Positions 1-64,000 of a DNA stretch of 64,000 nt are shown here, piece after piece (within the stretch, counting starts at the first letter, position 1; every line of letters starts with the position of its first letter). The notes under the pieces are model-generated. The model saw only the letters and a program-made list of their open reading frames with translations, had not been told where the DNA came from and searched no databases. Source of the DNA: Clostridiales bacterium (GTDB lineage: Bacteria; Bacillota; Clostridia; Lachnospirales; Lachnospiraceae); contig JAHAJA010000003.1 of the NCBI GenBank assembly GCA_018372435.1, positions 130,585 through 194,584 of the forward strand, written 5' to 3'. Both the position numbers and the translations under genes were made by a program.

Positions 1-278
1 GGATTAAATTGAGACCAGGTTATGTTCTCCTTGAGATGGGAGGAGAGTTTAATATATTTAGTGAGGCAGATAAGATGAATGGATCACTAGTTTGTATGCC
101 ATCTATTAATGAGTTAGGGATTGCACTATGGGCCCTGATGGAAAAAGGAGTCGATTGCGAAGAATTGATTAGGTATACGATGGAGCGGAGTGATATAGAT
201 GAAGAGGAGGCGGAATTAGATGTAGGGGAATTTCTGGCAAAGTTAATTCATGCAGGTATTGTTGATTGTGAAAAATAA
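1..278 (+). CDS. PqqD-family peptide chaperone (RiPP recognition element-like), 5' end possibly cut by the window edge
   Basis: The 89-aa ORF (LLEMGGEFNIF...SINELGIALWALMEKGVDCEELIRYTMERSDIDEEEAELDVGEFLAKLIHAGIV) has the size and the acidic, helix-rich pattern of PqqD/RRE domains. The ORF reaches the window start, so the true N-terminus may lie upstream. Confidence 0.55.
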   Translation, partial: IKLRPGYVLLEMGGEFNIFSEADKMNGSLVCMPSINELGIALWALMEKGVDCEELIRYTMERSDIDEEEAELDVGEFLAKLIHAGIVDCEK

Positions 279-319
279 CAACGATTCAAGTATACGGGAG
301 AATGTAAAAAGGCACGGCA

Positions 320-1237
320 TCAAGCACGTAGAAGTGCTTTGGATGCCGTGTTTTTAGTTGTGTAGTATAGACACGTATCAATGAAACTTTGTATGTTTGC
401 AGTAATGCATTTACTCTTGTGGAACATGATAACTAGATTTCTTGATAAATTCACATCTTTAATGTGTAATTCAACTAATTCTTCATGTGCAAGCTGTTTT
501 TTTACTGCCTCGTAAGGCAGTATTGCGATACCAACATTCTTCTTGCATTCATTGATTAATGAAGTTGCGCTAATACTTTCCCAGGTAGGAGCGAAAGGAT
601 AACCGTTTGAGACCATAATGCTTTCAAACATCTCCCTAGCGCCTACTCCTTTTTCTCTAGTAAGGAATCTTTCGTTAGCAAGATCAGATAAGAAGACAGT
701 GTCAGCACCTGCAAGTTTGTGATAGGGAGATACTACAGCGACAACGTGGTCTTGATAAAATGGTTGCTGTATCATGTCTGAATCGTATACAGCGCAGGAT
801 TCTTCCACTAATGCAAGGTCAAGTTCATTGTTTCGAAGAAGATCTTTAATGAAGGAGGTTTTGTTGATAATTACGCTGATTTCTATCTTCGGATGGTCAA
901 TATAAAAGGCATCGGTGATATCACCTAACATAGTAATACCCATGGTATAGTTGCCACCTACTCGTATCTTTTCAACGATATTTTCTGATTGAAGTTTCGT
1001 TATGGATTCTTCATAGAGTGCTAGAATTTTGTTTGCATATTCGTACAAACAGTGGCCAGCTTCCGTTATGTATAGTTTCTGTGATAATCGTTCGAAGAGT
1101 TTCTTCTCATAGAAATTCTCTAATTCTTTGATCGCCTGACTAACGGAAGGCTGTGTCATATATAGCTTCTTAGCAGCAGAAGTCATATTTAAGGTTTTGT
1201 AGACTGCAGTAAATATAGTCAAATGTCGTAATGTCAT
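320..1237 (-). CDS. LysR-family transcriptional regulator
   Basis: N-terminal HTH (MTLRHLTIFTAVYKTLNMTSAAKKLYMTQPSVSQAIKELE) followed by a LysR substrate-binding domain, 305 aa. It is divergent from the mod operon. Confidence 0.85.
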   Translation of the reverse strand: MTLRHLTIFTAVYKTLNMTSAAKKLYMTQPSVSQAIKELENFYEKKLFERLSQKLYITEAGHCLYEYANKILALYEESITKLQSENIVEKIRVGGNYTMGITMLGDITDAFYIDHPKIEISVIINKTSFIKDLLRNNELDLALVEESCAVYDSDMIQQPFYQDHVVAVVSPYHKLAGADTVFLSDLANERFLTREKGVGAREMFESIMVSNGYPFAPTWESISATSLINECKKNVGIAILPYEAVKKQLAHEELVELHIKDVNLSRNLVIMFHKSKCITANIQSFIDTCLYYTTKNTASKALLRA

Positions 1238-1698
1238 TCTACCCCTCCTTATTCCAGTCGTATCTTGTTAATGTATATACGTTTTTTGGTTATCTTGCTC
1301 AAACTTCGCACATAAAAACTTCAATGAGAGTAGGTAAGTGAATATGGCAGTTAACTACTCCTCGAAATCTTCAAGTGAAGTTTGAGTTATCTTATTATAG
1401 AAGGATTTACAATTAAAGTCAATTTCTCAACATTAGTTCTTTTGGTAGAATTGATTTAGAAAATAATGTTAATACAGATAAATTAAAAAGATAATTAGGT
1501 ATTGTACATACACCATAGATAAAGGGAGTAGTGGTTTGCCTATCCTATTGATTTTAACTATTAGACTAAGCAGTTTTTTGATGGTAGGATTGCTAATTAT
1601 AATCTACTGTTCAACATTATTATACCACTATAGAATAACCAAAGAGTAGATGAACGGTAGCAGCTATAAAATCTTAGGAGAAAGAAGAGGTACATTTT

Positions 1699-2667
1699 AT
1701 GAAGAAAAGAATAGTCGGTTTAGTAATGATAGTAATGCTTTTGGCTTCTATGTTGCTGGGATGCTCAAGTAAGAAGGATAATAAAGGTGATGAAGCGAAG
1801 TCGACGAGCGTAGAGGTAGAATCGGAGACTACGAGTGCAGATGTAGAATCAGAGACGGCGAGCACAGAGACCAAAACACAGACAACGAGTTCTGAGGTGA
1901 AATCAGAAGCAGCACAGACAGAGATTCAAGTTTTCATAGCTGCGAGTTTAAGTGATGCAATGGAAGAGATTAAGAACATGTATAATAAGACGCATCCGAA
2001 TGTAACGATTGCATATAATGCAGATAGTTCTGGCACGCTCCTTACGCAAGTTCAGGAAGGATACGAATGCGATATCTTCTTCTCAGCGGCAACAAAACAG
2101 ATGGATACACTAGAGAGCGAAGGATATCTTGTTGAGGGAACTAGAAAAAACTTATTAAACAATCAAGTGGTATTGATTACACCAAAAGGAAGTGGAACGA
2201 AGGTTACTGGTTTTGATACTATGAATCTAGCTGAGAGTATGGCACTTGCAGGTGGAAGCGTACCTGTTGGAAAATATACAAGAACCATACTTGTGAACTT
2301 AGGTTTACTAGAAGCAGTAGATGATACAGCTGTATATACATCGGAAGAAGTTTCAGGAGCGCTTGGAGGAATTGAGATTAATGAATGTGGTAATGTGAGT
2401 AAAGTAACGGAAGCGGTGAAAGAAGGTTCCAATGAAATCGGTACCGTATATTATTCAGATGCGTATTCCGTAAAAGACGATGTGGATATTATTGCATATG
2501 CAGATAAAGCCTTAACAGGGGATATTATTTATCCTGTTGCAATGCTTAACAATTCCGAAGCAGATGACTCGAAGAAACAAGCGGCAGCTGATTTTCTAGC
2601 TTTCTTAGATACAGATGAGGCAAAAGCTGTATTTGAGAAATATATGTTTATGATCTATACGGAGTAA
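1699..2667 (+). CDS. modA: Molybdate/tungstate ABC transporter substrate-binding lipoprotein (ModA family)
   Basis: Signal peptide plus lipobox (LLGCSS), an S/T/E-rich linker, then the ModA-type fold (IQVFIAASLSDAMEEI...YNADSSGTLLTQVQEG...CDIFFSAA). ModB and ModC follow directly. Confidence 0.8.
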   Translation: MKKRIVGLVMIVMLLASMLLGCSSKKDNKGDEAKSTSVEVESETTSADVESETASTETKTQTTSSEVKSEAAQTEIQVFIAASLSDAMEEIKNMYNKTHPNVTIAYNADSSGTLLTQVQEGYECDIFFSAATKQMDTLESEGYLVEGTRKNLLNNQVVLITPKGSGTKVTGFDTMNLAESMALAGGSVPVGKYTRTILVNLGLLEAVDDTAVYTSEEVSGALGGIEINECGNVSKVTEAVKEGSNEIGTVYYSDAYSVKDDVDIIAYADKALTGDIIYPVAMLNNSEADDSKKQAAADFLAFLDTDEAKAVFEKYMFMIYTE

Positions 2668-2688
2668 ATTGATTAGGGGGTTGGTACC

Positions 2689-3384
2689 ATGTTAGATATC
2701 TTAAAAGAACTCGACTATAGTCCATTGATAATATCATTAAAAACAGGAATAGCAGCAACGATTGTTTCCTTCTTTGTAGGAATATGGTTAGCTGGTAGAG
2801 TTGTTAGAATGAGTGAACCAAAAAAGGCAGTGGCAGATGGAATTCTTACACTTCCAATGGTATTACCTCCAACAGTAGCAGGATTTTTTCTTCTCTTATT
2901 ATTTAGTAGAAGAAGGACGATAGGTATTTTTCTATTTGATACCTTTGACCTTAAGATTGTTCAAACGTGGCTAGGCTGTGTAATTGCAGCGACCGTAATT
3001 GCGTTGCCACTCATGTATCGGAATGCAAGAGCCGCTTTTGAACAGGTTGATTCCAATCTGATTTTTGCAGCACGGACACTCGGAATATCTGAGAGAAAGA
3101 TATTCTGGAAGGTGATTATTCCTACCGCAGCACCTGGTATAGCATCAGGAACGATTCTTACATTCGCAAGAGCGATTGGAGAATATGGTGCAACATCCAT
3201 GTTGGCTGGTAATATCGCAGGGAAAACAGGAACAATATCACAAAAAATTGCGATGGTTATACAAGATGGTAATTATCAGATAGCAGGAATTTGGGTAGCT
3301 ATTATAATAATAATATCATTTGGGATAGTAGTTTCAATTAACTTGGTTACAGGTAGAAGAATGAAGAATGTGACAAGGTGGTAG
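2689..3384 (+). CDS. modB: Molybdate ABC transporter permease (ModB family)
   Basis: Five to six TM segments and the ABC permease EAA-like loop (AARTLGISERKIFWKVIIPTAAPGIASG). RBS GGGGG lies upstream. Confidence 0.8.
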   Translation: MLDILKELDYSPLIISLKTGIAATIVSFFVGIWLAGRVVRMSEPKKAVADGILTLPMVLPPTVAGFFLLLLFSRRRTIGIFLFDTFDLKIVQTWLGCVIAATVIALPLMYRNARAAFEQVDSNLIFAARTLGISERKIFWKVIIPTAAPGIASGTILTFARAIGEYGATSMLAGNIAGKTGTISQKIAMVIQDGNYQIAGIWVAIIIIISFGIVVSINLVTGRRMKNVTRW

Positions 3385-3388
3385 TCAT

Positions 3389-4444
3389 ATGATGATTCAT
3401 GTTGATATAGAGAAGGACTTTCAAAGTTTCAGATTAATGTCTAAGTTTGTGGGAGACGATGACAGGATAGGAATATTAGGGGCGTCGGGGTGCGGTAAAA
3501 GTATGACGTTAAAGGCGATAGCAGGTATTATCACACCGGATAAGGGAAGGATACTTGTTAATGATCAAGTTTATTTTGATTCCGAGATGAATATTAATAT
3601 TCCTCCACAGAAAAGAAACATAGGATACCTGTTTCAAAATTACGCATTATTTCCTACCATGACAGTGGAGAAGAATATTGCAGCAGGGCTTGGAGGAAGA
3701 AAACAGGAAGAAATCAAAGAACGTGTTGCTATCATGATTAAGAAGTTTGCCTTGAAAGGACTTGAGAAAAGGTATCCCAAAGAATTATCCGGGGGTCAAC
3801 AGCAAAGAGTTGCACTTGCAAGAATCATGGCATATGAACCGGAGGTACTAATGCTTGATGAACCTTTCTCAGCACTAGATAGTTTTCTAAAAGATAATCT
3901 CAAGATGGAGATGAAGCATCTCTTAGATGAATATGAGGGTGGTATGATTATGGTTTCCCATAGTAGAGATGAGATTTATGAGTTTACGAATCAATTACTT
4001 CTTATGGATCAAGGTCATGTGATTGAAACAGGAAAAACTAGAGACTTATTCGCAAAACCATATCGAATGGAGACGGCAAGATTAACTGGTTGTAAGAATT
4101 TATCGCCGATAACGAGACTGGATGAGAACCACGTGTATGCTAAGGAATGGGGGATTACCTTGGAAACAGTAGATAAAGTACATGATAATATAACACATGT
4201 AGGGATTCGTTCTCATCACATTAAACTTTCAGAGAAGGAACAGGTAAATAGTTTTCCATTTGATTTACTAGAACAATCAGAAACACCATTTGAATATAAA
4301 TACATTGTAAAAAAATTAGATAGTAACCATAGTCATATGTGGTGGCAAGTGCCAAAGAACAAAGAGAATATCTTCACTCGTCAGCGAGGAGGTTACCTTC
4401 ATATTCAACCAGAAGATGTGATGTTGCTATCTTCGAAAACTTGA
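3389..4444 (+). CDS. modC: Molybdate ABC transporter ATP-binding protein with C-terminal TOBE-like domain (ModC family)
   Basis: Walker A GASGCGKS, signature LSGGQQQRVALAR, Walker B LMLDEP, plus a ~130-aa C-terminal extension as in ModC. Confidence 0.8.
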   Translation: MMIHVDIEKDFQSFRLMSKFVGDDDRIGILGASGCGKSMTLKAIAGIITPDKGRILVNDQVYFDSEMNINIPPQKRNIGYLFQNYALFPTMTVEKNIAAGLGGRKQEEIKERVAIMIKKFALKGLEKRYPKELSGGQQQRVALARIMAYEPEVLMLDEPFSALDSFLKDNLKMEMKHLLDEYEGGMIMVSHSRDEIYEFTNQLLLMDQGHVIETGKTRDLFAKPYRMETARLTGCKNLSPITRLDENHVYAKEWGITLETVDKVHDNITHVGIRSHHIKLSEKEQVNSFPFDLLEQSETPFEYKYIVKKLDSNHSHMWWQVPKNKENIFTRQRGGYLHIQPEDVMLLSSKT

Positions 4445-4515
4445 TTTTATTCTTGCAAATATGAGAATTAACGTTTATAATGATTTAAGAATATAATATT
4501 TGCGCGTATAAGAAA

Positions 4516-4560
4516 TCAGCGTGAGATCATGTAGTAGATGGTCTCACGCTTTCTTTTTTG
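4516..4560 (+). terminator. Rho-independent terminator after modC
   Basis: GCGTGAGA...TCTCACGC stem followed by TTTCTTTTTTG. Confidence 0.7.
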
Positions 4561-4698
4561 CCCATATTTAAATTAATAATTGGTTAGGGTGTCAAGTAAC
4601 TACATTATGAATAGAGTAGGTAATTGAAATATGATTAATAGAAAGGAAAAGAGTTCTTAAACACCTATATTGTATAAAAGAAAAGAGGATAAAGAGAG

Positions 4699-5181
4699 AT
4701 GGAATTTTACATGAAGTTACCAAGGAACAAGAAAGAATTTATAGTATTTATGGCAGTGATATCAATTATATCGGTTAATATAATTGCACCGTTAATCACG
4801 TGCTTTGAGGTTGGTTTCCATATGAGCGTTTGGGGGGAGGCACTTAAAATTATGCCATTTATATGGATAAGTGTAATAATACTAGTATTGCTTACCTATA
4901 AACCTGCTGAATGGCTAACGTCAAAAATAATTGATAAGGAGGATAGTTTTCGATCTGTTATTGTAATTAATATATTATGTACTGTGTTTTTAATGTCAAT
5001 ATTTTTAACAGTAATTGGTACTTGGATTGGAAGTAGGCAGATAAGTATGGAGCCTATACATGGGTTCTTCTATAGATGGCCAAGAAATTTTACTATATCA
5101 TTTGCAGTTGAATTATTGATTGCACAACCAATCGCAAGATATGTAATGTTAAAAATCCATCTAGTTAAAGAGCAGAATTAG
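4699..5181 (+). CDS. DUF2798-family membrane protein
   Basis: Two repeated 2-TM modules (LPRNKKEFIVFMAVISIISVNII... / ...RWPRNFTISFAVELLIAQPIARYV), the pattern of DUF2798 proteins. Confidence 0.6.
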   Translation: MEFYMKLPRNKKEFIVFMAVISIISVNIIAPLITCFEVGFHMSVWGEALKIMPFIWISVIILVLLTYKPAEWLTSKIIDKEDSFRSVIVINILCTVFLMSIFLTVIGTWIGSRQISMEPIHGFFYRWPRNFTISFAVELLIAQPIARYVMLKIHLVKEQN

Positions 5182-5312
5182 GAAAGTATTTAACAATACA
5201 TTTGAGATATAGGTATGAATGAGATATAATGATTTATATAGTATTAAAAATTCTATATTGAATATACTAGGTTGGCGGGAGCAACAATCTAGAGAAAAAC
5301 AGGAGGCAACAT

Positions 5313-6470
5313 ATGAACAATTTTAAATTTCATGCCCGTACAGATATCCGTTTTGGTAGGGATCAGATTATTAATTTGCCAGGACTATTAACAGCATATG
5401 GTAAGAATGTTTTATTAGTATATGGTGGAGGGAGTATTAAGAAGCTAGGTTTATATGGTCAAATTATAGATTTATTAAAAGGATTTAGTATAGTAGAATT
5501 ACCTGGGGTTGAACCAAATCCGAGAATCACTTCTGTTAGAGAAGGTGTTAGATTATGCAAAGAACATAAGATAGATGTTGTACTAGCAGTGGGTGGAGGA
5601 AGTTGTATTGATGCGGCTAAGGTTATAGCTGGTGGTGCATTCTATGATGGAGATCCTTGGGACTTAGTTGTAGACCCTTCTAAGATCGATGAGGTTTTAC
5701 CAATTGTTACTGTACTTACACTAGCAGCAACAGGTTCTGAGATGAACGGGAATGCAGTAATTAGCAACATGGAAACAAAAGAAAAGTTTGGTACAGGAAG
5801 TCCTAATTTCATACCAATGGCATCTATACTTGACCCTACGTATCTATTTACACTACCTAAGACGCAAACTGCAGCTGGAACAGCAGATATTATGTCGCAT
5901 GTATATGAACAGTATTTTCAAAAAGATGACGAAGCATATCTATCAGATTGTTTATGCGAAAGTATCTTAAAGACTTGTATCAAGTACTGCCCAGTGGCAT
6001 TAGAGAATCCAAAGGATTATGAAGCACGTTCTAATCTTATGTGGGCTTCAACATTAGCCCTTAATGGATTGGTTTGTGCAGGTAAAGGTGGAGCCTGGAC
6101 TTGCCACCCAATTGAGCATGAACTTAGTGCATTCTACGATATTACTCATGGAGTAGGTTTGGCGATTGTTACGCCGAGTTGGATGCGATATATCTTAAGT
6201 GAGAAGACACTTCATAAATTCTGTAACTACGCAAGAAATGTATGGAATTTCGAAGGTGAAGATAGCATGGAATTAGCTACTAAGGGAATTGACGCAACAG
6301 AAAACTTCTTTAAAGAATGTGGTATTCCTATGACGCTTAAGGAAGCTGGAATTGAAGAGAAATCCCTTCATGATATGGCTGTTGCTACGACAAATCACAA
6401 TGATATGGAAAGCTGCTATGTAGGACTTTCTACAGAAGATATTGAAACTATATTAAAGAATTGTTTATAA
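5313..6470 (+). CDS. Iron-containing (group III) alcohol dehydrogenase, butanol dehydrogenase-like
   Basis: Fe-ADH motifs GGGSCIDAAK and ...HPIEHELSAFYDITHGVGLAIV, 385 aa. Confidence 0.85.
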   Translation: MNNFKFHARTDIRFGRDQIINLPGLLTAYGKNVLLVYGGGSIKKLGLYGQIIDLLKGFSIVELPGVEPNPRITSVREGVRLCKEHKIDVVLAVGGGSCIDAAKVIAGGAFYDGDPWDLVVDPSKIDEVLPIVTVLTLAATGSEMNGNAVISNMETKEKFGTGSPNFIPMASILDPTYLFTLPKTQTAAGTADIMSHVYEQYFQKDDEAYLSDCLCESILKTCIKYCPVALENPKDYEARSNLMWASTLALNGLVCAGKGGAWTCHPIEHELSAFYDITHGVGLAIVTPSWMRYILSEKTLHKFCNYARNVWNFEGEDSMELATKGIDATENFFKECGIPMTLKEAGIEEKSLHDMAVATTNHNDMESCYVGLSTEDIETILKNCL

Positions 6471-6545
6471 AGAATTGCTTTAAGCAAATTCTTTATAAAG
6501 AAATTCTCAATAAAAAATATCTATAAAGAAAATTATCAAGTAAGG

Positions 6546-6587
6546 AATTCCCGCGGCTTACCCGTGGAGAATTCCTTACTTGTGTTG
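6546..6587 (+). terminator. Rho-independent terminator after the alcohol dehydrogenase gene
   Basis: 17-bp stem GTAAGGAATTCCCGCGG / CCGTGGAGAATTCCTTAC followed by TTGTGTTG. Confidence 0.6.
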
Positions 6588-6815
6588 AAATCGAATTACA
6601 AGTATCCTATCCAATGGTTTATGTCATATACATCGATAATTTCAATATATTATTACTATAATGATTCGGGCGTCAAAAGCCTTTCGCAAAACTGTTGCGA
6701 GTGAACTACGTTTGGCATAACTTATTTACACATAAATTAGTGCAAATTGGCGAGATGAAAAATAAACTGGCTTATGACACTCGAATCCTATAATGATAAA
6801 AAAAGGAGTAGATTT

Positions 6816-7106
6816 ATGTATTTTAATGGTCTGATAACAGGTATAGTAGCGTTCTTAATAATAGGTGGTTTGCATCCAGTAGTTATTAAAACAGAATATT
6901 ACATAGGTAAAAAGGCTTGGCCAGTGTTTGGTGTAACAGGTATTGGTTGTATTGTTGCTTCGCTATTTTGTAAACAGAATGTAGTTAGTACGATATTAGC
7001 AATCTTGGGATTTTCATTATTATGGAGTATTCAGGAATTATTCGAACAGGAAGAGAGAGTCGAAAAAGGTTGGTTTCCTAAGAATCCGAACAAAAAACAA
7101 CAGTAA
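6816..7106 (+). CDS. DUF4491-family small membrane protein
   Basis: The start is preferred at MYFNGL (RBS AAGGAG 7 nt upstream). Two TM segments and the C-terminal EQEERVEKGWFPKNPNKK motif are typical of DUF4491, which is commonly found next to trkA/trkH. Confidence 0.6.
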   Translation: MYFNGLITGIVAFLIIGGLHPVVIKTEYYIGKKAWPVFGVTGIGCIVASLFCKQNVVSTILAILGFSLLWSIQELFEQEERVEKGWFPKNPNKKQQ

Positions 7107-7265
7107 AATAGCGTGTTTAAAACCCATGGTAATTAGTAAATTATTATGGGTTTTATTATATTCAATAAGTAGTCATTTATTATATTGAATTAAAAATATT
7201 ATATGATACAATGTATAGAGTTGTACATTGAATACATACGCATGGATAAAATTTTGGAGGTTAAT

Positions 7266-8624
7266 ATGCAGATCATTATAGTTGGTTGTGGAAAAGTAGG
7301 AAGTACATTAGCGGAGCAACTAAGTCAAGAGGGACATGATATCTCAGTCATTGATATAAATGAAAAAATAGTTGAGGAAGTTTCATATAAATACGATTCC
7401 CTTGGAGTAGTGGGGAATGGTGCTAGTCACTTAACACAAGTAGAAGCAGGAATTGAAAAGGCACATCTTCTTATTGCAGTAACTGGATCGGATGAGTTGA
7501 ATCTTCTTTGTTGTTTAATTGCAAGAAAAGTTGGAGATTGTAAGACAATTGCAAGAGTTCGAAATCCTATTTATAGTAAGGAGATTAATTTTATTAAAGA
7601 AGAACTTGGTTTGTCTATGGTTATCAATCCAGAGAATGCGGCAGCAAGTGAGATAACAAGGGTACTGCGATTTCCTTCCGCAATAAGTATTGATCGTTTT
7701 AATAAAGGACGAGTGGAATTATTAAACTTTAAAGTACAAGAGGGCTCTATTCTACATAATATTAGTGTTAAAGAAATTGCAAGTAAGTTACACTGTGATG
7801 TTTTAGTTTGTACTGTGGAGCGTGCGGAAGAGGTTATCATTCCAAATGGAGAATTCATTATCAAAGAAAAAGATGTGGTATCAATTATAGCTTCTCATAA
7901 AAAGGCAGTGGAATTTTTTGTTAAGATTGGAGTTATATCTAATCCTGTTAAGAATGCTATGTTAATAGGTGGTGGTGCATTATCTTATTATTTGGCAAAT
8001 CAACTAATTGGTTATGGGATTGATGTTAAGATTATTGAACAGGATCTAAATCGTTGTGAAGTCTTAACCGAATTATTACCACGTGCTATGATTATTAACG
8101 GAGATGGAACGAATCAGAGTTTATTGAAGGAAGAAGGAATTGAAGAGACAGAATCCTTTGCTTCATTAACTGGTTTGGATGAAGAGAATGTATTACTATC
8201 GCTATATGCTCATAGTAAAACAAAAGGAAAGATTATAACGAAGGTTAATCGTATTGCTTTTGATGATGTTATTAATAATTTAGAGTTAGGTAGTGTTATC
8301 TACCCCAAATATATAACAGCAGAGTATATAGTTCAATATGTAAGAGCGATGAATAATTCGATCGGAAGTAATGTGGAGACACTATATAAGATAAAGAAGG
8401 ATAAAGCTGAAGCGCTTGAATTTTATGTAAATGAAGATTCGAAGTTAATAGGAATTCCTATAGAGAAGTTAAATCTTAAAGATAATCTATTAATTTGCTG
8501 TATTAATCGAAGTGGAAAGATTATTACTCCAAGGGGCCAAGATTGCATTGTCAAAGGGGACCGTGTAATTGTTGTTACAACTAATTTAGGCTATCAAGAT
8601 TTAGCAGATATATTAAGGGGATAA
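7266..8624 (+). CDS. trkA: Trk potassium uptake system NAD-binding protein TrkA
   Basis: Two RCK_N/RCK_C repeats (MQIIIVGCGKVGSTLA... and NAMLIGGGALSYYLANQL...). The start at 7266 sits 6 nt after a GGAGG RBS. Confidence 0.85.
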   Translation: MQIIIVGCGKVGSTLAEQLSQEGHDISVIDINEKIVEEVSYKYDSLGVVGNGASHLTQVEAGIEKAHLLIAVTGSDELNLLCCLIARKVGDCKTIARVRNPIYSKEINFIKEELGLSMVINPENAAASEITRVLRFPSAISIDRFNKGRVELLNFKVQEGSILHNISVKEIASKLHCDVLVCTVERAEEVIIPNGEFIIKEKDVVSIIASHKKAVEFFVKIGVISNPVKNAMLIGGGALSYYLANQLIGYGIDVKIIEQDLNRCEVLTELLPRAMIINGDGTNQSLLKEEGIEETESFASLTGLDEENVLLSLYAHSKTKGKIITKVNRIAFDDVINNLELGSVIYPKYITAEYIVQYVRAMNNSIGSNVETLYKIKKDKAEALEFYVNEDSKLIGIPIEKLNLKDNLLICCINRSGKIITPRGQDCIVKGDRVIVVTTNLGYQDLADILRG

Positions 8625-8628
8625 TACT

Positions 8629-10086
8629 ATGAATTATAGATTTATTAGTTACATTGTAGGTTGGATATTGAATTTCCAAGGGATATTTCTAATAATCCCG
8701 AGTTTTGTTGCAGTTTATTATGGAGAGGATAGCGGTTTTGCTTATGTTGTAACATCGATTATTTGCCTTGCGATCGGTATTTCATTAACGTTAAAAAAAC
8801 CTTCCAATAAAGCGTTTTATGCCAAAGATGGCTTTATTAGCGTTGCTGCCTGTTGGATTGTACTTAGTATAACTGGCGCTTTGCCATTTGTGTTTAATGG
8901 AGAAATACCGTCTATAGTGGATGCTATGTTTGAGACAATCTCTGGTTTTACTACGACAGGAGCAACGATTCTTAGTGATGTAGAAGCATTGTCAAAATGT
9001 AATTTGTTTTGGAGAAGCTTTACACATTGGATCGGCGGTATGGGAGTTCTTGTCTTTGTTCTATGTATCCTTCCACTTGCTGGCGGGGATAACATGCATC
9101 TATTGAAAGCGGAAAGCCCAGGTCCAAGTGTCAATAAATTAGTTCCACGTGTTCGAGATACCGCATTGATTCTATATGGAATCTATATCTTTTTAACTTT
9201 AATAGAAGTAGTACTTCTGTTGATTAGTGGAATGACTGTTTTTGATGCATTGACAACCTCTTTTGGTACTGCTGGAACAGGTGGCTTTGGTATTAAGAAT
9301 AACAGTATGGCAGACTACAGTGTTGCAATACAAAATATTGTTGGAGTATTCATGATGTTATTCGGCGTGAATTTTTCGATCTACTTCTTGCTTTTAGTTC
9401 GTAAGCCAAAACAGATTCTAAAGAGTGAAGAACTTCGTGTGTATGTAGGAATTATAGCTATATCTACTATTGTAATAGGTATCAATATTAGAGGATCTTT
9501 CCCAAGTATATGGTCAGCATTACAACAAGCATTCTTTCAAGTGTCGTCAATAATTACGACGACTGGATTTGCTACCGTTGATTTTAACTTGTGGCCTTCT
9601 CTTTCAAAGAGTGTCTTAATCTTATTGATGTTTGTTGGCGCATGTGCGGGTAGCACTGGTGGTGGTATTAAGGTATCAAGGATTGTGATTTTGTGGAAAG
9701 ATATTAAGAATGAACTTGCTGCATATATGCATCCAAGAAGTGTACGTACCGTTCGTATAGAAGGTAAAAAGGTAAATAACGAAATTGTGAATTCCGTTAA
9801 AACATACATTTCCTTGTACCTTGTGATTTTCATAAGTTCAGTTTTACTAATATCTTTTGAGAACTATAGCTTTGAAACGAATTTTACAGCAGTTGCTGCA
9901 ACGCTTAATAATGTTGGTCCTGGTTTTGACGGTGTTGGGCCAATGGAGAACTTTGCAAAATATAGTCCATTTTCAAAATGCATACTAATGTTTGATATGC
10001 TAGCAGGTAGATTAGAATTAATTCCAATGGTAATTATATTCAATCCAAGTGTTTGGAAAATCAAAGGAAAAAGGTTATTTGGTTAA
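8629..10086 (+). CDS. trkH: Trk-type potassium transporter membrane subunit TrkH/KtrB
   Basis: 485-aa polytopic protein with TrkH selectivity-filter-like repeats (TTTGATI, GFGIKNN, TTTGFATVD, GSTGGGIKV). Confidence 0.85.
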   Translation: MNYRFISYIVGWILNFQGIFLIIPSFVAVYYGEDSGFAYVVTSIICLAIGISLTLKKPSNKAFYAKDGFISVAACWIVLSITGALPFVFNGEIPSIVDAMFETISGFTTTGATILSDVEALSKCNLFWRSFTHWIGGMGVLVFVLCILPLAGGDNMHLLKAESPGPSVNKLVPRVRDTALILYGIYIFLTLIEVVLLLISGMTVFDALTTSFGTAGTGGFGIKNNSMADYSVAIQNIVGVFMMLFGVNFSIYFLLLVRKPKQILKSEELRVYVGIIAISTIVIGINIRGSFPSIWSALQQAFFQVSSIITTTGFATVDFNLWPSLSKSVLILLMFVGACAGSTGGGIKVSRIVILWKDIKNELAAYMHPRSVRTVRIEGKKVNNEIVNSVKTYISLYLVIFISSVLLISFENYSFETNFTAVAATLNNVGPGFDGVGPMENFAKYSPFSKCILMFDMLAGRLELIPMVIIFNPSVWKIKGKRLFG

Positions 10087-10198
10087 AGAAAAACTAATAT
10101 AGTAGAAGATAAGACAATAAATATATAATAAATTGTATTGTTTATTCTGTGGTTTGTATTAGAATATCTATGAATATACAATTAGGAGGATGTCGAAG

Positions 10199-11572
10199 AT
10201 GTCGAATAGTACAACACAGAATATGACGGTGGGGTCTCCATTTAAACTGATAATACGATTTTTCGTACCATTATTATTTGGAATGCTATTCCAACAATTC
10301 TATAATATGATGGATACTATGATTGTTGGCCGTTTCTTAGGACCAAAAGCGTTAGCAGCAGTTGGTGGAACAGGTTCCATTAATTTTATGATTATAGGAT
10401 TTTGTATGGGGGTATGCAATGGCTTCGCAATACCAGTTGCGCAATCCTTTGGAGCGAAAGACCATTCTTCCTTACGGAAATTTGTTGCCAATAGTGTGTG
10501 GTTATCGATCGTTTTTTCTGTAATCACTACTGTAGTAGTATGTATATTGTGTCGTCAAATTCTAGTATGGATGGATACGCCTAGTGATATCATTGATGGT
10601 TCATATAGTTATATATTTGTTATATTCTTGGGGATTCCAGTAATATACTTGTACAATTTACTAGCAGGTATCTTAAGATCTCTAGGAGATAGCAAAACAC
10701 CATTGTACTTTTTAGTAATGTCATCATTATTGAATATAATACTTGATCTTGCCGCAATACTTATACTTAATATGGGAGTTGCTGGAGCCGCATGGGCAAC
10801 CGTGATATCACAAGCAATATCAGGAATCTTGTGTTTGGTCTACATAACGAAGAAATTCCCAATTCTTAAGATATCGAAAGAGGAATGGCGTCCTGATGCA
10901 AGATATATGAGCAAACTTTGTATGATGGGAATACCGATGGGTCTCCAATATTCCATAACAGCAATCGGTAGTGTAATTTTACAAACAGCTGTAAATTCTT
11001 TGGGTTCCTTAGCGGTAGCATCAATGACTGCTGGTAGTAAAATCAGTATGTTCTTTTGTTGTCCCTTTGATGCAATGGGATCTACTATGGCAACCTATGC
11101 AGGTCAGAATGTAGGCGCTGGTAAGCTTGATCGTGTTACAAAGGGATTGAAAGCATGTAGTTTCATTGGATTGGTGTATTCTGTAATCGCTTGTATAATC
11201 TTATTTGTATTCGGAAAACAATTTACTTTGTTATTCATTGATGGTAAAGAAGTTGAGATAATTCGTAATTCTGCTTATTTATTAAAATGTGTAAGCGTCT
11301 TCTATTTTCCACTTGCACTTGTCAACATCTTTCGTTTTACAATACAAGGATTGGGATTTAGTAAACTTGCCATTATAGCAGGGGTATGTGAAATGGCAGC
11401 CCGTGCGATTGTTGGTTTTGCATTTGTACCAGTGTTTGGATTTACTGCGGCATGTTTCGCAAGTCCGGTAGCTTGGATTATGGCAGATTTATTCTTAGTA
11501 CCTGCATATTATTTAGTAATAAAGAGTTTGAAAAAGAAACAAATGTATCAAGGAAGTGCGGGAGTTGTTTAA
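10199..11572 (+). CDS. MATE-family efflux transporter
   Basis: 12-TM protein; the N-terminal PLLFGMLFQQFYNMMDTMIVGRFLG is typical of MATE/NorM. The start at 10199 is preferred for its RBS spacing. Confidence 0.8.
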   Translation: MSNSTTQNMTVGSPFKLIIRFFVPLLFGMLFQQFYNMMDTMIVGRFLGPKALAAVGGTGSINFMIIGFCMGVCNGFAIPVAQSFGAKDHSSLRKFVANSVWLSIVFSVITTVVVCILCRQILVWMDTPSDIIDGSYSYIFVIFLGIPVIYLYNLLAGILRSLGDSKTPLYFLVMSSLLNIILDLAAILILNMGVAGAAWATVISQAISGILCLVYITKKFPILKISKEEWRPDARYMSKLCMMGIPMGLQYSITAIGSVILQTAVNSLGSLAVASMTAGSKISMFFCCPFDAMGSTMATYAGQNVGAGKLDRVTKGLKACSFIGLVYSVIACIILFVFGKQFTLLFIDGKEVEIIRNSAYLLKCVSVFYFPLALVNIFRFTIQGLGFSKLAIIAGVCEMAARAIVGFAFVPVFGFTAACFASPVAWIMADLFLVPAYYLVIKSLKKKQMYQGSAGVV

Positions 11573-11593
11573 TAGCATATAAATTAATATTAG

Positions 11594-11632
11594 AGAGAAG
11601 GAATTGTAAGTAGAAAATTCCTTCTCTTTTAC
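11594..11632 (+). terminator. Rho-independent terminator after the MATE gene
   Basis: AGAGAAGGAATT...AATTCCTTCTCT followed by TTT. Confidence 0.65.
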
Positions 11633-11767
11633 TATATTCTGGTGGACCAATTAAAGGGAATAATACATAAAAATAGGAAGAAATATTCGTTATATTAACA
11701 CTGCTTATAGTATTATTTAGCCTACGTTATTAATAGAAAAATACTATGAAAAATCGTGTGATTTATT

Positions 11768-11796
11768 GTTGACATAAGTCGAAATATAAACTATGA
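11768..11796 (+). promoter_or_regulatory. Sigma-A-like promoter for the nucleoside-utilization operon
   Basis: TTGACA, a 17-nt spacer, then TATGAT, ~40 nt upstream of the LacI-family gene. Confidence 0.5.
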
Positions 11797-11832
11797 TGTG
11801 GATGTGGCAACGATACCACATAGGAGGATACT

Positions 11833-12798
11833 ATGGCAACGATTAAGCAAGTGGCAGAATTAGCTGGAGTTGGTACATCGACCGTGTCTCGGTACCTGAA
11901 TGCAAGAGGGTACATAAGCGAAGAGGCGAAAGAAAAAATCAAGAATGCTTGTGAGCAATTGAACTATATGCCTAATGAACTAGCTAGAGCGATGAAGTCA
12001 AATCATAGCAAAACAATTGGTGTCATGATTCCAACAATTTGTAACCCTTTCTTCACAGAATTGGTTCATATTATAGAACAAAACTTATTGAAGCAAGGAT
12101 ATAAAACAGTACTTTGTAATACGAATGGTGATATTGAATTAGAGAGAAATTACTTGAACATGGCAATATCCAATCGCTTTGATGGGATTATCCTAATTAC
12201 AGGTTCTTATGAATTCATGGAGCTAAAGACAGATATTCCGATTATCCTATTAGATCGAATTAATGAAGATGATCTTAACTATATCACGCTAACTAGCAAT
12301 AACAGACAGGGTGCAGTGTTAGCAACAGAGCATCTAATCGCTTGTGGTTGCAAGAAAATCTTGTATCTTAGCAGTAATGAACAGATTATTCCAGCTAAGA
12401 TACGTGAGGATATGTTCGTTGAAACAGTTGTGAAACATAAGGTATCCTACGCGATTAGAAATCACTCAGAGATTGATAGTATAGAGCTTAAGAAAATGAT
12501 TGAAGATGGTGTTGACGGAATTTTTGCTTGGAATGATATATCCGCAATTCAATGTATTGGTTGGTTATCTGAGTTAGGGATAGTAATTCCAGATCAGGTA
12601 CAAGTTATGGGGTATGACAATATTGATATAGCAGAATATGTTCATCCCAAATTGACGACAATTGCTCAGCCGTTGGCCGAATTGGCAACCAAAGCGAGCG
12701 AATATATCGTTCAATTGATTGACAAAACCATAGCTCCACCTATTAACATACAGTTAGATAATACGTTAGTTGTTAGACAAAGTACGAAGACAATATAA
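11833..12798 (+). CDS. LacI-family transcriptional regulator (RbsR-like)
   Basis: N-terminal HTH (MATIKQVAELAGVGTSTVSRYLN) plus a periplasmic-binding-protein-like sugar-binding domain. Confidence 0.85.
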   Translation: MATIKQVAELAGVGTSTVSRYLNARGYISEEAKEKIKNACEQLNYMPNELARAMKSNHSKTIGVMIPTICNPFFTELVHIIEQNLLKQGYKTVLCNTNGDIELERNYLNMAISNRFDGIILITGSYEFMELKTDIPIILLDRINEDDLNYITLTSNNRQGAVLATEHLIACGCKKILYLSSNEQIIPAKIREDMFVETVVKHKVSYAIRNHSEIDSIELKKMIEDGVDGIFAWNDISAIQCIGWLSELGIVIPDQVQVMGYDNIDIAEYVHPKLTTIAQPLAELATKASEYIVQLIDKTIAPPINIQLDNTLVVRQSTKTI

Positions 12799-12911
12799 TA
12801 AATAGATTTGAGGGTCAAAAAGTCATAAGTAAAGTATTCATCCAAAAGAAGAAATGGACCTTGTGACACTCGAGTTAAAAAAAGATAAATAAGTAGAAGG
12901 AGGATGTTAGA

Positions 12912-13781
12912 TTGAATAACATACTCGTTATTGGAAGTTTGAATGCAGATTTGATGGTTCAGGTAGATGAACTTCCTGTACCAGGAGAGACGGTATCAAG
13001 TAATAGTTTTGAGATACTACCAGGTGGTAAAGGAATGAATCAAGCAATATGTGCTGCGAAATTAGGAGCGAATGTTACCATGGCAGGCCTCGTTGGAACA
13101 GATGAATATGCAAGAATTCTTTTAGAGGCATTACATCAAAGCCAAGTGAATAGCGAATATATTCGTATTGTATCCGAAGCACCAACTGGAATTGCAATCG
13201 TAACAACGAGCCCTAAGGATAATAACATTGTAGTAGTACCTGGAGCAAATGCTTTGGTAGATAGTACCTACATTGATTCTATACGTCATGTTATTAAACA
13301 ATCGGATATGGTAATTCTACAGTTGGAGATTCCATTAGAAACTGTATATTATGCAATTGATGTGTGTAAAGAGGAAGGTGTATCCGTACTCCTAAATCCA
13401 GCACCTGCACAGAATATCAATTCTGACTATATAGAAAAGGTATCGTATCTGATACCGAATGAAACAGAATTAGTTTCCATCTTCAAGGAAGACTATAAGA
13501 CAACTTTAGCTAAGTATCCGAACAAGATTATTATGAGTGCTGGTGAACATGGCGCTTATTATCATGACGGGAATGAAATTGTTAACCTTGAAGCAAGAAA
13601 AATCCAAGTTGTGGATACGACAGGGGCAGGAGATGCCTTTAACGGAGCATTTGCTGTAGCGATTCTACAAGGAAAAGAATTAAAAGACGCGGTCGATTAT
13701 GCTAACGGCATAGCGGCAATCACTACGACTGTAAAAGGTGCACAAGGCGCTGATGCAGATAGATACAAGGTAAATGTGTAA
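12912..13781 (+). CDS. rbsK: Ribokinase
   Basis: PfkB family with the ribokinase motifs GGKGMNQA and DTTGAGDAFNGAF. TTG start 7 nt after the GAAGGAGGA RBS. Confidence 0.8.
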   Translation: MNNILVIGSLNADLMVQVDELPVPGETVSSNSFEILPGGKGMNQAICAAKLGANVTMAGLVGTDEYARILLEALHQSQVNSEYIRIVSEAPTGIAIVTTSPKDNNIVVVPGANALVDSTYIDSIRHVIKQSDMVILQLEIPLETVYYAIDVCKEEGVSVLLNPAPAQNINSDYIEKVSYLIPNETELVSIFKEDYKTTLAKYPNKIIMSAGEHGAYYHDGNEIVNLEARKIQVVDTTGAGDAFNGAFAVAILQGKELKDAVDYANGIAAITTTVKGAQGADADRYKVNV

Positions 13782-13854
13782 GGGATAACTATCTTACACA
13801 GCAATTTGTGCAAAGCACAAAGATGCCAGACTAAAGAAAGGGTAGGGTTTAAAT

Positions 13855-14940
13855 ATGAAAAAATTAGTTTCATTATTATTAGTATGTGTTATGGCACTTG
13901 GAATGTTAACGGCTTGCTCTAGCAAGAAGACGGGGGACGATTCTTACACGGCAGCATTATTAATTCCGTTCCAAGGTGATCAATCTTTCTATGATTTAGC
14001 AGTAGAAGGAATGAAGTTAGTTGAAGAACAAGTAGATGGTGTGAAAACTAAGGTTATTGAAATCGGTAATGATGAATCAAAATGGGAATCATACTTTATC
14101 GATGCAGCGGAAGCTGGATATGATGTTATCCTTAGCTGTAACTGGCAAATCACTCCTTATATGAATAAAGTAGCAGAGGAATATCCAGAACAAAAATTCA
14201 TTAACTTCGATATTGAAGAAGGTTCAGGATTAGAGAATGTATATTCCATGTTCTATTCTACTAATGAAATTGGTTATCTAACTGGTGTAGTTGCCGCTGC
14301 AGCTACAACTTCTGATATGACATTAGCAGATGAGAATAACAAGATTGGTTTCATTGGTGGTATGGATATTCCAGGTATCAATGACTTCATGGTTGGATAT
14401 ATTGAAGGTGCTAAGTCAGTTAATCCTGATATCAAGGTAGTTGTGTCTTATGTTGGAGATTTTGCTGATGTAGCAACTGCAAAAGAAATCGCTTTAAATC
14501 AATATAAATCAGGCGTTGACGTAATCTTTGCATGTGCAGGTAATGCAGGAAATGGTGTTATTGATGCAGCGAACGAATTAAGCAAGTATGCAATTGGAGT
14601 AGATAGTGACCAAGCTATGCTTTATGCTGAAACAGATCGTGCAAAAGCAGAAAAAATCATAACTTCAGGTTACAAGACAATTGACCAAACAATCCTTAAA
14701 TCTGTAAAAGCAGCAAAAGAAGGTACACTTGCTTGGGGAACACACGAACAATTCGGTATCAAAGAAGATGGTGTAGGTATTGCTAAGAACGAATTCTATT
14801 TAGCAGCAGTTACTTATGAAGTAAACGAAATCGTTGAAAAAGCAGAAGCTACATTAAAAGCTGGTGAAGTTACAGTTTCTACAGCATTTAATATGAAAGA
14901 TAAAGATATTGTTAAATTAAGAGAAAGCGTTCAACCATAA
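13855..14940 (+). CDS. BMP-family (Med/PnrA-like) ABC transporter substrate-binding lipoprotein, nucleoside-binding
   Basis: Lipobox LTACSS and the basic membrane protein family fold. A nucleoside ABC ATPase and permeases follow. Confidence 0.8.
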   Translation: MKKLVSLLLVCVMALGMLTACSSKKTGDDSYTAALLIPFQGDQSFYDLAVEGMKLVEEQVDGVKTKVIEIGNDESKWESYFIDAAEAGYDVILSCNWQITPYMNKVAEEYPEQKFINFDIEEGSGLENVYSMFYSTNEIGYLTGVVAAAATTSDMTLADENNKIGFIGGMDIPGINDFMVGYIEGAKSVNPDIKVVVSYVGDFADVATAKEIALNQYKSGVDVIFACAGNAGNGVIDAANELSKYAIGVDSDQAMLYAETDRAKAEKIITSGYKTIDQTILKSVKAAKEGTLAWGTHEQFGIKEDGVGIAKNEFYLAAVTYEVNEIVEKAEATLKAGEVTVSTAFNMKDKDIVKLRESVQP

Positions 14941-15053
14941 AACGAGATTAGATAAGACTTAAGAGGTCTGCTTATGAATAGTAGGCAGACCTCTTTTACT
15001 ATTGGAATTGCAAATAAAGTCGCTCATATTACAAAACCATATGGAGGTTACGT

Positions 15054-16622
15054 ATGAATCAAGAGTATATATTAGAATTAAAAGACATTGCAAAAGTTTA
15101 CGACAATGGAGTTGTTGCGAATAAGAAAATCTCCGTTGGTTTTCGTAAAGGAGAAATTCATGCAATTGTTGGAGAAAATGGTGCAGGTAAATCTACTTTA
15201 ATGAAGATTATATTTGGACTTGAAAAACCTACAAGCGGACAGATTTTATATGATGGAAAAGAGGTCACATTTGCATCTCCATTAGATTCTATAGCAATTG
15301 GAATTGGTATGGTACATCAACACTTTATGTTAGTACCATCATTCACAGTTCTTCAGAATATCGTGTTAGGGGATGAGCCTACAAGATTTAGTTTCATTGA
15401 TTCAAGAAAGAGCAAGAAGAAGGCAGAAGAACTTGCAAAACAGTATAATTTCCAACTATCAATGGACGAAAAGGTGGAGAACTTAAGTGTTGGTATGAAG
15501 CAAAAGGTTGAGATTCTTAAACTTCTATACAAAGGTGCCAAGGTATTGATTCTAGATGAACCAACGGCTGTACTAACACCACAGGAGACAGAACAACTCT
15601 TTGTAGAACTTAAGAAGTTTAAAGAAAGTGGACATACCATTATCTTTATCTCTCACAAGTTAAACGAAGTAAAAGAAATCAGTGATCGAATCTCTGTTAT
15701 TCGTAAAGGTGAACTAATCTCTACCCATAACACGAATGAAGTAAGCCTTGAAAGCATCTCAGAGCTTATGATAGGACGTCGAATCGAGTATGAATATTCT
15801 CATATTAAGAAAGAAATCAAAGACAAAAAAGTTACCTTGAAGATGGAGAATGTTACACTAGAGAGCGGAAAAATCCGATTATTAGATAACATTAACTTAA
15901 TAGCCAAATCGGGAGAAATCCTTGGTGTTGTAGGTGTAGAAGGAAACGGACAATCGGAACTTGTAGAAGTTTTGTTCGGATATAAGAAGCCGACGACTGG
16001 GACAATCGATGTAAACGGAACATCATTATTGAGCAAGAAGATAAAGGATATCCGTGATCAAGCGAAAGTGGCATATATACCAGAAGATCGTATGAGACAA
16101 GGAATTGCAGATACGGCTAGTATTGCTGAAAATATGATTTCTAGTTTCTATGATGCGAAGGAGTTCAATCATAAGATGTTCATGAATCATAAAGCCATTA
16201 ATAAATTAAGTGAGTCACTTATCGACAGTTATAGTGTAGTTTGCCAGTCAAAAGATACGGAAATTGGTTCTTTATCGGGTGGTAATATCCAAAAGGTAGT
16301 AGTTGCAAGAGAATGTTATGCGAATCCAGAATTATTAATCGCGGAACAACCAACAAGGGGTGTAGACGTTGGTTCAGCAAGTTTCATACATGAACGTTTA
16401 ATTGAATTAAGAAACAATAATAAAGCGTTGTTACTATTAAGTGCGGATCTTGGTGAAGCATTAGCAGTAAGTGATAAGATTATCGTTATGTATGAGGGAC
16501 AAATCGTTGGATTCTTTCGTGATCTATCGGATGTTACGGAATCCGAATTAGGTTTATATATGTTAGGTATTAAGAAACAAGAGAAGAAAGAAATTGAGAG
16601 GGCTATGTATGAAGAAGCTTAG
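15054..16622 (+). CDS. ABC transporter ATP-binding protein with tandem ABC domains (nucleoside/sugar importer)
   Basis: Two Walker A/signature sets (GENGAGKST...LSVGMKQKVEIL; GVEGNGQSEL...LSGGNIQKVVVAR). Confidence 0.85.
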   Translation: MNQEYILELKDIAKVYDNGVVANKKISVGFRKGEIHAIVGENGAGKSTLMKIIFGLEKPTSGQILYDGKEVTFASPLDSIAIGIGMVHQHFMLVPSFTVLQNIVLGDEPTRFSFIDSRKSKKKAEELAKQYNFQLSMDEKVENLSVGMKQKVEILKLLYKGAKVLILDEPTAVLTPQETEQLFVELKKFKESGHTIIFISHKLNEVKEISDRISVIRKGELISTHNTNEVSLESISELMIGRRIEYEYSHIKKEIKDKKVTLKMENVTLESGKIRLLDNINLIAKSGEILGVVGVEGNGQSELVEVLFGYKKPTTGTIDVNGTSLLSKKIKDIRDQAKVAYIPEDRMRQGIADTASIAENMISSFYDAKEFNHKMFMNHKAINKLSESLIDSYSVVCQSKDTEIGSLSGGNIQKVVVARECYANPELLIAEQPTRGVDVGSASFIHERLIELRNNNKALLLLSADLGEALAVSDKIIVMYEGQIVGFFRDLSDVTESELGLYMLGIKKQEKKEIERAMYEEA

Positions 16623-17667
16623 TAATAAAGCGAAAAATGAAATAATACAAATTGCGACTGCTATTGTAATTGCTCTTCTAATTACTTTGGTAGTGTTATT
16701 CTTGACTAGCGATGAGCCAATATATGCATTCAATAAATTACTAACAGCACCACTTACCAATATGAGATACTTCGGTAACGTATTAGAACTTATGGTACCA
16801 TTAGCATTCGCTGGAATCTCTGCTTCCTTATTGTTCAGAAGTGGTTTGTTTAATATGGGTGGTGAAGGTATCTTCTACATCTCTGGTATTGTAGCGACTG
16901 TGTTAGCAACAAAGCAACTTGGTAGTTCGATGGTACACTCTACTATTGTTATCCTTGGAGCTTCAATCTTTGGTGGATTAATAGCCTGTATCTCAGGTTT
17001 CTTCAAGGCAAAATACAATGCCAATGAGCTAGTTACTTCATTGATGTTAAACAATATCTTGTTCGGTGTTGGCTTTTATATTCTTAAGTCAAAGTTAAAA
17101 GATATGTCAGTTACTGGTGTTGCTTCCGAAGAATATCTTGAAACTGCTAAATTACAAGTTTTAATACCTAAGACCAATGTAACAACAGGATTTATCTTAT
17201 TAATTGTTGTTACTATAATCATATGGTTAATCTATAAGAAAACCAAACTTGGTTATACCATTAAGATGACTGGTATTAATAAAGAGTTTGCAAAATACTC
17301 TGGAATGAGTTTCTTCGCATTAACGATGATCGTGCATTTTATGTCAGGATTCATAGCAGGAATGGGATCAAGTGTGCATCTTATGAGTATGTATGACCGT
17401 TTTACATGGTCAGCCTTACCTGGATACGGTTTTGATGGTTGTTTAGTTGCCATGCTTGGAAAGAATCATCCTATTGGCGCATTCGTTGCAGCCTTTGGAT
17501 TAAGTTACTTAAGAACTGGTTCAGATATTATGGCTAGAAATACGGATGTTCCAGTAGAGATGATAGCCATAGTAGAGATGACACTTGTATTATTAATTAC
17601 AGCAGATTTCGTAGTGAAATATCTAAAACGTAAGAAAGCGATAGAAGGAGGAAGTACGAATGAATAG
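16609..17667 (+). CDS. ABC transporter permease (BMP-family nucleoside uptake system)
   Basis: Polytopic membrane protein; its start overlaps the end of the ATPase gene. Confidence 0.75.
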   Translation: MKKLSNKAKNEIIQIATAIVIALLITLVVLFLTSDEPIYAFNKLLTAPLTNMRYFGNVLELMVPLAFAGISASLLFRSGLFNMGGEGIFYISGIVATVLATKQLGSSMVHSTIVILGASIFGGLIACISGFFKAKYNANELVTSLMLNNILFGVGFYILKSKLKDMSVTGVASEEYLETAKLQVLIPKTNVTTGFILLIVVTIIIWLIYKKTKLGYTIKMTGINKEFAKYSGMSFFALTMIVHFMSGFIAGMGSSVHLMSMYDRFTWSALPGYGFDGCLVAMLGKNHPIGAFVAAFGLSYLRTGSDIMARNTDVPVEMIAIVEMTLVLLITADFVVKYLKRKKAIEGGSTNE

Positions 17668-18571
17668 TTTTATAGCTCTATTTTTAACACCAGCATTTGG
17701 GTATGCAATTCTTCGTGTGACAACTCCAATTTTATTTGCGTCATTAGGAAATGTTATCTCTGATAAGGCAGGAGTAAGTAACATCGCAATGGAAGGTACG
17801 ATGCTTACAGCTTCTTTAGCAGGAGTTTTGGTATCAGCATATAGTGGAAATGCTTTTATCGGATTGTTGGCGGCTCTTTTAGTCGGCGTTTTATTCAGTG
17901 CTTTTATGGCCTATATAAGTTTATACTTAGGTACGAAGATTATTATGGCAGGTATTGCCTTAAACCTATTCGCTAGTAGCTTTACTGTGTATGTTCTTTA
18001 TATGTTTACAGGGCAAAAAGGTAATTCCGCTTCTCTAGCAAGTAAACAACTTCCTACTATTGATTTACCAGTTATAAAGAATATTCCTGTACTAGGAGAA
18101 ATTCTATCAGGGCATAATGTATTAGTATATGTAGCTTTGCTTTCGATTGTAGTAATCTATGTAATGCTTAACAAAACAAAACTTGGTGCCCACATCAAAG
18201 CGGTAGGTGAGAATCCAAGCGCAGCAGCAAGTGTTGGTATCAATGTTCGTAGAGTACAATTTATATCTCTATGTCTTAGTGGACTTTTAGCTGGATTTGG
18301 TGGAGCTTTCATGTCAATGGGTTACCTATCAATGTTCACAAGAGATATGATCGCCGGACGTGGTTGGATTGCTATCGCAGCTAGTGCTATGGGTAGATCA
18401 ATGGTTATTCCAACCGTAATTACGTCCTTCCTATTCGGTATCTTTAGTGCGGTAGGTAATGTATTACAGTTACAGAACATGCCATCTGAGTTAATTACTA
18501 CATTACCTTACGTGGCTGTATTCATAGGTATCGTTGGATATTCCATTCGTAAGTATAAGAAAGAAAACTAA
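17660..18571 (+). CDS. ABC transporter permease (second membrane subunit)
   Basis: Polytopic membrane protein, translationally coupled (ATGA overlap) to the upstream permease. Confidence 0.75.
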   Translation: MNSFIALFLTPAFGYAILRVTTPILFASLGNVISDKAGVSNIAMEGTMLTASLAGVLVSAYSGNAFIGLLAALLVGVLFSAFMAYISLYLGTKIIMAGIALNLFASSFTVYVLYMFTGQKGNSASLASKQLPTIDLPVIKNIPVLGEILSGHNVLVYVALLSIVVIYVMLNKTKLGAHIKAVGENPSAAASVGINVRRVQFISLCLSGLLAGFGGAFMSMGYLSMFTRDMIAGRGWIAIAASAMGRSMVIPTVITSFLFGIFSAVGNVLQLQNMPSELITTLPYVAVFIGIVGYSIRKYKKEN

Positions 18572-18599
18572 TGGATAGGAAAGATAGGTGTATAATTAG

Positions 18600-19535
18600 A
18601 TGAGACCGATATTAATTGATTGTGATCCAGGGCATGATGATGCAATGGCCATCATGTTAGCACTGGCGAATACGGAACATTTCGATGTACTTGGTATTAC
18701 CTGTGTTGGTGGGAATCAGACGTTAGATAAAGTAAGTGAGAACACACTTAAAGTTCTTACTGTTTTGAATAAAGAAATCCCAGTTGCCAAAGGTGCAGCT
18801 GGTCCGTTAATACGAGAAATCGCCCCTGCACCAGAAGCACATGGTGACACAGGAATGGATGGACCAATTATAGAGAAGATAACGATGGATTTCGTTAAGC
18901 AAAATGGAGTAGAGTTTTTACGCGATAAAATTCTGATGGAAGATAAGAAGGTGACAATTGTTGCACTGGGACCACTCACGAATATCGCGTTATTGCTTAA
19001 GATGTATCCAGAAGTAAAAGAACGTATTGAATGTATCGCTATGATGGGGGGAAGTGCAACTTCTGGTAATTCCACAGCCGCAGCGGAATTTAATTTCTGG
19101 GTGGATCCACATGCAGCTCATATTGTGTTCCATTCAGGAATTCCTCTTATTCAAGCGGGTACAGAAGTAAGTCTTGCAGCAAGTATACTTCATACAGAAA
19201 TCGATGAGTTCAAGGGCAAGGGTCGTGTATCTGATTTTGTATATGATCTCTTAGAATTCTATTCTCAATTTTCTAAGAAGTTAGATATTGATCGCAGTCC
19301 AATTTTTGATGCTTGTCCTGTGATGTATCTTCTACATCCAGAAATCTTTGTTGCAAAGAATTATTATGTGGACATTGAATTACAAGGTGAATTAACAGCG
19401 GGTATGTCGGTTACGGATAAGAGAGTTTGGTTTGATATGAAGAAACCGAATGCCACGGTATTACTAGATGTGGATAGAAATAAGTTTGTCGCATATCTCA
19501 AAGAAGCAATATTTAAGCTGGATCTAGAAGCGTAA
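18600..19535 (+). CDS. Nucleoside hydrolase (IU-NH / RihA-like)
   Basis: N-terminal DCDPGHDDAMAI aspartate cluster typical of inosine-uridine nucleoside N-ribohydrolases. Confidence 0.85.
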   Translation: MRPILIDCDPGHDDAMAIMLALANTEHFDVLGITCVGGNQTLDKVSENTLKVLTVLNKEIPVAKGAAGPLIREIAPAPEAHGDTGMDGPIIEKITMDFVKQNGVEFLRDKILMEDKKVTIVALGPLTNIALLLKMYPEVKERIECIAMMGGSATSGNSTAAAEFNFWVDPHAAHIVFHSGIPLIQAGTEVSLAASILHTEIDEFKGKGRVSDFVYDLLEFYSQFSKKLDIDRSPIFDACPVMYLLHPEIFVAKNYYVDIELQGELTAGMSVTDKRVWFDMKKPNATVLLDVDRNKFVAYLKEAIFKLDLEA

Positions 19536-19686
19536 TATATTATCTAAGGTAGGGAGTTGTATGATAGAGTATTTGAACATATAGTAAGTTTGGATCGCTA
19601 TCATGCGACTCTTATTTTTTAGATACGTGTGTAGGCAGGTTAAACTAAAGTTAATGATTAATATAGGTAACGAAAGAAGGGTAAAG

Positions 19687-21846
19687 ATGATTCATAATAA
19701 TTATATACAAAAAACCTATGCAGGTTGGCTTGGTAAAGTAATTGGTATTCGAATGGGTGCTCCAATAGAAGGTTGGTCGAAAGAAAAGATTGCTAAGTTT
19801 TATGGAAACGAAATGAAAGATTATGTCGTTGATTATCAAGATTTCGCTGCCGATGATGATAGCAATGGTCCAATCTTTTTTGTTAGAGGATTGGAACATT
19901 ATAAGAATCTTACAGCTAGAGAGATGGGATTTACTTGTCTTAATTATATTCCTAAAGAACATGGATTCTTCTGGTGGGGGAATGAACTTTCTACAGAGCA
20001 CACTGCTTATAAGAATCTGTTATCAGGCATGGAAGCACCTCAGTCAGGTAGTGCTAATGTAAATGGAATGGAGATGGTTGAACAAATCGGTGGACAAATA
20101 TTCATTGATTGTTTTGGATTCGTAGCACCAGGAAATCCAAGTTTAGCATGTGAATTAGCAGAAGCAAGTGCAAGAGTTACGCATGATCATGACGGTATTG
20201 CTGGCGCAAGATTCATCGCAGCATGTATTGCTTTAGCATATGAGAAGGACGATATTCTTTCTATTATGAGAGAAGCATTAACATATATCTCACGGGAAGG
20301 CAATTATTATAAAGTAGTTACAGACATGATTCAGTTCTACGAAGAAGGAAAAAGTAGCGAAGAAGCATTTGCATTCATAAGAGAGAAGTATTGGACCGAT
20401 TGTTACAAGGGAATTTGTCACATCATACCGAATGCAGGAATTATTGCAATTGCATTACTATACGGAAAAGGTAACTTTTTAAAGACCATGGAGATTGTGA
20501 ATCTACTTGGATTTGATACGGATTGTAACGCGGGTAATGTCGGAGCAATCTTAGGCGTTTTATGTGGTACTTACGAAGAAAATCAAGTTAATGGAATTCC
20601 AAAACATCTAATTACACCGATTAAAGATGTTATGATAGCCTCTAGCATGGTAGGTAGTTTGAATATCTCCACCTTATCAGAGAATACGTTACTCTTTTGT
20701 AAGCTAGGATATGAGCTAACAGGAATGGAGATGCCAGCGCCATATAAGGAATGGTGGGAAGCACTGGAGAACGAAGGTAAGAGAATCTCTCATTTTGCTT
20801 TTGTAGATGCCATTCATGGATTTCGAATTAAGGGTTCCTACAAGAATGCAGAACTACGTGTAATGAATACGGTAGAAGACTCTTACGAAGGCAATCGTTG
20901 CTTGAAGATTATCTCAAATAATATGCATCCAGGTAATCAGGTGTATGTGTATCAAAAGACCTACTATGAACCAGAGGATCTTCATGATGCAAGATATCAA
21001 CCATGTTTTTCTCCAATTGCATATCCAGGGGATAAGGTGTCATGTTATATTAAGAATGTAACAGGGCAAAAGTTAATGGCATATCTATATTGCGTGGATT
21101 CGACAGCAAATAAGAAATACCGTTTTGCTGAAATGGAAATAAATGGGGATAACTTTGTGGATTTGTGGATAAAAATGGAAAATAATATCCCGATTATCCA
21201 CAATGCAAGAATAAAAGAAGTCGGATTAGAGCTTGTTTCGTTGGAAAATGAAGATATTTACTTTGGAGAACAGGTTATTGTATATATGGATTCGTTCATA
21301 ATAGAGAGTAAACCACAAGTTTCTATTGATTTGTCAACCTTGACTTTTGATGACTATTCCTTGCATAGTGTAGTACAAAAAGAGTTAAGTGGATTTACTC
21401 ATTATCAGCCTACAGTCGATGGAATAGCAATTACCGACGAAGGTGTGAGATTATCTTCTTCAGAGAAAATCTTTACTGGGGATTATTATTGGCAAGATTA
21501 CGAATGCAATTTGAAGTTTTCAATGTTACAAGGAGAGAAATTTGATCTATTACTTCGATCACAGGGAAGTTTACGTTCCTATGGGATTCGAATTACGGGT
21601 AATGAGTTGCAAATTATTCGTAACTTTGAGAATACGGAATTGATTCTTAGTAAAACACCGTTTAAAAGAGAAATTGGTAAAGTATATCAATTGAAAACAA
21701 GAGTTGAGAAGAGCCAGATACATGTTATACTTGAAGATGTTACGCTTGTGGTTGAAGAAGACACGTACGCTTATGGTATGATTGGTATGCAGGTTGACGA
21801 AGAGACAATTGTTGAGCTAAAGCAAGTGTCGGTTAATTATATATAA
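19687..21846 (+). CDS. ADP-ribosylglycohydrolase (ARH/DraG) family protein with ~350-aa C-terminal beta-rich extension
   Basis: ARH-family motifs AGWLGKVIGIRMGAPIEGW, THDHDGIAGARFIAACIALAY and FDTDCNAGNVGAILGVLCG. The C-terminal half has no recognisable catalytic motif. Confidence 0.65.
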   Translation: MIHNNYIQKTYAGWLGKVIGIRMGAPIEGWSKEKIAKFYGNEMKDYVVDYQDFAADDDSNGPIFFVRGLEHYKNLTAREMGFTCLNYIPKEHGFFWWGNELSTEHTAYKNLLSGMEAPQSGSANVNGMEMVEQIGGQIFIDCFGFVAPGNPSLACELAEASARVTHDHDGIAGARFIAACIALAYEKDDILSIMREALTYISREGNYYKVVTDMIQFYEEGKSSEEAFAFIREKYWTDCYKGICHIIPNAGIIAIALLYGKGNFLKTMEIVNLLGFDTDCNAGNVGAILGVLCGTYEENQVNGIPKHLITPIKDVMIASSMVGSLNISTLSENTLLFCKLGYELTGMEMPAPYKEWWEALENEGKRISHFAFVDAIHGFRIKGSYKNAELRVMNTVEDSYEGNRCLKIISNNMHPGNQVYVYQKTYYEPEDLHDARYQPCFSPIAYPGDKVSCYIKNVTGQKLMAYLYCVDSTANKKYRFAEMEINGDNFVDLWIKMENNIPIIHNARIKEVGLELVSLENEDIYFGEQVIVYMDSFIIESKPQVSIDLSTLTFDDYSLHSVVQKELSGFTHYQPTVDGIAITDEGVRLSSSEKIFTGDYYWQDYECNLKFSMLQGEKFDLLLRSQGSLRSYGIRITGNELQIIRNFENTELILSKTPFKREIGKVYQLKTRVEKSQIHVILEDVTLVVEEDTYAYGMIGMQVDEETIVELKQVSVNYI

Positions 21847-21918
21847 TAAAGTTTGAAATTAAAACAAAGATAGAGTACTAGGAATCCCTTTTATTCTATC
21901 TTTGTTTTTTACAAATCA

Positions 21919-22921
21919 CTATAAGAGATAATTTAAGCAAAAGGTAGAGTTATTCATTCGGTTTATCCATGAAGTTGAAGCGTCCATGGCTGCGCGGCAA
22001 CCATTCGTCTGATCCAGTGCATTTAACATAACAAAATCATGAATGATTGCTTGAATCCTCATTTGTGTTACGCCAACGCCAGCTTCTCTTAGGTTCCTTG
22101 CATAGGCTTCTCCCTCATCTCGTAAGACATCAGCTTCACCGTTAAGTATCATAGCATCTGGTAACCCACACAATTGTTCCTTGGTAGCACGAAGTGGTGA
22201 AGCGGTAATTTGATTCCTATCTTCCTCACTCGTGGTATATTGATCCCAAAACCAAATCATACCGTCTCGGTAGAGGTAGTAATCTTCAGCAAACAAACAA
22301 TAGGATTCGGTATCAAAACAAGCATTTGTGACAGGGTAATAGAGAAGCTGTTTGTGAATCTTTGGACCGTTACGATACTTAGCAAGAATTGTCATCACTG
22401 TTGCCATATTACCACCAACACTGTCACCTGCAACAGTTAAGGTAGAGAAGTTAACCTCTAAACGTAATCTACGAAAGATTCGTGGTAAGCTACAAAGTAC
22501 ATGATAACATTGCTCGATAGCAGTAGGATATTTTGCTTCTGGAGACCTAGAATACGCTGGGAAAATCACCACAGAATTCGTTCTTGCGGCTAGCTCATGG
22601 ACGAGCTTTTCATGTGTATGTAGACTACCAAATACCCAACCCGCTCCATGAATATAGTAGATAACATTCGGTGTGCCGACAGTTCGCTGGATATATACAG
22701 TAAACGTTGATTCTACCTAAACTACCAAGATTCATAAGTACTTTCGTCGTTTTTGCTGAATATGTATATACGGGGGTATCTTGTGCTTTCTCTAAAACGA
22801 GACGTCCTTGGTCGGGTGGGAGTTCAAATATAAGTGGTGGTATGGAACTCTGATCACACACTTTCTCAGCAGCAAGTTCTAAGGGTACACATCGCATCAA
22901 TATAAACCTCCTTAATATCAT
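21919..22921 (-). pseudogene. Alpha/beta-hydrolase fold-3 (HSL-family esterase/lipase), frameshifted
   Basis: The oxyanion-hole motif YIHGAGW and nucleophile elbow GDSVGG are present, but the N-terminal ~60 codons (ORF 22625..22921) are in a different frame from the rest. A +1 shift near 22700-22740 is needed to join them. Confidence 0.6.
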
Positions 22922-22976
22922 TTTATGTAAGGGTCAAAATGTAATCTTGGTGTAAAACTCTCTTTACGTTTTCATA

Positions 22977-23208
22977 GATTCTTAACTGACGTACTATGAC
23001 ACGTAACACGCTACACACCTAAGTACTTCTATGTGTGTACGGAATAGTTATGAAAACGATACGGAATCGCCTTCGATACGGCATCCTGCCGTAGCTCAGG
23101 CTGGCTCGGCCTCCATGCCACGCCTTCCTAGATAGCCAAAGTACACACTAAGAAGTACTATAGGTGTTTCGCTATCGTTACTTAGTCATAGTACGTCAGC
23201 TAAGAATC
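22977..23208. repeat. MITE-like element: ~65-bp imperfect terminal inverted repeats flanking a ~100-bp GC-rich core
   Basis: Left arm 22977..23040 (GATTCTTAACTGACGTACTATGAC...GTGTGTAC) is ~80% identical to the reverse complement of right arm 23141..23208. The core 23041..23140 is GC-rich, in contrast to the AT-rich surroundings. Confidence 0.55.
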
Positions 23209-23390
23209 AAAGCTACATTGTTATGAGTTTTGCTTTTCTACTTTATATCTTTTGATCCTCATATCATATAATAGTAGTATATGAGAATATGTTAATAATG
23301 TTAAAATACAAAAGTATTTCATCAAGGGATTACGCTAATCCACTAGAAAGAAGAAAAAAGGTATGCTATACTAAAAAACATATAACAGAA

Positions 23391-24395
23391 ATGAAATTGG
23401 AAGTTGGGAATATTGTGAAGAAGAAAATAGAAGAGTTTTGTAGGTCGCTAGGTCTGGATACCTTTGGCTTTGTACCATGTAGAACTTTTGATGAGCTAAG
23501 AGAATTATATCAAGTAAGACAAGAGAAAAAGCTACAAAATGAATTTGAAGAAAAAGATATCGAAAAGAGGATAAGACCCTCTCATTATATGGAAGATGGG
23601 AAGACAATACTATCAATCGCATTTCCTTATTATCACGAGGGAGAAGATATTAATAATGGTTTTTCCATATATACAAAACGTCCAGATTATCATCGTGTAG
23701 TCATGCAATATATGGATAAAATCTGCGAATTTATTATATCCTTAGGTGGTAAAGCAAAGGGATTTGTGGATAGTAATACATTGCCAGAACGGTATATTGC
23801 CTATCTTGCAGGAGTTGGATTTATTGGAAGAAACAATATGATTATTACGAAGAAGTATGGTTCTTATGTATTCTTAGGTGAGATTATAACAGATCTTAAG
23901 ATCCCCTGTGAGGACAAGCGTACCTTTGACCAGATAAGAGAATATGCGCAGTGTGGCGAATGTATGAATTGCATTAAGGAATGTCCAACCAAATCAATCA
24001 ATAAGCATCAAATCAATCCGAATATTTGCTTATCTTATATAACACAAAAGAAAGAGATATCAAACAAGGAAATATCCTTGTTGGAAGGAAATGTATTTGG
24101 TTGTGATTTTTGCCAGCTACAGTGTCCGTACAATCAAAATGTCACATGCAATGTATTATCTGAGTTCAAGACAGTGGAGTATATGAATGAGGATATCTAT
24201 GTGTATGCAAATATGAATAACCAATATTTCAAAGAAAAGATTGGTAAAACCTCTTGTGGTTGGCGAGGGAAGAATGTTATTAAGCGTAATGCAATTATTG
24301 GAATTAATTTTCAAGATAGAAAGTATGATTTGAATGAATTTCGTGGTGACTCACCATATATTAATGAATATATTGATAGAATACAGGAAAAATAA
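23391..24395 (+). CDS. queG: Epoxyqueuosine reductase QueG
   Basis: C-terminal 4Fe-4S cluster motifs CGECMNCIKECP and CDFCQLQCP plus a QueG-like N-terminus. The start is ambiguous: the ORF is open from 23289, but the homology begins near 23391. Confidence 0.7.
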   Translation: MKLEVGNIVKKKIEEFCRSLGLDTFGFVPCRTFDELRELYQVRQEKKLQNEFEEKDIEKRIRPSHYMEDGKTILSIAFPYYHEGEDINNGFSIYTKRPDYHRVVMQYMDKICEFIISLGGKAKGFVDSNTLPERYIAYLAGVGFIGRNNMIITKKYGSYVFLGEIITDLKIPCEDKRTFDQIREYAQCGECMNCIKECPTKSINKHQINPNICLSYITQKKEISNKEISLLEGNVFGCDFCQLQCPYNQNVTCNVLSEFKTVEYMNEDIYVYANMNNQYFKEKIGKTSCGWRGKNVIKRNAIIGINFQDRKYDLNEFRGDSPYINEYIDRIQEK

Positions 24396-24423
24396 TTAGG
24401 TGCATAAGTTTAAAATATAAGAA

Positions 24424-24472
24424 GAGTACGTGGCTGATATGGGTCATGCACTCTTCTTTTTTGTAGTTTAAT
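24424..24472 (+). terminator. Rho-independent terminator after queG
   Basis: AAGAAGAGTAC...GCACTCTTCTT stem followed by TTTTTT. Confidence 0.65.
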
Positions 24473-24607
24473 AAGTGCCATCGCCTTAAGTAGCAACCTT
24501 TAACGAAAATAACAGAAATTGTACGAATTTCCACGAAAAAAATCATAAAACATAAAACTTTTCACTCTTTTAAATTGTCTAATATGATAGAATGAAAAAT
24601 AGAGGAG

Positions 24608-25603
24608 ATGGTTATCGTGTTAAGAGAACAAAGAAAAAGACTTAGAAGAAAAAGAAGAAAACAATTACTAGTTGCCCTAGCATTAACAGGGATCCTTAGT
24701 GTATCTATTATAGAATCTGCTGCTCATGAGAACGAAGCAACGAACCAGAATAATTTCACGAATATTGTTACATTAGAATCTGTTAAAGACAATGGATTTG
24801 AGAACATAAAACCGTTGAGCAAAGATGAGCAGAAATATGAGGAGCTTGATGGAGAAGAAAGCAGTAAAGAAAACAATGTAAATGATGATGGAGTTGTAAA
24901 ACCAACAGAAACCATTGAAAACTATGTTCAAGAAGAAAAAGAAGAATCTAAGCAAGAAGAAAATAAAAAAGAAGAAAATAAAAAAGATAAAAATAAAAAA
25001 GATGAAGTAAGTACACATAATGAAAATGATATAGAAAAAGATAACTTTTCGGATGCAGTATTTATAGGGGATTCCAGAACCGAAGGACTACAGATTAACA
25101 CAGGGTTAACAACAGCAAAATTCTTATCGGCAAAGGGATTAATGGTTGATACTGCTTTGAAAAACAATGTAATCAAGTTGAAGAATGGATCGAGAGGTAC
25201 TGTCATCGATGGTTTGAAAGAAGGAACCTATAATCGAGTTTATGTAATGTTTGGTATGAATGAACTAGGTTGGCCATATCTCGATGTATTCACTAGTCGT
25301 TATGAAAAACTAATTACAGAAATAAAAAAAGTACAACCGAATGCAACGATTTATGTGCAATCAATTTTACCTGTTTCAAAAGCGAAATCGGATAAAGATT
25401 CTATCTACAATAACGAGAATATTAATAAGTTCAATAAAGCAATTAAAGATATGGCAAATAAGAATGGATATATTTACTTAGATGTGGCAAGTGCCGTAAA
25501 AGACAGTAATTCGGCATTACCAAGTAATGCAAGTTCAGATGGTGTACATTTGAATAAAGAATATAGCCAAAAGTGGTTAAACTACTTAAGAGATACTAAA
25601 TAA
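24608..25603 (+). CDS. SGNH/GDSL-family hydrolase with N-terminal membrane anchor and low-complexity E/K-rich linker
   Basis: GDS block VFIGDSRTEG and the catalytic DGVHLN near the C-terminus. KKEENKK-type tandem repeats lie in the linker. Confidence 0.7.
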   Translation: MVIVLREQRKRLRRKRRKQLLVALALTGILSVSIIESAAHENEATNQNNFTNIVTLESVKDNGFENIKPLSKDEQKYEELDGEESSKENNVNDDGVVKPTETIENYVQEEKEESKQEENKKEENKKDKNKKDEVSTHNENDIEKDNFSDAVFIGDSRTEGLQINTGLTTAKFLSAKGLMVDTALKNNVIKLKNGSRGTVIDGLKEGTYNRVYVMFGMNELGWPYLDVFTSRYEKLITEIKKVQPNATIYVQSILPVSKAKSDKDSIYNNENINKFNKAIKDMANKNGYIYLDVASAVKDSNSALPSNASSDGVHLNKEYSQKWLNYLRDTK

Positions 25604-25625
25604 AACGAAGGAGGAAGTTGAGTTT

Positions 25626-26069
25626 ATGAAACGAATAATTTTATTAATCATGATGGCAGCACTATTAACTGGTTGTGGCAAGAAAGAGGTAGCCAATATT
25701 AATCCTGACGATATAGCAAATCGTCTATTGAAGGAAGTGACCTATGGTGGAAACATGGATCAGATGAATGATGATATGATTGCAATATTATATGATGTGA
25801 ATGCAGAAGATGTTAGCAAACAAATCGTTTATTGTAGTACAGATGCCACTGCTGATGAAATTGCTGTTTTTGAAGCAACATCAGAAGATGCAGTGAAACG
25901 TGTAGAAGAAGTGGTAAAACAAAGGGTGACGGATCAAAAGGCAAGCTTTGAAGGTTATGGACCAAAGGAAGTTGAAAAGTTAGAGAAGGCAATTGTTAAG
26001 AGAGTAGGAAAGGTAGTTGTTTTGTGCGTATCTAATGATAGTGATAAAGCAAATGAAATTTTTAAATAG
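25626..26069 (+). CDS. DUF4358-family lipoprotein
   Basis: Lipobox LLTGCGK. The size and sequence pattern (..DDMIAILYDVNAEDV...ADEIAVFEATSED...) match DUF4358. Confidence 0.55.
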   Translation: MKRIILLIMMAALLTGCGKKEVANINPDDIANRLLKEVTYGGNMDQMNDDMIAILYDVNAEDVSKQIVYCSTDATADEIAVFEATSEDAVKRVEEVVKQRVTDQKASFEGYGPKEVEKLEKAIVKRVGKVVVLCVSNDSDKANEIFK

Positions 26070-26096
26070 ATAAGAAACAGTAATAAAATGATAGTA

Positions 26097-26155
26097 ATGA
26101 AAGAGCAAGCAATGTGAAACCTAGATAATTAGGAATACATATTGCTTGCTCTTTC
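26097..26155. terminator. Bidirectional terminator hairpin between convergent genes
   Basis: 13-bp stem AAGAGCAAGCAAT / ATTGCTTGCTCTT. Confidence 0.5.
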
Positions 26156-26232
26156 GCATATGAGATAGGTGGATTGAGCTGATTTGAAGAGAATTTCAAA
26201 TTCGTTTGCTAACTTAGTTATTCATCCGATAT

Positions 26233-26718
26233 CTATACTTCTTGCTTAGAGGACTCATCATCTCCTGTCATAGATGGGGGCGTCATATAATTATGTTTTG
26301 GTTTGTCAGCTATCTTAGTCATTGTAATTGTCTCATTACCTTCAGAATCTGTGGTTGTTATCTTCAGATAGATGGACCCATCTGGTCCAACTACATATTC
26401 TCTAACAGAATCACTTTCAATCTTTTCACCACTTCCTGAGGAATTTGAAGTACCATTAGTAGATGCTATATCTTCCTCAGTTGGAGCGTTTGGATCTTCG
26501 CTATTTTCTTGTTTTGTAGCTTTGATTAGTTCCATGATATTACCATAGGTTTCAGAAGGAACAACCGCTGAAGAATCCTTGATGGTGCTTATGTAAGAAT
26601 CTTTATCAGTATCCGCATTCGCATTTGTGGTTTGGTTGGAATTCTCAGTATACGTTCTTTGCAATGTGCTTTGTGCCTCAATCGCGTTAAGGCGTTGTCT
26701 TAACGATTCAATAGTCAT
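26233..26718 (-). CDS. Hypothetical acidic S/T/N-rich protein
   Basis: 161-aa ORF with an RBS. N-terminal helix MTIESLRQRLNAIEAQ, a low-complexity middle, and a C-terminal beta-rich segment. No family recognised. Confidence 0.4.
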   Translation of the reverse strand: MTIESLRQRLNAIEAQSTLQRTYTENSNQTTNANADTDKDSYISTIKDSSAVVPSETYGNIMELIKATKQENSEDPNAPTEEDIASTNGTSNSSGSGEKIESDSVREYVVGPDGSIYLKITTTDSEGNETITMTKIADKPKHNYMTPPSMTGDDESSKQEV

Positions 26719-26980
26719 AGTATGACCTCCTATTTTTCGTGTGTACGTCCATGTAATAGTGGGAAAACATCCTATTTTCTATACTACATATCGGTATAAA
26801 TATTTGTTTTATTATACAGTTCACAGAAACTACATATAAAGTTCACAAAGAAAAATGTAAAATGAGTATAATGTAAATGGCATTATTTACCGATACTATA
26901 CATAGCATTACCTTATATAAGGAAAAATAGATATGACGTAATGTGAATCTTATAAATGAAAAAGAAAGGAGGACATTGTC

Positions 26981-27145
26981 ATGTATCAAGATAGTTTACG
27001 TAACCAAATAAGTGTATTACATGATTGTAGTACATATACTAAAAGAATAATTAACTGGAAAACATGCTATAGAGATCAAAACTATTGTGAACATAACAAT
27101 AGAATCCAATCCATAGAACAAGTAAGTTTAATTGAAATTAACTGA
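26981..27145 (+). CDS. Small Cys/His-containing hypothetical protein (54 aa)
   Basis: Strong RBS AAAGGAGG 7 nt upstream. MYQDSLRNQISVLHDCSTYTKRIINWKTCYRDQNYCEH...; it is absent from the ORF track only because it is shorter than 60 aa. Confidence 0.4.
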   Translation: MYQDSLRNQISVLHDCSTYTKRIINWKTCYRDQNYCEHNNRIQSIEQVSLIEIN

Positions 27146-27234
27146 TATTAAGTTGTAGTTTCGATAGCAATGTTTTCTTGTTATTTAGTAGAATCATGCT
27201 ATCGGCTGAATAGGATATAGGGATAGGTAAGCCG

Positions 27235-27285
27235 ATTACTAGATGCGATAAGCGTGTAGTAGTGGGCTTTTTTTGATAGCATATC
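27235..27285 (+). terminator. Rho-independent terminator after the 54-aa ORF
   Basis: GCCGATTACTA...TAGTAGTGGGC stem followed by TTTTTTT. Confidence 0.55.
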
Positions 27286-27300
27286 AAGGAGGAATATAAG

Positions 27301-27489
27301 ATGGCGAAATATAGAGAAACAGTATGCATGTATTATGTTGCATTAGGGGAATGTAAAAAAGGTAGAGATGCATGTCATGAGCATTATTGTCAAAAATGTA
27401 ATAAATATTACCCTAGAGCAAAAGAAAGACATATCAATCAGAAAAAGAAAAGTTTACAAGATTTAAGAAAAAATGAACGATATGATTAG
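27301..27489 (+). CDS. Small cysteine-rich (putative zinc-binding) protein immediately upstream of rtcB
   Basis: RBS AAGGAGG. The 62-aa product has the cluster C9,C18,C25,H26,H28,C30,C33. It ends 34 nt before rtcB, so co-transcription is likely. Confidence 0.5.
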   Translation: MAKYRETVCMYYVALGECKKGRDACHEHYCQKCNKYYPRAKERHINQKKKSLQDLRKNERYD

Positions 27490-27523
27490 TGTATTATAGA
27501 AATTAAGGAGAATAGATTGAGAT

Positions 27524-28735
27524 ATGATTATAATAGAAGGTAAGTATAACATAGCGAAAGTTTTCACAGATATTGTGGAGGAAACTGCATTGTCACAGAT
27601 TAGAACATTATGCAATCAGGAATTCGTGAAGGATTCAAAGATACGAATTATGCCTGATGTGCATGCCGGAGCAGGTTGTACCATCGGTACAACCATGACG
27701 ATTAAAGATAAGATTGTTCCGAATCTGGTTGGAGTGGATATTGGATGTGGTATGGAAACAATTCAGGTTAAGAACAAACATATAGAATTACAGAAGTTAG
27801 ACAAATTAATCTACGAAGAGATACCATCTGGTTTCAATATTCGAAAGAAGCCACATAAATACAATGATGAAGTTGATCTAACTGCTCTTAGATGCAAGCT
27901 AGATGGTAAAATCAACATAGCAAGAGCACAGATGTCACTTGGAACCTTAGGTGGTGGAAATCATTTTATAGAAGTAGACCAAGATGAGGAAGCAAACTTG
28001 TATATCGTTGTTCATTCAGGCTCAAGACATCTAGGACTTGAAGTGGCAAATTACTATCAAGAACAAGCCTATCGTTCATTGAACCAAAACACGGCACAAG
28101 ATATCTATCATCTTGCAGAAGAATATAAGGCATTAGGAAAAGATCATGAAATTCAATCTGCCGTCAAAGCTTTGAAGCAACAAATTAAGACTGAAATTCC
28201 GAAGCAACTTACCTATGTATCTGATAAGTTAATGGAAGACTATATCCATGATATGATGATTGTCCAGAGATTTGCTATGTTGAATCGTAAGGCAATGATG
28301 GATGTAATCATTAAGGGAATGAAACTCAAAGTAGTAGAGGAGTTCACAACAATCCATAATTATATTGATATTGAAAACATGATATTAAGAAAAGGTGCTG
28401 TGTCAGCTGCAAAGGGTGAGAAGTTATTAATACCTATTAATATGAGAGATGGTTCTTTGATTTGCATTGGTAAGGGGAATACAGATTGGAATCAATCTGC
28501 ACCACATGGTGCAGGACGCTTAATGTCAAGAAAGCAGGCTAAGAATGCCTATACCGTATCGGAATTCAAGAAAGAGATGAAAGGGATCTATACGACATCC
28601 GTTAATGATAAAACTTTAGATGAGTGCCCTATGGCATATAAAGGTATGGAGGATATCGTGAGCAACATAGCGGATACGGTCGAGATTATGAAGGTGATTA
28701 AACCAATCTATAACTTTAAGGCTGGAGAAGAGTAG
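27524..28735 (+). CDS. rtcB: RtcB-family RNA 3'-phosphate/5'-OH ligase
   Basis: Metal-binding and GTP motifs (DVHAGAGCTIG, GGGNHFIEV, HNYI, PHGAGR), ~400 aa. Confidence 0.9.
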   Translation: MIIIEGKYNIAKVFTDIVEETALSQIRTLCNQEFVKDSKIRIMPDVHAGAGCTIGTTMTIKDKIVPNLVGVDIGCGMETIQVKNKHIELQKLDKLIYEEIPSGFNIRKKPHKYNDEVDLTALRCKLDGKINIARAQMSLGTLGGGNHFIEVDQDEEANLYIVVHSGSRHLGLEVANYYQEQAYRSLNQNTAQDIYHLAEEYKALGKDHEIQSAVKALKQQIKTEIPKQLTYVSDKLMEDYIHDMMIVQRFAMLNRKAMMDVIIKGMKLKVVEEFTTIHNYIDIENMILRKGAVSAAKGEKLLIPINMRDGSLICIGKGNTDWNQSAPHGAGRLMSRKQAKNAYTVSEFKKEMKGIYTTSVNDKTLDECPMAYKGMEDIVSNIADTVEIMKVIKPIYNFKAGEE

Positions 28736-28768
28736 TTAAATGTAGCATAGAAAATGGATAAGTATAAA

Positions 28769-28806
28769 AGCAATGCAATTTTTAATTAAGTTGCATTGCT
28801 TTTTTT
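28769..28806 (+). terminator. Rho-independent terminator after rtcB
   Basis: AGCAATGCAA...TTGCATTGCT followed by TTTTTTT. Confidence 0.75.
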
Positions 28807-28988
28807 GAGAAGGATTGCTTAATTTAATTGACCTAATAACTTTATGACTTAATTGAGGATGAAAAGATTATGATGAAATGAACGAGAAATTTAACAAGAT
28901 ATTCCTAAAGAATAAACAAAATGTTTAATTATGGTAAAACATATGATATAATTTGGACTAAAATGCGTTAATAAGAAGGGAATTCAAG

Positions 28989-29945
28989 ATGAAAAAAAGG
29001 TGGGATAAAAAAGTAGTTGTAATAATGATAGCAGTATTGCTTATTGGTGTTACTTTGAGTGGATGCAATAAGAAGAAAACAGTGGATGACAATAGCATAG
29101 GCAAAGAATTGGAAGTAGAGGAGATAGTAAGCGAGAAAAAAGAAGAAGTAGATATTACGAATGATGAAAAGGAAAAAGAAACAGAAGATAACACAAAAGA
29201 TGAGATTGGATTAGAAGAAAACATACAGCAAGAAGAAAACATACAGCAAGAAGAAAACAGTGGGCCAGTAGAAGATATGGAACAAGAAAATACTATGGAA
29301 CCAGAAAAAGAAACAAGGAAGGTAATTGTTATAGATGCAGGGCATCAAGCAAAGGGGAATTCAGAGAAAGAGCCAATCGGACCTGGAGCGACGACTGAGA
29401 AACCAAAAGTAAGTTCAGGAACACAAGGGATTAAGACCAAAGTTCCAGAATACAAAGTGAATTTGCAGGTCTCATTGAAATTAGAGAAGATATTAACCGA
29501 AGCAGGTTATGAAGTGATTATGATTAGAACAACAGATGAGGTTAACATATCGAACTCAGAACGTGCAGAGATTGCCAATGATAGTAAGGCAGATGCCTTT
29601 ATACGAATACACTGTAATGGATCAGAAGATTCAAAGGTTACTGGCGCATTAACCATATGCCAGACGAAGGAGAATCCGTTCTGTGGAGAGGCATTATACA
29701 AAAGCTCATATACATTGGCGGGGGATGTACTAGATGCATTATGCGAAGAAACAGGTGCTAATAATCAAGGGATTATGGAGACTGATACCATGAGTGGAAT
29801 TAACTGGTGTAAGGTTCCAGTTGTTATTGTGGAGATGGGCTACATGACCAATGAAAACGAAGATAAACTTTTGAATACAGATAGCTATCAAAACCAATTA
29901 GCAACGGGAATAGCGAATGGGGTAATGAATTATCTAGATGATTGA
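28989..29945 (+). CDS. N-acetylmuramoyl-L-alanine amidase (Amidase_3 / CwlD-like) lipoprotein
   Basis: Lipobox LSGCNKK and an E-rich linker carrying the tandem ENIQQEEN repeat. The Amidase_3 core is VIVIDAGHQAKGN...VIVEMGYMTNENE. Confidence 0.8.
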   Translation: MKKRWDKKVVVIMIAVLLIGVTLSGCNKKKTVDDNSIGKELEVEEIVSEKKEEVDITNDEKEKETEDNTKDEIGLEENIQQEENIQQEENSGPVEDMEQENTMEPEKETRKVIVIDAGHQAKGNSEKEPIGPGATTEKPKVSSGTQGIKTKVPEYKVNLQVSLKLEKILTEAGYEVIMIRTTDEVNISNSERAEIANDSKADAFIRIHCNGSEDSKVTGALTICQTKENPFCGEALYKSSYTLAGDVLDALCEETGANNQGIMETDTMSGINWCKVPVVIVEMGYMTNENEDKLLNTDSYQNQLATGIANGVMNYLDD

Positions 29946-29965
29946 TACGAGAGGAGACATAAGAT

Positions 29966-31399
29966 ATGTTTTGTGTGAAATGTGGAACAAGTATTCCAGA
30001 AGAAAGTAATTTTTGCCCGAATTGTGGTGCTGAAGTTAAGAAAAGTAGTAGTGTAGAAGATAGTACGAGTTTACCTTTGATGGTAAGCGAACCAGTACCT
30101 CAGGTGCCGAACGAGTTAACATCACAGATACCGAACGAGCCAGTACCACAGTTGATGAATGATCATGTTGCAGCGACATTACCACAAGAGGAAGTAAAGA
30201 AGAAGAAAACATCGGTTATTGTTGTTTTAGTGTTTGCTGTAGTAGTTTTAGTAGCAATGTTAATTATGGTAATAATACTATTTACAAATAGAGATAAGGC
30301 AACTCCTAAAAAGGAGGAAGAAACACTCTATGTAACGAATGAGAATACTGTAGTGGATGCACAAGAAAAGGAATCAGTGATATCAGATGAAATCGATACT
30401 AATGTAGAAGAAGAAACGGTAGAGGAATCAGTTGTTGAGACCGAAGAAACTAAATTCATTAATATGATAAGGGCACTGAATGAATCAGATGCCACTCTTG
30501 AGAAGATAGATGTATTTGCTGAAAATTATGAACCAGAAGACCGAAAGAGTAGTTATCAATGGAATCCAAAATTATTCTATTCTTTGGAAGATATTAGCCC
30601 TGATAGTTACGAAGACGGTCTAATCAATGGATATATGATAGAGAAAAAGCAGTTATTAAACGCAGATACGAGTAATCTAATGGAATACGAGATTTATCGT
30701 AATCTGGAAACTGACACAGTGAATAAGATTGTAAGTATTGAATATAAGGAAGATATATTAGAAATTACAGATTATTATTATACAGACAATGGTAAAATAA
30801 ACTTTGTATTCGTAAGAGAAGATACCAATTATGTACCTTCTTATGCGATCCCTACTAAATCTGGTCGAAGGTACTATTACAACAAAGACACTATGGTGAA
30901 GTGGCGTATTGTAGAAGATGGAGAGCAGAAGAACTTTGTTGCAGGGAAAGAAGAAAAAGAGCGCGGAGGTAATTCTGGTAAGGTAATCTTATATAAGGAT
31001 TTAAGTGAAGAGAAACAAGCGAATTATAATAAGACAGAGAAGAAGATGTTAAATGCGGCATACAATACATATAAAATTGCACTAGAAGCACAGGGATTAA
31101 GTAACATCATAGGCTATGTAACAGATACATCAGGACAGCCACTTAACGGAGCAACGATTCACCTATACACAGAGGATTATGAAACAGAAGTATATAGATG
31201 CAATGTGGACACGGAGGGAAGATACGCAATTGTAATCCCATCGCAAGAGAGAGGTTACCGTATGGAAATAACGAAAGAAGGATATGTAACTACTGTGCTA
31301 TATGATATTCAACTAAATAAACAATTAATCGGCGTCTACCAAGAAACTATTTGTTTGGTTGAAGATAATATTAATACGGTTGTAATACCCAGTTGGTAG
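29966..31399 (+). CDS. Zinc-ribbon / single-TM protein with a carboxypeptidase-regulatory-like domain (N-terminal part of a probably split gene)
   Basis: CxxC...CxxC zinc ribbon (CVKCG...CPNCG), a P/Q-rich region, a TM helix, and a CarboxypepD_reg-like beta-sandwich (GYVTDTSGQPLNGATIHLYTED...). Confidence 0.65.
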   Translation: MFCVKCGTSIPEESNFCPNCGAEVKKSSSVEDSTSLPLMVSEPVPQVPNELTSQIPNEPVPQLMNDHVAATLPQEEVKKKKTSVIVVLVFAVVVLVAMLIMVIILFTNRDKATPKKEEETLYVTNENTVVDAQEKESVISDEIDTNVEEETVEESVVETEETKFINMIRALNESDATLEKIDVFAENYEPEDRKSSYQWNPKLFYSLEDISPDSYEDGLINGYMIEKKQLLNADTSNLMEYEIYRNLETDTVNKIVSIEYKEDILEITDYYYTDNGKINFVFVREDTNYVPSYAIPTKSGRRYYYNKDTMVKWRIVEDGEQKNFVAGKEEKERGGNSGKVILYKDLSEEKQANYNKTEKKMLNAAYNTYKIALEAQGLSNIIGYVTDTSGQPLNGATIHLYTEDYETEVYRCNVDTEGRYAIVIPSQERGYRMEITKEGYVTTVLYDIQLNKQLIGVYQETICLVEDNINTVVIPSW

Positions 31400-32127
31400 T
31401 CTGCGATGCATTCAATAGGGCTTATGAGTACGATGGAATGCTTCGTATTGATAATGCAACAATTAGGATTCGTAAGGGTGTTAATAACAAGTACGGAGAA
31501 ATCTATGGGAATGCTAAAACCGACTCTGATGGAATTGTATATATGCTTTTGAAGCCAGGAATGTATACTGTAGAGGTAAGTAAACCTGGATATGCAGTCA
31601 CGTATTATACCATAACGGTTGTACAGAACAATATGATGATTACGGTTAATACAACACCTATCTTAAATGATGGTGAAATACGAATTGTACTAACGTGGGA
31701 GGATACCCCAAGAGACCTAGATTCCCATCTATTTACACCATATGATAGCACCAGTGGAGATACCACATATCACATATGGTATGGTAACTCATGGAATAAT
31801 AACGCTAACAATCTTGATGTTGATGATGTAGACGGATATGGACCAGAGACGATGACCATTAACAACCTAGGAAATGGCTTATACAAATACTACGTAGCTG
31901 ATTATACAAATTGTAGCAATGGATATACAGACTCGGAAGAGATGTCCTACTCTAGCGCAACGGTAGATGTCTATAGTGCAGATGGACTTGTACAAACATT
32001 CCATGTACCAACCAATCGCCCAGGGGTAATCTGGGAGGTGTTCGAAATCAGAAATAAAACAGTTGTACCAATTCAGAGATATTATAATAATCTTGATAAC
32101 AAGACTTGGTGGAATAATGAGAAGTAG
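31393..32127 (+). CDS. CarboxypepD_reg-like domain plus DUF2135-like domain (C-terminal part of a probably split gene; annotated from a TTG start)
   Basis: Second CarboxypepD_reg-like domain (IRIRKGVNNKYGEIYGNAKTDSDGIVYMLLKPGMYTVEV) and a DLDSHL...LDVDDVDGYGPE motif. There is no ATG start and no RBS, and it overlaps the upstream ORF by 7 nt. Confidence 0.5.
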   Translation: MVVCDAFNRAYEYDGMLRIDNATIRIRKGVNNKYGEIYGNAKTDSDGIVYMLLKPGMYTVEVSKPGYAVTYYTITVVQNNMMITVNTTPILNDGEIRIVLTWEDTPRDLDSHLFTPYDSTSGDTTYHIWYGNSWNNNANNLDVDDVDGYGPETMTINNLGNGLYKYYVADYTNCSNGYTDSEEMSYSSATVDVYSADGLVQTFHVPTNRPGVIWEVFEIRNKTVVPIQRYYNNLDNKTWWNNEK

Positions 32128-32165
32128 TTGAGTTATATGGTGTCTGATACAGGGAGGAACAAGAA

Positions 32166-32957
32166 GTGATAAAAGATGTTAATATAGGATTTATAGGCTT
32201 TGGAAATATGGCGCAAGCGTTAGCAGATGGGTTTCTGTTTAAGAAAGTACTATTGCCTAGTCAGATTTATGCATGTGCAAGAAATTGGGATAAACTATGT
32301 GTTAATACGCAAGTGAAAGGTATTAATGCTTGTAAAACAGCCACGGAATTAGTGAATCAAAGTGATGTCATAATCATTGCGGTAAAGCCACAGATGATAG
32401 AAGAAATCATTATACCAATTAAAGACATTCTACAGGGAAAAATAGTGGTTTCTATTGCAGCAGGATATCAATTCGAAACATATGAGTCTTTGTTATTGCC
32501 AGGAACATCACATATAAGTACGATGCCGAACACACCGGTTTCAATCGGTGAAGGGGTTATCATTGCTGAAAATCAACATTCGTTATCGAAAGAAGAGTAT
32601 AATTTAGTAGATGATTTATTTTCGAAGATAGCAATCTTGCAATTAGTGGGTAGTAATCAATTATCGATAGCAGGGACTATTAGTGGTTGTGGGCCGGCAT
32701 TTGCAAGTATGTTTATTGAAGCATTATCAGATGCAGCTGTTAAACACGGTTTACCGCGTGACATTGCCTACAAATTATCAAGCCAAATGGTAGCTGGAAC
32801 AGGGAAACTACAAGTAGCAACAGGAAAACACCCTGGAGAGATAAAAGACGCCGTGTGTTCACCAGGTGGATCGACAATAGTTGGGGTAACTATGTTAGAA
32901 CGAAAAGGGTTCCGCTCAGCAGTGATTGATGCTATCGATGCTATAGAGATAAAATAA
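32166..32957 (+). CDS. proC: Pyrroline-5-carboxylate reductase
   Basis: NADP-binding IGFIGFGNMAQALADG and the ProC C-terminal dimerisation domain (CSPGGSTI). GTG start. Confidence 0.85.
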   Translation: MIKDVNIGFIGFGNMAQALADGFLFKKVLLPSQIYACARNWDKLCVNTQVKGINACKTATELVNQSDVIIIAVKPQMIEEIIIPIKDILQGKIVVSIAAGYQFETYESLLLPGTSHISTMPNTPVSIGEGVIIAENQHSLSKEEYNLVDDLFSKIAILQLVGSNQLSIAGTISGCGPAFASMFIEALSDAAVKHGLPRDIAYKLSSQMVAGTGKLQVATGKHPGEIKDAVCSPGGSTIVGVTMLERKGFRSAVIDAIDAIEIK

Positions 32958-33024
32958 TTCTGACTGCTAAAGTTTTAACTAATTCACGAGTAAACAAAAC
33001 TTATAAATATAAGGGGGAAATATT

Positions 33025-33795
33025 ATGATTAAAATTAATGATTCTGAAAGAAGTAATCTAAGTAAACTTTGTTCTATCAGAAAAGACGATAATTTACTAC
33101 AATGGTTTCTTGAAGGGAATCCATATTCTGCTGCATGGGTAGATGATACAATGAATCCAGAAGAAGCAATCATCATAGCTGCTGATTTTTGCTATCTCTT
33201 GGGGGAAGTCAAGCATCCTGCTGAAATAAAACAGACTTTGGAAGAGAATGCCCGTCATAAGATAATCATTCCATGTGAAACACATTGGGGTACATATTTG
33301 AATGAATACATGTCCAAAAAAGTCCGTTGTTGTAGTAGATATGCGATAAAACATGAACCTGATATTTTTGATAAGAATAACTTAGAGCAATTAATTAAGA
33401 AACTTAATCCTGTATATGAAATAAGACAAATAGATGAAGACATATACAAAGAAGTTCTTGGTATAGATTGGGCAGCTGACGGGTGTTGCTTTTTTAGGTC
33501 TTATGGGGATTTCAAGAAAAATGGCTTGGGATATGTTATATTAAAAGATGATCAAGTTGTATGTATTGCATCCTCGTATACTTCATACAAAAATACAATT
33601 GGAGTAACGATAGGAACATTAGATGAATATAGGAGACAGGGACTTGCAGCAGCTTGTGCGGCTACTTTAATCTTGGAATGTCTAGAAAGAGGTATCTACC
33701 CTGAATGGGAAGCATCAAATATGAATTCAGTGGCTTTATCAGAAAAATTGGGATACCATTTTGATAAAGCATTTGATGTCTATTCTCTCGTATAA
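33025..33795 (+). CDS. GNAT-family N-acetyltransferase (YitI/PF12746-like)
   Basis: C-terminal acetyl-CoA-binding region (RRQGLAAACAATLILECLERGIYPEWEASNMNSVALSEKLGY). Confidence 0.6.
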   Translation: MIKINDSERSNLSKLCSIRKDDNLLQWFLEGNPYSAAWVDDTMNPEEAIIIAADFCYLLGEVKHPAEIKQTLEENARHKIIIPCETHWGTYLNEYMSKKVRCCSRYAIKHEPDIFDKNNLEQLIKKLNPVYEIRQIDEDIYKEVLGIDWAADGCCFFRSYGDFKKNGLGYVILKDDQVVCIASSYTSYKNTIGVTIGTLDEYRRQGLAAACAATLILECLERGIYPEWEASNMNSVALSEKLGYHFDKAFDVYSLV

Positions 33796-33836
33796 ATTGC
33801 TACGCGGGTGCAACAGTAGGTGTCAATGTACTCATA

Positions 33837-33881
33837 GGACAAAGAAAAAGCTGAGATAAATACTCAGCTTTTTCTTTGTCC
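33837..33881. terminator. Perfect 19-bp-stem bidirectional terminator hairpin
   Basis: GGACAAAGAAAAAGCTGAG - ATAAATA - CTCAGCTTTTTCTTTGTCC. The arms are exactly reverse-complementary, with A/T runs on both sides. Confidence 0.8.
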
Positions 33882-34188
33882 TAGCACGATCATATAGAGA
33901 AGGGATTCCCGTACTTTTGTAATAGGATGCGTTGCTATAATAAGGACTGAAAAGTATGATGTTTAAGTATATCGCGTTAGGGGAGTATAATGTTTGTGTT
34001 AATAGTTGAGATTTATATGTAGAAGGTTGAAACATATTTAATAAACAATAAATTGTGGTATAAACTCAACGAATTAATCACAAACTAACAATATACTTGT
34101 ACTTATTATATAATACAACAATGCTGTTAGTCAACTTCTTTTGCATTTATTTTTATTGTATAATTGCCACTAGGAAGGTGAATACATT

Positions 34189-34527
34189 ATGGACATAGGA
34201 AATAGATTGGCCAAGCAAAGAAAAAAATATGGATATACGCAAAAACAACTTGCTGATAAACTGAACTTATCACAGCAAATAATTAGTAATATTGAAAGAG
34301 AAGCTTCTGCACCGGACATACATTTCCTAAAGGCAACCGCTGACTTATATAAAATTACGATCGATGAATTAATAGGTAGGGAAGCAGTTTATGAAACAAA
34401 AAGTAGTACGGAAAAGCAAATATTAGATGTAGTTAGAGAAATGAATGATTATGAAAAAGAATTGAGTTTAGGGCTTGTGAATCAGATCGTTCAGAATAGA
34501 AAAAAGAATAAGGAAAAGAATAGATAA
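34189..34527 (+). CDS. XRE-family HTH transcriptional regulator
   Basis: N-terminal Cro/C1-type HTH (RLAKQRKKYGYTQKQLADKLNLSQQIISNIER). Confidence 0.8.
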   Translation: MDIGNRLAKQRKKYGYTQKQLADKLNLSQQIISNIEREASAPDIHFLKATADLYKITIDELIGREAVYETKSSTEKQILDVVREMNDYEKELSLGLVNQIVQNRKKNKEKNR

Positions 34528-34640
34528 AAGCATTGCGATTTTTGATAAATTGCAATGCTTTTAGTAGTTATATATACATTGTACATGTTATAATGTATAT
34601 ATAATATAACAAAAATAACGTATGAACAATAGGTGAGAAT

Positions 34641-37600
34641 ATGATTTATAATAAAAACAACATGCAAGGAGACTTTGAGCGAGCAGCCTTGCAAGCGGGT
34701 AAAGAACTTTATGAGAATCATCGGGTTACCATAACACATTTTCAAGGCTTTTACTATGAAAACAGTACCGATATTGTATATGAAGTACATGCTAAGGTAC
34801 AAGGAGATTCAAAGAATGTAAACGAGGTTCAATTTCTTTTGCAGCATTCTTGCATCTCAGGTGAGAGATGTTGTTGCTCACAGAAAGAGAATAGCTATGT
34901 TCCTTATTGGGATCTTGCAAGAAGACGTTGTAGACATATTGCGGCAACCATGTTTGAACTGATGGATTACGTGCAAGAGCATCCTGATTGTATTGAAACA
35001 GACTGGAAAATGGCTAATATGATTATTGGCTATCAAAACGAATCCATAGCGAAAACATTGGTCTCTACGGATGAAAAGATCCTGCTAGAGCCTATTATAG
35101 AGAAGGATGGTGAGGAATACAGAGTACTTTTTAAAATCGGCAATAAGAAGAAGTATGTAATTAAGAATCTATACGAATTCGTTGATGATATACAATCAGG
35201 TGCGCAAGTAGCCTATGGGAAAGATCTAGAAGTGGTACATCATATAGACATCTTCGAAGAAAAAAGCAAAGAACTTGTGATTTTTATCATGGCAAAGGTG
35301 GCGGAGACGAGAACATTCTTAAACGAAATTAATTATTACAATTATGGTAGACTTCCAAAGAAACGCCATATCACGTTAACACCAAGTGTGCTTGATGACT
35401 TCTTTCAGATTATGGAAGGCGAAACAATTACAATGGTGGATAAAGAAGTGGAATCGAAGAAAGAGGGAACAAAACAAATCAAGTTGGCAAGTGAGAATCC
35501 TACGATACCAGTAGTGATTGATCGCTTTGGTTCTTCCGTATTATTTGGTGCTGAAGATTATAAGAAACCGATAGATTTTGCGGGTATTACCGTATCAGCT
35601 AAAATAGATGGTTATATTCAAGGAAAACAATATGCCTATGTCTTAATGGAAGACAAACTATATAAAGCGGAGGAAGATTTTAAGTATGTTATGCAATCTT
35701 TCCTTAAAACTGTTGATAAGAATGGCAAAGGCGATTTTATCGTGGGAAAATTTGTTGCTGGATTTTACCAACAAGTTTTAAATAAGATACGCACCTATAT
35801 CGATTTGCAAGAATATGATCATGAAGAAATTGCGGCAGTCCTTCCACCAGATCCAGTATTTGAAATCTATATGGACAAAGTGGAAGAGAATGTATTCTGT
35901 GAGGTAAAGGTTAGTTATGGAGAAGAGTCTTATAATATATACGATGAGTGTGAAGCGCATCAAAAAATATGCAATCAAACAGAGGAATTTCAAGTAGCAG
36001 CAGTCGTGAATCGTTATCTACCATATCGAGATGAGAAGCAGATGATGAATCATTGTGGAAATGATGATGAAGTGATTTATCGTTTGCTAGATGAGGGAAT
36101 CGAAGACTTAATGCAATATGGACAAGTATTTATCTCAGATGTATTACAAAGAATGAAGATAAATGCAAGTCCAAAGATTTCGGTTGGTGTATCTATAAAT
36201 CATAATCTGCTAGATTTAACCATTGATTCTAGTGAAGTTGATTTTCATGAATTACAGGAAATATTAAGTAGCTATCGAATGAAAAAGCGTTATCATAGAT
36301 TAAATAACGGCAATTTCCTTCAATTAGAAGACAATTCATTAACTGCTCTTAGTGAATTAATGGAGAGTACGCATCTGTCGGTCAAGGATTTGACGAAAGG
36401 GAAGTTGCATATACCAGCTTATCGTGCCCTGTATTTGGATAAAATCTTACAAGAGAGCGAGGGAATCCATTACGCTAGGGATAAAAAAGTGAAGGAAATG
36501 CTTCGAAACTTCAAGGCTATTGAGGAGAGCGAATTCAAGATTCCAAAAGAGTTAGAAGAAATTCTACGTCCGTATCAAAAAGTGGGATATCAGTGGCTGC
36601 GTACGGTGGAAGCGTATCAATTTGGTGGAATCTTAGCGGATGATATGGGACTTGGTAAAACAGTGCAGATGATTGCAGTTTTATTAGCAGCTAAGTTAGA
36701 AGGAAAAGGGGGGACAAGTCTCATCGTTTGTCCAGCATCCTTGATCTACAACTGGGAAAGCGAATGCCATCAATTTGCACCAGATTTACAAGTGAAAGTG
36801 GTAGCAGGAACGGTAGATGAACGTATGAACTTATTGCGTGATGTAATCGAAGAAAAGGAAAAGGTGGATGTTTTAATAACCTCTTACGACTTGTTAAAAC
36901 GAGACATTAACCTGTATGAAGCTATACCATTTTTATATGAGATTATAGATGAAGCTCAATACATCAAGAACCAGACGACTAGGGGAGCGAAGGCGGTTAA
37001 GATCATCAATGCCAAGACAAGATTTGCCTTAACAGGAACGCCAATCGAAAATCGCCTAAGTGAGTTATGGAGTATATTCGACTACTTAATGCCAGGATTT
37101 TTGTATCGCTATGAACAGTTCAAGAAAGAGATGGAAGTACCAATTACAAAGCGACAGGAAGAAGATGTAACGGTAAGACTTAAGAAAATGGTTGCGCCAT
37201 TTATCTTACGACGATTAAAGAAAGATGTATTAAAAGACCTCCCAGACAAATTAGAGCAAGTTACGTATGCTAAGATGGCAAAAGAACAACGTTCCATCTA
37301 TGAAGCGTATACCGAGAAGGTAAGAGCGGGGTTAACGGGGCAAAGTCAGGAAGAGTTTGCTTCTAGTAAACTTAAAATCTTAGCTGAATTAACTAAACTA
37401 CGTCAAATCTGTTGCGATCCAACCTTACTATATGAGAACTATGAAGAGGAATCGGCAAAACTAGCAACTTGTATGGAATTACTTCATAACGCTGTTGATG
37501 GCAACCATAAAGTACTGTTATTCTCGCAATTTACTTCCATGCTTTCTATTATAGAAGAACGTTTAAAGCAAGAAGGAATTACGTATTATAAGATAACGGG

Positions 37601-37961
37601 AGCAACGAAGAAAGAAGAGCGAATTCAACTGGTAAATAGGTTTAACGAAGATGACACGACAGTATTCCTAATCTCCTTAAAGGCAGGAGGAACGGGGCTT
37701 AATCTAACCGGCGCAGATATTGTAATTCATTTTGACCCGTGGTGGAATGTAGCAGCACAAAATCAAGCAACTGACCGTGCGCATCGAATTGGACAAAAGA
37801 ATGTAGTAACGGTATTCAAACTTATCATGCAGGACACTATCGAAGAGAAAATCATCAAGATGCAGTTGGCTAAGAAGGACCTTGCGGATCAGATTATTAG
37901 TGAGGATACGAATCAGTTGCAGAATATGACGAGAGAGGATTTTGAAGAGTTGCTTGGGTAG
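34641..37961 (+). CDS. SNF2-family helicase with N-terminal SWIM zinc finger (YwqA/RapA-like)
   Basis: SWIM CxC...CxH near the N-terminus (CCCSQKEN...CRHIAATMF). SNF2 ATPase motifs LADDMGLGKT, DEAQYIKN and LTGTPIENRLSELWSIFDYLMPG. Helicase-C motifs FLISLKAGGTGLNLTGADIVIHFDPWWNVAAQNQATDRAHRIGQ. Confidence 0.9.
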   Translation: MIYNKNNMQGDFERAALQAGKELYENHRVTITHFQGFYYENSTDIVYEVHAKVQGDSKNVNEVQFLLQHSCISGERCCCSQKENSYVPYWDLARRRCRHIAATMFELMDYVQEHPDCIETDWKMANMIIGYQNESIAKTLVSTDEKILLEPIIEKDGEEYRVLFKIGNKKKYVIKNLYEFVDDIQSGAQVAYGKDLEVVHHIDIFEEKSKELVIFIMAKVAETRTFLNEINYYNYGRLPKKRHITLTPSVLDDFFQIMEGETITMVDKEVESKKEGTKQIKLASENPTIPVVIDRFGSSVLFGAEDYKKPIDFAGITVSAKIDGYIQGKQYAYVLMEDKLYKAEEDFKYVMQSFLKTVDKNGKGDFIVGKFVAGFYQQVLNKIRTYIDLQEYDHEEIAAVLPPDPVFEIYMDKVEENVFCEVKVSYGEESYNIYDECEAHQKICNQTEEFQVAAVVNRYLPYRDEKQMMNHCGNDDEVIYRLLDEGIEDLMQYGQVFISDVLQRMKINASPKISVGVSINHNLLDLTIDSSEVDFHELQEILSSYRMKKRYHRLNNGNFLQLEDNSLTALSELMESTHLSVKDLTKGKLHIPAYRALYLDKILQESEGIHYARDKKVKEMLRNFKAIEESEFKIPKELEEILRPYQKVGYQWLRTVEAYQFGGILADDMGLGKTVQMIAVLLAAKLEGKGGTSLIVCPASLIYNWESECHQFAPDLQVKVVAGTVDERMNLLRDVIEEKEKVDVLITSYDLLKRDINLYEAIPFLYEIIDEAQYIKNQTTRGAKAVKIINAKTRFALTGTPIENRLSELWSIFDYLMPGFLYRYEQFKKEMEVPITKRQEEDVTVRLKKMVAPFILRRLKKDVLKDLPDKLEQVTYAKMAKEQRSIYEAYTEKVRAGLTGQSQEEFASSKLKILAELTKLRQICCDPTLLYENYEEESAKLATCMELLHNAVDGNHKVLLFSQFTSMLSIIEERLKQEGITYYKITGATKKEERIQLVNRFNEDDTTVFLISLKAGGTGLNLTGADIVIHFDPWWNVAAQNQATDRAHRIGQKNVVTVFKLIMQDTIEEKIIKMQLAKKDLADQIISEDTNQLQNMTREDFEELLG

Positions 37962-38187
37962 GGAATTTCCACTGTCTAATGCTATTAGCCATCTGCTGGA
38001 TAGTGAATGGGAATAGAGTTATTTAGCAATTAAATAATGATCATAAGGAAAGGCATCTATGATAATGAAATTCCTCAAATGTTATGTTTTATCATGCATT
38101 CAGGAGGAATTTCAGAAGATAGATGTTTTCTATTTAAAAATAATTATTATAAGTCTTTAGGTAGGATTCAATTAGAAAGGAAGAACA

Positions 38188-39408
38188 ATGCAAGGATATA
38201 ACTGTATAATGGTATACAACGAAAAACGAGATAAACTATTATTTTGCAAGCGAATAAAAGAACCATACAAAGGGTTATACAACTTTGTTGGAGGAAAAAT
38301 AAATCCAGAAGAAGATGGATTTGTAGCAGCATATCGCGAACTATATGAGGAGACGGGAATCAGTGAGAAGGAGATAGAACTGAATCACATGATGGACTTT
38401 ACTTACTATAATCAAGACTGCTATGTAGAAGTCTATGTGGGATATCTGAAGTGGGAAGTTGAATTGAAGGTGGAGATCCATCCCTTATACTGGCTAGAAT
38501 TGAATGAAGACTTCTTCAATACAAGGAGATTTGCTGGTGAAGGCAATATTGGTCATATGGTAGAACAGGTGGTGCAGTTTGGAAGCGGTGTTAGTGGAGA
38601 GCGAGATTCAGATAGGGTCTCCATTAATAAGGATAATTCTTTGACTACAAAACCGTTACCGGGTGAAGATATGTATCAACTAGGAACCCTTGATAAGAAC
38701 AGCTTATCAATAGGAGTAGATGGCTGTAAGGGCGGTTGGATTGTAGCAAGTATAGACAATGGTACATTAAAGATTGAGAAGAAGACTTCAATAGAAGAAA
38801 TCGTCACAGACTATTCAGGATTTGATAATTTCTTAATCGATATGGTAATTGGCTTACCAAGTAACAAAGACCAAATCAGACCAGATACGTATGCGAGACA
38901 GATTATAAAAGAACGTACATCCACCATATTCCCAGTTCCATGTAGGCAAGCAGTCTATGCAGAAAGTATAGCAGAGGCATATGAAGAAAATGTACGTGTT
39001 CTAGGAAAGAAATTCACCCCACTTACGGTTGGAATTATGCCAAAGATGCGAGAATTAGATACCTTCTTACAAGAACATGAAGAGTATAAGAATGTAATTC
39101 TAGAAAGTCATCCTGAGGTATGCTTTGCACGTCTGAATGGAAAGACGGTACTATCAAAGAAATCGGAGTACGAAGGATTGGTTGAACGTGTACAGATTCT
39201 GCAAAAGTATTTACCCCAACTGAATGCGAATGATCTAATGCAAATGGCAAAGCAAAATCGTTGCAATGTGGACGATATTGTAGATGCAATTTGTTTGGCT
39301 GTAACTGCAAAACTAGCAGAACAAGGGTTATGCGAGGTTATACCAGAAGAACCGATGATAGATGAGACTGGACTTAAGATGCAGATGGTGGTTGGGAAAG
39401 GCATATAA
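38188..39408 (+). CDS. NUDIX hydrolase fused to a DUF429 (predicted RNase-H-like) domain
   Basis: Nudix box GGKINPEEDGFVAAYRELYEETGI at residues ~34-57. The C-terminal ~240 aa begin GVDGCKGGWIVASIDNG, the hallmark start of DUF429 proteins. Confidence 0.65.
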   Translation: MQGYNCIMVYNEKRDKLLFCKRIKEPYKGLYNFVGGKINPEEDGFVAAYRELYEETGISEKEIELNHMMDFTYYNQDCYVEVYVGYLKWEVELKVEIHPLYWLELNEDFFNTRRFAGEGNIGHMVEQVVQFGSGVSGERDSDRVSINKDNSLTTKPLPGEDMYQLGTLDKNSLSIGVDGCKGGWIVASIDNGTLKIEKKTSIEEIVTDYSGFDNFLIDMVIGLPSNKDQIRPDTYARQIIKERTSTIFPVPCRQAVYAESIAEAYEENVRVLGKKFTPLTVGIMPKMRELDTFLQEHEEYKNVILESHPEVCFARLNGKTVLSKKSEYEGLVERVQILQKYLPQLNANDLMQMAKQNRCNVDDIVDAICLAVTAKLAEQGLCEVIPEEPMIDETGLKMQMVVGKGI

Positions 39409-39595
39409 GAAGGAATTCAATAATTAGTGTTGCTATCTGAGTATTTATATTGAGATACTGTTTTAGTTATAAATCTCCTTATAAAATATAAGGGAGGTAC
39501 TCGATGGGGGGAGCAATTACCAAGTTGGATATTCCAGAGTGTATCTAATCTACTATCAGCACTGAGTGTTGCGTTGGGGCAAATACAACTAACAT

Positions 39596-39745
39596 GACGA
39601 TGTTCGACAAACTTCTAATATCTTCTTTGTTATACTTGTAACCGAGCAAATACAGCATATAGCAAACTGATATCAGAATTAGGTAATAATTTTGAAGTTA
39701 TTAATGATATAATTAATTGTATATAATATGATATTTTACTCTAAG
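39596..39745 (+). repeat. Bipartite direct repeat, intact copy (part A 39596..39641 contiguous with part B 39642..39745)
   Basis: Part A (GACGATGTTCGACAAACTTCTAATATCTTCTTTGTTATACTTGTAA) recurs at 43920..43965. Part B (CCGAGCAAATACAGCATATAGCAAACTGATATCAG...ACTCTAAG) recurs at 45296..45397. Weaker similarity extends ~25 nt upstream of A (TTGGGG...). Confidence 0.85.
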
Positions 39746-39946
39746 AATATGCACAAGTTTTTGATGTTGCATTTCAATACATTCTGACAGAAAAATATGT
39801 TATAGATATTCAAACTATAGTTTGCAATGGCTCCTTGAGATATGACTATTATTAAGTATTTGGTATGTTGTTGATAATTAATATTTTTAATGCTAAAATA
39901 ATGATGAAAAATTACATATGCAAAAGGTTGAAAGGAGTATTGTCTT

Positions 39947-42004
39947 ATGAAATGCAAAAAGATTGGTATGAAGATGATTATCACTATATTGCCGGTCATT
40001 CTCTTAGCGATGGTGATATTAACCATATTGAGTGCTGTATCAAGTGAAAAAATTATTAAAGAACAAATTAACAATGTTATGGATTCGGAATTGTCTGCAC
40101 AGCTTCAGAATATTCAAAACTATTTAAATTCCGTTTCGTCTATGGCAAATACATTATCAAAATCAGTAGGAAGTACATATGAAAGTTCAAACATATCTGA
40201 TTATGAGAAGTTGTTAGGTAGAATGGTTATGGATAATGATTTAGTTATGGGGTCTGGAATATGGTTCGAACCATATGTCTTTGATAAATCACAGGAATAC
40301 GTGGGGCCATACGTATACAAAGAGGGATCTAATTACATAACCACCTACGATTATAGCAATGCAGATTATGATTATTTCTCACAAGAGTATTATAAAAATT
40401 CTAAAAATGCAACGAAAGCGGTATTTACAAATCCCTATTATGATGAAACATTGGATACCATTATGTCTACCTGTTCAATCCCAATCTTTAATCATAATAA
40501 TACATATATTGGCTGTATTACGGTAGATATGGAGTTAACCGCCATACAAACGCTTGTTGGAAATATCAAGGTTGGGGAAAGTGGCAATGGGCTTCTTCTT
40601 ACCGCTGATGGAACGTATATATATGGTGATGATTTAGAAAAAGCCACAAACAGTGAGAAGATTATGGAGGATGATAATAGTTCCCTTGCAGTAGCAGCGG
40701 TAGAGATTATGGGAAATCAAGAAGGGACATCATCTTATGTAAAAGATAAGAATGAATATAATTTATATTATACAACGCTTCCAGATTTAAATTGGAAATT
40801 AATCATTCAGATGCCTGAAAAAGAATTATTTCGTCCAATTGTTGAATTATTACAGAAGTTAATTATTGTATGTATTATAGCTGTACTTGGGGTTATGGCT
40901 ACTGTTTTAATACAGGTGAAATCAATATCGAATGGACTTAAGAGGGTGAAAACTTTTGCCAGTTCATTAGCAGATCGAGATTTTACTATCAGACAATTAG
41001 AAGTGAAGACAATTGATGAACTTGGGCAGATGGGAGATTCTCTGAATGCGATGTATAATAGTAATAAAACAGTTATTCAAAACATTGCAAGTCGCGCGGA
41101 CGAAATCAATGATTCTAGTACCAAGTTGAATGATTCTGCCGTAAATTTACAAAATCAATTTCTTAAGATTGAGAACTATATGGCAGAAGTTAATGAGGCG
41201 ATGATGTCAACAAGTGCTTCAACGGAAGAGGTAAATGCCTCAACAGAAGAGGTAAATGCCTCCGTAAGTGTTCTAGCAGCGCAGATTCAAAAAAGCAAAG
41301 CAATGTCTGATGAAATAAAAAGTCGTGCAGTAAATATTGGAAAGTCAAGTAAGAAGTCCTTTGGGGTAGCTTCTAATTTAGCTGTAAAATATGAGGCAGA
41401 ACTTAAGAGGAGTCTTGAAAATACAAAAGTTGTAGAGTCAATTGGAACAATGGCTGGTGTGATATCTGACATTGCGAACCAGATTAATTTACTTTCTTTA
41501 AATGCTTCTATAGAAGCAGCAAGGGCAGGAGAAGCTGGTAAAGGATTCGCAGTCGTTGCATCTGAAATCGGCAGACTTGCTAACGATACGGCCATTACGG
41601 TTACAGAAATTCAAGATACAGTTCAAGAAATTGAGGAAGCTTTCAAAGCACTAACTCAGGATTCAAGTGCCCTTCTAACCTTTGTTAAAGAAACAGTAAC
41701 GCCTGATTATCAAAGCTTTGTTAATGTAGCAGAACAGTATGAAGCAGATGCAAATCATATTGAAAATATCTCAGAGAGGATTTCTGAGATGGGAAGTGGA
41801 ATTGAGAGAATTATGAGAGAAGTAAGTCTTGCAATTCAAAGTATTGCGGAATCGGCACAATCAACAGCGGAAAATAGCAACCTTATTATGGACTCCGTAA
41901 CGGAGGTATCAGTAACCGTGGAAGCTGTTAATTCTATGTCGAAACAACAAGAGGGAATTGCATATAATCTAAGTCAAGTAGTTGGTGAATTCAAGTTACA
42001 GTAG
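39947..42004 (+). CDS. Methyl-accepting chemotaxis protein with extracellular dCache-like sensor domain
   Basis: N-terminal TM helix, a ~270-aa periplasmic Cache-type domain, a second TM helix, a HAMP domain and the MCP signalling domain (...[31 protein letters not shown]). Confidence 0.85.
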
Positions 42005-42085
42005 ATTTGATTGAATATTAAGAAGTGAGCTATACAGAGTGCAATGAATGTTATAACTAGATTGTATAAGAATTGAAAACTAGTC

Positions 42086-42210
42086 AAGACCACCAGCTTA
42101 GCTGGTGGCTTGCTCTGCCCCTATAAGGGGCTACTTCCTGCTTGCGCCCGGGAGCGCCTGATGGATTTGCCAACCGCACTTCTTCCTCAGGCTAGCCCTA
42201 AAGGGCTTTT
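42086..42210 (+). other. GC-rich multi-hairpin element (candidate structured ncRNA or compound 3' element)
   Basis: Four GC-rich hairpins with 3-6-nt loops: CCACCAGC-TTA-GCTGGTGG, GCCCCT-ATA-AGGGGC, GCGC-CCGGGA-GCGC and AGCCC-TAA-AGGGCT. GC content is far above the local background. Confidence 0.4.
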
Positions 42211-42218
42211 GTAAAATA

Positions 42219-42246
42219 AAAACGTACTATTGACAGTACGTTTTTA
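42219..42246 (+). terminator. Rho-independent terminator (perfect hairpin)
   Basis: AAAAACGTACT-ATTGAC-AGTACGTTTTT. Confidence 0.8.
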
Positions 42247-42303
42247 CTATGATAGATTAGTTGAAGGGATTTAATTAAATATATTTAACTAAAAAGACAG
42301 CGA

Positions 42304-42753
42304 ATGGAGACTCAAATGGAAGAGAAATTTTCAAACCTAGTAAATTTATTATGGGAAGAATGTATAAGAAATCTTAATTCTACGTTAACTGAAGAGGAAG
42401 TAAACAAATTTTCAAACAATGACTACTATTATTTGCTGGTAATTCATTCCTTACAAAAACCGAATTTCTCACAAATTGCAGAAAAATTATCATTGACTAA
42501 GCCTGCTGTTTCAGCAATTGTAAGAAAGCTAATTAATATGAAATTAGTTGAAAAACAGCAATCTACAGAGGATAAAAGAATTTATAATGTTGTACTAACA
42601 ACAAAGGGAAGGAGTATTTTACAGGGCGATAAAGCTGTTTACAAATGGGTTACGGATACCATTAAGGATAACGTAACAAGTGAAAAAGAACTTATAATTA
42701 TCGAACATATTATTTCTGTATTAGTAGAAGAATTAGAGAAAAAGAACATATGA
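42304..42753 (+). CDS. MarR-family transcriptional regulator
   Basis: Winged-helix region (FSQIAEKLSLTKPAVSAIVRKLINMKLVEK), 149 aa. Confidence 0.7.
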   Translation: METQMEEKFSNLVNLLWEECIRNLNSTLTEEEVNKFSNNDYYYLLVIHSLQKPNFSQIAEKLSLTKPAVSAIVRKLINMKLVEKQQSTEDKRIYNVVLTTKGRSILQGDKAVYKWVTDTIKDNVTSEKELIIIEHIISVLVEELEKKNI

Positions 42754-43031
42754 AATGTATTGCAATGAATAAAAGGAAGGTATTTCAAATCATCGCGATT
42801 AGTTTAATTATAATGTCCTTTGTGTTATATGCCATTATGCCATTTAATACTTGCTTACCATTTTCAGGTTGTACTATTGCAGGGATAACTGGAGCGATGA
42901 TAATAATAAGCGAAATTATATTTTGGGTAGGAAGTCTAATGATTAGCAGGGATATTGTATTAAGAATTAAAAAGAAATATAGTCTTATGAGTATAATAAA
43001 ATATATGAGAGACAGAAAGAAGAGAAAATAG
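42750..43031 (+). CDS. Transporter-suffix-domain-like small membrane protein
   Basis: 93 aa with 2 TM segments; the pattern PF..LPFSG.T.AGI.G...IISEIIFWVGSL...R is typical. It overlaps the MarR stop by 4 nt. Confidence 0.5.
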   Translation: MKCIAMNKRKVFQIIAISLIIMSFVLYAIMPFNTCLPFSGCTIAGITGAMIIISEIIFWVGSLMISRDIVLRIKKKYSLMSIIKYMRDRKKRK

Positions 43032-43032
43032 G

Positions 43033-43785
43033 ATGATATTTTATTTTAGTGGAACAGGAAATTCTAAACATATTGCTGATAAAATAGCCAGTAGTACAGG
43101 TGATAAACTAGTATCTATATCTGAAAGCATCATAGAGAACAATGATACATATGAAATTGGAGAAAATGAAAGTATAGGATTTGTTTTTCCTGTATATTGG
43201 TATTGTGTACCAACAATAGTTGAAAAGTTTATAGTACAACTGAAATTATCGGGATATCAGAAACAATATGTTTATGCAATAGCAACGTATGGTATAGCTG
43301 CTGGTAATGTTATGGGTAGGTTAACCCAAACTTTGAATAAAAAGCAAGTACAATTAAATGGAATATTCGGGGTAAAGATGGTTGATAATTATGTTGTTGG
43401 TTATAATATTATTGATGTAGATAAACAAAGGACTATTTTAAAGAACGCAGATATAGAAATAGATAAAATTATGCTTATGATTAAGTATCGAGAAAATATA
43501 GAGTACATAAAAAGAGGAATGATTGCGTTTGTTACTCCAATCACTGGATATGCTTATAGAAAAACCAAGCACACTAAAAATTTCTTTGTTACACCAGAAT
43601 GTAATGGTTGTAAACAATGTGAAAAAAGCTGTCCATGTAATGCGATACATATGGAAGGGAAAAAACCTGTTTGGATAGGCGATTGCACATTTTGTTTGAA
43701 ATGCATACATAGCTGCAAACAATCAGCAATTCAGTATGGCAAATACACTGAGAAAAGAGATCGGTATCTGTATAAAGAGCAGTAG
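43033..43785 (+). CDS. EFR1-family ferredoxin (flavodoxin-like domain plus 2x[4Fe-4S] domain)
   Basis: N-terminal MIFYFSGTGNSKHIA (flavodoxin-like) and the C-terminal cysteine clusters CNGCKQCEKSCP and CTFCLKCIHSC. Confidence 0.7.
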   Translation: MIFYFSGTGNSKHIADKIASSTGDKLVSISESIIENNDTYEIGENESIGFVFPVYWYCVPTIVEKFIVQLKLSGYQKQYVYAIATYGIAAGNVMGRLTQTLNKKQVQLNGIFGVKMVDNYVVGYNIIDVDKQRTILKNADIEIDKIMLMIKYRENIEYIKRGMIAFVTPITGYAYRKTKHTKNFFVTPECNGCKQCEKSCPCNAIHMEGKKPVWIGDCTFCLKCIHSCKQSAIQYGKYTEKRDRYLYKEQ

Positions 43786-43919
43786 TTATGGGTTTTATGT
43801 ATGCGTATTACCGTAATAGTAATTGAATAGTAGAAGTAATGATATAGTAGCTGTGCGATTGTGATAGATTGCACAGCTTTTCTGCGATATTGATAAATAA
43901 TGTTATTGGGGATAAATGT

Positions 43920-43965
43920 GACGATGTTCGACAAATTCCTAATATCTTCTTTGTTATACTTGTAA
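43920..43965 (+). repeat. Bipartite repeat, part A only (second copy), followed by a 1.33-kb insert
   Basis: 44 of 46 nt identical to 39596..39641. Downstream it continues into unrelated sequence (ATATATGTTATTAAAGATGAAGGAG...) rather than into part B. Confidence 0.85.
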
Positions 43966-43996
43966 ATATATGTTATTAAAGATGAAGGAGATGTAT

Positions 43997-45088
43997 ATGG
44001 GATTATTTGATAGGTTAAAGGAACCTGTTTTTCTAAAAGAAAGTAGTGACGCGGAAGTACAATTATATACATTAAAAGCTTTGGAACCACGATTGAATAA
44101 AGAGGGACAAGCACTAATAAAGCAGGATATCCAGTGCCTTGAATATGGTATTGCTGGAGAAAAGAATATTGCATATGAATTGAGAAATAGTCATATGCCT
44201 ATGTATATATTGCATGATATTTATCTAGAGTCGGGAGATCTAACAGCCCAAATTGATTATCTTGTAATTACAAGAAAGTTGTGTTTTGTAATCGAATGTA
44301 AGAATCTTTACGGAAATATTGAAATCAATAGTGCAGGAGATTTTATCCGTGAAATGGAATTTGGAAGATATAAGCAGAAAGAAGGAATATACTCTCCAAT
44401 TACGCAGAACCAGCGACATCTTGAGTTAATGAAGAAAATTAAGGTGGAGAATAAGAGTAATATTCTTTCAAAGTTCATGTGTGAAAGGTATTTCGACTGT
44501 TTCAATAAATCAGTAATCGTGTTAGCAAATCCTAAAACTGTGTTAAAAGCAAAGTATGCAAAAAAAGAGATAAAGGATAAAGTAATTCGTTCAGATCAAT
44601 TGGTAAAGTACATTAAGGATATGAATGAACGGTCAAAAGAAACAGCAAACTCAGATAAAGAGCTCATATCCTGGGCACAATCATATCTGAATTTGCATAA
44701 GGAAGTGCGAAAAGATTATACGGAAAAGTATGAGAAGTATAAATTAAAGGAAGTAATGACAGATGATACGATACATATAATCCCTATGATAGAGGAAGCT
44801 GCAATTTCAGTTATGGCGGAAGAAAATTTTAATAAAGAAAAAACAATTGTAGAAAAAAAGATAGAAGAAACAGAGATATACAAGGAATTAAGAGTATATA
44901 GATTAAATAAAAGTCGTGAAGAGATGGTGAAGCCATATTTTATATATAATAATAATCAGTTAGTAGATTTGATTTCTAGAATGCCACGAGATAAGGAGGA
45001 GTTGAAGAAGGTAGCTGGATTTGGAGAGGTTAAGGTTGAGAAGTATGGGGAGGATATCATAGGGATTGTGGGGAAGTATGTTGAATAA
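43997..45088 (+). CDS. NERD-domain (nuclease-related) protein with C-terminal HRDC/HhH-like region
   Basis: NERD signature (GEKNIAYELRN...YILHDIYLESGD...QIDYLVITRKLCFVIECKN). The C-terminal segment LNKSREEMVKPYFIYNNNQLVDLISRMPRDKEELKKVAGFGEVKVEKYGEDII is HRDC-like. The start follows a GAAGGAG RBS. Confidence 0.7.
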   Translation: MGLFDRLKEPVFLKESSDAEVQLYTLKALEPRLNKEGQALIKQDIQCLEYGIAGEKNIAYELRNSHMPMYILHDIYLESGDLTAQIDYLVITRKLCFVIECKNLYGNIEINSAGDFIREMEFGRYKQKEGIYSPITQNQRHLELMKKIKVENKSNILSKFMCERYFDCFNKSVIVLANPKTVLKAKYAKKEIKDKVIRSDQLVKYIKDMNERSKETANSDKELISWAQSYLNLHKEVRKDYTEKYEKYKLKEVMTDDTIHIIPMIEEAAISVMAEENFNKEKTIVEKKIEETEIYKELRVYRLNKSREEMVKPYFIYNNNQLVDLISRMPRDKEELKKVAGFGEVKVEKYGEDIIGIVGKYVE

Positions 45089-45151
45089 GTAGATTCAATA
45101 TAGTAGTAAATGGCCTAATAATAACATAATAATGTTTCGAGGAGGCTTGCT

Positions 45152-45340
45152 ATGCCCAAAATTATATCAATTAAAGATTTAAAGAATACATCTGTGATTT
45201 CGGCAATGTGCCATGTGTCGGAAGAACCAATCTATATTACAAAGAATGGATATGTAAATCATGATAATGAGTCTCAATCTGTAAAATTTTATAAACCGAG
45301 CAAATATAGCATATCGCAAACTGATATCAGAATTAGGTAA
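45152..45340 (+). pseudogene. Phd/YefM-family antitoxin, N-terminal fragment (truncated; no cognate toxin gene)
   Basis: RBS GAGGAGG. The first ~37 aa (MPKIISIKDLKNTSVISAMCHVSEEPIYITKNGYV) match the Phd/YefM/Axe N-terminus, after which homology is lost. The ORF runs on into repeat part B (from 45296). Confidence 0.55.
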
Positions 45341-45397
45341 TAATTTTGAAGTTATTAATGATATAATTAGTTGTATATAAAATAATTTCACTCTAAG
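45296..45397 (+). repeat. Bipartite repeat, part B only (second copy)
   Basis: ~90% identical to 39642..39745. It contains the extended -10-like TGATATAAT. Confidence 0.85.
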
Positions 45398-45674
45398 GGC
45401 TTTACTTCTCATTATAATTACAAACATAATAGATTAATAATTTATAATTCATTTTCCCTATTATAGTATGCGTATGACTATAAAGCTGTAATAGTGGAAA
45501 GACGGCGTAGCCTGTAATTATGCATGGGTGATTGTAAAGAAATATAGCAAAGTGATATAATACAAGAATATATAGATGCGCCAATTGCATTTGTTACTTG
45601 TTATTTGAAAAAGAAGTTAAGATATTAAATATACGTAAATTTAATTGAATAATTATAAAGTCATGGAGGATAAC

Positions 45675-46187
45675 ATGCAAGAACTTAACAATATATACCC
45701 AGACAATAAGCAAGATATGTATCAGCTATTAAAGGAACAGATGAAATCTATGTTAGAAGGAGAAAAGGATGTGATCGCTAATCTTTCTAATTGTTCTGCT
45801 CTATTGAATGAAGCCCTTACAGATATTAATTGGGTAGGGTTTTATCTTATGAAGCAAAATGAATTAATACTTGGTCCGTTCCAAGGTAAGTTAGCTTGTA
45901 TCCATATACCAATAGGAAAAGGAGTATGTGGAACTGCTGTGAAAACGAAAGAGATTCAATTAGTTAAAGATGTTCACGAATTCCCAGGACATATCGCTTG
46001 CGACAGCTCCAGCCGATCAGAGATTGTAATACCACTAATGTTACAGGACAAAGTCATTGGTGTGTTAGATATTGATAGCCCAAACGTAGCAAGATTTGAT
46101 GAAGTGGATGCACAGGAATTAGAAGAGATTGCTCAACTTATATTAGAGGGTTGCGCATGGGAAATTGAGATTCGATATGACTTCTAA
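45675..46187 (+). CDS. GAF-domain protein, free methionine-R-sulfoxide reductase (fRMsr)-like
   Basis: Conserved WVGFY...LGPFQGKLAC..IPIGKGVCG...FPGHIACDSSSRSEIVIPL block. The start follows a GGAGG RBS. Confidence 0.8.
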   Translation: MQELNNIYPDNKQDMYQLLKEQMKSMLEGEKDVIANLSNCSALLNEALTDINWVGFYLMKQNELILGPFQGKLACIHIPIGKGVCGTAVKTKEIQLVKDVHEFPGHIACDSSSRSEIVIPLMLQDKVIGVLDIDSPNVARFDEVDAQELEEIAQLILEGCAWEIEIRYDF

Positions 46188-46245
46188 AAGGGCTTAAAAC
46201 AAGGTGTTGAAAAGTATTTTGATAAGTAATAGAAGGAGACCCACC

Positions 46246-46692
46246 ATGACAACCATTTCCATACTATCCGACACCCACGGACTACTCCGTGAAGAGGTAA
46301 AACAACAACTAAAAAACTCCGACATAATCATTCATGCAGGAGACATTAATACACAGACCATCGTAGATGAACTTCGTAGTTACGCCCCACTCTACATCGT
46401 CAGAGGAAACAACGATAAAGAATGGGCGTGCGAACTTCCTACATCGCTGTTGATAACTATAGAAGAAGTGCGAATATTTATTGTGCACAATAAGAAGGAC
46501 ATACCGAAAGATTTATCAGATGTAGATCTTGTTGTGTATGGACATTCTCATAAGTATGATGACAAGGAAGTGGACGGAGTTAGAATGTTCAATCCGGGAA
46601 GCTGTGGAAAGCGTCGTTTTGATCTGGAGATTACTATGGCGAACATGATTGTAGATGGGAGTTCGTTTCATATTGAGAAGATTATGATATAG
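46246..46692 (+). CDS. Metallophosphoesterase (YfcE/MJ0936-like)
   Basis: MPP motifs ILSDTHG, HAGD, GNND and GHSH. AAGGAG RBS 8 nt upstream. Confidence 0.8.
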   Translation: MTTISILSDTHGLLREEVKQQLKNSDIIIHAGDINTQTIVDELRSYAPLYIVRGNNDKEWACELPTSLLITIEEVRIFIVHNKKDIPKDLSDVDLVVYGHSHKYDDKEVDGVRMFNPGSCGKRRFDLEITMANMIVDGSSFHIEKIMI

Positions 46693-46698
46693 TAATAA

Positions 46699-47349
46699 TT
46701 ATGCTTTCTTCTTTTGTATTCCACCATCGTCTGCAAAATCTAACAATTCCAAACCATCTCCGTCACTAATTAACATAATTACGATGTAAGCAACCAGGAA
46801 GAATATACCGAAGCTTGCTGATGATAGATCGGAAAGAAAGTCTCTTGAAGTATGAAATGTCTTCATTTCTAGTAAGAAATAAAAGAATACGATCACCAAC
46901 GCAAAAAAGTAAATACTAAATAAAGGATTATTTACCCAAACGGAAATTGTTGCAATTAATAAAACCAAGAAGAGACAACCAAATAGCCAAGCAGCTTTTT
47001 TCTTTGATTGCATCTTATAAACACCTATGCATAATAAGTAGGATAACAGGATATAACAGAGTAAAGTTGCACCGAGAATATATAGTGGTAACTCGATCTT
47101 TGCATAAGCATAATAGGAAGACATGGCTATCCCTGTAGCAAGTGCATTGATACAGCTACTAATAATATATAATTTGGGATTGTGAGCTCTGGCAATTAGG
47201 TGAATAATTAGTGAAAGTAACATAACACCTAACCCAATAAGGATACCTTGCCATCCGGAAATAATATTTGTAAATAAGACTGAAGAAGATGAGACTAATA
47301 GCCAAGTAATGATACTGAACATAAACGTTAGTTTTGCTTTTTTATCCAT
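46699..47349 (-). CDS. Hypothetical polytopic membrane protein
   Basis: 216 aa with ~6 predicted TM helices. No family recognised. Confidence 0.45.
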   Translation of the reverse strand: MDKKAKLTFMFSIITWLLVSSSSVLFTNIISGWQGILIGLGVMLLSLIIHLIARAHNPKLYIISSCINALATGIAMSSYYAYAKIELPLYILGATLLCYILLSYLLCIGVYKMQSKKKAAWLFGCLFLVLLIATISVWVNNPLFSIYFFALVIVFFYFLLEMKTFHTSRDFLSDLSSASFGIFFLVAYIVIMLISDGDGLELLDFADDGGIQKKKA

Positions 47350-47633
47350 TATAATATCCTTTCTTTTAGTGGGATACCATTAATTTACCATATATATACA
47401 TTGGAGTCTATGGCTATAATCAAATTAAGGATAAAAATATTGAAAAGCAATAATTTTGGTTCCAACACAGGAACAGAGTTATTGCTTTCAATACAATGTA
47501 AAAAGTTGCATAATTATAAATTAAATGCTATTATATTACCAGTAGTTGGATAAGTACGAACCTCTTTATGATTTATTATTATAAAGAGGTTTGTGTTATG
47601 TTATAAGATACGAATGAACGAGGAGGAGCATGA

Positions 47634-49934
47634 ATGAAATGTAACCAATGTGGTGCAGAAGTTACAGAGCACAATAATTTTTGTACACAGTGTGGCAACG
47701 TGATTAATACAAAATCAAGGCTTCAGGAAACGCAGAGTAGCGAAGGGATGAATACTGAACAGCCGAATACTGAACAAGAGAATACTGAACAAGAGAATAC
47801 TGAACAAGAGAATACGAAGAAATTGAACAGTGAGACAATTAAAGAGGATACAATAAAAGGGGAGATTATCAACCAATTAAATATTAATAACAATGTGGAA
47901 GAGAACCGTTATGAGAGCCAATTTGAAGCTGTCGCTACGAATATGGATAAACCTCTTAAGAATAAGAAGCCAATGAATAAGAAACCAATAATTATATCTG
48001 GAATATTGGCAGTACTTTTACTATGCCTAGCCGCGGGAGGAATATTTCTTCAGAATTCGAAGAAAGCGCAAGCATTTGATAAGAAGGTTAAAGCATTCGA
48101 GGAATATTGTAGTACATATCAGTTAGGGGACATGAGTGAAGAATATGCTTCTCTTATGGAAGAAGCAGACATAGCGATTAAGAATAAGGACAAAGAGTCA
48201 TATAAGGGATTGAAAGAATCCTTTGAAGCGTTTAAGAATGATTTGGAGTTATACCAACAACTAGTAGCCGCTTATTCTGGTAAATTAGAGGAATATGAAG
48301 CCTCGTTTGGTAAACTTATGCTTGTTGATGAAGAATATACGACGATGATTGAATTACAAGCCAGCCTTGAAGAAGGTCTACAAGTATGTAGTTTAGAGCA
48401 AATTCAAGAAGCGGTTTCAGAACTTGATGATCTATATATAGGTTGTGTGGATTCTAATGTTCTTATGGTAGAGGAAGCTAAGTCCAGGATTGATAACTTT
48501 GACCGTAATCAACTTATGGCAACTGAAGATAGTATTTTGAGGCAATACGAGTCAAATGCATCTACTTATATGAATGATAATGATTATTTAAAAGCATACG
48601 ATGAATATCAGAATGGTGTTCTATTAATCGAACAGATAGAAAAATCGTGGAACTATCTTTTTAATGTGGAACAAGTGGATGTGTCAGCGTTTCCTACGGT
48701 GAAATTATATGTTAGTGGTTATAATATGCTAACAGGCGATATGGTAAAACTAGCAGCAGATCGAATTGCCATAAAGGAATTGATTGGTGGTACATATGGT
48801 GATGTAACTATTAATAAAGTCGGCCAGCTTGATGAGAAAGAGCAATTGAATACCAGCCTTGTTGCAGATGTGAGTGGTAGTATGTACGAGCAGATGGAAG
48901 TAGTGAAAGAAGCTATGAGAAAATTCGTAGACTGTATACAGTATAGTTCAGGGGATCAGACATCCTTAATTACCTTTGATAATACCGTTAATGTAAATAC
49001 TGCATTTTCTAATAGTAAGAGTCAAATGGTGAAAGAGATTAATACGATGTATGCAGGTAATTCGACTGCTTTGTATGATGCGTTATATGTGGCGATATGC
49101 CAAGTGGCTGAGCAAGAGGGAGCCAAGTGTGTCATTGCATTTACAGATGGATACGATAACGTAAGTGTTAGGACAAGTGATGATGTAATCTCTGTTGCGA
49201 ATAAGTATGGAGTACCAGTCTATATAATTGGAATTGGTTATGATGTTGATGCGAGTGAGTTGAGTACTATAAGTGATGAAACAGGTGGATTTTATCAGAG
49301 TATAGATGATGGGAAAGCCATGGAGGACATCTATAATAAGATTTACAGGGAGAATAAAGAGTTGTATCTAATTGAGTACACATCGAATCAAACTGACACC
49401 GATGCAAACCAAGAATTATATCTAACTTACACCGGAGATGATTGCTATATGAGAAGTACAGCGTCATTCCAACCATCTATAATGCAAATGAAAAATGAGG
49501 ATTATTCTGATTTGATCAGTAATACGAGGTTATCAGATAGTGAAATTGAAGAAGAAGTAGTAAGAATTCGAGAAGTGTATAACAAGATTACTAGTAAGAA
49601 GTCTAAGCACAAATATGATGAAACTAGTATAGCAGATGGTGTAACTTCATATTCAGAGAATGGAGAGGTTCGCCTTATTGTTGTTAAGAAGGGATCAAAC
49701 TATTCAGATTATACAAGATACTATTATTTTGAAGATAGTAAATTAATCTTTGCTTACATTGAAGGTAGTGACTCTCACAGGTTGTATTTCAAAGATGACG
49801 TGTTATTCCGTTGGCGTTACGCATCGGATGCAGTTAAGTTCTCAGAAGCAGAGAATCATGATAATGAGGATTCTGCTGATTTTAGGACATGGGAAACATT
49901 TGCTATAGACGAAGCGTACGCATATTATAGATAG
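47634..49934 (+). CDS. Zinc-ribbon / TM / von Willebrand factor A domain protein
   Basis: N-terminal CxxC...CxxC ribbon (CNQCGAEV...CTQCG), a NTEQE tandem repeat, a TM helix, and a vWA domain with MIDAS-like DVSGSM...T...D motifs. Confidence 0.75.
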   Translation: MKCNQCGAEVTEHNNFCTQCGNVINTKSRLQETQSSEGMNTEQPNTEQENTEQENTEQENTKKLNSETIKEDTIKGEIINQLNINNNVEENRYESQFEAVATNMDKPLKNKKPMNKKPIIISGILAVLLLCLAAGGIFLQNSKKAQAFDKKVKAFEEYCSTYQLGDMSEEYASLMEEADIAIKNKDKESYKGLKESFEAFKNDLELYQQLVAAYSGKLEEYEASFGKLMLVDEEYTTMIELQASLEEGLQVCSLEQIQEAVSELDDLYIGCVDSNVLMVEEAKSRIDNFDRNQLMATEDSILRQYESNASTYMNDNDYLKAYDEYQNGVLLIEQIEKSWNYLFNVEQVDVSAFPTVKLYVSGYNMLTGDMVKLAADRIAIKELIGGTYGDVTINKVGQLDEKEQLNTSLVADVSGSMYEQMEVVKEAMRKFVDCIQYSSGDQTSLITFDNTVNVNTAFSNSKSQMVKEINTMYAGNSTALYDALYVAICQVAEQEGAKCVIAFTDGYDNVSVRTSDDVISVANKYGVPVYIIGIGYDVDASELSTISDETGGFYQSIDDGKAMEDIYNKIYRENKELYLIEYTSNQTDTDANQELYLTYTGDDCYMRSTASFQPSIMQMKNEDYSDLISNTRLSDSEIEEEVVRIREVYNKITSKKSKHKYDETSIADGVTSYSENGEVRLIVVKKGSNYSDYTRYYYFEDSKLIFAYIEGSDSHRLYFKDDVLFRWRYASDAVKFSEAENHDNEDSADFRTWETFAIDEAYAYYR
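47750..47815 (+). repeat. Tandem 15-bp repeat (AATACTGAACAAGAG x ~4) inside the vWA gene
   Basis: It encodes (NTEQE)n directly. Confidence 0.8.
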
Positions 49935-50071
49935 AATCGAAATAAGAAAATTCTTTTGTAATAAGTGGAATAACTTTCATTAAGAAGAAACGGTAAGCCT
50001 TAGTAGAGAGGTTGAGAAGTTTAAGATTGAGTAGATATAAGCTTGAATGAATTTAAGATAGAATAAATACA

Positions 50072-50118
50072 AGAGATGTGCCACTGGCTGAATAATGATT
50101 TCAGCAGTGGCACATCTC
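50072..50118. terminator. Bidirectional terminator between convergent genes
   Basis: 15-bp stem AGAGATGTGCCACTG / CAGTGGCACATCTCT. Confidence 0.75.
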
Positions 50119-50148
50119 TTTATATAGTATAAATTATTTAGTTTTATT

Positions 50149-51558
50149 TTAGAAAATTGCTAGTAAAATGAAATTCAAGATAAACAGACCAGTTACAACC
50201 CAAAGGATAGGGTGAATTTCATTTGCTTTCTTCTTACAGATCTTAACGATACAGTAGAAGATAAAACCAGTTGCAATACCATTAGAGATACTATAGCAAA
50301 GAGCCATAACGATACCTGCAAAGAATGCTGGAATTGCTTCACTAAGGTCTTCCCATTCAATTTCTTTGAAAGCAGATAGCATCATGATACCTACAATAAT
50401 AAGTGCAGGAGCTGTCGCAGCAGATGGAATTGCACTAACAAATGAAGCAAAGAATGCACTGATTGCAAAACAGATTGCAACAACAACACTTGTTAAACCA
50501 GTACGTCCACCGGCACCAATACCAGCAGCACTTTCTACATAAGTTGTAGTGTTTGAAGTACCAATGATTGCACCAATTGAAGTTGCAGTTGCATCAGCGA
50601 ATAAAGCCTTGTCCATCTTAGATTTGAAACCAGCAGTTGTTTCCATTGACTTTTCATCTTCTTCACTGAAGATACCAGTACGACGTCCAGTTCCGATGAA
50701 TGTTCCAATTGTATCGAATGTATCAGACAAACTGAAAGAGAAGATTGTAACTAATACAACTGGAATTTTTGAAGCATCATTGAAGAGAGAAACGAGTCCG
50801 TCCTTCGTAAAGATTGCACCGAATGTTGATGGTAATGCTTCACATGCTTCTTTAAAGTTAATAGAATTACCCATATTAGTAAGTCCCATAGGGATACCGA
50901 TTAATGTTGTTAAGATAATACCGATAAAGATAGCACCTTTTACATTAAGCATAAGTAATACAACAGTTATTACTAAACCAATTACTGCAAGAATAGCAGC
51001 AAGTTCACCAGATGTGAACTTTGATAATGTTGGAACTACTTGTGAACCAGGCATAGAAGCACCAATTCCAACTTCAGCTCCAGTGTCATTAGTAAAGTTT
51101 ATTATGTTAGCATTCTTTAAGCCGATATAAGCGATGAAGATACCGATACCTCCACCAATTGCATTTTGCATGCTTCTTGGGATGGCTTTGATGATGTATT
51201 TACGAATTTTAGTTACTGTGATAATGATATTGATAATACCGCAGATGAATACCATGGATAACGCTTGTTGCCATTTGAATCCCATACCAAAACATACGGT
51301 ATATACAAAGAATGCATTAAGACCCATACCAGGTGCTTGTGCATAAGGTACATTGGCTACTAATCCCATGATTAACGTACCAATGATTGATGAAATAATT
51401 GTTGCTAAGAATACAGCGCCCCACTCCATGCCTGCTTGTGATAACACGTTCGGATTAACAATGATAATGTAAGCCATGGCAAAAAAAGTAGTAAGACCGG
51501 CAATAACTTCAGTTGATAAATTAGTACCGTTCTCCTTGAGTTTGAAAAACCTTTCCAT
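50149..51558 (-). CDS. NCS2-family purine permease (AzgA/PbuG-like guanine-hypoxanthine permease)
   Basis: The N-terminus MERFFKLKENGTNLSTEVIAGLTTFFAMAYIIIVNP is the hallmark of AzgA/PbuG. AAGGAGG RBS. The ORF is open further upstream, but MERFF is the conserved start. Confidence 0.8.
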   Translation of the reverse strand: MERFFKLKENGTNLSTEVIAGLTTFFAMAYIIIVNPNVLSQAGMEWGAVFLATIISSIIGTLIMGLVANVPYAQAPGMGLNAFFVYTVCFGMGFKWQQALSMVFICGIINIIITVTKIRKYIIKAIPRSMQNAIGGGIGIFIAYIGLKNANIINFTNDTGAEVGIGASMPGSQVVPTLSKFTSGELAAILAVIGLVITVVLLMLNVKGAIFIGIILTTLIGIPMGLTNMGNSINFKEACEALPSTFGAIFTKDGLVSLFNDASKIPVVLVTIFSFSLSDTFDTIGTFIGTGRRTGIFSEEDEKSMETTAGFKSKMDKALFADATATSIGAIIGTSNTTTYVESAAGIGAGGRTGLTSVVVAICFAISAFFASFVSAIPSAATAPALIIVGIMMLSAFKEIEWEDLSEAIPAFFAGIVMALCYSISNGIATGFIFYCIVKICKKKANEIHPILWVVTGLFILNFILLAIF

Positions 51559-51654
51559 AATTAACCTCCTTGAAATGTGATCAGCTGCCATTTTACAACT
51601 GATTCTTGTCCCCACTCTCGGTGACTTTTATTTCGTTAATGACAGTGAAAGTAT

Positions 51655-51683
51655 AGCTGATTTTAAGGAATTTTGCAATTAGA
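51655..51683 (-). promoter_or_regulatory. Sigma-A-like promoter for the purine permease gene
   Basis: On the minus strand: TTGCAA, a 17-nt spacer, then TATACT. Confidence 0.45.
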
Positions 51684-51913
51684 ATATTAAAAATTCTTAA
51701 AATTTTCTTAGATATATTAGCCGTACTAATTAATAATATTAGCAGACCGGATAAAAGTGGTAAAATAATCATGGAAAAAACATAAAATGGAAAGAGGAAA
51801 AAGTTGAGAATAAGAAAATAAAATTATTTTTTCTAGAATTATGACAGATTCGTGCTATAATGTTCCATGAATTAGTGTGAAGGATGGGTTATTATTATGG
51901 AGGTTCATACAAG

Positions 51914-53086
51914 ATGGATGAAACTGGATCAAGGAATGAATCAAAATTAAAGAATTATATAGTAAAGTATAAGAAACAAATAATAACGGCGACTGCATTA
52001 TTAATTCTTGTAGTGGCTGTATTTCTCTTTATGAAGAATAATTATTCTCTATATAAGGACACCATCGGAACAGTTGTTAAAGCAAATACGCAGTATACCA
52101 CCGACGAAGAAGGACCTAATAAAGAGGTAGACAAGCAGTATACACAAAAACTTACGATTAAGATACGTAATGGAGAGTATGAAGGTAAGCTTATAGAGAT
52201 AACGAATAGATATTCAGAAACCCAGATGAAGGATACTAGATACTCGGAGGGCGATGATGTATTTATAACTATAGAAGATAAGGACGGTGTGTTGACAGGA
52301 GCCATTAGAGATGTAAAGAGAGATCAATATGTGGTGGTAATGGCACTGATTTTTATTATACTCTTAATCGCCATCTCTGGTAAACAGGGGGTACTGACAA
52401 TTCTGTCCTTGGTAGTAAACATAGGTATCTTTCTACTATTCATGAGAAGGTATATAGAGGGGGAATCCTTTGAAATACTAACGATAGCTATGGTGCTATC
52501 CTTTAGCATTCTAACGTTGTTTATATTAGGCGGTGTCAATAGAAAATCTATTGGAGCGGTTATATCCTCTTTGGTGACGGTAGGTCTTATTACTATAATA
52601 TATCAACTGGTATACCGATTCGTAGAGAAACCGCCATATGAAATGTTAGATTATGTTGTCGGACATGATGACTTTAAAGGGATATTTACTGGCAGTGTTA
52701 TTATAGGAAGTCTTGGAGCGATTATGGATGTAGCGATTACAATGAATTCATCAATATGTGAACTTATTGATACCACTCCTAAGATTACGGTTAAGGATTT
52801 GGTAAGATCGGCTAGAGAGATAGGATATGACATTATGGGTACTATGGTAAATGTATTATTCTTTACCTATATTAGTGGAAGTTTACCGATGACGATACTA
52901 AAGTTTAAGAATGGATATGGCTTGCTTGCTATGATACGTTATAATGTGTTTTTTGAAGCAGCAAGATTTCTACTAGGCTCAATTGGCATCGTGTTGGCGA
53001 TTCCAGTGTCAACAGTGGTTGCTCTATTGATATTTCGTAGGAAGAGAAGACAGGTAGAAAAAAGTTTACCAACTCATGAAAACTAA
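51914..53086 (+). CDS. YibE/F-family membrane protein
   Basis: N-terminal TM helix, a ~100-aa extracytoplasmic domain, then a 6-TM YibE/F core. The start follows a GGAGG RBS. Confidence 0.7.
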   Translation: MDETGSRNESKLKNYIVKYKKQIITATALLILVVAVFLFMKNNYSLYKDTIGTVVKANTQYTTDEEGPNKEVDKQYTQKLTIKIRNGEYEGKLIEITNRYSETQMKDTRYSEGDDVFITIEDKDGVLTGAIRDVKRDQYVVVMALIFIILLIAISGKQGVLTILSLVVNIGIFLLFMRRYIEGESFEILTIAMVLSFSILTLFILGGVNRKSIGAVISSLVTVGLITIIYQLVYRFVEKPPYEMLDYVVGHDDFKGIFTGSVIIGSLGAIMDVAITMNSSICELIDTTPKITVKDLVRSAREIGYDIMGTMVNVLFFTYISGSLPMTILKFKNGYGLLAMIRYNVFFEAARFLLGSIGIVLAIPVSTVVALLIFRRKRRQVEKSLPTHEN

Positions 53087-53103
53087 CAAGGAAGTGAAGA
53101 AAT

Positions 53104-53910
53104 ATGCTCTTGACATTGGGTATTATATTAGTGGTCTTAATGGTGGTTGTAGGTGGTGACCGTGGTGTCGGTTCGGTCTTAGCACTGGTTGCAAATATGG
53201 TTATTATGTTTTTCGCAATTAAGTTGATATCAATGGGAGTAAATCCGTATGTGATAGTACTTTTGGCATCGCTTTTATTCTTATCAGTTACACTTATCTA
53301 TCAGAACGGAACAAATATGAAATCTTTATCGGCTGTTATAGCGGTTATAGTTGTAATGGTTATACTTACTTGCTTCATAGCGGTAGTGGTTAACAAGACA
53401 AGAATCGCGGGTTATAGTGAAGTGGATCGTTATGAAGAGATTACGATGTATGTATCCACCAACATATCGGTGAAGATGGATCAGGTAATGGTTTGTGTAG
53501 TACTATTAGGGTTACTAGGAGCCATTATGGATACCTCCATTGCAATAACAACTGCGGTATATGAAATTCATAGAAATAATTCTCATTTTGATAGAAAACA
53601 GTTGCTACGTTCTGGGCGTAATGTAGGAAAGGACATTATGGGAACTACTGTTAATACGCTGTTACTAGCAACCGTCGGCGAGACTATTATGCTGAATGTT
53701 CTATATCTAAAGTTTCATTACACTTTTGCTAAGTTGCTGAATTCCAAATCATTCTTTCAAGAATTTTGTTTAATCGTATTTTCGAATATCGGTTGTTTAC
53801 TAATTATACCGATTTCGAACCGTGTTATCAGTTATCTCTTGGTTTCAGATCTGAAAGTAGCTGTGTGGCTTCGGCATTACCTTGCGAAGAAGGAAGAAGA
53901 GGAAGGATAA
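53104..53910 (+). CDS. YibE/F-family membrane protein (second paralog)
   Basis: Polytopic protein paired with the upstream gene, as in yibE/yibF loci. Confidence 0.7.
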   Translation: MLLTLGIILVVLMVVVGGDRGVGSVLALVANMVIMFFAIKLISMGVNPYVIVLLASLLFLSVTLIYQNGTNMKSLSAVIAVIVVMVILTCFIAVVVNKTRIAGYSEVDRYEEITMYVSTNISVKMDQVMVCVVLLGLLGAIMDTSIAITTAVYEIHRNNSHFDRKQLLRSGRNVGKDIMGTTVNTLLLATVGETIMLNVLYLKFHYTFAKLLNSKSFFQEFCLIVFSNIGCLLIIPISNRVISYLLVSDLKVAVWLRHYLAKKEEEEG

Positions 53911-54295
53911 AGGTATTGGAATTTCAATTGTTAGAAGGCTTAGTATCTCATTCTATTGAACGGTTAATTACGAAAGAGCGTATGGTTAGTACTGAAGATG
54001 AACTGAGGACAGCAGAGATGTTATAATTCGATTATATTATGAGAATGAAGTAAAAAATAAATTAAGAATAAATTAAGAAGTTTTAGGTGTAGTGAAAGAC
54101 TCAACCAGAAGATGGTCTGTATCTTTCGCTACACCTTTTTGATTATTAGGGATTAAGGATTAAAATATCATAAGAAAAAACAAATACAATTCATATTGAA
54201 TTTTAGTTTGGGGAATACTTAATTACATGACAAAATTTGAAGATTGTCTGATTTAAAAATCTATAGATATCGTGTCTCTTAGGAGGTAATTCAAA

Positions 54296-54754
54296 TTGAA
54301 AAAGTTAGGCAAAAAAATCATTTCTCATGCATTCTTGTGTATTGGTGTTCTGTGTTTTTCAATTGTCTCATATAATGCAGCACGTTATTATATAATGCAA
54401 TACAATGCTTTCCCTGTACTATGTGAAATCACGAAGGTAGTGAATGATAAGAAAGTTGATTTAGCGAAAAATCAAGATTCCAATGGTAGAGTCTATAGTT
54501 ATGGTACTTATGTTAATTATGATTTGAAAGGCGAACAGTATAAAAACGTTCGGGTTGCAGAGCAATGTGGGGAAGTAGGTGACACGATAGAATTATATGC
54601 AAACAAATATGAACCAACAAGACTTCTGTATATAAGTAGTACTAAGAGATTGGTTTTTAAACTTCTTATGGTAGAGGGGATTCTATGTATTGTGATTGAA
54701 ATATATATGAATTACAGAAGGAAGAAAAAAGTTAGGAAAGACAATACAGGGTAA
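54296..54754 (+). CDS. DUF3592-like membrane protein
   Basis: N- and C-terminal TM helices flank a ~90-aa beta-rich domain. Confidence 0.4.
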   Translation: MKKLGKKIISHAFLCIGVLCFSIVSYNAARYYIMQYNAFPVLCEITKVVNDKKVDLAKNQDSNGRVYSYGTYVNYDLKGEQYKNVRVAEQCGEVGDTIELYANKYEPTRLLYISSTKRLVFKLLMVEGILCIVIEIYMNYRRKKKVRKDNTG

Positions 54755-55384
54755 GTGAAACGAGAATGTCATATGTATTAAGATACATGTGGTGTGCAAG
54801 GCTTGCCAATAATTTCTGTGAAAATGTATACATTTATTAAATATTAAAGATAAAAGAAATAGTGAAAAATCAGATGAAAAAGACGGTAACAAATCCGAAG
54901 AATCCACTTACAGATAATACACAATCCGAAGTCGTCTGTCCTTTCATTCATTTTTGGTAACATTTCTTAGATTTCAGCTCATAAAGTTCATCATTCTCAT
55001 ATAGTTTATAATCTTTGCAGTACTGTGAACTTGGGATGAGATCGGGTTTTTATAAAAAATAGAAAAATATGGTTGATTAATGTAAAGAAATGTAATAATA
55101 TTTAATAAGAGGCCAACAGGTATATTCGATAAAGATTTTGACCTTTTCTATTTTTACTAATTCTAAAATTCTAGTGAAACATTATCCACACCACTATATG
55201 CAACATCTATTACAAGAGTAGTAATCTCTTCCATAGCGTTTATTTCTCAGGGGGCTTGTTTAAAATAACTGTCACTGTGAGTATAGCTATCATATGCAAT
55301 CAGAAAAACATATCTTTTAAGTGAGCTTTATAGTCAGGTTGGCGATATATCCATGATTTTCTTTCCTAGATTAAAACAATATTT

Positions 55385-55451
55385 TTGACCGGAGATTTGT
55401 TTTACTCGCAAACTCTCCAGACTTATGAAAGGAGTAATTTATTCGAATGTA
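55385..55451 (+). repeat. Degenerate duplicate of the 5'-leader and start codon of the 55730 gene, ending in an ATG-TAG start-stop
   Basis: ~75-80% identical to 55665..55735 (CGGAGATTTG..TACTCGCAAA.TCT.CA.AC...TGAAAGG.GTA.TT.AT...AATG.AG.A.C). The upstream copy reads ATG TAG. Confidence 0.7.
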
Positions 55452-55729
55452 GGAACTTATAAAATAATATTATAGAAACCTTATGATAAAAGGTTGCGGT
55501 TGCCAGAATGACTATAATAGTGACGAATATACAGAATACATATATAGAATAAAATCAAGCTAGGTAATCTTAAGTTTTATAAGCAGTATAGAATTACTAT
55601 AATTTTCATTAGAACGTCAATTGACGTAATTTTAATGATAATAAGGACAGGTTGAAAAATGATATTTTAATCGGAGATTTGTGATACTCGCAAAGTCTTC
55701 AAACATTTGAAAGGGGAGTATTTATAATA

Positions 55730-57064
55730 ATGAAGAATCTTATGAAACGTGTAGTATTATTAATTTTAGTAATGGTATTAGCAATACCATCTAGTACAAT
55801 GATGGCGGTAAAAGCATCATCTAAGAACATTACAATAGGTGAGTATATTGAGTTATTAATGAAAGCAATGAAAGTTACAATTAATGAAACGGAGAATCAA
55901 ACATACATAACAGCAGCAGTTTCAACAGGAGTATTGAAAACAGTTGATGAGTTTAAGGTTGAGGAAGAGATGACCAGAACTGAGTGTGCTGTACTAACTA
56001 ATAGAGCAGATATTTATGTAAATGGAGTAACATCAGATACTAAAATCTTTGATGAAATCAGAGATCATAAGAGAATCTCAGATTTAAGCAAAATAAGTAA
56101 AGAATATAGAGAAGATGTTGTACAAGCGTTCGGAAAAGGAATAATTGTCGGTTATACAAATGGAAAGTATACACAAGATCGAGCTTTTAAAGGAAGCAAT
56201 AAGATTACATATAGTGGTGCAAAAACGGTTATTAAGAAGATAACAAATAAGAAGTTAAGAAGTATTATGTCACCAGATGGTCAATTGACCAGGACTACTA
56301 ATTTACCTTGTAATGCGAAAGAGTATGAATATATATTGGCTAGTTTTCCTAATAAGTTTTATGAAATGAAATTTCAATTTGAACTTGGAAATAGAAATAC
56401 TAAATATATTGAGTTTAATGATTATTGTATACCAGTTAGAATGAAGAAAATGCCTTTTGTAATATCTGGATACGAAGGAACAGCCAAAGAAACGCAAGAA
56501 ATGATTAATAAATATTTAGATGATTGGGTAGAAAAAATTGAGAAGAATCTTTATTATCGCTTTAATGTTAATTATAAAACTATAAATAGTAAATGGATTA
56601 ATAATTTTAGGAATACGTATTGTGTTTACAAGAATGAGGATTTGAATAATGATACAGAGGATGGAATAAAAAAATATGTAAAGGAAATGAAAAAAAATAA
56701 AGTAATTATCAAAACACAAAAAATTAGTGTAGAGCCATCGACACTTTACTACTCACAAGGAAAAACTTATATAAGATGTTATGTTAAATTTTCGGTTACA
56801 TCAGCAAGTAGTCTTGCAGATACATTAGTATATAACAAAATGTACAAAGCAAACTTTATTGGTTTGCAACTTAATAAATGGCATGAAGGTTATTATGATA
56901 TATCAGTAGGTGTAAATAATGGAAGCAGTTTTGGTGATGATTGGGCGGTATTTGGTGAATTTATTAACGATTATTTCACACAAATGAAAGCTAAAGTTAT
57001 GGTACAGAAATTCAATAAAAAGGGTAATTCGTATTTCCCTAATGGATACTATTATTGGAAGTAG
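55730..57064 (+). CDS. Secreted protein, SLH-like N-terminal region plus an unknown domain
   Basis: Signal peptide. Residues ~30-150 contain SLH-like segments (TRTECAVLTNRADIYV; VQAFGKGIIVGYTNGKY). The C-terminal 290 aa match no family I recognise. Confidence 0.5.
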   Translation: MKNLMKRVVLLILVMVLAIPSSTMMAVKASSKNITIGEYIELLMKAMKVTINETENQTYITAAVSTGVLKTVDEFKVEEEMTRTECAVLTNRADIYVNGVTSDTKIFDEIRDHKRISDLSKISKEYREDVVQAFGKGIIVGYTNGKYTQDRAFKGSNKITYSGAKTVIKKITNKKLRSIMSPDGQLTRTTNLPCNAKEYEYILASFPNKFYEMKFQFELGNRNTKYIEFNDYCIPVRMKKMPFVISGYEGTAKETQEMINKYLDDWVEKIEKNLYYRFNVNYKTINSKWINNFRNTYCVYKNEDLNNDTEDGIKKYVKEMKKNKVIIKTQKISVEPSTLYYSQGKTYIRCYVKFSVTSASSLADTLVYNKMYKANFIGLQLNKWHEGYYDISVGVNNGSSFGDDWAVFGEFINDYFTQMKAKVMVQKFNKKGNSYFPNGYYYWK

Positions 57065-57073
57065 GGTGATTAA

Positions 57074-60000
57074 TTGAAAAGAATAAAAGTGGGTACAATA
57101 ATAATTTTAATTATTATAAATATATTCTCAATAATAGATAATAATAGAAGAGTAAAAGCTGAAGAAAATCCCTATTCAGTTAAAGGTGTAATTTATTATG
57201 AAACAACAGATAAAGCTGCTTGCACTGATACTACATGGAGATTGGTTGGGTTTATAATTCGACTAGATAAGTGTAACTACAATTCTCTTAGAGGTGGTTC
57301 TGAAAAATATGTAAAGGTATTGTTTGATAATAAAAATGTTACACAAGATATAATATCACTAGGAAATGGTTATAATTTTACTAAATATACTATATCAGAG
57401 AGATATTTTCTTGAATTAGTCGAAAATAATACAGTATTACACCAGCAATTTATGAAATCAATGAATTGGGATAAGAATAAAGACGGTACTTTTGAAGGAG
57501 GGACAATTTACATAAATGGTATATTTCAGGTGTATTATAACGGAGTACCTAAAAAGGGACCTTATTACACTCTATCAGATATTAGGAGAGCAGAGGGTTG
57601 GGGAGCAGAAACAATGAATGATTTTGCCAAATATTTTGATCAGCCAGTAAATTATTCTCCGACTGATTTATGGCAGCCAGAAGTCCCAGTAACAGTAGAA
57701 TATCATACCAGTGATCATGAACTGATGTATACTGATAATTTAGGTAAAGTAGAATTAGATAAATCCGCATCCTATACATTCCCCGAAGAATACAAATTTA
57801 AGGGCAAAAATTACAAATTGTACAGAAGCTACTATATCAACATGTCTAAGCCAACTAAGATGTTAGGCAAGTTAAAAGTTAATGTAGATGGGGCAACATT
57901 ATCCTCCGTTAAGAAAAGAAAAGAGATCGCCGCGGATCTCAAAGGGTTAAAATTCATAGCCATGTACAAAGAAGATGATCCAATGCCATCAGGCGAAGAA
58001 ATAGAACCAGATGCTATGTATTCACCACTTGAAGAACCCAACCCAGAAGCAGTTATTAAGGCGGATCAAAGAGGAAATGAACAATTTGATGTAGAATTAG
58101 GAATACCGACTACGGAGAATGTGTACACCAATGTGGTTTCGGAGAACTATTTGTTTTCTTATCAGTTTACAAAAGAAGTAATGAAAGTCCCGTATAGTGT
58201 GTCTGCAAGTAAAACTTATAATTTATCTTGGACAAGTTATGAAAAAGTGGGAACAAATAAGGAAACGAAAGAAGATATCTATGATGATGTAGAGAAAACG
58301 GAAGAGTATGTTGTGCAGGCAGAAATAGTTGTAGAAAGAGTAGTCGCCTATTGGCGTATCAATCAATTAAATGTTTATGTACTAGATAACGCAGTAATTG
58401 GTAATGGTGCATTACCAAATCAATTAGTTAATTTGACTGCTAATAATACCAAAATACCAGTGATAGAATGTAATAGAAGTGTAGACATTAAGGAACATGT
58501 GTTAGACCCAGAAGGATACGAAGAAACTATGAGTTTCCCAGCGGAAAATATAGTGGGAGGTTTTATAAAACCAACAGTATCGAGTACCGATTTGGAAGAA
58601 TGTGTAGAAGAAAAAATCGGTATACCGAAAGTGAAGAATGATAAACTCATATTTGATAACGTAATTGTTATGAATGATACTGAAACACTAAAAGAAGGAC
58701 CTAGGCCTAAGGAGCTCAAAGAATCAGCAATATGTGATAATAATGTACTATACAAATCGAATATAGAGATTCCAAGAGAGAGAGCTAATAAAGAATATGA
58801 TTCTACAGGGGTAGTGATATATAAACAAATCTATCCTGAAAGGAATGGATCTTCTGGCGATGGGTTAGGGAATGTAGGAATAATAGGTTCAGGAAAGATC
58901 ACATTTGAAATACCAGAGGTTAACTCCATTGTAGTACATACACCTACAGTATGTAATGCAAAGATAACCGATTTAAAAGCTTATAATCAGATGGTAACAC
59001 CAGCTGTGAATCGTGCATCACTTATTTTAGACAAATCTTTTACCGTCAGTTTACCTACAACAGGTGAGCATAATGAATATCCCGGATATGGATACAGAGA
59101 TTATGCAAAGTATATAGCAACGAGACAAGTTATGTTTCCGTTTGATGTATACCGAGGGACAAATTATATAAGAGCAGGAACTTGGACTGATATGGTAAAT
59201 GAGGAGGAGACCTTTTACTTACCAACATGGGTAACAGAAGGTAATTACGAAGTAGAATGTAAGACTACGGCCATTAACTGTGCTGCAAACAATGGTGATG
59301 ACTTAAATGAGTACGTAGCAAATTTTAATATTGATAATTATTCAGCAATTGATAGTATCTTTGTCCAAGTCACAGGACGTCTCTACAATCTTCAAATCTA
59401 TGATATAACTGATTACCCTCTCTGGGAATCAGTATTCCGAAAAGAAAATTCATTAGCATTAACAGGAACAAATTACACCGTGGGTATTGCTAATCAAAAT
59501 GGTATCCTTACTGGTAGATTAGCCAAGTATACATTTCCGTTGGTGTATGGAAGCCACCCAAATAAAGAAAAGGAAGGGGCGATGAAACTAGGTTACAGTA
59601 CTAGATTTAAACTGACTACTATAGGAGATATGTTTGAAACGAAAGACTATATTAAGATAATTCCAAGATTCTATTATGTAGACTATCACGGAAATAATAG
59701 AAAAGAGGTGGATTTATATTATACGGAGACATTTAACAGTAAGAAAAATTATTTAGTTAAAGTCGGTGGTGATAAGGATAAGACGAATAAGAAATCCTTT
59801 GTTCTCGGGAATGTTTATTGGCAAGTTCCAGAGAAGGAAATAAAAGCAACAGGATTTATAGATGATATAACAGACAATCTAATTCGTTCTAGAAAGAATG
59901 AGATATTTTCCTTTAATGATATACAACTAAGTACAACATTTCGGACTTATGTAGGAGATAGTAGTTATATTCCGTCTGGAACTATACCGAGCTCAGTTGG

Positions 60001-60394
60001 TGCCAAGAAAGTCATGCGCTCTGTACAGACTTGGTATGGAGAATACTATCTACCAAGTGATGTACATGTAGTAGTAAAAGATTTTGACCTTAAGAAGTAT
60101 GCGAAAGAACGAGGATATATTGATTTTACAGAAGATATCTGGCTTGATAAAGGATATATCATAGTAAATTATGATATTGTTACGTATCAGACGGGGAAAG
60201 CGCAAGCAAATCTAAGCTATATTAATAAAGAGAATGCGTTGCAAGGATATTGCAATATGTGGAAGCTAGAAGGTTCACAGTTAGCAAAGACAGATACCTA
60301 TGGAAATACATTCGAATTCAAATATGGTGATTATGTTATGTATGATACAGAAAAATCAGCAGCAAAGGATTATAAATCTGGTGGGACCCATTAA
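57074..60394 (+). CDS. Large secreted protein of unknown function (1106 aa)
   Basis: Signal peptide (IIILIIINIFSII). Beta-rich, with no repeats or catalytic motifs I recognise. It starts 9 nt after the upstream gene, so they probably form an operon. Confidence 0.5.
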   Translation: MKRIKVGTIIILIIINIFSIIDNNRRVKAEENPYSVKGVIYYETTDKAACTDTTWRLVGFIIRLDKCNYNSLRGGSEKYVKVLFDNKNVTQDIISLGNGYNFTKYTISERYFLELVENNTVLHQQFMKSMNWDKNKDGTFEGGTIYINGIFQVYYNGVPKKGPYYTLSDIRRAEGWGAETMNDFAKYFDQPVNYSPTDLWQPEVPVTVEYHTSDHELMYTDNLGKVELDKSASYTFPEEYKFKGKNYKLYRSYYINMSKPTKMLGKLKVNVDGATLSSVKKRKEIAADLKGLKFIAMYKEDDPMPSGEEIEPDAMYSPLEEPNPEAVIKADQRGNEQFDVELGIPTTENVYTNVVSENYLFSYQFTKEVMKVPYSVSASKTYNLSWTSYEKVGTNKETKEDIYDDVEKTEEYVVQAEIVVERVVAYWRINQLNVYVLDNAVIGNGALPNQLVNLTANNTKIPVIECNRSVDIKEHVLDPEGYEETMSFPAENIVGGFIKPTVSSTDLEECVEEKIGIPKVKNDKLIFDNVIVMNDTETLKEGPRPKELKESAICDNNVLYKSNIEIPRERANKEYDSTGVVIYKQIYPERNGSSGDGLGNVGIIGSGKITFEIPEVNSIVVHTPTVCNAKITDLKAYNQMVTPAVNRASLILDKSFTVSLPTTGEHNEYPGYGYRDYAKYIATRQVMFPFDVYRGTNYIRAGTWTDMVNEEETFYLPTWVTEGNYEVECKTTAINCAANNGDDLNEYVANFNIDNYSAIDSIFVQVTGRLYNLQIYDITDYPLWESVFRKENSLALTGTNYTVGIANQNGILTGRLAKYTFPLVYGSHPNKEKEGAMKLGYSTRFKLTTIGDMFETKDYIKIIPRFYYVDYHGNNRKEVDLYYTETFNSKKNYLVKVGGDKDKTNKKSFVLGNVYWQVPEKEIKATGFIDDITDNLIRSRKNEIFSFNDIQLSTTFRTYVGDSSYIPSGTIPSSVGAKKVMRSVQTWYGEYYLPSDVHVVVKDFDLKKYAKERGYIDFTEDIWLDKGYIIVNYDIVTYQTGKAQANLSYINKENALQGYCNMWKLEGSQLAKTDTYGNTFEFKYGDYVMYDTEKSAAKDYKSGGTH

Positions 60395-60402
60395 GGGCCC
60401 AC

Positions 60403-61413
60403 CTATTCTTTTCTATGTCTATATTCAAGAGGTGAGCATTGATATGTCTTGCGGAACATCTTGATAAAATTGCTGGTGTAAGGATACCCAACCTTCTCAG
60501 CAATTTCTCCTATACTTAAATCCGTGGTACTTAATAGATTTACAGCCATAGACATACGAAGGGAAGTGATATACTTTCCGATTGGCATGTGATAGTAATA
60601 AGAAAATCCTGCTTTTAGTTTCTGTGGGTTTAGTAATACTTGCTCGCTTAGGGAGTCGATCGTTGGTGGGGACTGAAGATTATTAGTCAAGATCTCATGA
60701 GCTTTTTGAATGGAACGAATATCGCTGGCGCTTAGGTGAAGGTATTTGTTTGTACCGATTTTGACTTTGCCATAGTGGAGCTGTCTAGTGAATGTATTAT
60801 CGGGGGAAGTCTCAACAGTTTGGATAATAATTGCGAAACATTCTAAGATGCAACTTTCCAGATAGAGAGGAGTTAATGCATCCTGATTGGAAAGAACTTG
60901 CATCTTTTCAATTATTGTATTGATTCCTAATGGAAGGTAGGGATATGTTACATTCTCGTTGAATTTATTAAAATCAAAGTTGAGATTGAAGTTATCTCTT
61001 AGATATCTAGTTACATAAGATTCCTGTATTGTTATTTCAGCACCGTGATAATGTTCGCCTCTTATCCAAGCCTGTTGACCTTTAATACCTCTCTCAATTA
61101 CAAAGAAAGAGGAAGGTTTGAAGGAGGATACCGGTTGATTCTCCAATTTAAAATTGGTGGAACCTTTATAGACAGTACCAAATCGTATCAGTCGTTCAGG
61201 GTTGTCGAATGCAAGTTTGAACGGATGTGGAATAGTAAAGTCAGCAATTCCAAAACTGTAGTAATTAGGACGTTCATAAGATAATAGATGCCCATGTTCA
61301 GGTCTAGCGGGATTTTGATATAAGGTATAGTTCTTTTGCTTAATAGGAACAAATTGTAGTTCAGCAAATACAGCTTCTCTGAATTCTTTAGATGACGTAA
61401 CGATTGTTTGCAT
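60403..61413 (-). CDS. AraC-family transcriptional regulator with N-terminal ligand-binding domain
   Basis: C-terminal AraC HTH (IGEIAEKVGYPYTSNFIKMFRKTYQCSPLEYRHRK). It is divergent from an iron-siderophore ABC operon. Confidence 0.8.
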   Translation of the reverse strand: MQTIVTSSKEFREAVFAELQFVPIKQKNYTLYQNPARPEHGHLLSYERPNYYSFGIADFTIPHPFKLAFDNPERLIRFGTVYKGSTNFKLENQPVSSFKPSSFFVIERGIKGQQAWIRGEHYHGAEITIQESYVTRYLRDNFNLNFDFNKFNENVTYPYLPLGINTIIEKMQVLSNQDALTPLYLESCILECFAIIIQTVETSPDNTFTRQLHYGKVKIGTNKYLHLSASDIRSIQKAHEILTNNLQSPPTIDSLSEQVLLNPQKLKAGFSYYYHMPIGKYITSLRMSMAVNLLSTTDLSIGEIAEKVGYPYTSNFIKMFRKTYQCSPLEYRHRKE

Positions 61414-61494
61414 AAATATATATTCTCCGTTTAAAATAGTATATAGAAAGTTGCTCTTGAGTAGAATCAAGTTCAAGAAGTAGTACTGATAATA

Positions 61495-61524
61495 TACTAA
61501 TACTTATAAGTATAAGTATTAGTA
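61495..61524. promoter_or_regulatory. 30-bp perfect palindrome (candidate operator) in the AraC / iron-ABC divergent promoter region
   Basis: TACTAATACTTATA-AG-TATAAGTATTAGTA, with 14-bp arms that are exactly reverse-complementary. A GATAAT motif sits directly upstream. Confidence 0.6.
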
Positions 61525-61762
61525 ATTGTAAGGTAATTATCCCAAACTGTAAACAGAAATAATTATATTAGGTTACAAAATAATTATTATAGGTGAAAAT
61601 ATTGTGTAGCGATTTGTTTTCATATATAATTCAAAAACAAGTTAGTTAAGAATAACCAAGGTGAGAAAAAGGAAACACTGGTTATTGTATCAAAACTCCA
61701 TGGATAATGGAAGATGAACAGTACACTAGAAGTTACGAATAAAAACAAAAGGAGAATAAGTT

Positions 61763-62776
61763 ATGAAGAAGTACATGATGGTAGTTTTGAGTATCGCTGT
61801 CGTAATGTTTGGACTAGTTGGTTGCTCAAGTAATAATGCAAACAATGAATCTGGTAAATCAGAAGATACGAATAATGCAGGTACTAATGCAGGAGGCAGT
61901 GAAGAAGGGACAGCAGATGTTTCAAAAGAAACAAGAACAGTTACCGACGTAAAAGGTACTGTAGAGATTCCTGTTAACCCACAAAAAATTGTTGACATTA
62001 GTGGAGCAAGTGATATCTTATCACTTTTAGGATATGATGTAATTGGAACGGCAAACAGTGATGCATATGATTATACGAAGTTCCCAACCTACCTTGAAGA
62101 TGTTTTAGGAGATTCGAAAATCCTAGGCTATAGTATGTTAGCTGAGATGGACGTGGAATCAATTATTGCCTTAGAACCAGACTTAATTGTAATCTCAACT
62201 GTACAAGAAAAGATGTATGACCAATTATCAAAAGTAGCACCTGTTGTTATGATTGAATTGAAACAAATGGATTGGAAAGAAGATTTCATGAACGTTGCTA
62301 CTATATTTGGTGAAGAGGACAAAGCAACAGCATGGATTGAAGATTACTTAGCAAAAGCAGAAGAAGTTGGAAAGAGATTGAAAGAAACTTACGGAGAAGA
62401 AACATCATACTTATCATTCTTAGCAAGTGGTGGTAGTTTATTTATCTTTGACTCAGCTGGGCTTGGAACAATCTTCTATGATGATATGGGATTAGCGAAG
62501 CCAGAAGGTATGCCAGAACAAGAGAATGTTAGTTTACCAGTAGTAACCTATGAAGGTTTAGCAGAAATTAATTCTGATTATATCTTTGCAATTGCAACAG
62601 ATGAAGATTTAGCTACATTAAAAGAAAGCAGTATCTGGAATGGAACAGAAGCTGTGAAAGAAGGAAATGTGATTGAACTTCCTGCAAGTCCTTATTTTAA
62701 TCAGGGTTATAGCCCAATTGGAAGATTAGCATTCATTGAAGAAGTAGAAGCATTATTAGCAAGTACGAATGAATAA
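61763..62776 (+). CDS. Iron-siderophore ABC transporter substrate-binding lipoprotein (FecB/FhuD-type)
   Basis: Lipobox LVGCSS and the PBP type-8 fold (PQKIVDISGASDILSLLGYDVIGT...EPDLIVIS). Confidence 0.8.
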   Translation: MKKYMMVVLSIAVVMFGLVGCSSNNANNESGKSEDTNNAGTNAGGSEEGTADVSKETRTVTDVKGTVEIPVNPQKIVDISGASDILSLLGYDVIGTANSDAYDYTKFPTYLEDVLGDSKILGYSMLAEMDVESIIALEPDLIVISTVQEKMYDQLSKVAPVVMIELKQMDWKEDFMNVATIFGEEDKATAWIEDYLAKAEEVGKRLKETYGEETSYLSFLASGGSLFIFDSAGLGTIFYDDMGLAKPEGMPEQENVSLPVVTYEGLAEINSDYIFAIATDEDLATLKESSIWNGTEAVKEGNVIELPASPYFNQGYSPIGRLAFIEEVEALLASTNE

Positions 62777-63752
62777 GAAAACAGTAGCATTTATTAGTAC
62801 ATGCAGTATAATCGCAATAACCGGGCTAGTTGTTGCGATAAGTGCAGGAGCAAAGAGCATTCCTTTACAAACCGTTTGGAATAGTATTTTTCACTATGAA
62901 GATATATTAGATATGCAGTTAGTCCGAGATGTAAGAATACCAAGAGTTATCTGTACCGCCTTAGTAGGCGGTATTCTTGGCGTTACAGGGGCGATGATGC
63001 AAGGCGTCACTAGAAATCCTATAGCAGAGCCATCCTTGATGGGAATCACACAAGGTGCAACATTGGCAATCGCTATAGCAGGAGCAAGCCAGAGTATCTA
63101 TGGATTATTAGGCAATACGGTGGCAGCGTTTATAGGGGCATTGTTTAGTGGATTGTTGGTATTAGCATTCAGTATGAAGAACGCTAGGAACATGAATCTA
63201 TCAAGATTATTGCTAGCAGGAACGGCTCTTAGTACATTCTTCATATCAATGGCTACCATTATAGCATTATTAACCAACAAGTCACAGAGTTTAGCGTTTT
63301 GGGTTTCGGGTGGATTCCGAGCAGTTACTTGGAATAGTGTCAAGTTAGTTCTTGTCGTTGGAGGAATCGCGACGGTTATAGCATTATTCATGGCGCCAAA
63401 GATTAATGTGGTAAATCTTGGTGAAGATGTATGTATTGGATTAGGAGAAAATCCTGCTAAGATTCGTATGTTTACCTTGTTGTTATTAATTCCTATGTGT
63501 GCAGTTTGCGTTGCAGTTGCAGGTAATATAGCATTTATCGGATTAATCGTTCCCCATATTGCTCGTAAGCTTCTTGGACAAGATTATCGAATGATTATGC
63601 CAGTTTCGTTCTTGTTTGGTGCAACACTTGTTATCTGGGCAGATGTACTTGCTAGATTAGTAAACCAACCATATGAGACGCCAATTGGATTATTCACCTC
63701 CCTTGTTGGTGTGCCATTATTTATTTGGATGATTCGAAAGGAGAATATGTGA
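62769..63752 (+). CDS. FecCD-family iron-siderophore ABC transporter permease
   Basis: Polytopic FecCD-family protein (RIPRVICTALVGGILGVTGAMMQGVTRNPIAEPSLMGI). Confidence 0.85.
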   Translation: MNKKTVAFISTCSIIAITGLVVAISAGAKSIPLQTVWNSIFHYEDILDMQLVRDVRIPRVICTALVGGILGVTGAMMQGVTRNPIAEPSLMGITQGATLAIAIAGASQSIYGLLGNTVAAFIGALFSGLLVLAFSMKNARNMNLSRLLLAGTALSTFFISMATIIALLTNKSQSLAFWVSGGFRAVTWNSVKLVLVVGGIATVIALFMAPKINVVNLGEDVCIGLGENPAKIRMFTLLLLIPMCAVCVAVAGNIAFIGLIVPHIARKLLGQDYRMIMPVSFLFGATLVIWADVLARLVNQPYETPIGLFTSLVGVPLFIWMIRKENM

Positions 63753-64000
63753 TGAAGAAACGAGTTTTTATTACTTCTATAGTAGTAAGCATTCTTTTTG
63801 TATTTACCTTTCTATTAGCAGCCTCCTGGGGAAGTTATTCCATTTCGTTTGGTGATGTAATCAAGACTTTTTTTGGACGAGGGTCACTTCTTCAGACCAC
63901 AACCATATGGGATATTCGCTTACCAAGAATTTGTGTTGCCATAGTTGTGGGAGTTTGTCTATCAACAGCCGGGTGTGTTTTACAAAGTGTCACTAGGAAT
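63752..64000 (+). CDS. FecCD-family permease, second subunit (3' end beyond the window)
   Basis: MKKRVFITSIVVSILFVFTFLLAAS...RLPRICVAIVVGVCLSTAGCVLQSVTRN. ATGA overlap with the upstream gene. Confidence 0.75.
   Translation, partial: MKKRVFITSIVVSILFVFTFLLAASWGSYSISFGDVIKTFFGRGSLLQTTTIWDIRLPRICVAIVVGVCLSTAGCVLQSVTRN

What the first reader, a model, noticed from the sequence alone, without database searches (positions are those of the whole stretch)
22977..23208. 232-bp element with 65-bp imperfect inverted-repeat arms and a GC-rich core in the esterase/queG divergent region
Left arm 22977..23040 and the reverse complement of right arm 23141..23208 align at ~80% identity over ~65 nt (GATTCTTA[A/G]CTGACGTACTATGAC...CACCTA.AGTACTTCT.AGTGTGTAC). 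They enclose a 100-bp core with far higher GC than the surrounding AT-rich DNA, including a direct CGATACGG duplication. This is MITE-like in size and TIR organisation, but with unusually long arms. It could instead be a long-hairpin sRNA. It sits immediately upstream of a frameshifted esterase pseudogene, which suggests local instability.
Basis: seen in the sequence. Interest (0 to 1): 0.55.

Follow-up and report, generated by a model that had tools for sequence, protein, structure and literature searches.

The report
TwoAYGGAY hairpin element, a mobile repeat
The inverted repeat is real: it is the long closing stem of TwoAYGGAY, an RNA motif catalogued since 2010 with no known function, and here it forms the body of a 339-bp non-coding, transposon-like element that sits, flanked by a 7-bp duplication, in the leader of an esterase gene.

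Summary
The arms, the GC-rich core and the CGATACGG duplication are all present, and the fold is about 10-11 sd more stable than shuffled sequence. The element matches Rfam RF01731 (TwoAYGGAY RNA) on the minus strand at 23174..23008, with 94.6 bits against a gathering score of 43. The "unusually long arms" are that family's documented long P1 stem.

The unit is larger than reported: 22922-23260 (339 bp), flanked by an exact 7-bp direct repeat, ATATCAT. Two sister lineages with the same esterase/queG synteny lack exactly this segment and carry the 7-mer once. They hold related copies at another intergenic site that is empty in the window.

Eleven related copies were found at other loci, including at least four in one Anaerosporobacter MAG and one in A. 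mobilis. One has a perfect 7-bp duplication and 17/18 terminal inverted repeats. The copies are intergenic, lie in either orientation and have no transposase beside them. 31 of 92 stem pairs show compensatory changes.

Best reading: a MITE-like non-autonomous mobile element built around the TwoAYGGAY motif, inserted between the esterase promoter and ribosome-binding site. The esterase frameshift is an unrelated strain polymorphism. The role of the two conserved GGA hairpin loops is still unknown.

The parts
22922..23260 (-). Whole inserted element, 339 bp, non-coding. In RNA orientation it runs 5'-GAGGATCAAAAG...TTTTGACCCTTACATAAA-3'.
   Evidence: This segment plus one 7-mer is absent from the syntenic sites of L006 and L010. 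Its outer parts are shared with copies L034a and L032 at unrelated loci. No ORF of 40 aa or more lies inside it.
22915..22921 (.). Left copy of the 7-bp direct repeat ATATCAT (target-site duplication).
   Evidence: Read from the sequence. The empty sites carry it once, as ATAGCAT in L006 and CTATCAT in L010.
23261..23267 (.). Right copy of the 7-bp direct repeat ATATCAT.
22953..23233 (-). Conserved body shared by all full-length copies, closed by the outermost stem GCAAAACTC / GAGTTTTAC.
   Evidence: A profile built from 9 copies hits the window only here.
23008..23174 (-). Match to Rfam RF01731, TwoAYGGAY RNA, over the full model (positions 1-168).
   Evidence: 94.6 bits against a gathering score of 43, E = 2.7e-15. 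It is the only Rfam hit in the 64-kb window.
22977..23040 (-).
23141..23208 (-).
23108..23119 (-). Tip of hairpin P3, GGC-AUGGAG-GCC: the first GGA loop.
   Evidence: cmscan alignment. GGCAUGGA is invariant in 8 of 9 copies.
23080..23090 (-). Tip of hairpin P4, GGCA-GGA-UGCC: the second GGA loop.
23276..23304 (-). Promoter-like site TTAACA-17-TATACT of the esterase gene, immediately upstream of the insertion.
   Evidence: Consensus scan, not above chance on its own. The block is conserved next to the ribosome-binding site at the empty sites of L006 and L010.
21919..22897 (-). Esterase gene (Abhydrolase_3) downstream of the element on the same strand. RBS at 22913..22907, start codon at 22897, and a frameshifting 2-bp deletion near 22681.

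Best explanation
The feature is a copy of a MITE-like, non-autonomous mobile element of about 340 bp. Its conserved body is the TwoAYGGAY RNA motif (Rfam RF01731). That body is a very long imperfect hairpin (outer stem, extended P1, P2) capped by two short hairpins, each presenting GGA at its tip. In this lineage, an uncultured relative of Anaerosporobacter (order Lachnospirales), one copy lies between the promoter and the ribosome-binding site of an Abhydrolase_3 esterase gene. The insertion duplicated 7 bp of target (ATATCAT).

Shown: family membership; presence/absence at this site; a 7-bp direct repeat at two independent copies; dispersed, diverged copies in related genomes; and compensatory maintenance of the stems.

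Inferred: (1) mobilisation in trans by a transposase that makes 7-bp staggered cuts, probably of the DDE type, encoded elsewhere and not identified; (2) co-transcription of the element in its Rfam (sense) orientation from the esterase promoter, which would lengthen the 5' UTR from about 30 nt to about 370 nt and add a hairpin of about -120 kcal/mol; (3) retention of the conserved GGA hairpins because they are needed for propagation or for an RNA- or protein-binding role. That role is not established.
For: Family membership. Rfam gives 94.6 bits over the full model. Related copies score 50-109 bits. The original description notes a P1 that is 'often very large'.

Insertion and duplication. L006 and L010 have the same gene order, ADP-ribosylglycohydrolase / esterase(-) / queG(+). 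Their intergenic regions read ...TTAATAGCAT|ATAATAGTAG... and ...CTATCAT|ATAGTAG..., whereas the window has ATATCAT-[339 bp]-ATATCAT.

Independent copy. L034a, on an unrelated 259-kb contig, has the termini GATTCAAAGGTCAAAAGG / CCTTTTGTCCTTGAATC flanked by a perfect TAGTTAA repeat. Copies L034b (6/7) and L032 (5/7) have imperfect 7-mers.

Dispersal. Eleven copies lie at other loci. There are at least 4 in Anaerosporobacter sp. EPI_MAG_00087, 2 on one contig of ERZ781272 and 1 in A. mobilis DSM 15930. L010 has a copy and L006 a core-deleted derivative at a second intergenic site where the window has only 67 bp.

Signs of repeat-element decay. One copy carries a nested foreign insert, another sits inside a different palindrome, and two have internal deletions.

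Context. All copies are intergenic, in either orientation, next to unrelated housekeeping genes, and none has an adjacent transposase.

Structure. 91% of cells are paired and 31 of 92 pairs have changes on both sides. None of 500 shuffles reaches these values, and the slid controls are far lower.

Wider family. Weinberg's alignment shows at least five copies with shared flanks in Psychromonas ingrahamii. It also shows many human-gut contigs whose inverted-repeat flanks extend well beyond the motif, including two copies on one contig.
Against: No autonomous partner or transposase with matching termini was found. The very termini are poorly conserved between copies, and in the window the outer inverted repeat is only marginal (p about 0.035). 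That is atypical for a transposase-bound MITE, in which the ends are usually the best-conserved part. Only one copy lies in the 64-kb window, and independent assemblies read straight through it, so copy number in this genome may be low. The three sister lineages are about equidistant, so parsimony alone cannot exclude precise loss at the 7-bp repeat in the relatives. Compensatory change in a DNA palindrome can also arise without any RNA function. Transcription was not measured.
Confidence: 0.75

Rival explanations
1. The element is chiefly a trans-acting small RNA gene of the Csr/Rsm type. Its two hairpin-displayed GGA motifs would bind a CsrA dimer and titrate it (the proposal of Gardner and Eldai, 2015). 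On this reading, mobility is secondary or absent.
For: [quoted passage not shown] Both loops keep GGA in every full-length copy: GGCAUGGANGCC in 8 of 9 copies (GGCAAGGACGCC in L062b) and GGCAGGAKGCC. The two GGA motifs are about 25 nt apart, which from general knowledge of CsrA suits a dimer. G-U cells outnumber A-C cells 33 to 12 on the Rfam strand.
Against: No terminator-like site was found, and the only promoter-like site belongs to the esterase gene. Copies lie sense or antisense to their neighbours, roughly 7 to 4. Derivatives that lack one or both hairpins persist (L042a, L006b). There are only two GGA sites, against many in CsrB and RsmZ. The MFE strand preference is mixed, 6 of 9 against 3 of 9. 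No csrA lies in the window or the fetched loci, although this is uninformative about the whole genome. The element is absent from sister species at this locus.
Confidence: 0.15
2. The element is a cis-regulatory 5' leader of the esterase mRNA, such as a riboswitch or a protein-binding leader.
For: It lies on the esterase strand, between the predicted promoter and the RBS. Rfam's type field reads 'Cis-reg'.
Against: Orthologous esterase genes in L006 and L010 have no such leader. Other copies precede unrelated genes or lie antisense, for example between the thrS T-box and thrS in A. mobilis. Weinberg et al. scored the motif as not cis-regulatory.
Confidence: 0.04
3. The element was ancestral at this site and was lost from L006 and L010 by microhomology-mediated deletion between the two 7-bp repeats. 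On this reading it is a static, decaying palindromic repeat, not an insertion.
For: The three lineages are about equidistant, so the polarity of the indel is not fixed by parsimony. Deletion between short direct repeats would leave the same junction.
Against: An unrelated copy (L034a) has its own perfect 7-bp flanking repeat of different sequence. L006 and L010 carry copies at a different site that is empty in the window. The pre-existing 7-bp repeats would have to sit exactly at the ends of a unit that is also found elsewhere.
Confidence: 0.08

Closest known systems
TwoAYGGAY RNA motif (Rfam RF01731; Weinberg et al. 2010, PMC2864571)
   Same: The full-length covariance-model match is more than twice the gathering score. 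The architecture is the same: a long P1, P2, and two hairpins with GGA-containing loops. Tandem G-A mismatches in P4 are kept in the sister copies. The taxon is Clostridia. It is not tied to a particular downstream gene.
   Different: P1 is extended by about 31 bp per side beyond the model, with a further outer stem (GCAAAACTC/GAGTTTTAC). The loops read AUGGAG and AGGAU, not AYGGAY. This Anaerosporobacter-type subfamily was not found in the stored part of the original alignment. The terminal inverted repeats, the 7-bp duplication and the empty sites shown here are not part of the published description as far as I could search.
Bacterial MITEs and structured intergenic repeats, such as Correia elements (Neisseria), RUP (S. 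pneumoniae), bcr1 (B. cereus group) and ERIC (enterobacteria). This comparison rests on my own knowledge, not on anything tested here.
   Same: It is small and non-coding, with inverted-repeat architecture, a target-site duplication, dispersed intergenic copies in either orientation, nested insertions and deletion derivatives. It is co-transcribed with neighbouring genes as a stable hairpin.
   Different: It is longer than most (about 340 bp), and nearly the whole element forms one hairpin. The interior, not the termini, is the best-conserved part. No parent IS was identified. The duplication is 7 bp, not the TA or TTTAT typical of some of these families.
CsrB/RsmZ-type CsrA-sequestering sRNAs (Rfam clan CL00106)
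   Same: GGA motifs are displayed in hairpin loops, and the loop context CAUGGAUG in sister copies resembles the CsrA SELEX consensus.
   Different: There are only two sites. It has no promoter or terminator of its own. It is multi-copy and positionally variable. No binding data exist, and csrA could not be checked in this genome.

Membership tests
TwoAYGGAY RNA (RF01731) | Covariance-model score at or above the curated gathering score (43 bits). | tested here: met
   94.6 bits, model positions 1-168 of 168, minus strand 23174..23008.
TwoAYGGAY RNA (RF01731) | Two terminal loops, each containing AYGGAY. | tested here: inconclusive
   The window loops read AUGGAG and (C)AGGAU. The GGA core is kept but the Y positions deviate. 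Sister copies have AUGGAU or AUGGAC in loop 1 and AGGAU in loop 2.
TwoAYGGAY RNA (RF01731) | A closing P1 stem, often very long. | tested here: met
   P1 and its extension span 22977-23040 and 23141-23208. In helix 3 (the outer part of this stem), 18 of 24 pairs show changes on both sides across copies.
TwoAYGGAY RNA (RF01731) | Tandem G-A mismatches within a hairpin stem. | tested here: met
   P4 UGAG/CGAA is kept in the window. The second tandem G-A is replaced by Watson-Crick pairs in the window (UACG/CGUA) and retained in most sister copies. L062a and L062b convert the first tandem to Watson-Crick pairs. The feature itself is reported in PMC4333381.
MITE (non-autonomous DNA transposon) | Small size with no coding capacity. 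| tested here: met
   339 bp, with no ORF of 40 aa or more inside.
MITE (non-autonomous DNA transposon) | Target-site duplication of constant length. | tested here: met
   Window: ATATCAT twice, verified against two empty sites. L034a: TAGTTAA twice, perfect. L034b matches 6 of 7 and L032 5 of 7. Only four copies could be scored.
MITE (non-autonomous DNA transposon) | Terminal inverted repeats. | tested here: inconclusive
   Clear in L034a (17 of 18). Weak at the extreme ends in the window (p about 0.035). The termini differ between subgroups of copies. The bulk of the element is one long inverted repeat.
MITE (non-autonomous DNA transposon) | Multiple dispersed copies within a genome. | tested here: met
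   At least 4 copies on two contigs of one Anaerosporobacter MAG and 2 on one ERZ781272 contig. For the window's own genome only 64 kb could be searched, giving 1 copy.
MITE (non-autonomous DNA transposon) | Presence/absence polymorphism at orthologous sites. | tested here: met
   The esterase/queG site is occupied in the window and empty in L006 and L010. The nucleoside-hydrolase/ADP-ribosylglycohydrolase site is occupied in L006 and L010 and empty in the window.
MITE (non-autonomous DNA transposon) | A cognate autonomous IS or transposase sharing the termini. | not testable with these tools
   No transposase lies next to any copy. One PDDEXK_2 gene sits beside L062b, but there is none near the other copies. 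No IS database was available.
CsrB/RsmZ-type CsrA sponge (clan CL00106) | An independent transcription unit with its own promoter and terminator. | tested here: not met
   No terminator-like site in 22700-23500. The only minus-strand promoter-like sites are those of the esterase gene. These are consensus scans only.
CsrB/RsmZ-type CsrA sponge (clan CL00106) | CsrA encoded in the genome and binding the RNA. | not testable with these tools
   No csrA in the window or the fetched loci.
cis-regulatory mRNA leader | Conserved position upstream of homologous genes. | tested here: not met
   Orthologous esterase genes in L006 and L010 lack it. Other copies flank unrelated genes in both orientations.

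The most novel reading that the evidence does not exclude
TwoAYGGAY as a whole is not a conventional sRNA gene. It would be the conserved cargo of a family of non-autonomous mobile elements found in Clostridia, in human-gut bacteria and in gamma-proteobacteria. Because the cargo is a two-GGA hairpin module of the kind bound by CsrA, each sense-strand insertion into a 5' UTR, such as the one ahead of this esterase, would install a portable post-transcriptional control or decoy site. Transposition would then rewire a global RNA-binding-protein regulon.
Probability: 0.12. Interest if true: 0.75.

Novelty: new member of a known kind. Interest (0 to 1): 0.4.

Why it matters
TwoAYGGAY has sat in Rfam since 2010 as a well-supported structure with no known function. 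The only published idea is that it sequesters CsrA. This locus and its relatives give a concrete account of how the motif is distributed: it travels as a transposon-like unit of about 340 bp with a 7-bp duplication, it is gained and lost between sister species, and it decays as other intergenic repeats do. That changes how such hits should be annotated, as a repeat element rather than an sRNA gene or 'Cis-reg' feature. It also cautions against reading stem covariation in palindromic repeats as proof of RNA function. Finally, it narrows the open question to why two GGA hairpins stay so conserved inside a mobile element. For this genome the practical consequence is small: one insertion in the leader of an esterase gene that is already a pseudogene in this strain.

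Tried and rejected
1. The exact 24-mer arm scan of genome contigs found nothing, so the species representative either lacks the element or is absent from that collection.
2. blastn in 'distant' mode with the element against plasmids and against phages gave no match.
3. A subfamily two-loop pattern in viral contigs gave one hit (L012), a chance match inside a GC-rich coding region. The 18-mer core pattern gave 0 hits in viral contigs.
4. About 35 of the 41 genome-contig hits to the 18-mer were chance matches in unrelated phyla. Only L042, L047 and L062 contained the element.
5. Using MFE asymmetry to decide the strand was inconclusive: 6 of 9 copies favour the Rfam strand and 3 of 9 the opposite.
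6. Composite transposon idea: paired copies in L062 and L034 flank only housekeeping genes, so I rejected it.
7. PDDEXK_2 'transposase' as the mobilising enzyme: it lies next to one copy only, so I treated it as coincidence.
8. A search for csrA in the window and the loci found none, which is uninformative.
9. I could not define a clean empty site for the L006/L010 copies against the window at the second site, because the junctions are too diverged.
10. L011 has different sequence upstream of the same junction, with no Rfam match. It remains unexplained.
11. The look-up of encoding contigs with two guessed queG start codons failed. A neighbouring gene worked.

Full report
**1. The observation**

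The repeat finder reports arm pairs 22977-23000/23185-23208 (24 nt, 96% complementary) and 23022-23040/23141-23159 (19 nt, 89%). It also reports the direct repeat CGATACGG at 23057 and 23074. A gapped alignment of the whole arms is about 80% identical. GC reaches 0.55 in the core, against 0.24-0.33 in the surrounding intergenic DNA. Either strand folds far better than dinucleotide shuffles: -102.9 kcal/mol with z = -10.5 on the + strand and -121.9 kcal/mol with z = -11.5 on the - strand, with 0 of 200 shuffles as stable. The terminal 24-mer occurs only at the two arms in the 64-kb window, with 0 expected by chance.

**2. What it matches**

A gathering-threshold Rfam scan of the whole window gives a single hit. 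It is RF01731 (TwoAYGGAY RNA), on the minus strand at 23174..23008, covering the full model at 94.6 bits against a gathering score of 43. Weinberg et al. (2010, PMC2864571) described this motif from human-gut metagenomes, Clostridia and gamma-proteobacteria. They scored it as probably an RNA and not cis-regulatory. They also noted that its closing P1 stem "is often very large (e.g., 24 base pairs...)". The "unusually long arms" are therefore a known property of the family. No function is known. Gardner and Eldai (PMC4333381) proposed that the two GGA loops bind CsrA, and Rfam places the family in clan CL00106. In the window, the hairpin extends about 31 bp per side beyond the Rfam model.

**3. 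True boundaries, and the empty site**

The element lies between a minus-strand Abhydrolase_3 esterase gene and plus-strand queG. Metagenome contigs of the same species (L001, L002, L033) carry the identical element. The closest named relatives by queG are Anaerosporobacter, Cellulosilyticaceae and L. phytofermentans.

Two sister lineages keep the same gene order but have short intergenic regions: L006 (queG 85% identical) and L010 (queG 84% identical). The junctions read as follows:

- L006: ...AAACCTCCTTAATAGCAT|ATAATAGTAGTATATGAG...
- L010: ...CCTCCCACTATCAT|ATAGTAGTATATGA...
- window: ...CCTCCTTAATATCAT[TTTATGTAAGGG ... GATCCTC ATATCAT]ATAATAGTAGTATATGAG...

The extra DNA is therefore 346 bp: a 339-bp element (22922-23260) plus a second copy of the 7-mer ATATCAT. 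The bases next to the repeats do not match, so the repeat is exactly 7 bp.

**4. Other copies**

A scan of metagenome contigs with a 20-mer from the arm found two diverged copies at unrelated loci on two contigs of assembly ERZ781272 (L032, L034). An 18-mer that is invariant in those copies was then scanned against the species-representative genomes. Real hits came from Anaerosporobacter sp. EPI_MAG_00087 (two contigs) and A. mobilis DSM 15930. The remaining hits were chance matches.

blastn and a profile search of all fetched loci give eleven copies besides the window locus:

| Copy | Source | Note |
|---|---|---|
| L032 | ERZ781272 NODE-152 | diverged copy at an unrelated locus |
| L034a, L034b | ERZ781272 NODE-25 | two copies on one contig |
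| L047 | A. mobilis DSM 15930 | between the thrS T-box leader and thrS, antisense |
| L062a, L062b | Anaerosporobacter sp. EPI_MAG_00087 | two copies on one contig |
| L042a, L042b | Anaerosporobacter sp. EPI_MAG_00087 | L042a lacks part of the core; L042b carries a nested insert |
| L010b | sister lineage L010 | 49.7 bits to RF01731 |
| L006b | sister lineage L006 | core-deleted derivative |

L010b and L006b both lie between the nucleoside-hydrolase and ADP-ribosylglycohydrolase genes, where the window has only 67 bp. Rfam independently calls TwoAYGGAY in eight of these copies, at 50-109 bits. The window itself has one copy.

L034a has clear termini, GATTCAAAGGTCAAAAGG / CCTTTTGTCCTTGAATC (17 of 18 complementary), flanked by a perfect TAGTTAA duplication. 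L034b and L032 have imperfect 7-mers, matching 6 of 7 and 5 of 7. L042b carries a nested, TA-flanked palindromic insert of about 190 bp inside hairpin P4. L034b sits in the middle of another palindrome. L042a has lost the segment between the two loops. All copies are intergenic, beside unrelated housekeeping genes. Roughly seven lie sense and four antisense to the neighbouring transcription unit. None has a transposase next to it. A PDDEXK_2 gene beside L062b is a single occurrence.

**5. Structure**

I aligned nine copies trimmed to the conserved body, from GCAAAACT to AGTTTTGC (A4). With the Rfam-type structure imposed, 91.2% of cells form standard pairs and 31 of 92 pairs show changes on both sides. 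None of 500 shuffles reaches these values, and sliding the 3' partner drops pairing to 31-45%. RNAalifold gives a similar result.

Most compensation is in the outer P1. For example, CTGACGTACTATGAC/GTCATAGTACGTCAG in the window corresponds to CTGGTGCTCTCTAAG/CTTAGAGAGCACCAG in L062b. The inner P1, P2 and the two hairpin tips are nearly invariant. P4 alternates between tandem G-A mismatches and Watson-Crick pairs: GCCUGAG/UCGAAGGC, GCCUUCG/CGAAGGC and GACCUCA/UGAGGUC.

The stems are clearly maintained, but the evidence on which strand matters is weak. G-U cells outnumber A-C cells 33 to 12 on the Rfam strand. MFE favours the Rfam strand in 6 of 9 copies and the opposite strand in 3 of 9. In a palindromic DNA repeat, arms can also co-evolve without any RNA function. 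I therefore do not count the covariation as proof of an RNA role.

**6. Mechanism**

Shown:
- The element is a member of the TwoAYGGAY family.
- It is a discrete unit of about 340 bp that is present or absent at orthologous sites.
- It is flanked by 7-bp direct repeats of different sequence at independent copies.
- It is dispersed in several copies in related genomes.

These are the properties of a non-autonomous transposable element (MITE-like).

Inferred:
- It is mobilised in trans by a transposase that makes 7-bp staggered cuts. That enzyme has not been identified.
- At this locus the insertion lies between the esterase promoter-like block and the RBS/start codon. The promoter-like block is TTAACA-17-TATACT at 23304..23276 and is conserved next to the RBS at the empty sites. 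The RBS is at 22913..22907 and the start codon at 22897. If the promoter is active, the element is transcribed in the Rfam orientation as a 5' UTR insert of about 340 nt.

The effect on the esterase is unknown.

The esterase frameshift is a 2-bp deletion near 22681. It is shared by the window and L001 and absent from L002, which carries the same element. It is therefore unrelated to the element.

**7. The wider family**

Weinberg's alignment contains at least five Psychromonas ingrahamii copies with shared flanks beyond the motif. It also contains human-gut contigs whose inverted-repeat flanks run far outside the Rfam model. One such contig has two copies, and another has a foreign palindrome inserted in one arm. 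In Pseudomonas-like loci the motif sits at a prophage border next to mutS, about 800 bp from a C4 antisense RNA. Its 3' flank resembles that of the Psychromonas copies. This fits the view that the whole family behaves as a repeat element, but I did not test for duplications or empty sites in those taxa. The Anaerosporobacter-type sequence blocks were not found in the stored part of the original alignment. Full-text searches found no paper linking TwoAYGGAY to mobile elements.

**8. Rival explanations**

- A stand-alone CsrA-titrating sRNA is not excluded as an added property. It is disfavoured as the main explanation because the element has no transcription signals of its own, varies in position and orientation, has only two GGA sites, and survives as derivatives that lack the hairpins.
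- A dedicated esterase leader is contradicted by the empty sites.
- Ancestral presence followed by precise deletion in the relatives cannot be excluded by parsimony, because the three lineages are about equidistant. It is unlikely given the independent 7-bp duplications and the reciprocal occupancy of the second site.

**9. Verdict**

The element is an instance of an already catalogued RNA motif, and its boundaries and the "instability" inference needed correction. It is a new member, and a new subfamily, of a known kind. The modest added value is direct evidence that this orphan motif propagates as a mobile repeat. Interest is moderate, at 0.4.

Noticed in passing
L042 4594-4744 and 4756-4905 (+): Two tandem Clostridiales-1 RNAs (RF01699, 123 and 73 bits) lie in Anaerosporobacter sp. 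EPI_MAG_00087, about 2.3 kb from two copies of the element.
   Followed up: no
L042, about 1465-1619 (inside copy L042b): A palindromic insert of about 190 bp with termini GGGCGTGTCTGAAAAATG.../...CATTTTTCAAGATATGCCC, flanked by TA, interrupts hairpin P4 of the element. It looks like a second, unrelated MITE nested in the first.
   Followed up: partly
L034, about 6330-6800: Copy L034b sits at the centre of another near-perfect palindrome of about 140 bp (CTAATAGGTTT..GAGGGTATAAAGGTC...GAATACTAGAGAATATTTATTC). This is a nested repeat of unknown type.
   Followed up: no
L047 2385-3154 (A. mobilis DSM 15930): The element lies between the thrS T-box leader (RF00230, 101 bits) and the thrS start codon, antisense to the mRNA.
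   Followed up: no
window, about 22681 (esterase gene 21919-22897, minus strand): A 2-bp deletion relative to L002 frameshifts the esterase. L001 shares it. It is a strain-level polymorphism. The esterase gene has 40-47% GC, against 30-35% for its neighbours.
   Followed up: partly
L011 1-180: In a queG relative (82% identical), the sequence upstream of the shared promoter block diverges exactly at the junction ...ATCAT|ATAATAGTAG... where the window's element is inserted, and the contig ends 300 bp upstream. There is no Rfam match. It could be another insertion at the same spot.
   Followed up: partly
L010 4210-4310: An AT-rich tandem repeat, (AAAGAAAAGTAAATAAAAG)n, lies immediately upstream of queG.
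   Followed up: no
L013, L014, L017, L021, L031 (Pseudomonas-like viral-contig loci); for example L014 2832-2951 and 3723-3809: TwoAYGGAY (55-59 bits) lies next to mutS at a prophage border, about 800 bp from a C4 antisense RNA (RF01695). Its 3' flank...AAAAGTGAGCCGCCGTCAGGGCGGAA, resembles the flank of the Psychromonas copies in Weinberg's alignment.
   Followed up: partly
L062 497-1315 (-): A PDDEXK_2 'PD-(D/E)XK nuclease family transposase' gene (196.6 bits) lies directly beside copy L062b. No homologue lies near any other copy or in the window.
   Followed up: yes
window 19536-19602 compared with L006 1121-1455 and L010 248-767: The intergenic site between the nucleoside-hydrolase and ADP-ribosylglycohydrolase genes holds a TwoAYGGAY element in L010 and a core-deleted derivative in L006, but only 67 bp in the window. 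The junctions are too diverged to define a duplication.
   Followed up: partly

Follow-up and report, generated by a model that had tools for sequence, protein, structure and literature searches.

A decayed tandem gene copy and a conserved control region probably account for the ORF-free stretch upstream of an SLH-like surface-protein operon

The ORF-free stretch preceding the SLH-like gene in the 64-kb window (the whole stretch of DNA that was analysed, position 1 being its first letter) is probably the upstream control and leader region of a variable surface-protein operon, combined with the wreck of a tandem copy of the SLH-like gene. The gene (plus strand, 55730-57064), identified from Pfam matches, a signal-peptide N-terminus and conserved synteny, encodes a secreted 444-aa protein with a weak SLH match (22.5 bits), and is followed in conserved synteny by a DUF5704 gene (57074-60394) and a convergent AraC-family regulator gene on the minus strand (60403-61476). 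Alleles of the SLH-like locus differ strongly between strains whose flanks are near-identical. That 54755-55729 contains no credible ORF, as had been claimed from the letters alone, was borne out: only short ORFs are present, all at the left edge (54683-54907 and 54844-54963 on the minus strand, 74 and 39 aa; 54862-54960 on the plus strand, 32 aa), and the ORF-free distance upstream is long across the SLH-like gene family (median ~520 bp). All the features listed in that sequence-only reading exist, with coordinates a few bases off, and their interpretation was right in part only.

Two copies of a module covering the ribosome binding site and start codon, already described from the sequence, were recovered by repeat search at 55383-55432 and 55665-55714 (82% identity over 50 nt) and extended by blastn to 55373-55464 and 55656-55747 (76.6% over 94 columns, E = 3.5e-11). 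The 64-kb window contains exactly two occurrences of the module core, CGGAGATTTGNNNTACTCGCAAA, versus 0.01 expected, and two copies were seen in 0/100 shuffles; the duplication is far beyond chance. The reading of the upstream copy as a regulatory module missed the cause of this duplication. By its similarity to the functional 5′ end, the upstream copy (plus strand, 55383-55464) is evidently the 5′ end of a decayed tandem paralog (psi), and appears to reflect ordinary gene decay rather than any new regulatory device. The psi module includes a hairpin (55391-55399/55409-55418), a Shine-Dalgarno sequence (SD; GAAAGGAG, 55427-55434), an ATG (55447-55449) directly followed by TAG (55450-55452), and degenerate codons 3-6; the psi codons ATG TAG GAA CTT ATA AAA align to functional ATG AAG AAT CTT ATG AAA. 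Positions 54985-55464 of the window are also collinear with sequence of two related loci, L005 and L007, that ends at their single gene start (86-88% identity).

The decayed psi gene body is placed at 55465-55613 (plus strand) on the evidence of coding fragments in the homologous interval of related Lachnospiraceae, which match the window protein with E-values from 4e-4 to 6e-10. In L090, positions 3764-3844 between the module copies match residues 54-80 (70% identity, E 5.6e-10), and inter-copy fragments match residues 54-77 and 1-15 in L006, 59-80 in L089, 35-51 in L095 and 395-414 in L004 (E 3e-6); the residue 1-15 relic of L006 reads IKHLKKRIVLSILVID followed by a stop, against MKNLMKRVVLLILVM in the window protein. 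Within the window's own 55465-55613 no significant coding relic was detected (best match E = 0.6 or worse), and when every ORF of ≥50 or ≥80 aa in the fetched loci served as a tblastn query against 54755-55735, the result was trivial self-type matches and the N-terminal codons only. The paralog origin of 55465-55613 is thus drawn from the relatives, because the window itself carries no significant relic beyond the first codons. The psi reading frame is disrupted, by the stop at codon 2 in the window and by stops, frameshifts or lost start codons in the relatives.

Intact tandem paralogs are found in the outgroup Anaerosporobacter faecicola (L008; 3381-4697 and 4862-6145), where TTACATGGAGGAATT precedes both, and L035 likewise has two adjacent SLH-like family genes. 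The window protein is at much the same distance from both A. faecicola paralogs (54-56%), and the A. faecicola and psi duplications may or may not be one event. The ancestor probably had two tandem SLH-like paralogs, a state still seen in A. faecicola, and the first was evidently lost by successive deletions, with the fragments kept differing by lineage. Of psi, the window strain retains only the 5′ UTR, the SD, the start codon and some six codons (55383-55464); the ~150 nt beyond them can no longer be recognised.

The two-copy layout is present in the window, L002, L003, L086, L093, L004, L006, L089, L090, L091, L092 and L095, and a single-copy layout in L005, L007, L087, L088 and L094. Absence of the upstream module from orthologous loci had been named in advance as a result that would count against the module, and it was found in part, these five single-copy loci having neither the module nor the palindrome discussed below. 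Sister single-copy alleles with 94-95% identical flanks are missing the ~280 bp between the copies, and in single-copy alleles the left flank resembles the upstream copy of the window and the body its downstream copy (79.8% vs 90.7% identity). The ~80-nt copies evidently act as direct repeats, recombination between which generated the single-copy sister alleles free of remnant and palindrome. Natural single-copy alleles can thus dispense with both the psi SD and the palindrome. A recent duplication specific to the window lineage, with a foreign allele plus its upstream region inserted just after the resident gene start by homology-facilitated illegitimate recombination, could explain why the upstream copy has an L005-type flank and the downstream copy an L006/L004-type flank. 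However, the two-copy layout and collinear coding relics were present in all diverged lineages examined (L004, L006, L089, L090, L092, L093 and L095), and deletion between the repeats predicts precisely the chimeric make-up of the single-copy alleles. Such an insertion is scarcely credible, and was dropped as refuted by the distribution of two-copy loci across lineages.

The start-stop (ATG 55447-55449, TAG 55450-55452) does exist, one base from where it had first been placed (55446), and its proposed role as a regulatory uORF is not supported by comparison, the configuration being restricted to the window and L086 among the orthologous leaders. The psi-start context of L086 is identical to that of the window, while L002 and L093 have ATG-AAG at the psi start and a 19-codon ORF, L093 despite a spacer (54755-55060) 99.3% identical to that of the window. 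L090 has an 8-codon ORF at the psi start and L004 a shifted 5-codon ORF, and in L006, L092 and L089 the ATG is replaced by ATA, AAA and AAG, respectively, leaving no psi start codon. The ATG-TAG evidently represents a single recent, strain-specific nonsense mutation at codon 2 (AAG to TAG). A dedicated start-stop mini-uORF, with its own ribosome binding site and conserved hairpin tuning downstream translation or stability, would be consistent with the strong SD GAAAGGAG located 12 nt ahead of the ATG, with TAG immediately after, and E. coli provides documented cases of functional start-stops (bioRxiv 10.1101/520783). It is nevertheless very improbable, given that two-copy loci other than the window and L086 have AAG at codon 2, other ORFs or no start, that the hairpin shows no covariation and folds with a z-score of -0.5, and that the entire unit is deleted in sister alleles.

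The hairpin proposed for the 5′ UTR is indeed there, GGAGATTTG (55391-55399) pairing with CAAACTCTCC (55409-55418) with one bulge; the further claim that it is a conserved structure did not hold, as no compensatory changes were seen. Its centroid energy is -9.5 kcal/mol, and with a z-score versus shuffles of only -0.51 the fold is therefore not exceptional. The long, partly conserved upstream region, in which the SD and the GGAGA 5′ arm are potential competitors for pairing with the UCUCC 3′ arm (visible in the sequence), might also suggest a structured cis-regulatory RNA (riboswitch, T-box or other sensor), with the duplicated module inside the expression platform. Rfam at gathering thresholds gave nothing relevant across the whole window, and at E up to 10 the segment 54600-55900 gave only a chance match to a eukaryotic (Dictyostelium) RNA (18 bits). 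RNAalifold identified no covariation-supported structure in the conserved leader block described below (blk1, both strands), the module or the palindrome (-2 to -6 kcal/mol; 0-4 compensatory pairs), and the negligible consensus energies and near-absence of covariation, together with the Rfam result, make a structured RNA extremely unlikely.

Upstream of the remnant, a lineage-variable spacer (54755-55050, no strand assigned) separates the gene for a 152-aa membrane protein from the conserved operon unit. The spacer is alignable with close relatives only and has a 175-bp indel (54810-54984) relative to L005-type alleles. An ABC-transporter pair occupies its place in L004, the membrane component of which also matches just upstream in L006, and L095 has a DUF3784 gene there; no relics of DUF3784, ABC-transporter or other proteins were found in 54755-55050 of the window.

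Conservation begins at a promoter-like block (P1; plus strand, 55056-55106), the best-conserved non-coding block of the whole region, consisting of an A-rich tract, a -35 element (TTGATT, 55073-55078), a 17-nt spacer with two copies of the direct repeat AATGTAA, 10 bp apart (55079-55085 and 55089-55095), and a -10 element (TAATAT, 55096-55101). P1 was recovered from each of the 20 related loci that could be aligned (orthologues with at least 63% protein identity), whichever gene precedes it, and is 87-99% identical between two diverged groups, compared with 8-51% in the two 15-column windows immediately upstream. Its consensus score is 8/12 in the window and 9/12 at the homologous site in L006; in the consensus scan, promoter-like sites were not enriched over shuffles in this AT-rich region, and another site (55576-55603, 10/12) was rejected, not being conserved even in L002. 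In a metagenome scan with the P1 block pattern the single match was L086, a window-like locus that added no diversity. P1 is followed by a conserved non-coding block (blk1; plus strand, 55107-55330), which may be the long 5′ leader that the originally first paralog had in the ancestor, and which was detected in all orthologous loci with nhmmer E-values of 1e-52 to 1e-87. Neither a conserved ORF nor a conserved RNAalifold structure on either strand (-4 to -6 kcal/mol) was found in blk1. A minus-strand peptide in blk1, MEEITTLVIDVAYSGVDNVSLEF ending in a stop, seemed partly conserved but was discarded as coding: it has no conserved start, conservation upstream of it is at DNA level only, and by a hand count of aligned codons 2 of ~20 nucleotide changes are synonymous.

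Transcription from the sigma-A-like P1 (55073-55101), with a start inferred at ~55108 and passage through the remnant, has about an even chance of being correct; a leader of ~620 nt, and not the 975 nt originally suggested, is plausible on this basis. P1 would then originally have driven the first paralog, with the psi start codon ~340 nt downstream. In the A. faecicola outgroup the first paralog is preceded, at a distance of 330-360 nt, by the sole plus-strand promoter-like site (10/12, extended -10), which follows a strong terminator. Between P1 and the SLH-like gene of the window no strong terminator was found, only the weak hairpin of the palindrome.

The functional gene has a proximal region and 5′ UTR of its own (plus strand, 55653-55729), comprising a conserved GTTGAAAAATGATATTTTAA box (extended -10-like TGnTATTTT, 55660-55668), hairpin arms (55673-55681/55691-55700) and an SD (GAAAGGGGAG, 55709-55718). 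This region is 85-95% identical between diverged groups and 90.7% identical to that of A. mobilis (DSM 15930, L007), a cultured strain with the single-copy layout, the protein of which is only 63% identical. The true promoter could instead be the -10-like box that closely precedes the functional hairpin, in which case the remnant would be untranscribed. The region would on that account be pure junk, a neutral remnant, with transcription starting near 55673-55676 from the proximal promoter to give a ~55-nt leader beginning with the hairpin, and the palindrome either lying upstream of this promoter or being likewise a relic. A hairpin at the transcript 5′ end is a classical stabiliser in Firmicutes, and such a transcript would begin with a hairpin of this type: nearly all lineages have a TATTTT box 5-6 nt ahead of the 5′ arm of the hairpin, in most of them with TG in front. 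The remnant parts deleted also differ by lineage, and single-copy alleles manage with no remnant. Against this, the proximal box has no -35 element, and P1, at a distance of 620 nt, is better conserved than any other non-coding element, for which a functionless sequence upstream of 55650 offers no easy explanation. Conservation is moreover concentrated in islands (55061-55120, 87-99%; 55430-55444, 83%; 55609-55623, 72%; 55666-55680, 85%; 55711-55745, 92-95%) separated by sequence 0-50% identical, and the psi SD box and the palindrome are two of these islands. The junk account is on the unlikely side.

Each of the ten two-copy loci that were tabulated retains the psi SD, GAAAGGAG, which differs by a single purine substitution in L002 and in L089. 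Between diverged groups the conservation of the SD box is 83%, and the start codon is not conserved: an ATG lies downstream of it in the window, L002, L090 and L004, and none in L006, L092 and L089. Complementarity to the 16S rRNA 3′ end was judged against the standard anti-SD, the 16S gene lying outside the window. 30S subunits may still dock on the conserved psi SD, giving it a STAB-SD-like role as 5′ stabiliser, although this is doubtful.

The palindrome reported between the copies is present three bases to the right of its first reported position (14 bp, perfect, ACGTCAATTGACGT; 55614-55627, no strand assigned), and is a candidate operator or a residual inter-paralog hairpin. The 64-kb window contains 16 perfect 14-bp palindromes, and at least one occurred in 15% of simulated 975-bp regions; in one sequence the palindrome is not beyond chance, and its significance derives solely from conservation in related loci. 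L002, L003 and L086 carry the identical palindrome; it takes a 15-nt form in L006, L090, L091 and L092, and has one mismatch each in L089 and L093, being invariant in 8 loci and altered by one mismatch in 2, amid unalignable flanks (ACGTCAA(T)TTGACGT). It is placed 45 nt upstream of the functional module, the spacing being conserved across lineages (42-44 nt), and it is deleted in L004, L095 and every single-copy allele. With up to 3 mismatches allowed, no further copy was found in the 64-kb window, nor was there any covariation within the palindrome. As an invariant island in otherwise unalignable sequence it fits a candidate protein-binding site, and recognition by a dimeric regulator is a tentative assignment, at somewhat below even chance.

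Alternatively, the palindrome may be a leftover intercistronic hairpin or weak terminator of the first paralog, possibly now serving as a partial attenuator in the leader. In a lenient scan it was the sole terminator-like site of the region, in the window and in L006 (weak; 5-6 pairs, 3 G-C, interrupted T-run); the extended stem in the window folds at -10.7 kcal/mol (z = -4.6), and A. faecicola has a hairpin just past the stop codon of the first paralog (-12.2 kcal/mol, z = -2.0). The stem is, however, weak in the diverged group (-6 to -7 kcal/mol, z = -0.7 to -0.9) and the U-tract is interrupted, while invariant arms with no compensatory changes and unalignable flanks fit sequence-specific recognition better than a purely structural role, making a leftover hairpin unlikely. 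The palindrome may also be a relic of the DGQLT-coding segment, as its 10-bp core (GTCAATTGAC) is identical to 56280-56289, codons of the invariant G-Q-L-T motif of the family. The four flanking differences from the coding segment are symmetric, thus preserving the perfect 14-bp palindrome, and similarity in the flanks did not reach significance (p = 0.08 to 1.0). Codon choice at the G-Q-L-T motif varies freely in the family, indicating no nucleotide-level selection in the CDS.

Pieces of the dead paralog could even have been recruited into control of the surviving gene, its ribosome binding site as a 30S docking site and the palindrome as an operator that might itself come from coding sequence, but this combination is quite improbable. 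Were it true, start-codon-independent 30S docking, resembling a STAB-SD or a ribosome standby site, would protect the ~620-nt leader, and recombination between the modules would provide natural alleles with and without a control layer at a variable surface-protein locus; a functional psi SD would be an exaptation of the ribosome binding site of a dead gene. The locus also cautions that what looks like a regulatory module (duplicated ribosome binding site, start-stop, hairpin) can be gene wreckage, and that a handful of related loci suffices to tell the two apart. For annotation, the 5′ boundary of the operon control region shifts to ~55056, with the conserved promoter-like block and the palindrome flagged. 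For evolution, a tandem paralog appears to have been caught at several stages of deletional decay across lineages, with recombination of the duplicated 5′ ends as the last clean-up step, at a locus where surface-protein alleles differ strongly between near-identical strains.

Like other pseudogene remnants of tandem paralogs, psi is similar to the neighbouring functional gene in 5′ UTR, SD, start and N-terminal codons, and combines a disrupted frame with lineage-specific, collinear CDS fragments and intact tandem copies in an outgroup. Unlike them, it has an SD that all two-copy lineages examined have preserved despite the decay of its start codon and coding body, and it lies between a conserved distal promoter-like block and the surviving gene, such that it may be transcribed within the leader. 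The cry3A gene of Bacillus thuringiensis has a STAB-SD 5′ mRNA stabiliser (Agaisse & Lereclus 1996, as cited in PMC4113751), with a distal promoter at -558 and a stable 5′ end at -129 (PMC4113751). As cry3A is portrayed in that source, the psi SD (GAAAGGAG) resembles it in lying far upstream (~-300) of the real start in a putative long 5′ UTR, in not being tied to a conserved start codon, and in having a putative promoter several hundred nt further upstream; compared with the same account it differs in deriving from the ribosome binding site of a dead gene, in being missing from natural alleles, and in being known here from sequence alone. The E. coli start-stops yecJ and hslR lie inside genes and have demonstrated ribosome binding (Meydan et al., bioRxiv 10.1101/520783), unlike the psi ATG-TAG, which appears to be a nonsense mutation in a pseudogene and is absent from relatives with a 99% identical spacer (54755-55060). 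The palindrome is like operators of dimeric helix-turn-helix proteins in being a perfect 14-15 bp inverted repeat, invariant amid unalignable flanks, and unlike them in having no second copy in the window and being lost in several natural alleles. AraC-type regulators, to which the neighbouring regulator belongs, more often use direct repeats. S-layer and cell-wall-protein loci have long leaders and variable cassettes. As a comparison from general knowledge, and with a weak SLH match, the locus described here is similar in encoding a secreted SLH-like surface protein downstream of a long ORF-free region, with divergent alleles.

The ORF-free segment 54755-55729 lies between the gene for a 152-aa hypothetical membrane protein and the gene for a 444-aa secreted SLH-like protein; beyond the latter come a DUF5704 gene and, in convergent orientation, an AraC-family regulator. 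All features listed in the sequence-only reading are present: two copies of a 5′-UTR/RBS/start module (55383-55464 and 55665-55747; 82% identity over a 50-nt core, 76.6% over 94 columns), an ATG-TAG start-stop (55447-55452), a hairpin in the upstream copy (arms 55391-55399 and 55409-55418) and a perfect 14-bp palindrome between the copies (55614-55627, 3 bases to the right of where it had been placed). Module duplication is statistically remarkable, with exactly two occurrences of the core motif in 64 kb where 0.01 would be expected; in the single sequence, the hairpin (folding z = -0.5) and the palindrome (a perfect 14-bp palindrome is found in 15% of simulated 975-bp regions) are not. First-order Markov simulations give 6.3 ± 2.4 perfect 14-bp palindromes for the window, which contains 16; another of these falls in the ORF-free region (AAATGTATACATTT at 54822).

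The SLH-like family is found in Lachnospiraceae near Anaerosporobacter. Orthologous loci were compared at graded distance, with protein identities to the window of 99% (L002, L003), 88% (L004), 76% (L005), 74% (L087, L088), 73% (L094), 71% (L006), 70% (L089, L092), 69% (L095), 66% (L090, L091), 64% (L093), 63% (L007, A. mobilis), 58% (L096) and 56% (L008, A. faecicola); L086 is a window-like metagenome match, and loci from more distant genera were collected as well. Window 54985-55464 is collinear in L005 and L007 with sequence ending at their single gene start, so the upstream copy occupies a gene-start position. Most other lineages compared carry two module copies, as in the window, and between these copies lie fragments of SLH-like coding sequence matching the window's own protein: residues 1-15 (IKHLKKRIVLSILVID*; E 3.8e-4) and 54-77 (E 1.6e-6) in L006, 35-51 in L095 (E 2.7e-5), 54-80 in L090 (70% identity, E 5.6e-10), 59-80 in L089 (E 2.9e-6) and 395-414 in L004 (E 3e-6). 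Such collinear pieces, differing by lineage, are the signature of a once full-length gene that separate deletions have whittled down. The outgroup A. faecicola retains two intact tandem paralogs with the same RBS context before each, and L. phytofermentans also has two tandem paralogs. Gene-start position, collinear relics and intact tandem paralogs together show, at the level of sequence comparison, that the ‘duplicated 5′-UTR/start module’ is the 5′ end of a dead tandem paralog (psi) and the duplication gene wreckage. In the window strain, no significant coding relic of psi was found past its first six codons.

The decayed psi body contains a direct repeat, AGAATGACTATAAT (55505-55518) and AGAATTACTATAAT (55590-55603), 85 bp apart, the latter providing the TATAAT of the promoter-like site closest to consensus (55576-55603); L002 does not conserve this site. 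At least five family-gene copies are present at 4.33-4.37 Mb of the Anaeromicropila herbilytica chromosome (L009-L011, L013, L017), spaced ~7.2 kb apart with one wider gap of ~15 kb; this spacing suggests whole-operon tandem arrays, with repeated duplication a habit of the family.

Only one module is found in L005, L007, L087, L088 and L094, where the left flank resembles the window's upstream copy and the body its downstream copy (79.8% vs 90.7% identity). Chimeras of this kind are the expected product of unequal recombination between direct repeats, and allele structure shows that the module repeats mediate deletion. Neither the remnant body nor the palindrome is present in the single-copy alleles, yet these come from the window's own species complex and their flanks are 94-95% identical. 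As all more diverged lineages have two copies and the outgroup two intact genes, the single-copy state is derived. Several loci, L093, L007 and L005 among them, carry very different SLH-like and DUF5704 alleles despite 93-99% identity to the window in the flanks, with L093 and L007 unalignable over ~56440-58916 (L093: from ~56620). This contrast marks 55730-60394 as a polymorphic surface-protein cassette, its left boundary marked by the conserved 5′ module and leader.

The psi start differs among lineages: ATG TAG in the window and L086, ATG AAG followed by a 19-codon ORF (MKELMIQYYTILYDKRLPE*) in L002 and L093, 8 codons in L090, a shifted 5-codon ORF in L004, and ATA, AAA or AAG replacing ATG in L006, L092 and L089, respectively. 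Across the upstream spacer (54755-55060), L093 and the window share 99.3% identity. The start-stop is thus shown by allele comparison to be a very recent, incidental AAG-to-TAG mutation in a pseudogene. Variation at this position rules out a conserved regulatory element, and the proposed start-stop uORF, limited to the window and L086 among the loci compared, is not upheld.

Between-group identity (window and L002 versus L004, L006, L089, L090 and L092) is concentrated in islands at 55061-55120 (87-99%), 55160-55175 (85%), 55430-55444 (psi SD box, 83%), 55609-55623 (palindrome, 72%, lowered by a deletion in L004), 55666-55680 (85%) and 55711-55745 (functional RBS and start, 92-95%), separated by sequence of 0-50% identity. 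Conservation starts abruptly at the left edge of the first island irrespective of the upstream gene (YibE/F plus a 119-aa ORF, a xanthine/uracil permease, a GH2 enzyme or an ABC pair). Cargo in the spacer upstream of this block differs by lineage: an ABC-transporter ATPase and ABC-2 membrane pair in L004 (1755-3148), a match to the membrane component of this pair in L006 (2503-2619), a minus-strand DUF3784 gene in L095 (2584-2898) and only a 175-bp indel in the window (54810-54984).

The first island forms a promoter-like block: an A-rich tract, then TTGATT, 17 nt and TAATAT (55073-55101). Its spacer (55079-55095) is filled by a direct repeat, AATGTAA x2, 10 bp apart and nearly invariant in aligned loci (the first is ATTGTAA in L004, L006, L089, L090 and L092), which could be a regulator site, e.g. 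for the adjacent AraC-family protein. The block is probably the promoter that once served the first paralog. Its position ~340 nt ahead of the psi start matches A. faecicola, where the sole good plus-strand promoter-like site, which follows a strong terminator, precedes the first paralog by 330-360 nt. The only terminator-like site between block and gene is the weak palindrome hairpin, and across the family a median of ~520 bp of ORF-free sequence precedes the first family gene. We consider it an evenly balanced possibility that the operon is driven from this conserved distal promoter, the remnant being carried in a ~620-nt leader. A doubtful alternative has transcription driven by a proximal promoter at TGnTATTTT (55660-55668) that lacks a -35 element; the mRNA would then begin with the hairpin. 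The long leader of the earlier interpretation remains plausible in part, given the distal block ~620 nt upstream.

The palindrome ACGTCAATTGACGT is identical in L002, L003 and L086, has a 15-nt version (ACGTCAATTTGACGT) in L006, L090, L091 and L092 and one mismatch each in L089 and L093, and is deleted in L004, L095 and every single-copy allele. Where it is present, both arms are invariant amid unalignable flanks, at a conserved 42-44 nt from the functional module, which favours sequence-specific recognition, as by an operator. A regulator site is accordingly a tentative reading, somewhat short of an even chance and qualified by these deletions; alternatively, the palindrome may be an intercistronic hairpin or weak terminator left over from the dead paralog. 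The 10-bp core GTCAATTGAC recurs unchanged at 56280-56289 in the SLH-like gene, where it encodes a family-invariant G-Q-L-T motif whose codons vary freely across the family; flank similarity between the two sites is not significant. That core also lies in a second perfect 14-bp palindrome, TGGTCAATTGACCA (56278-56291), encoding family-invariant D-G-Q-L-T and differing from the leader palindrome at four symmetric positions.

Rfam scanning gave no match in the leader; the sole family match in the window is a full-length TwoAYGGAY RNA (RF01731; 23008-23174, minus strand; 94.6 bits, gathering threshold 43). RNAalifold of the conserved block (both strands), module hairpin and palindrome gave negligible consensus energies and essentially no covariation, and the minimum-free-energy fold of the window's functional copy lacks the module hairpin. 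A riboswitch-like element is unlikely, and the suggested conserved UTR hairpin finds no support here. The original observation is real and its interpretation partly right: a long leader and a candidate binding site are plausible and may stand, but its most striking points, the start-stop uORF and conserved hairpin, do not.

Residual interest is modest and lies in the conserved SD box, palindrome and promoter block. The psi SD, retained where the psi start codon is not, resembles in this respect the STAB-SD of cry3A (PMC4113751) and may stabilise the leader, although we regard this as unlikely. A decayed tandem paralog within a control region is of a kind already known, of which this is a new example.
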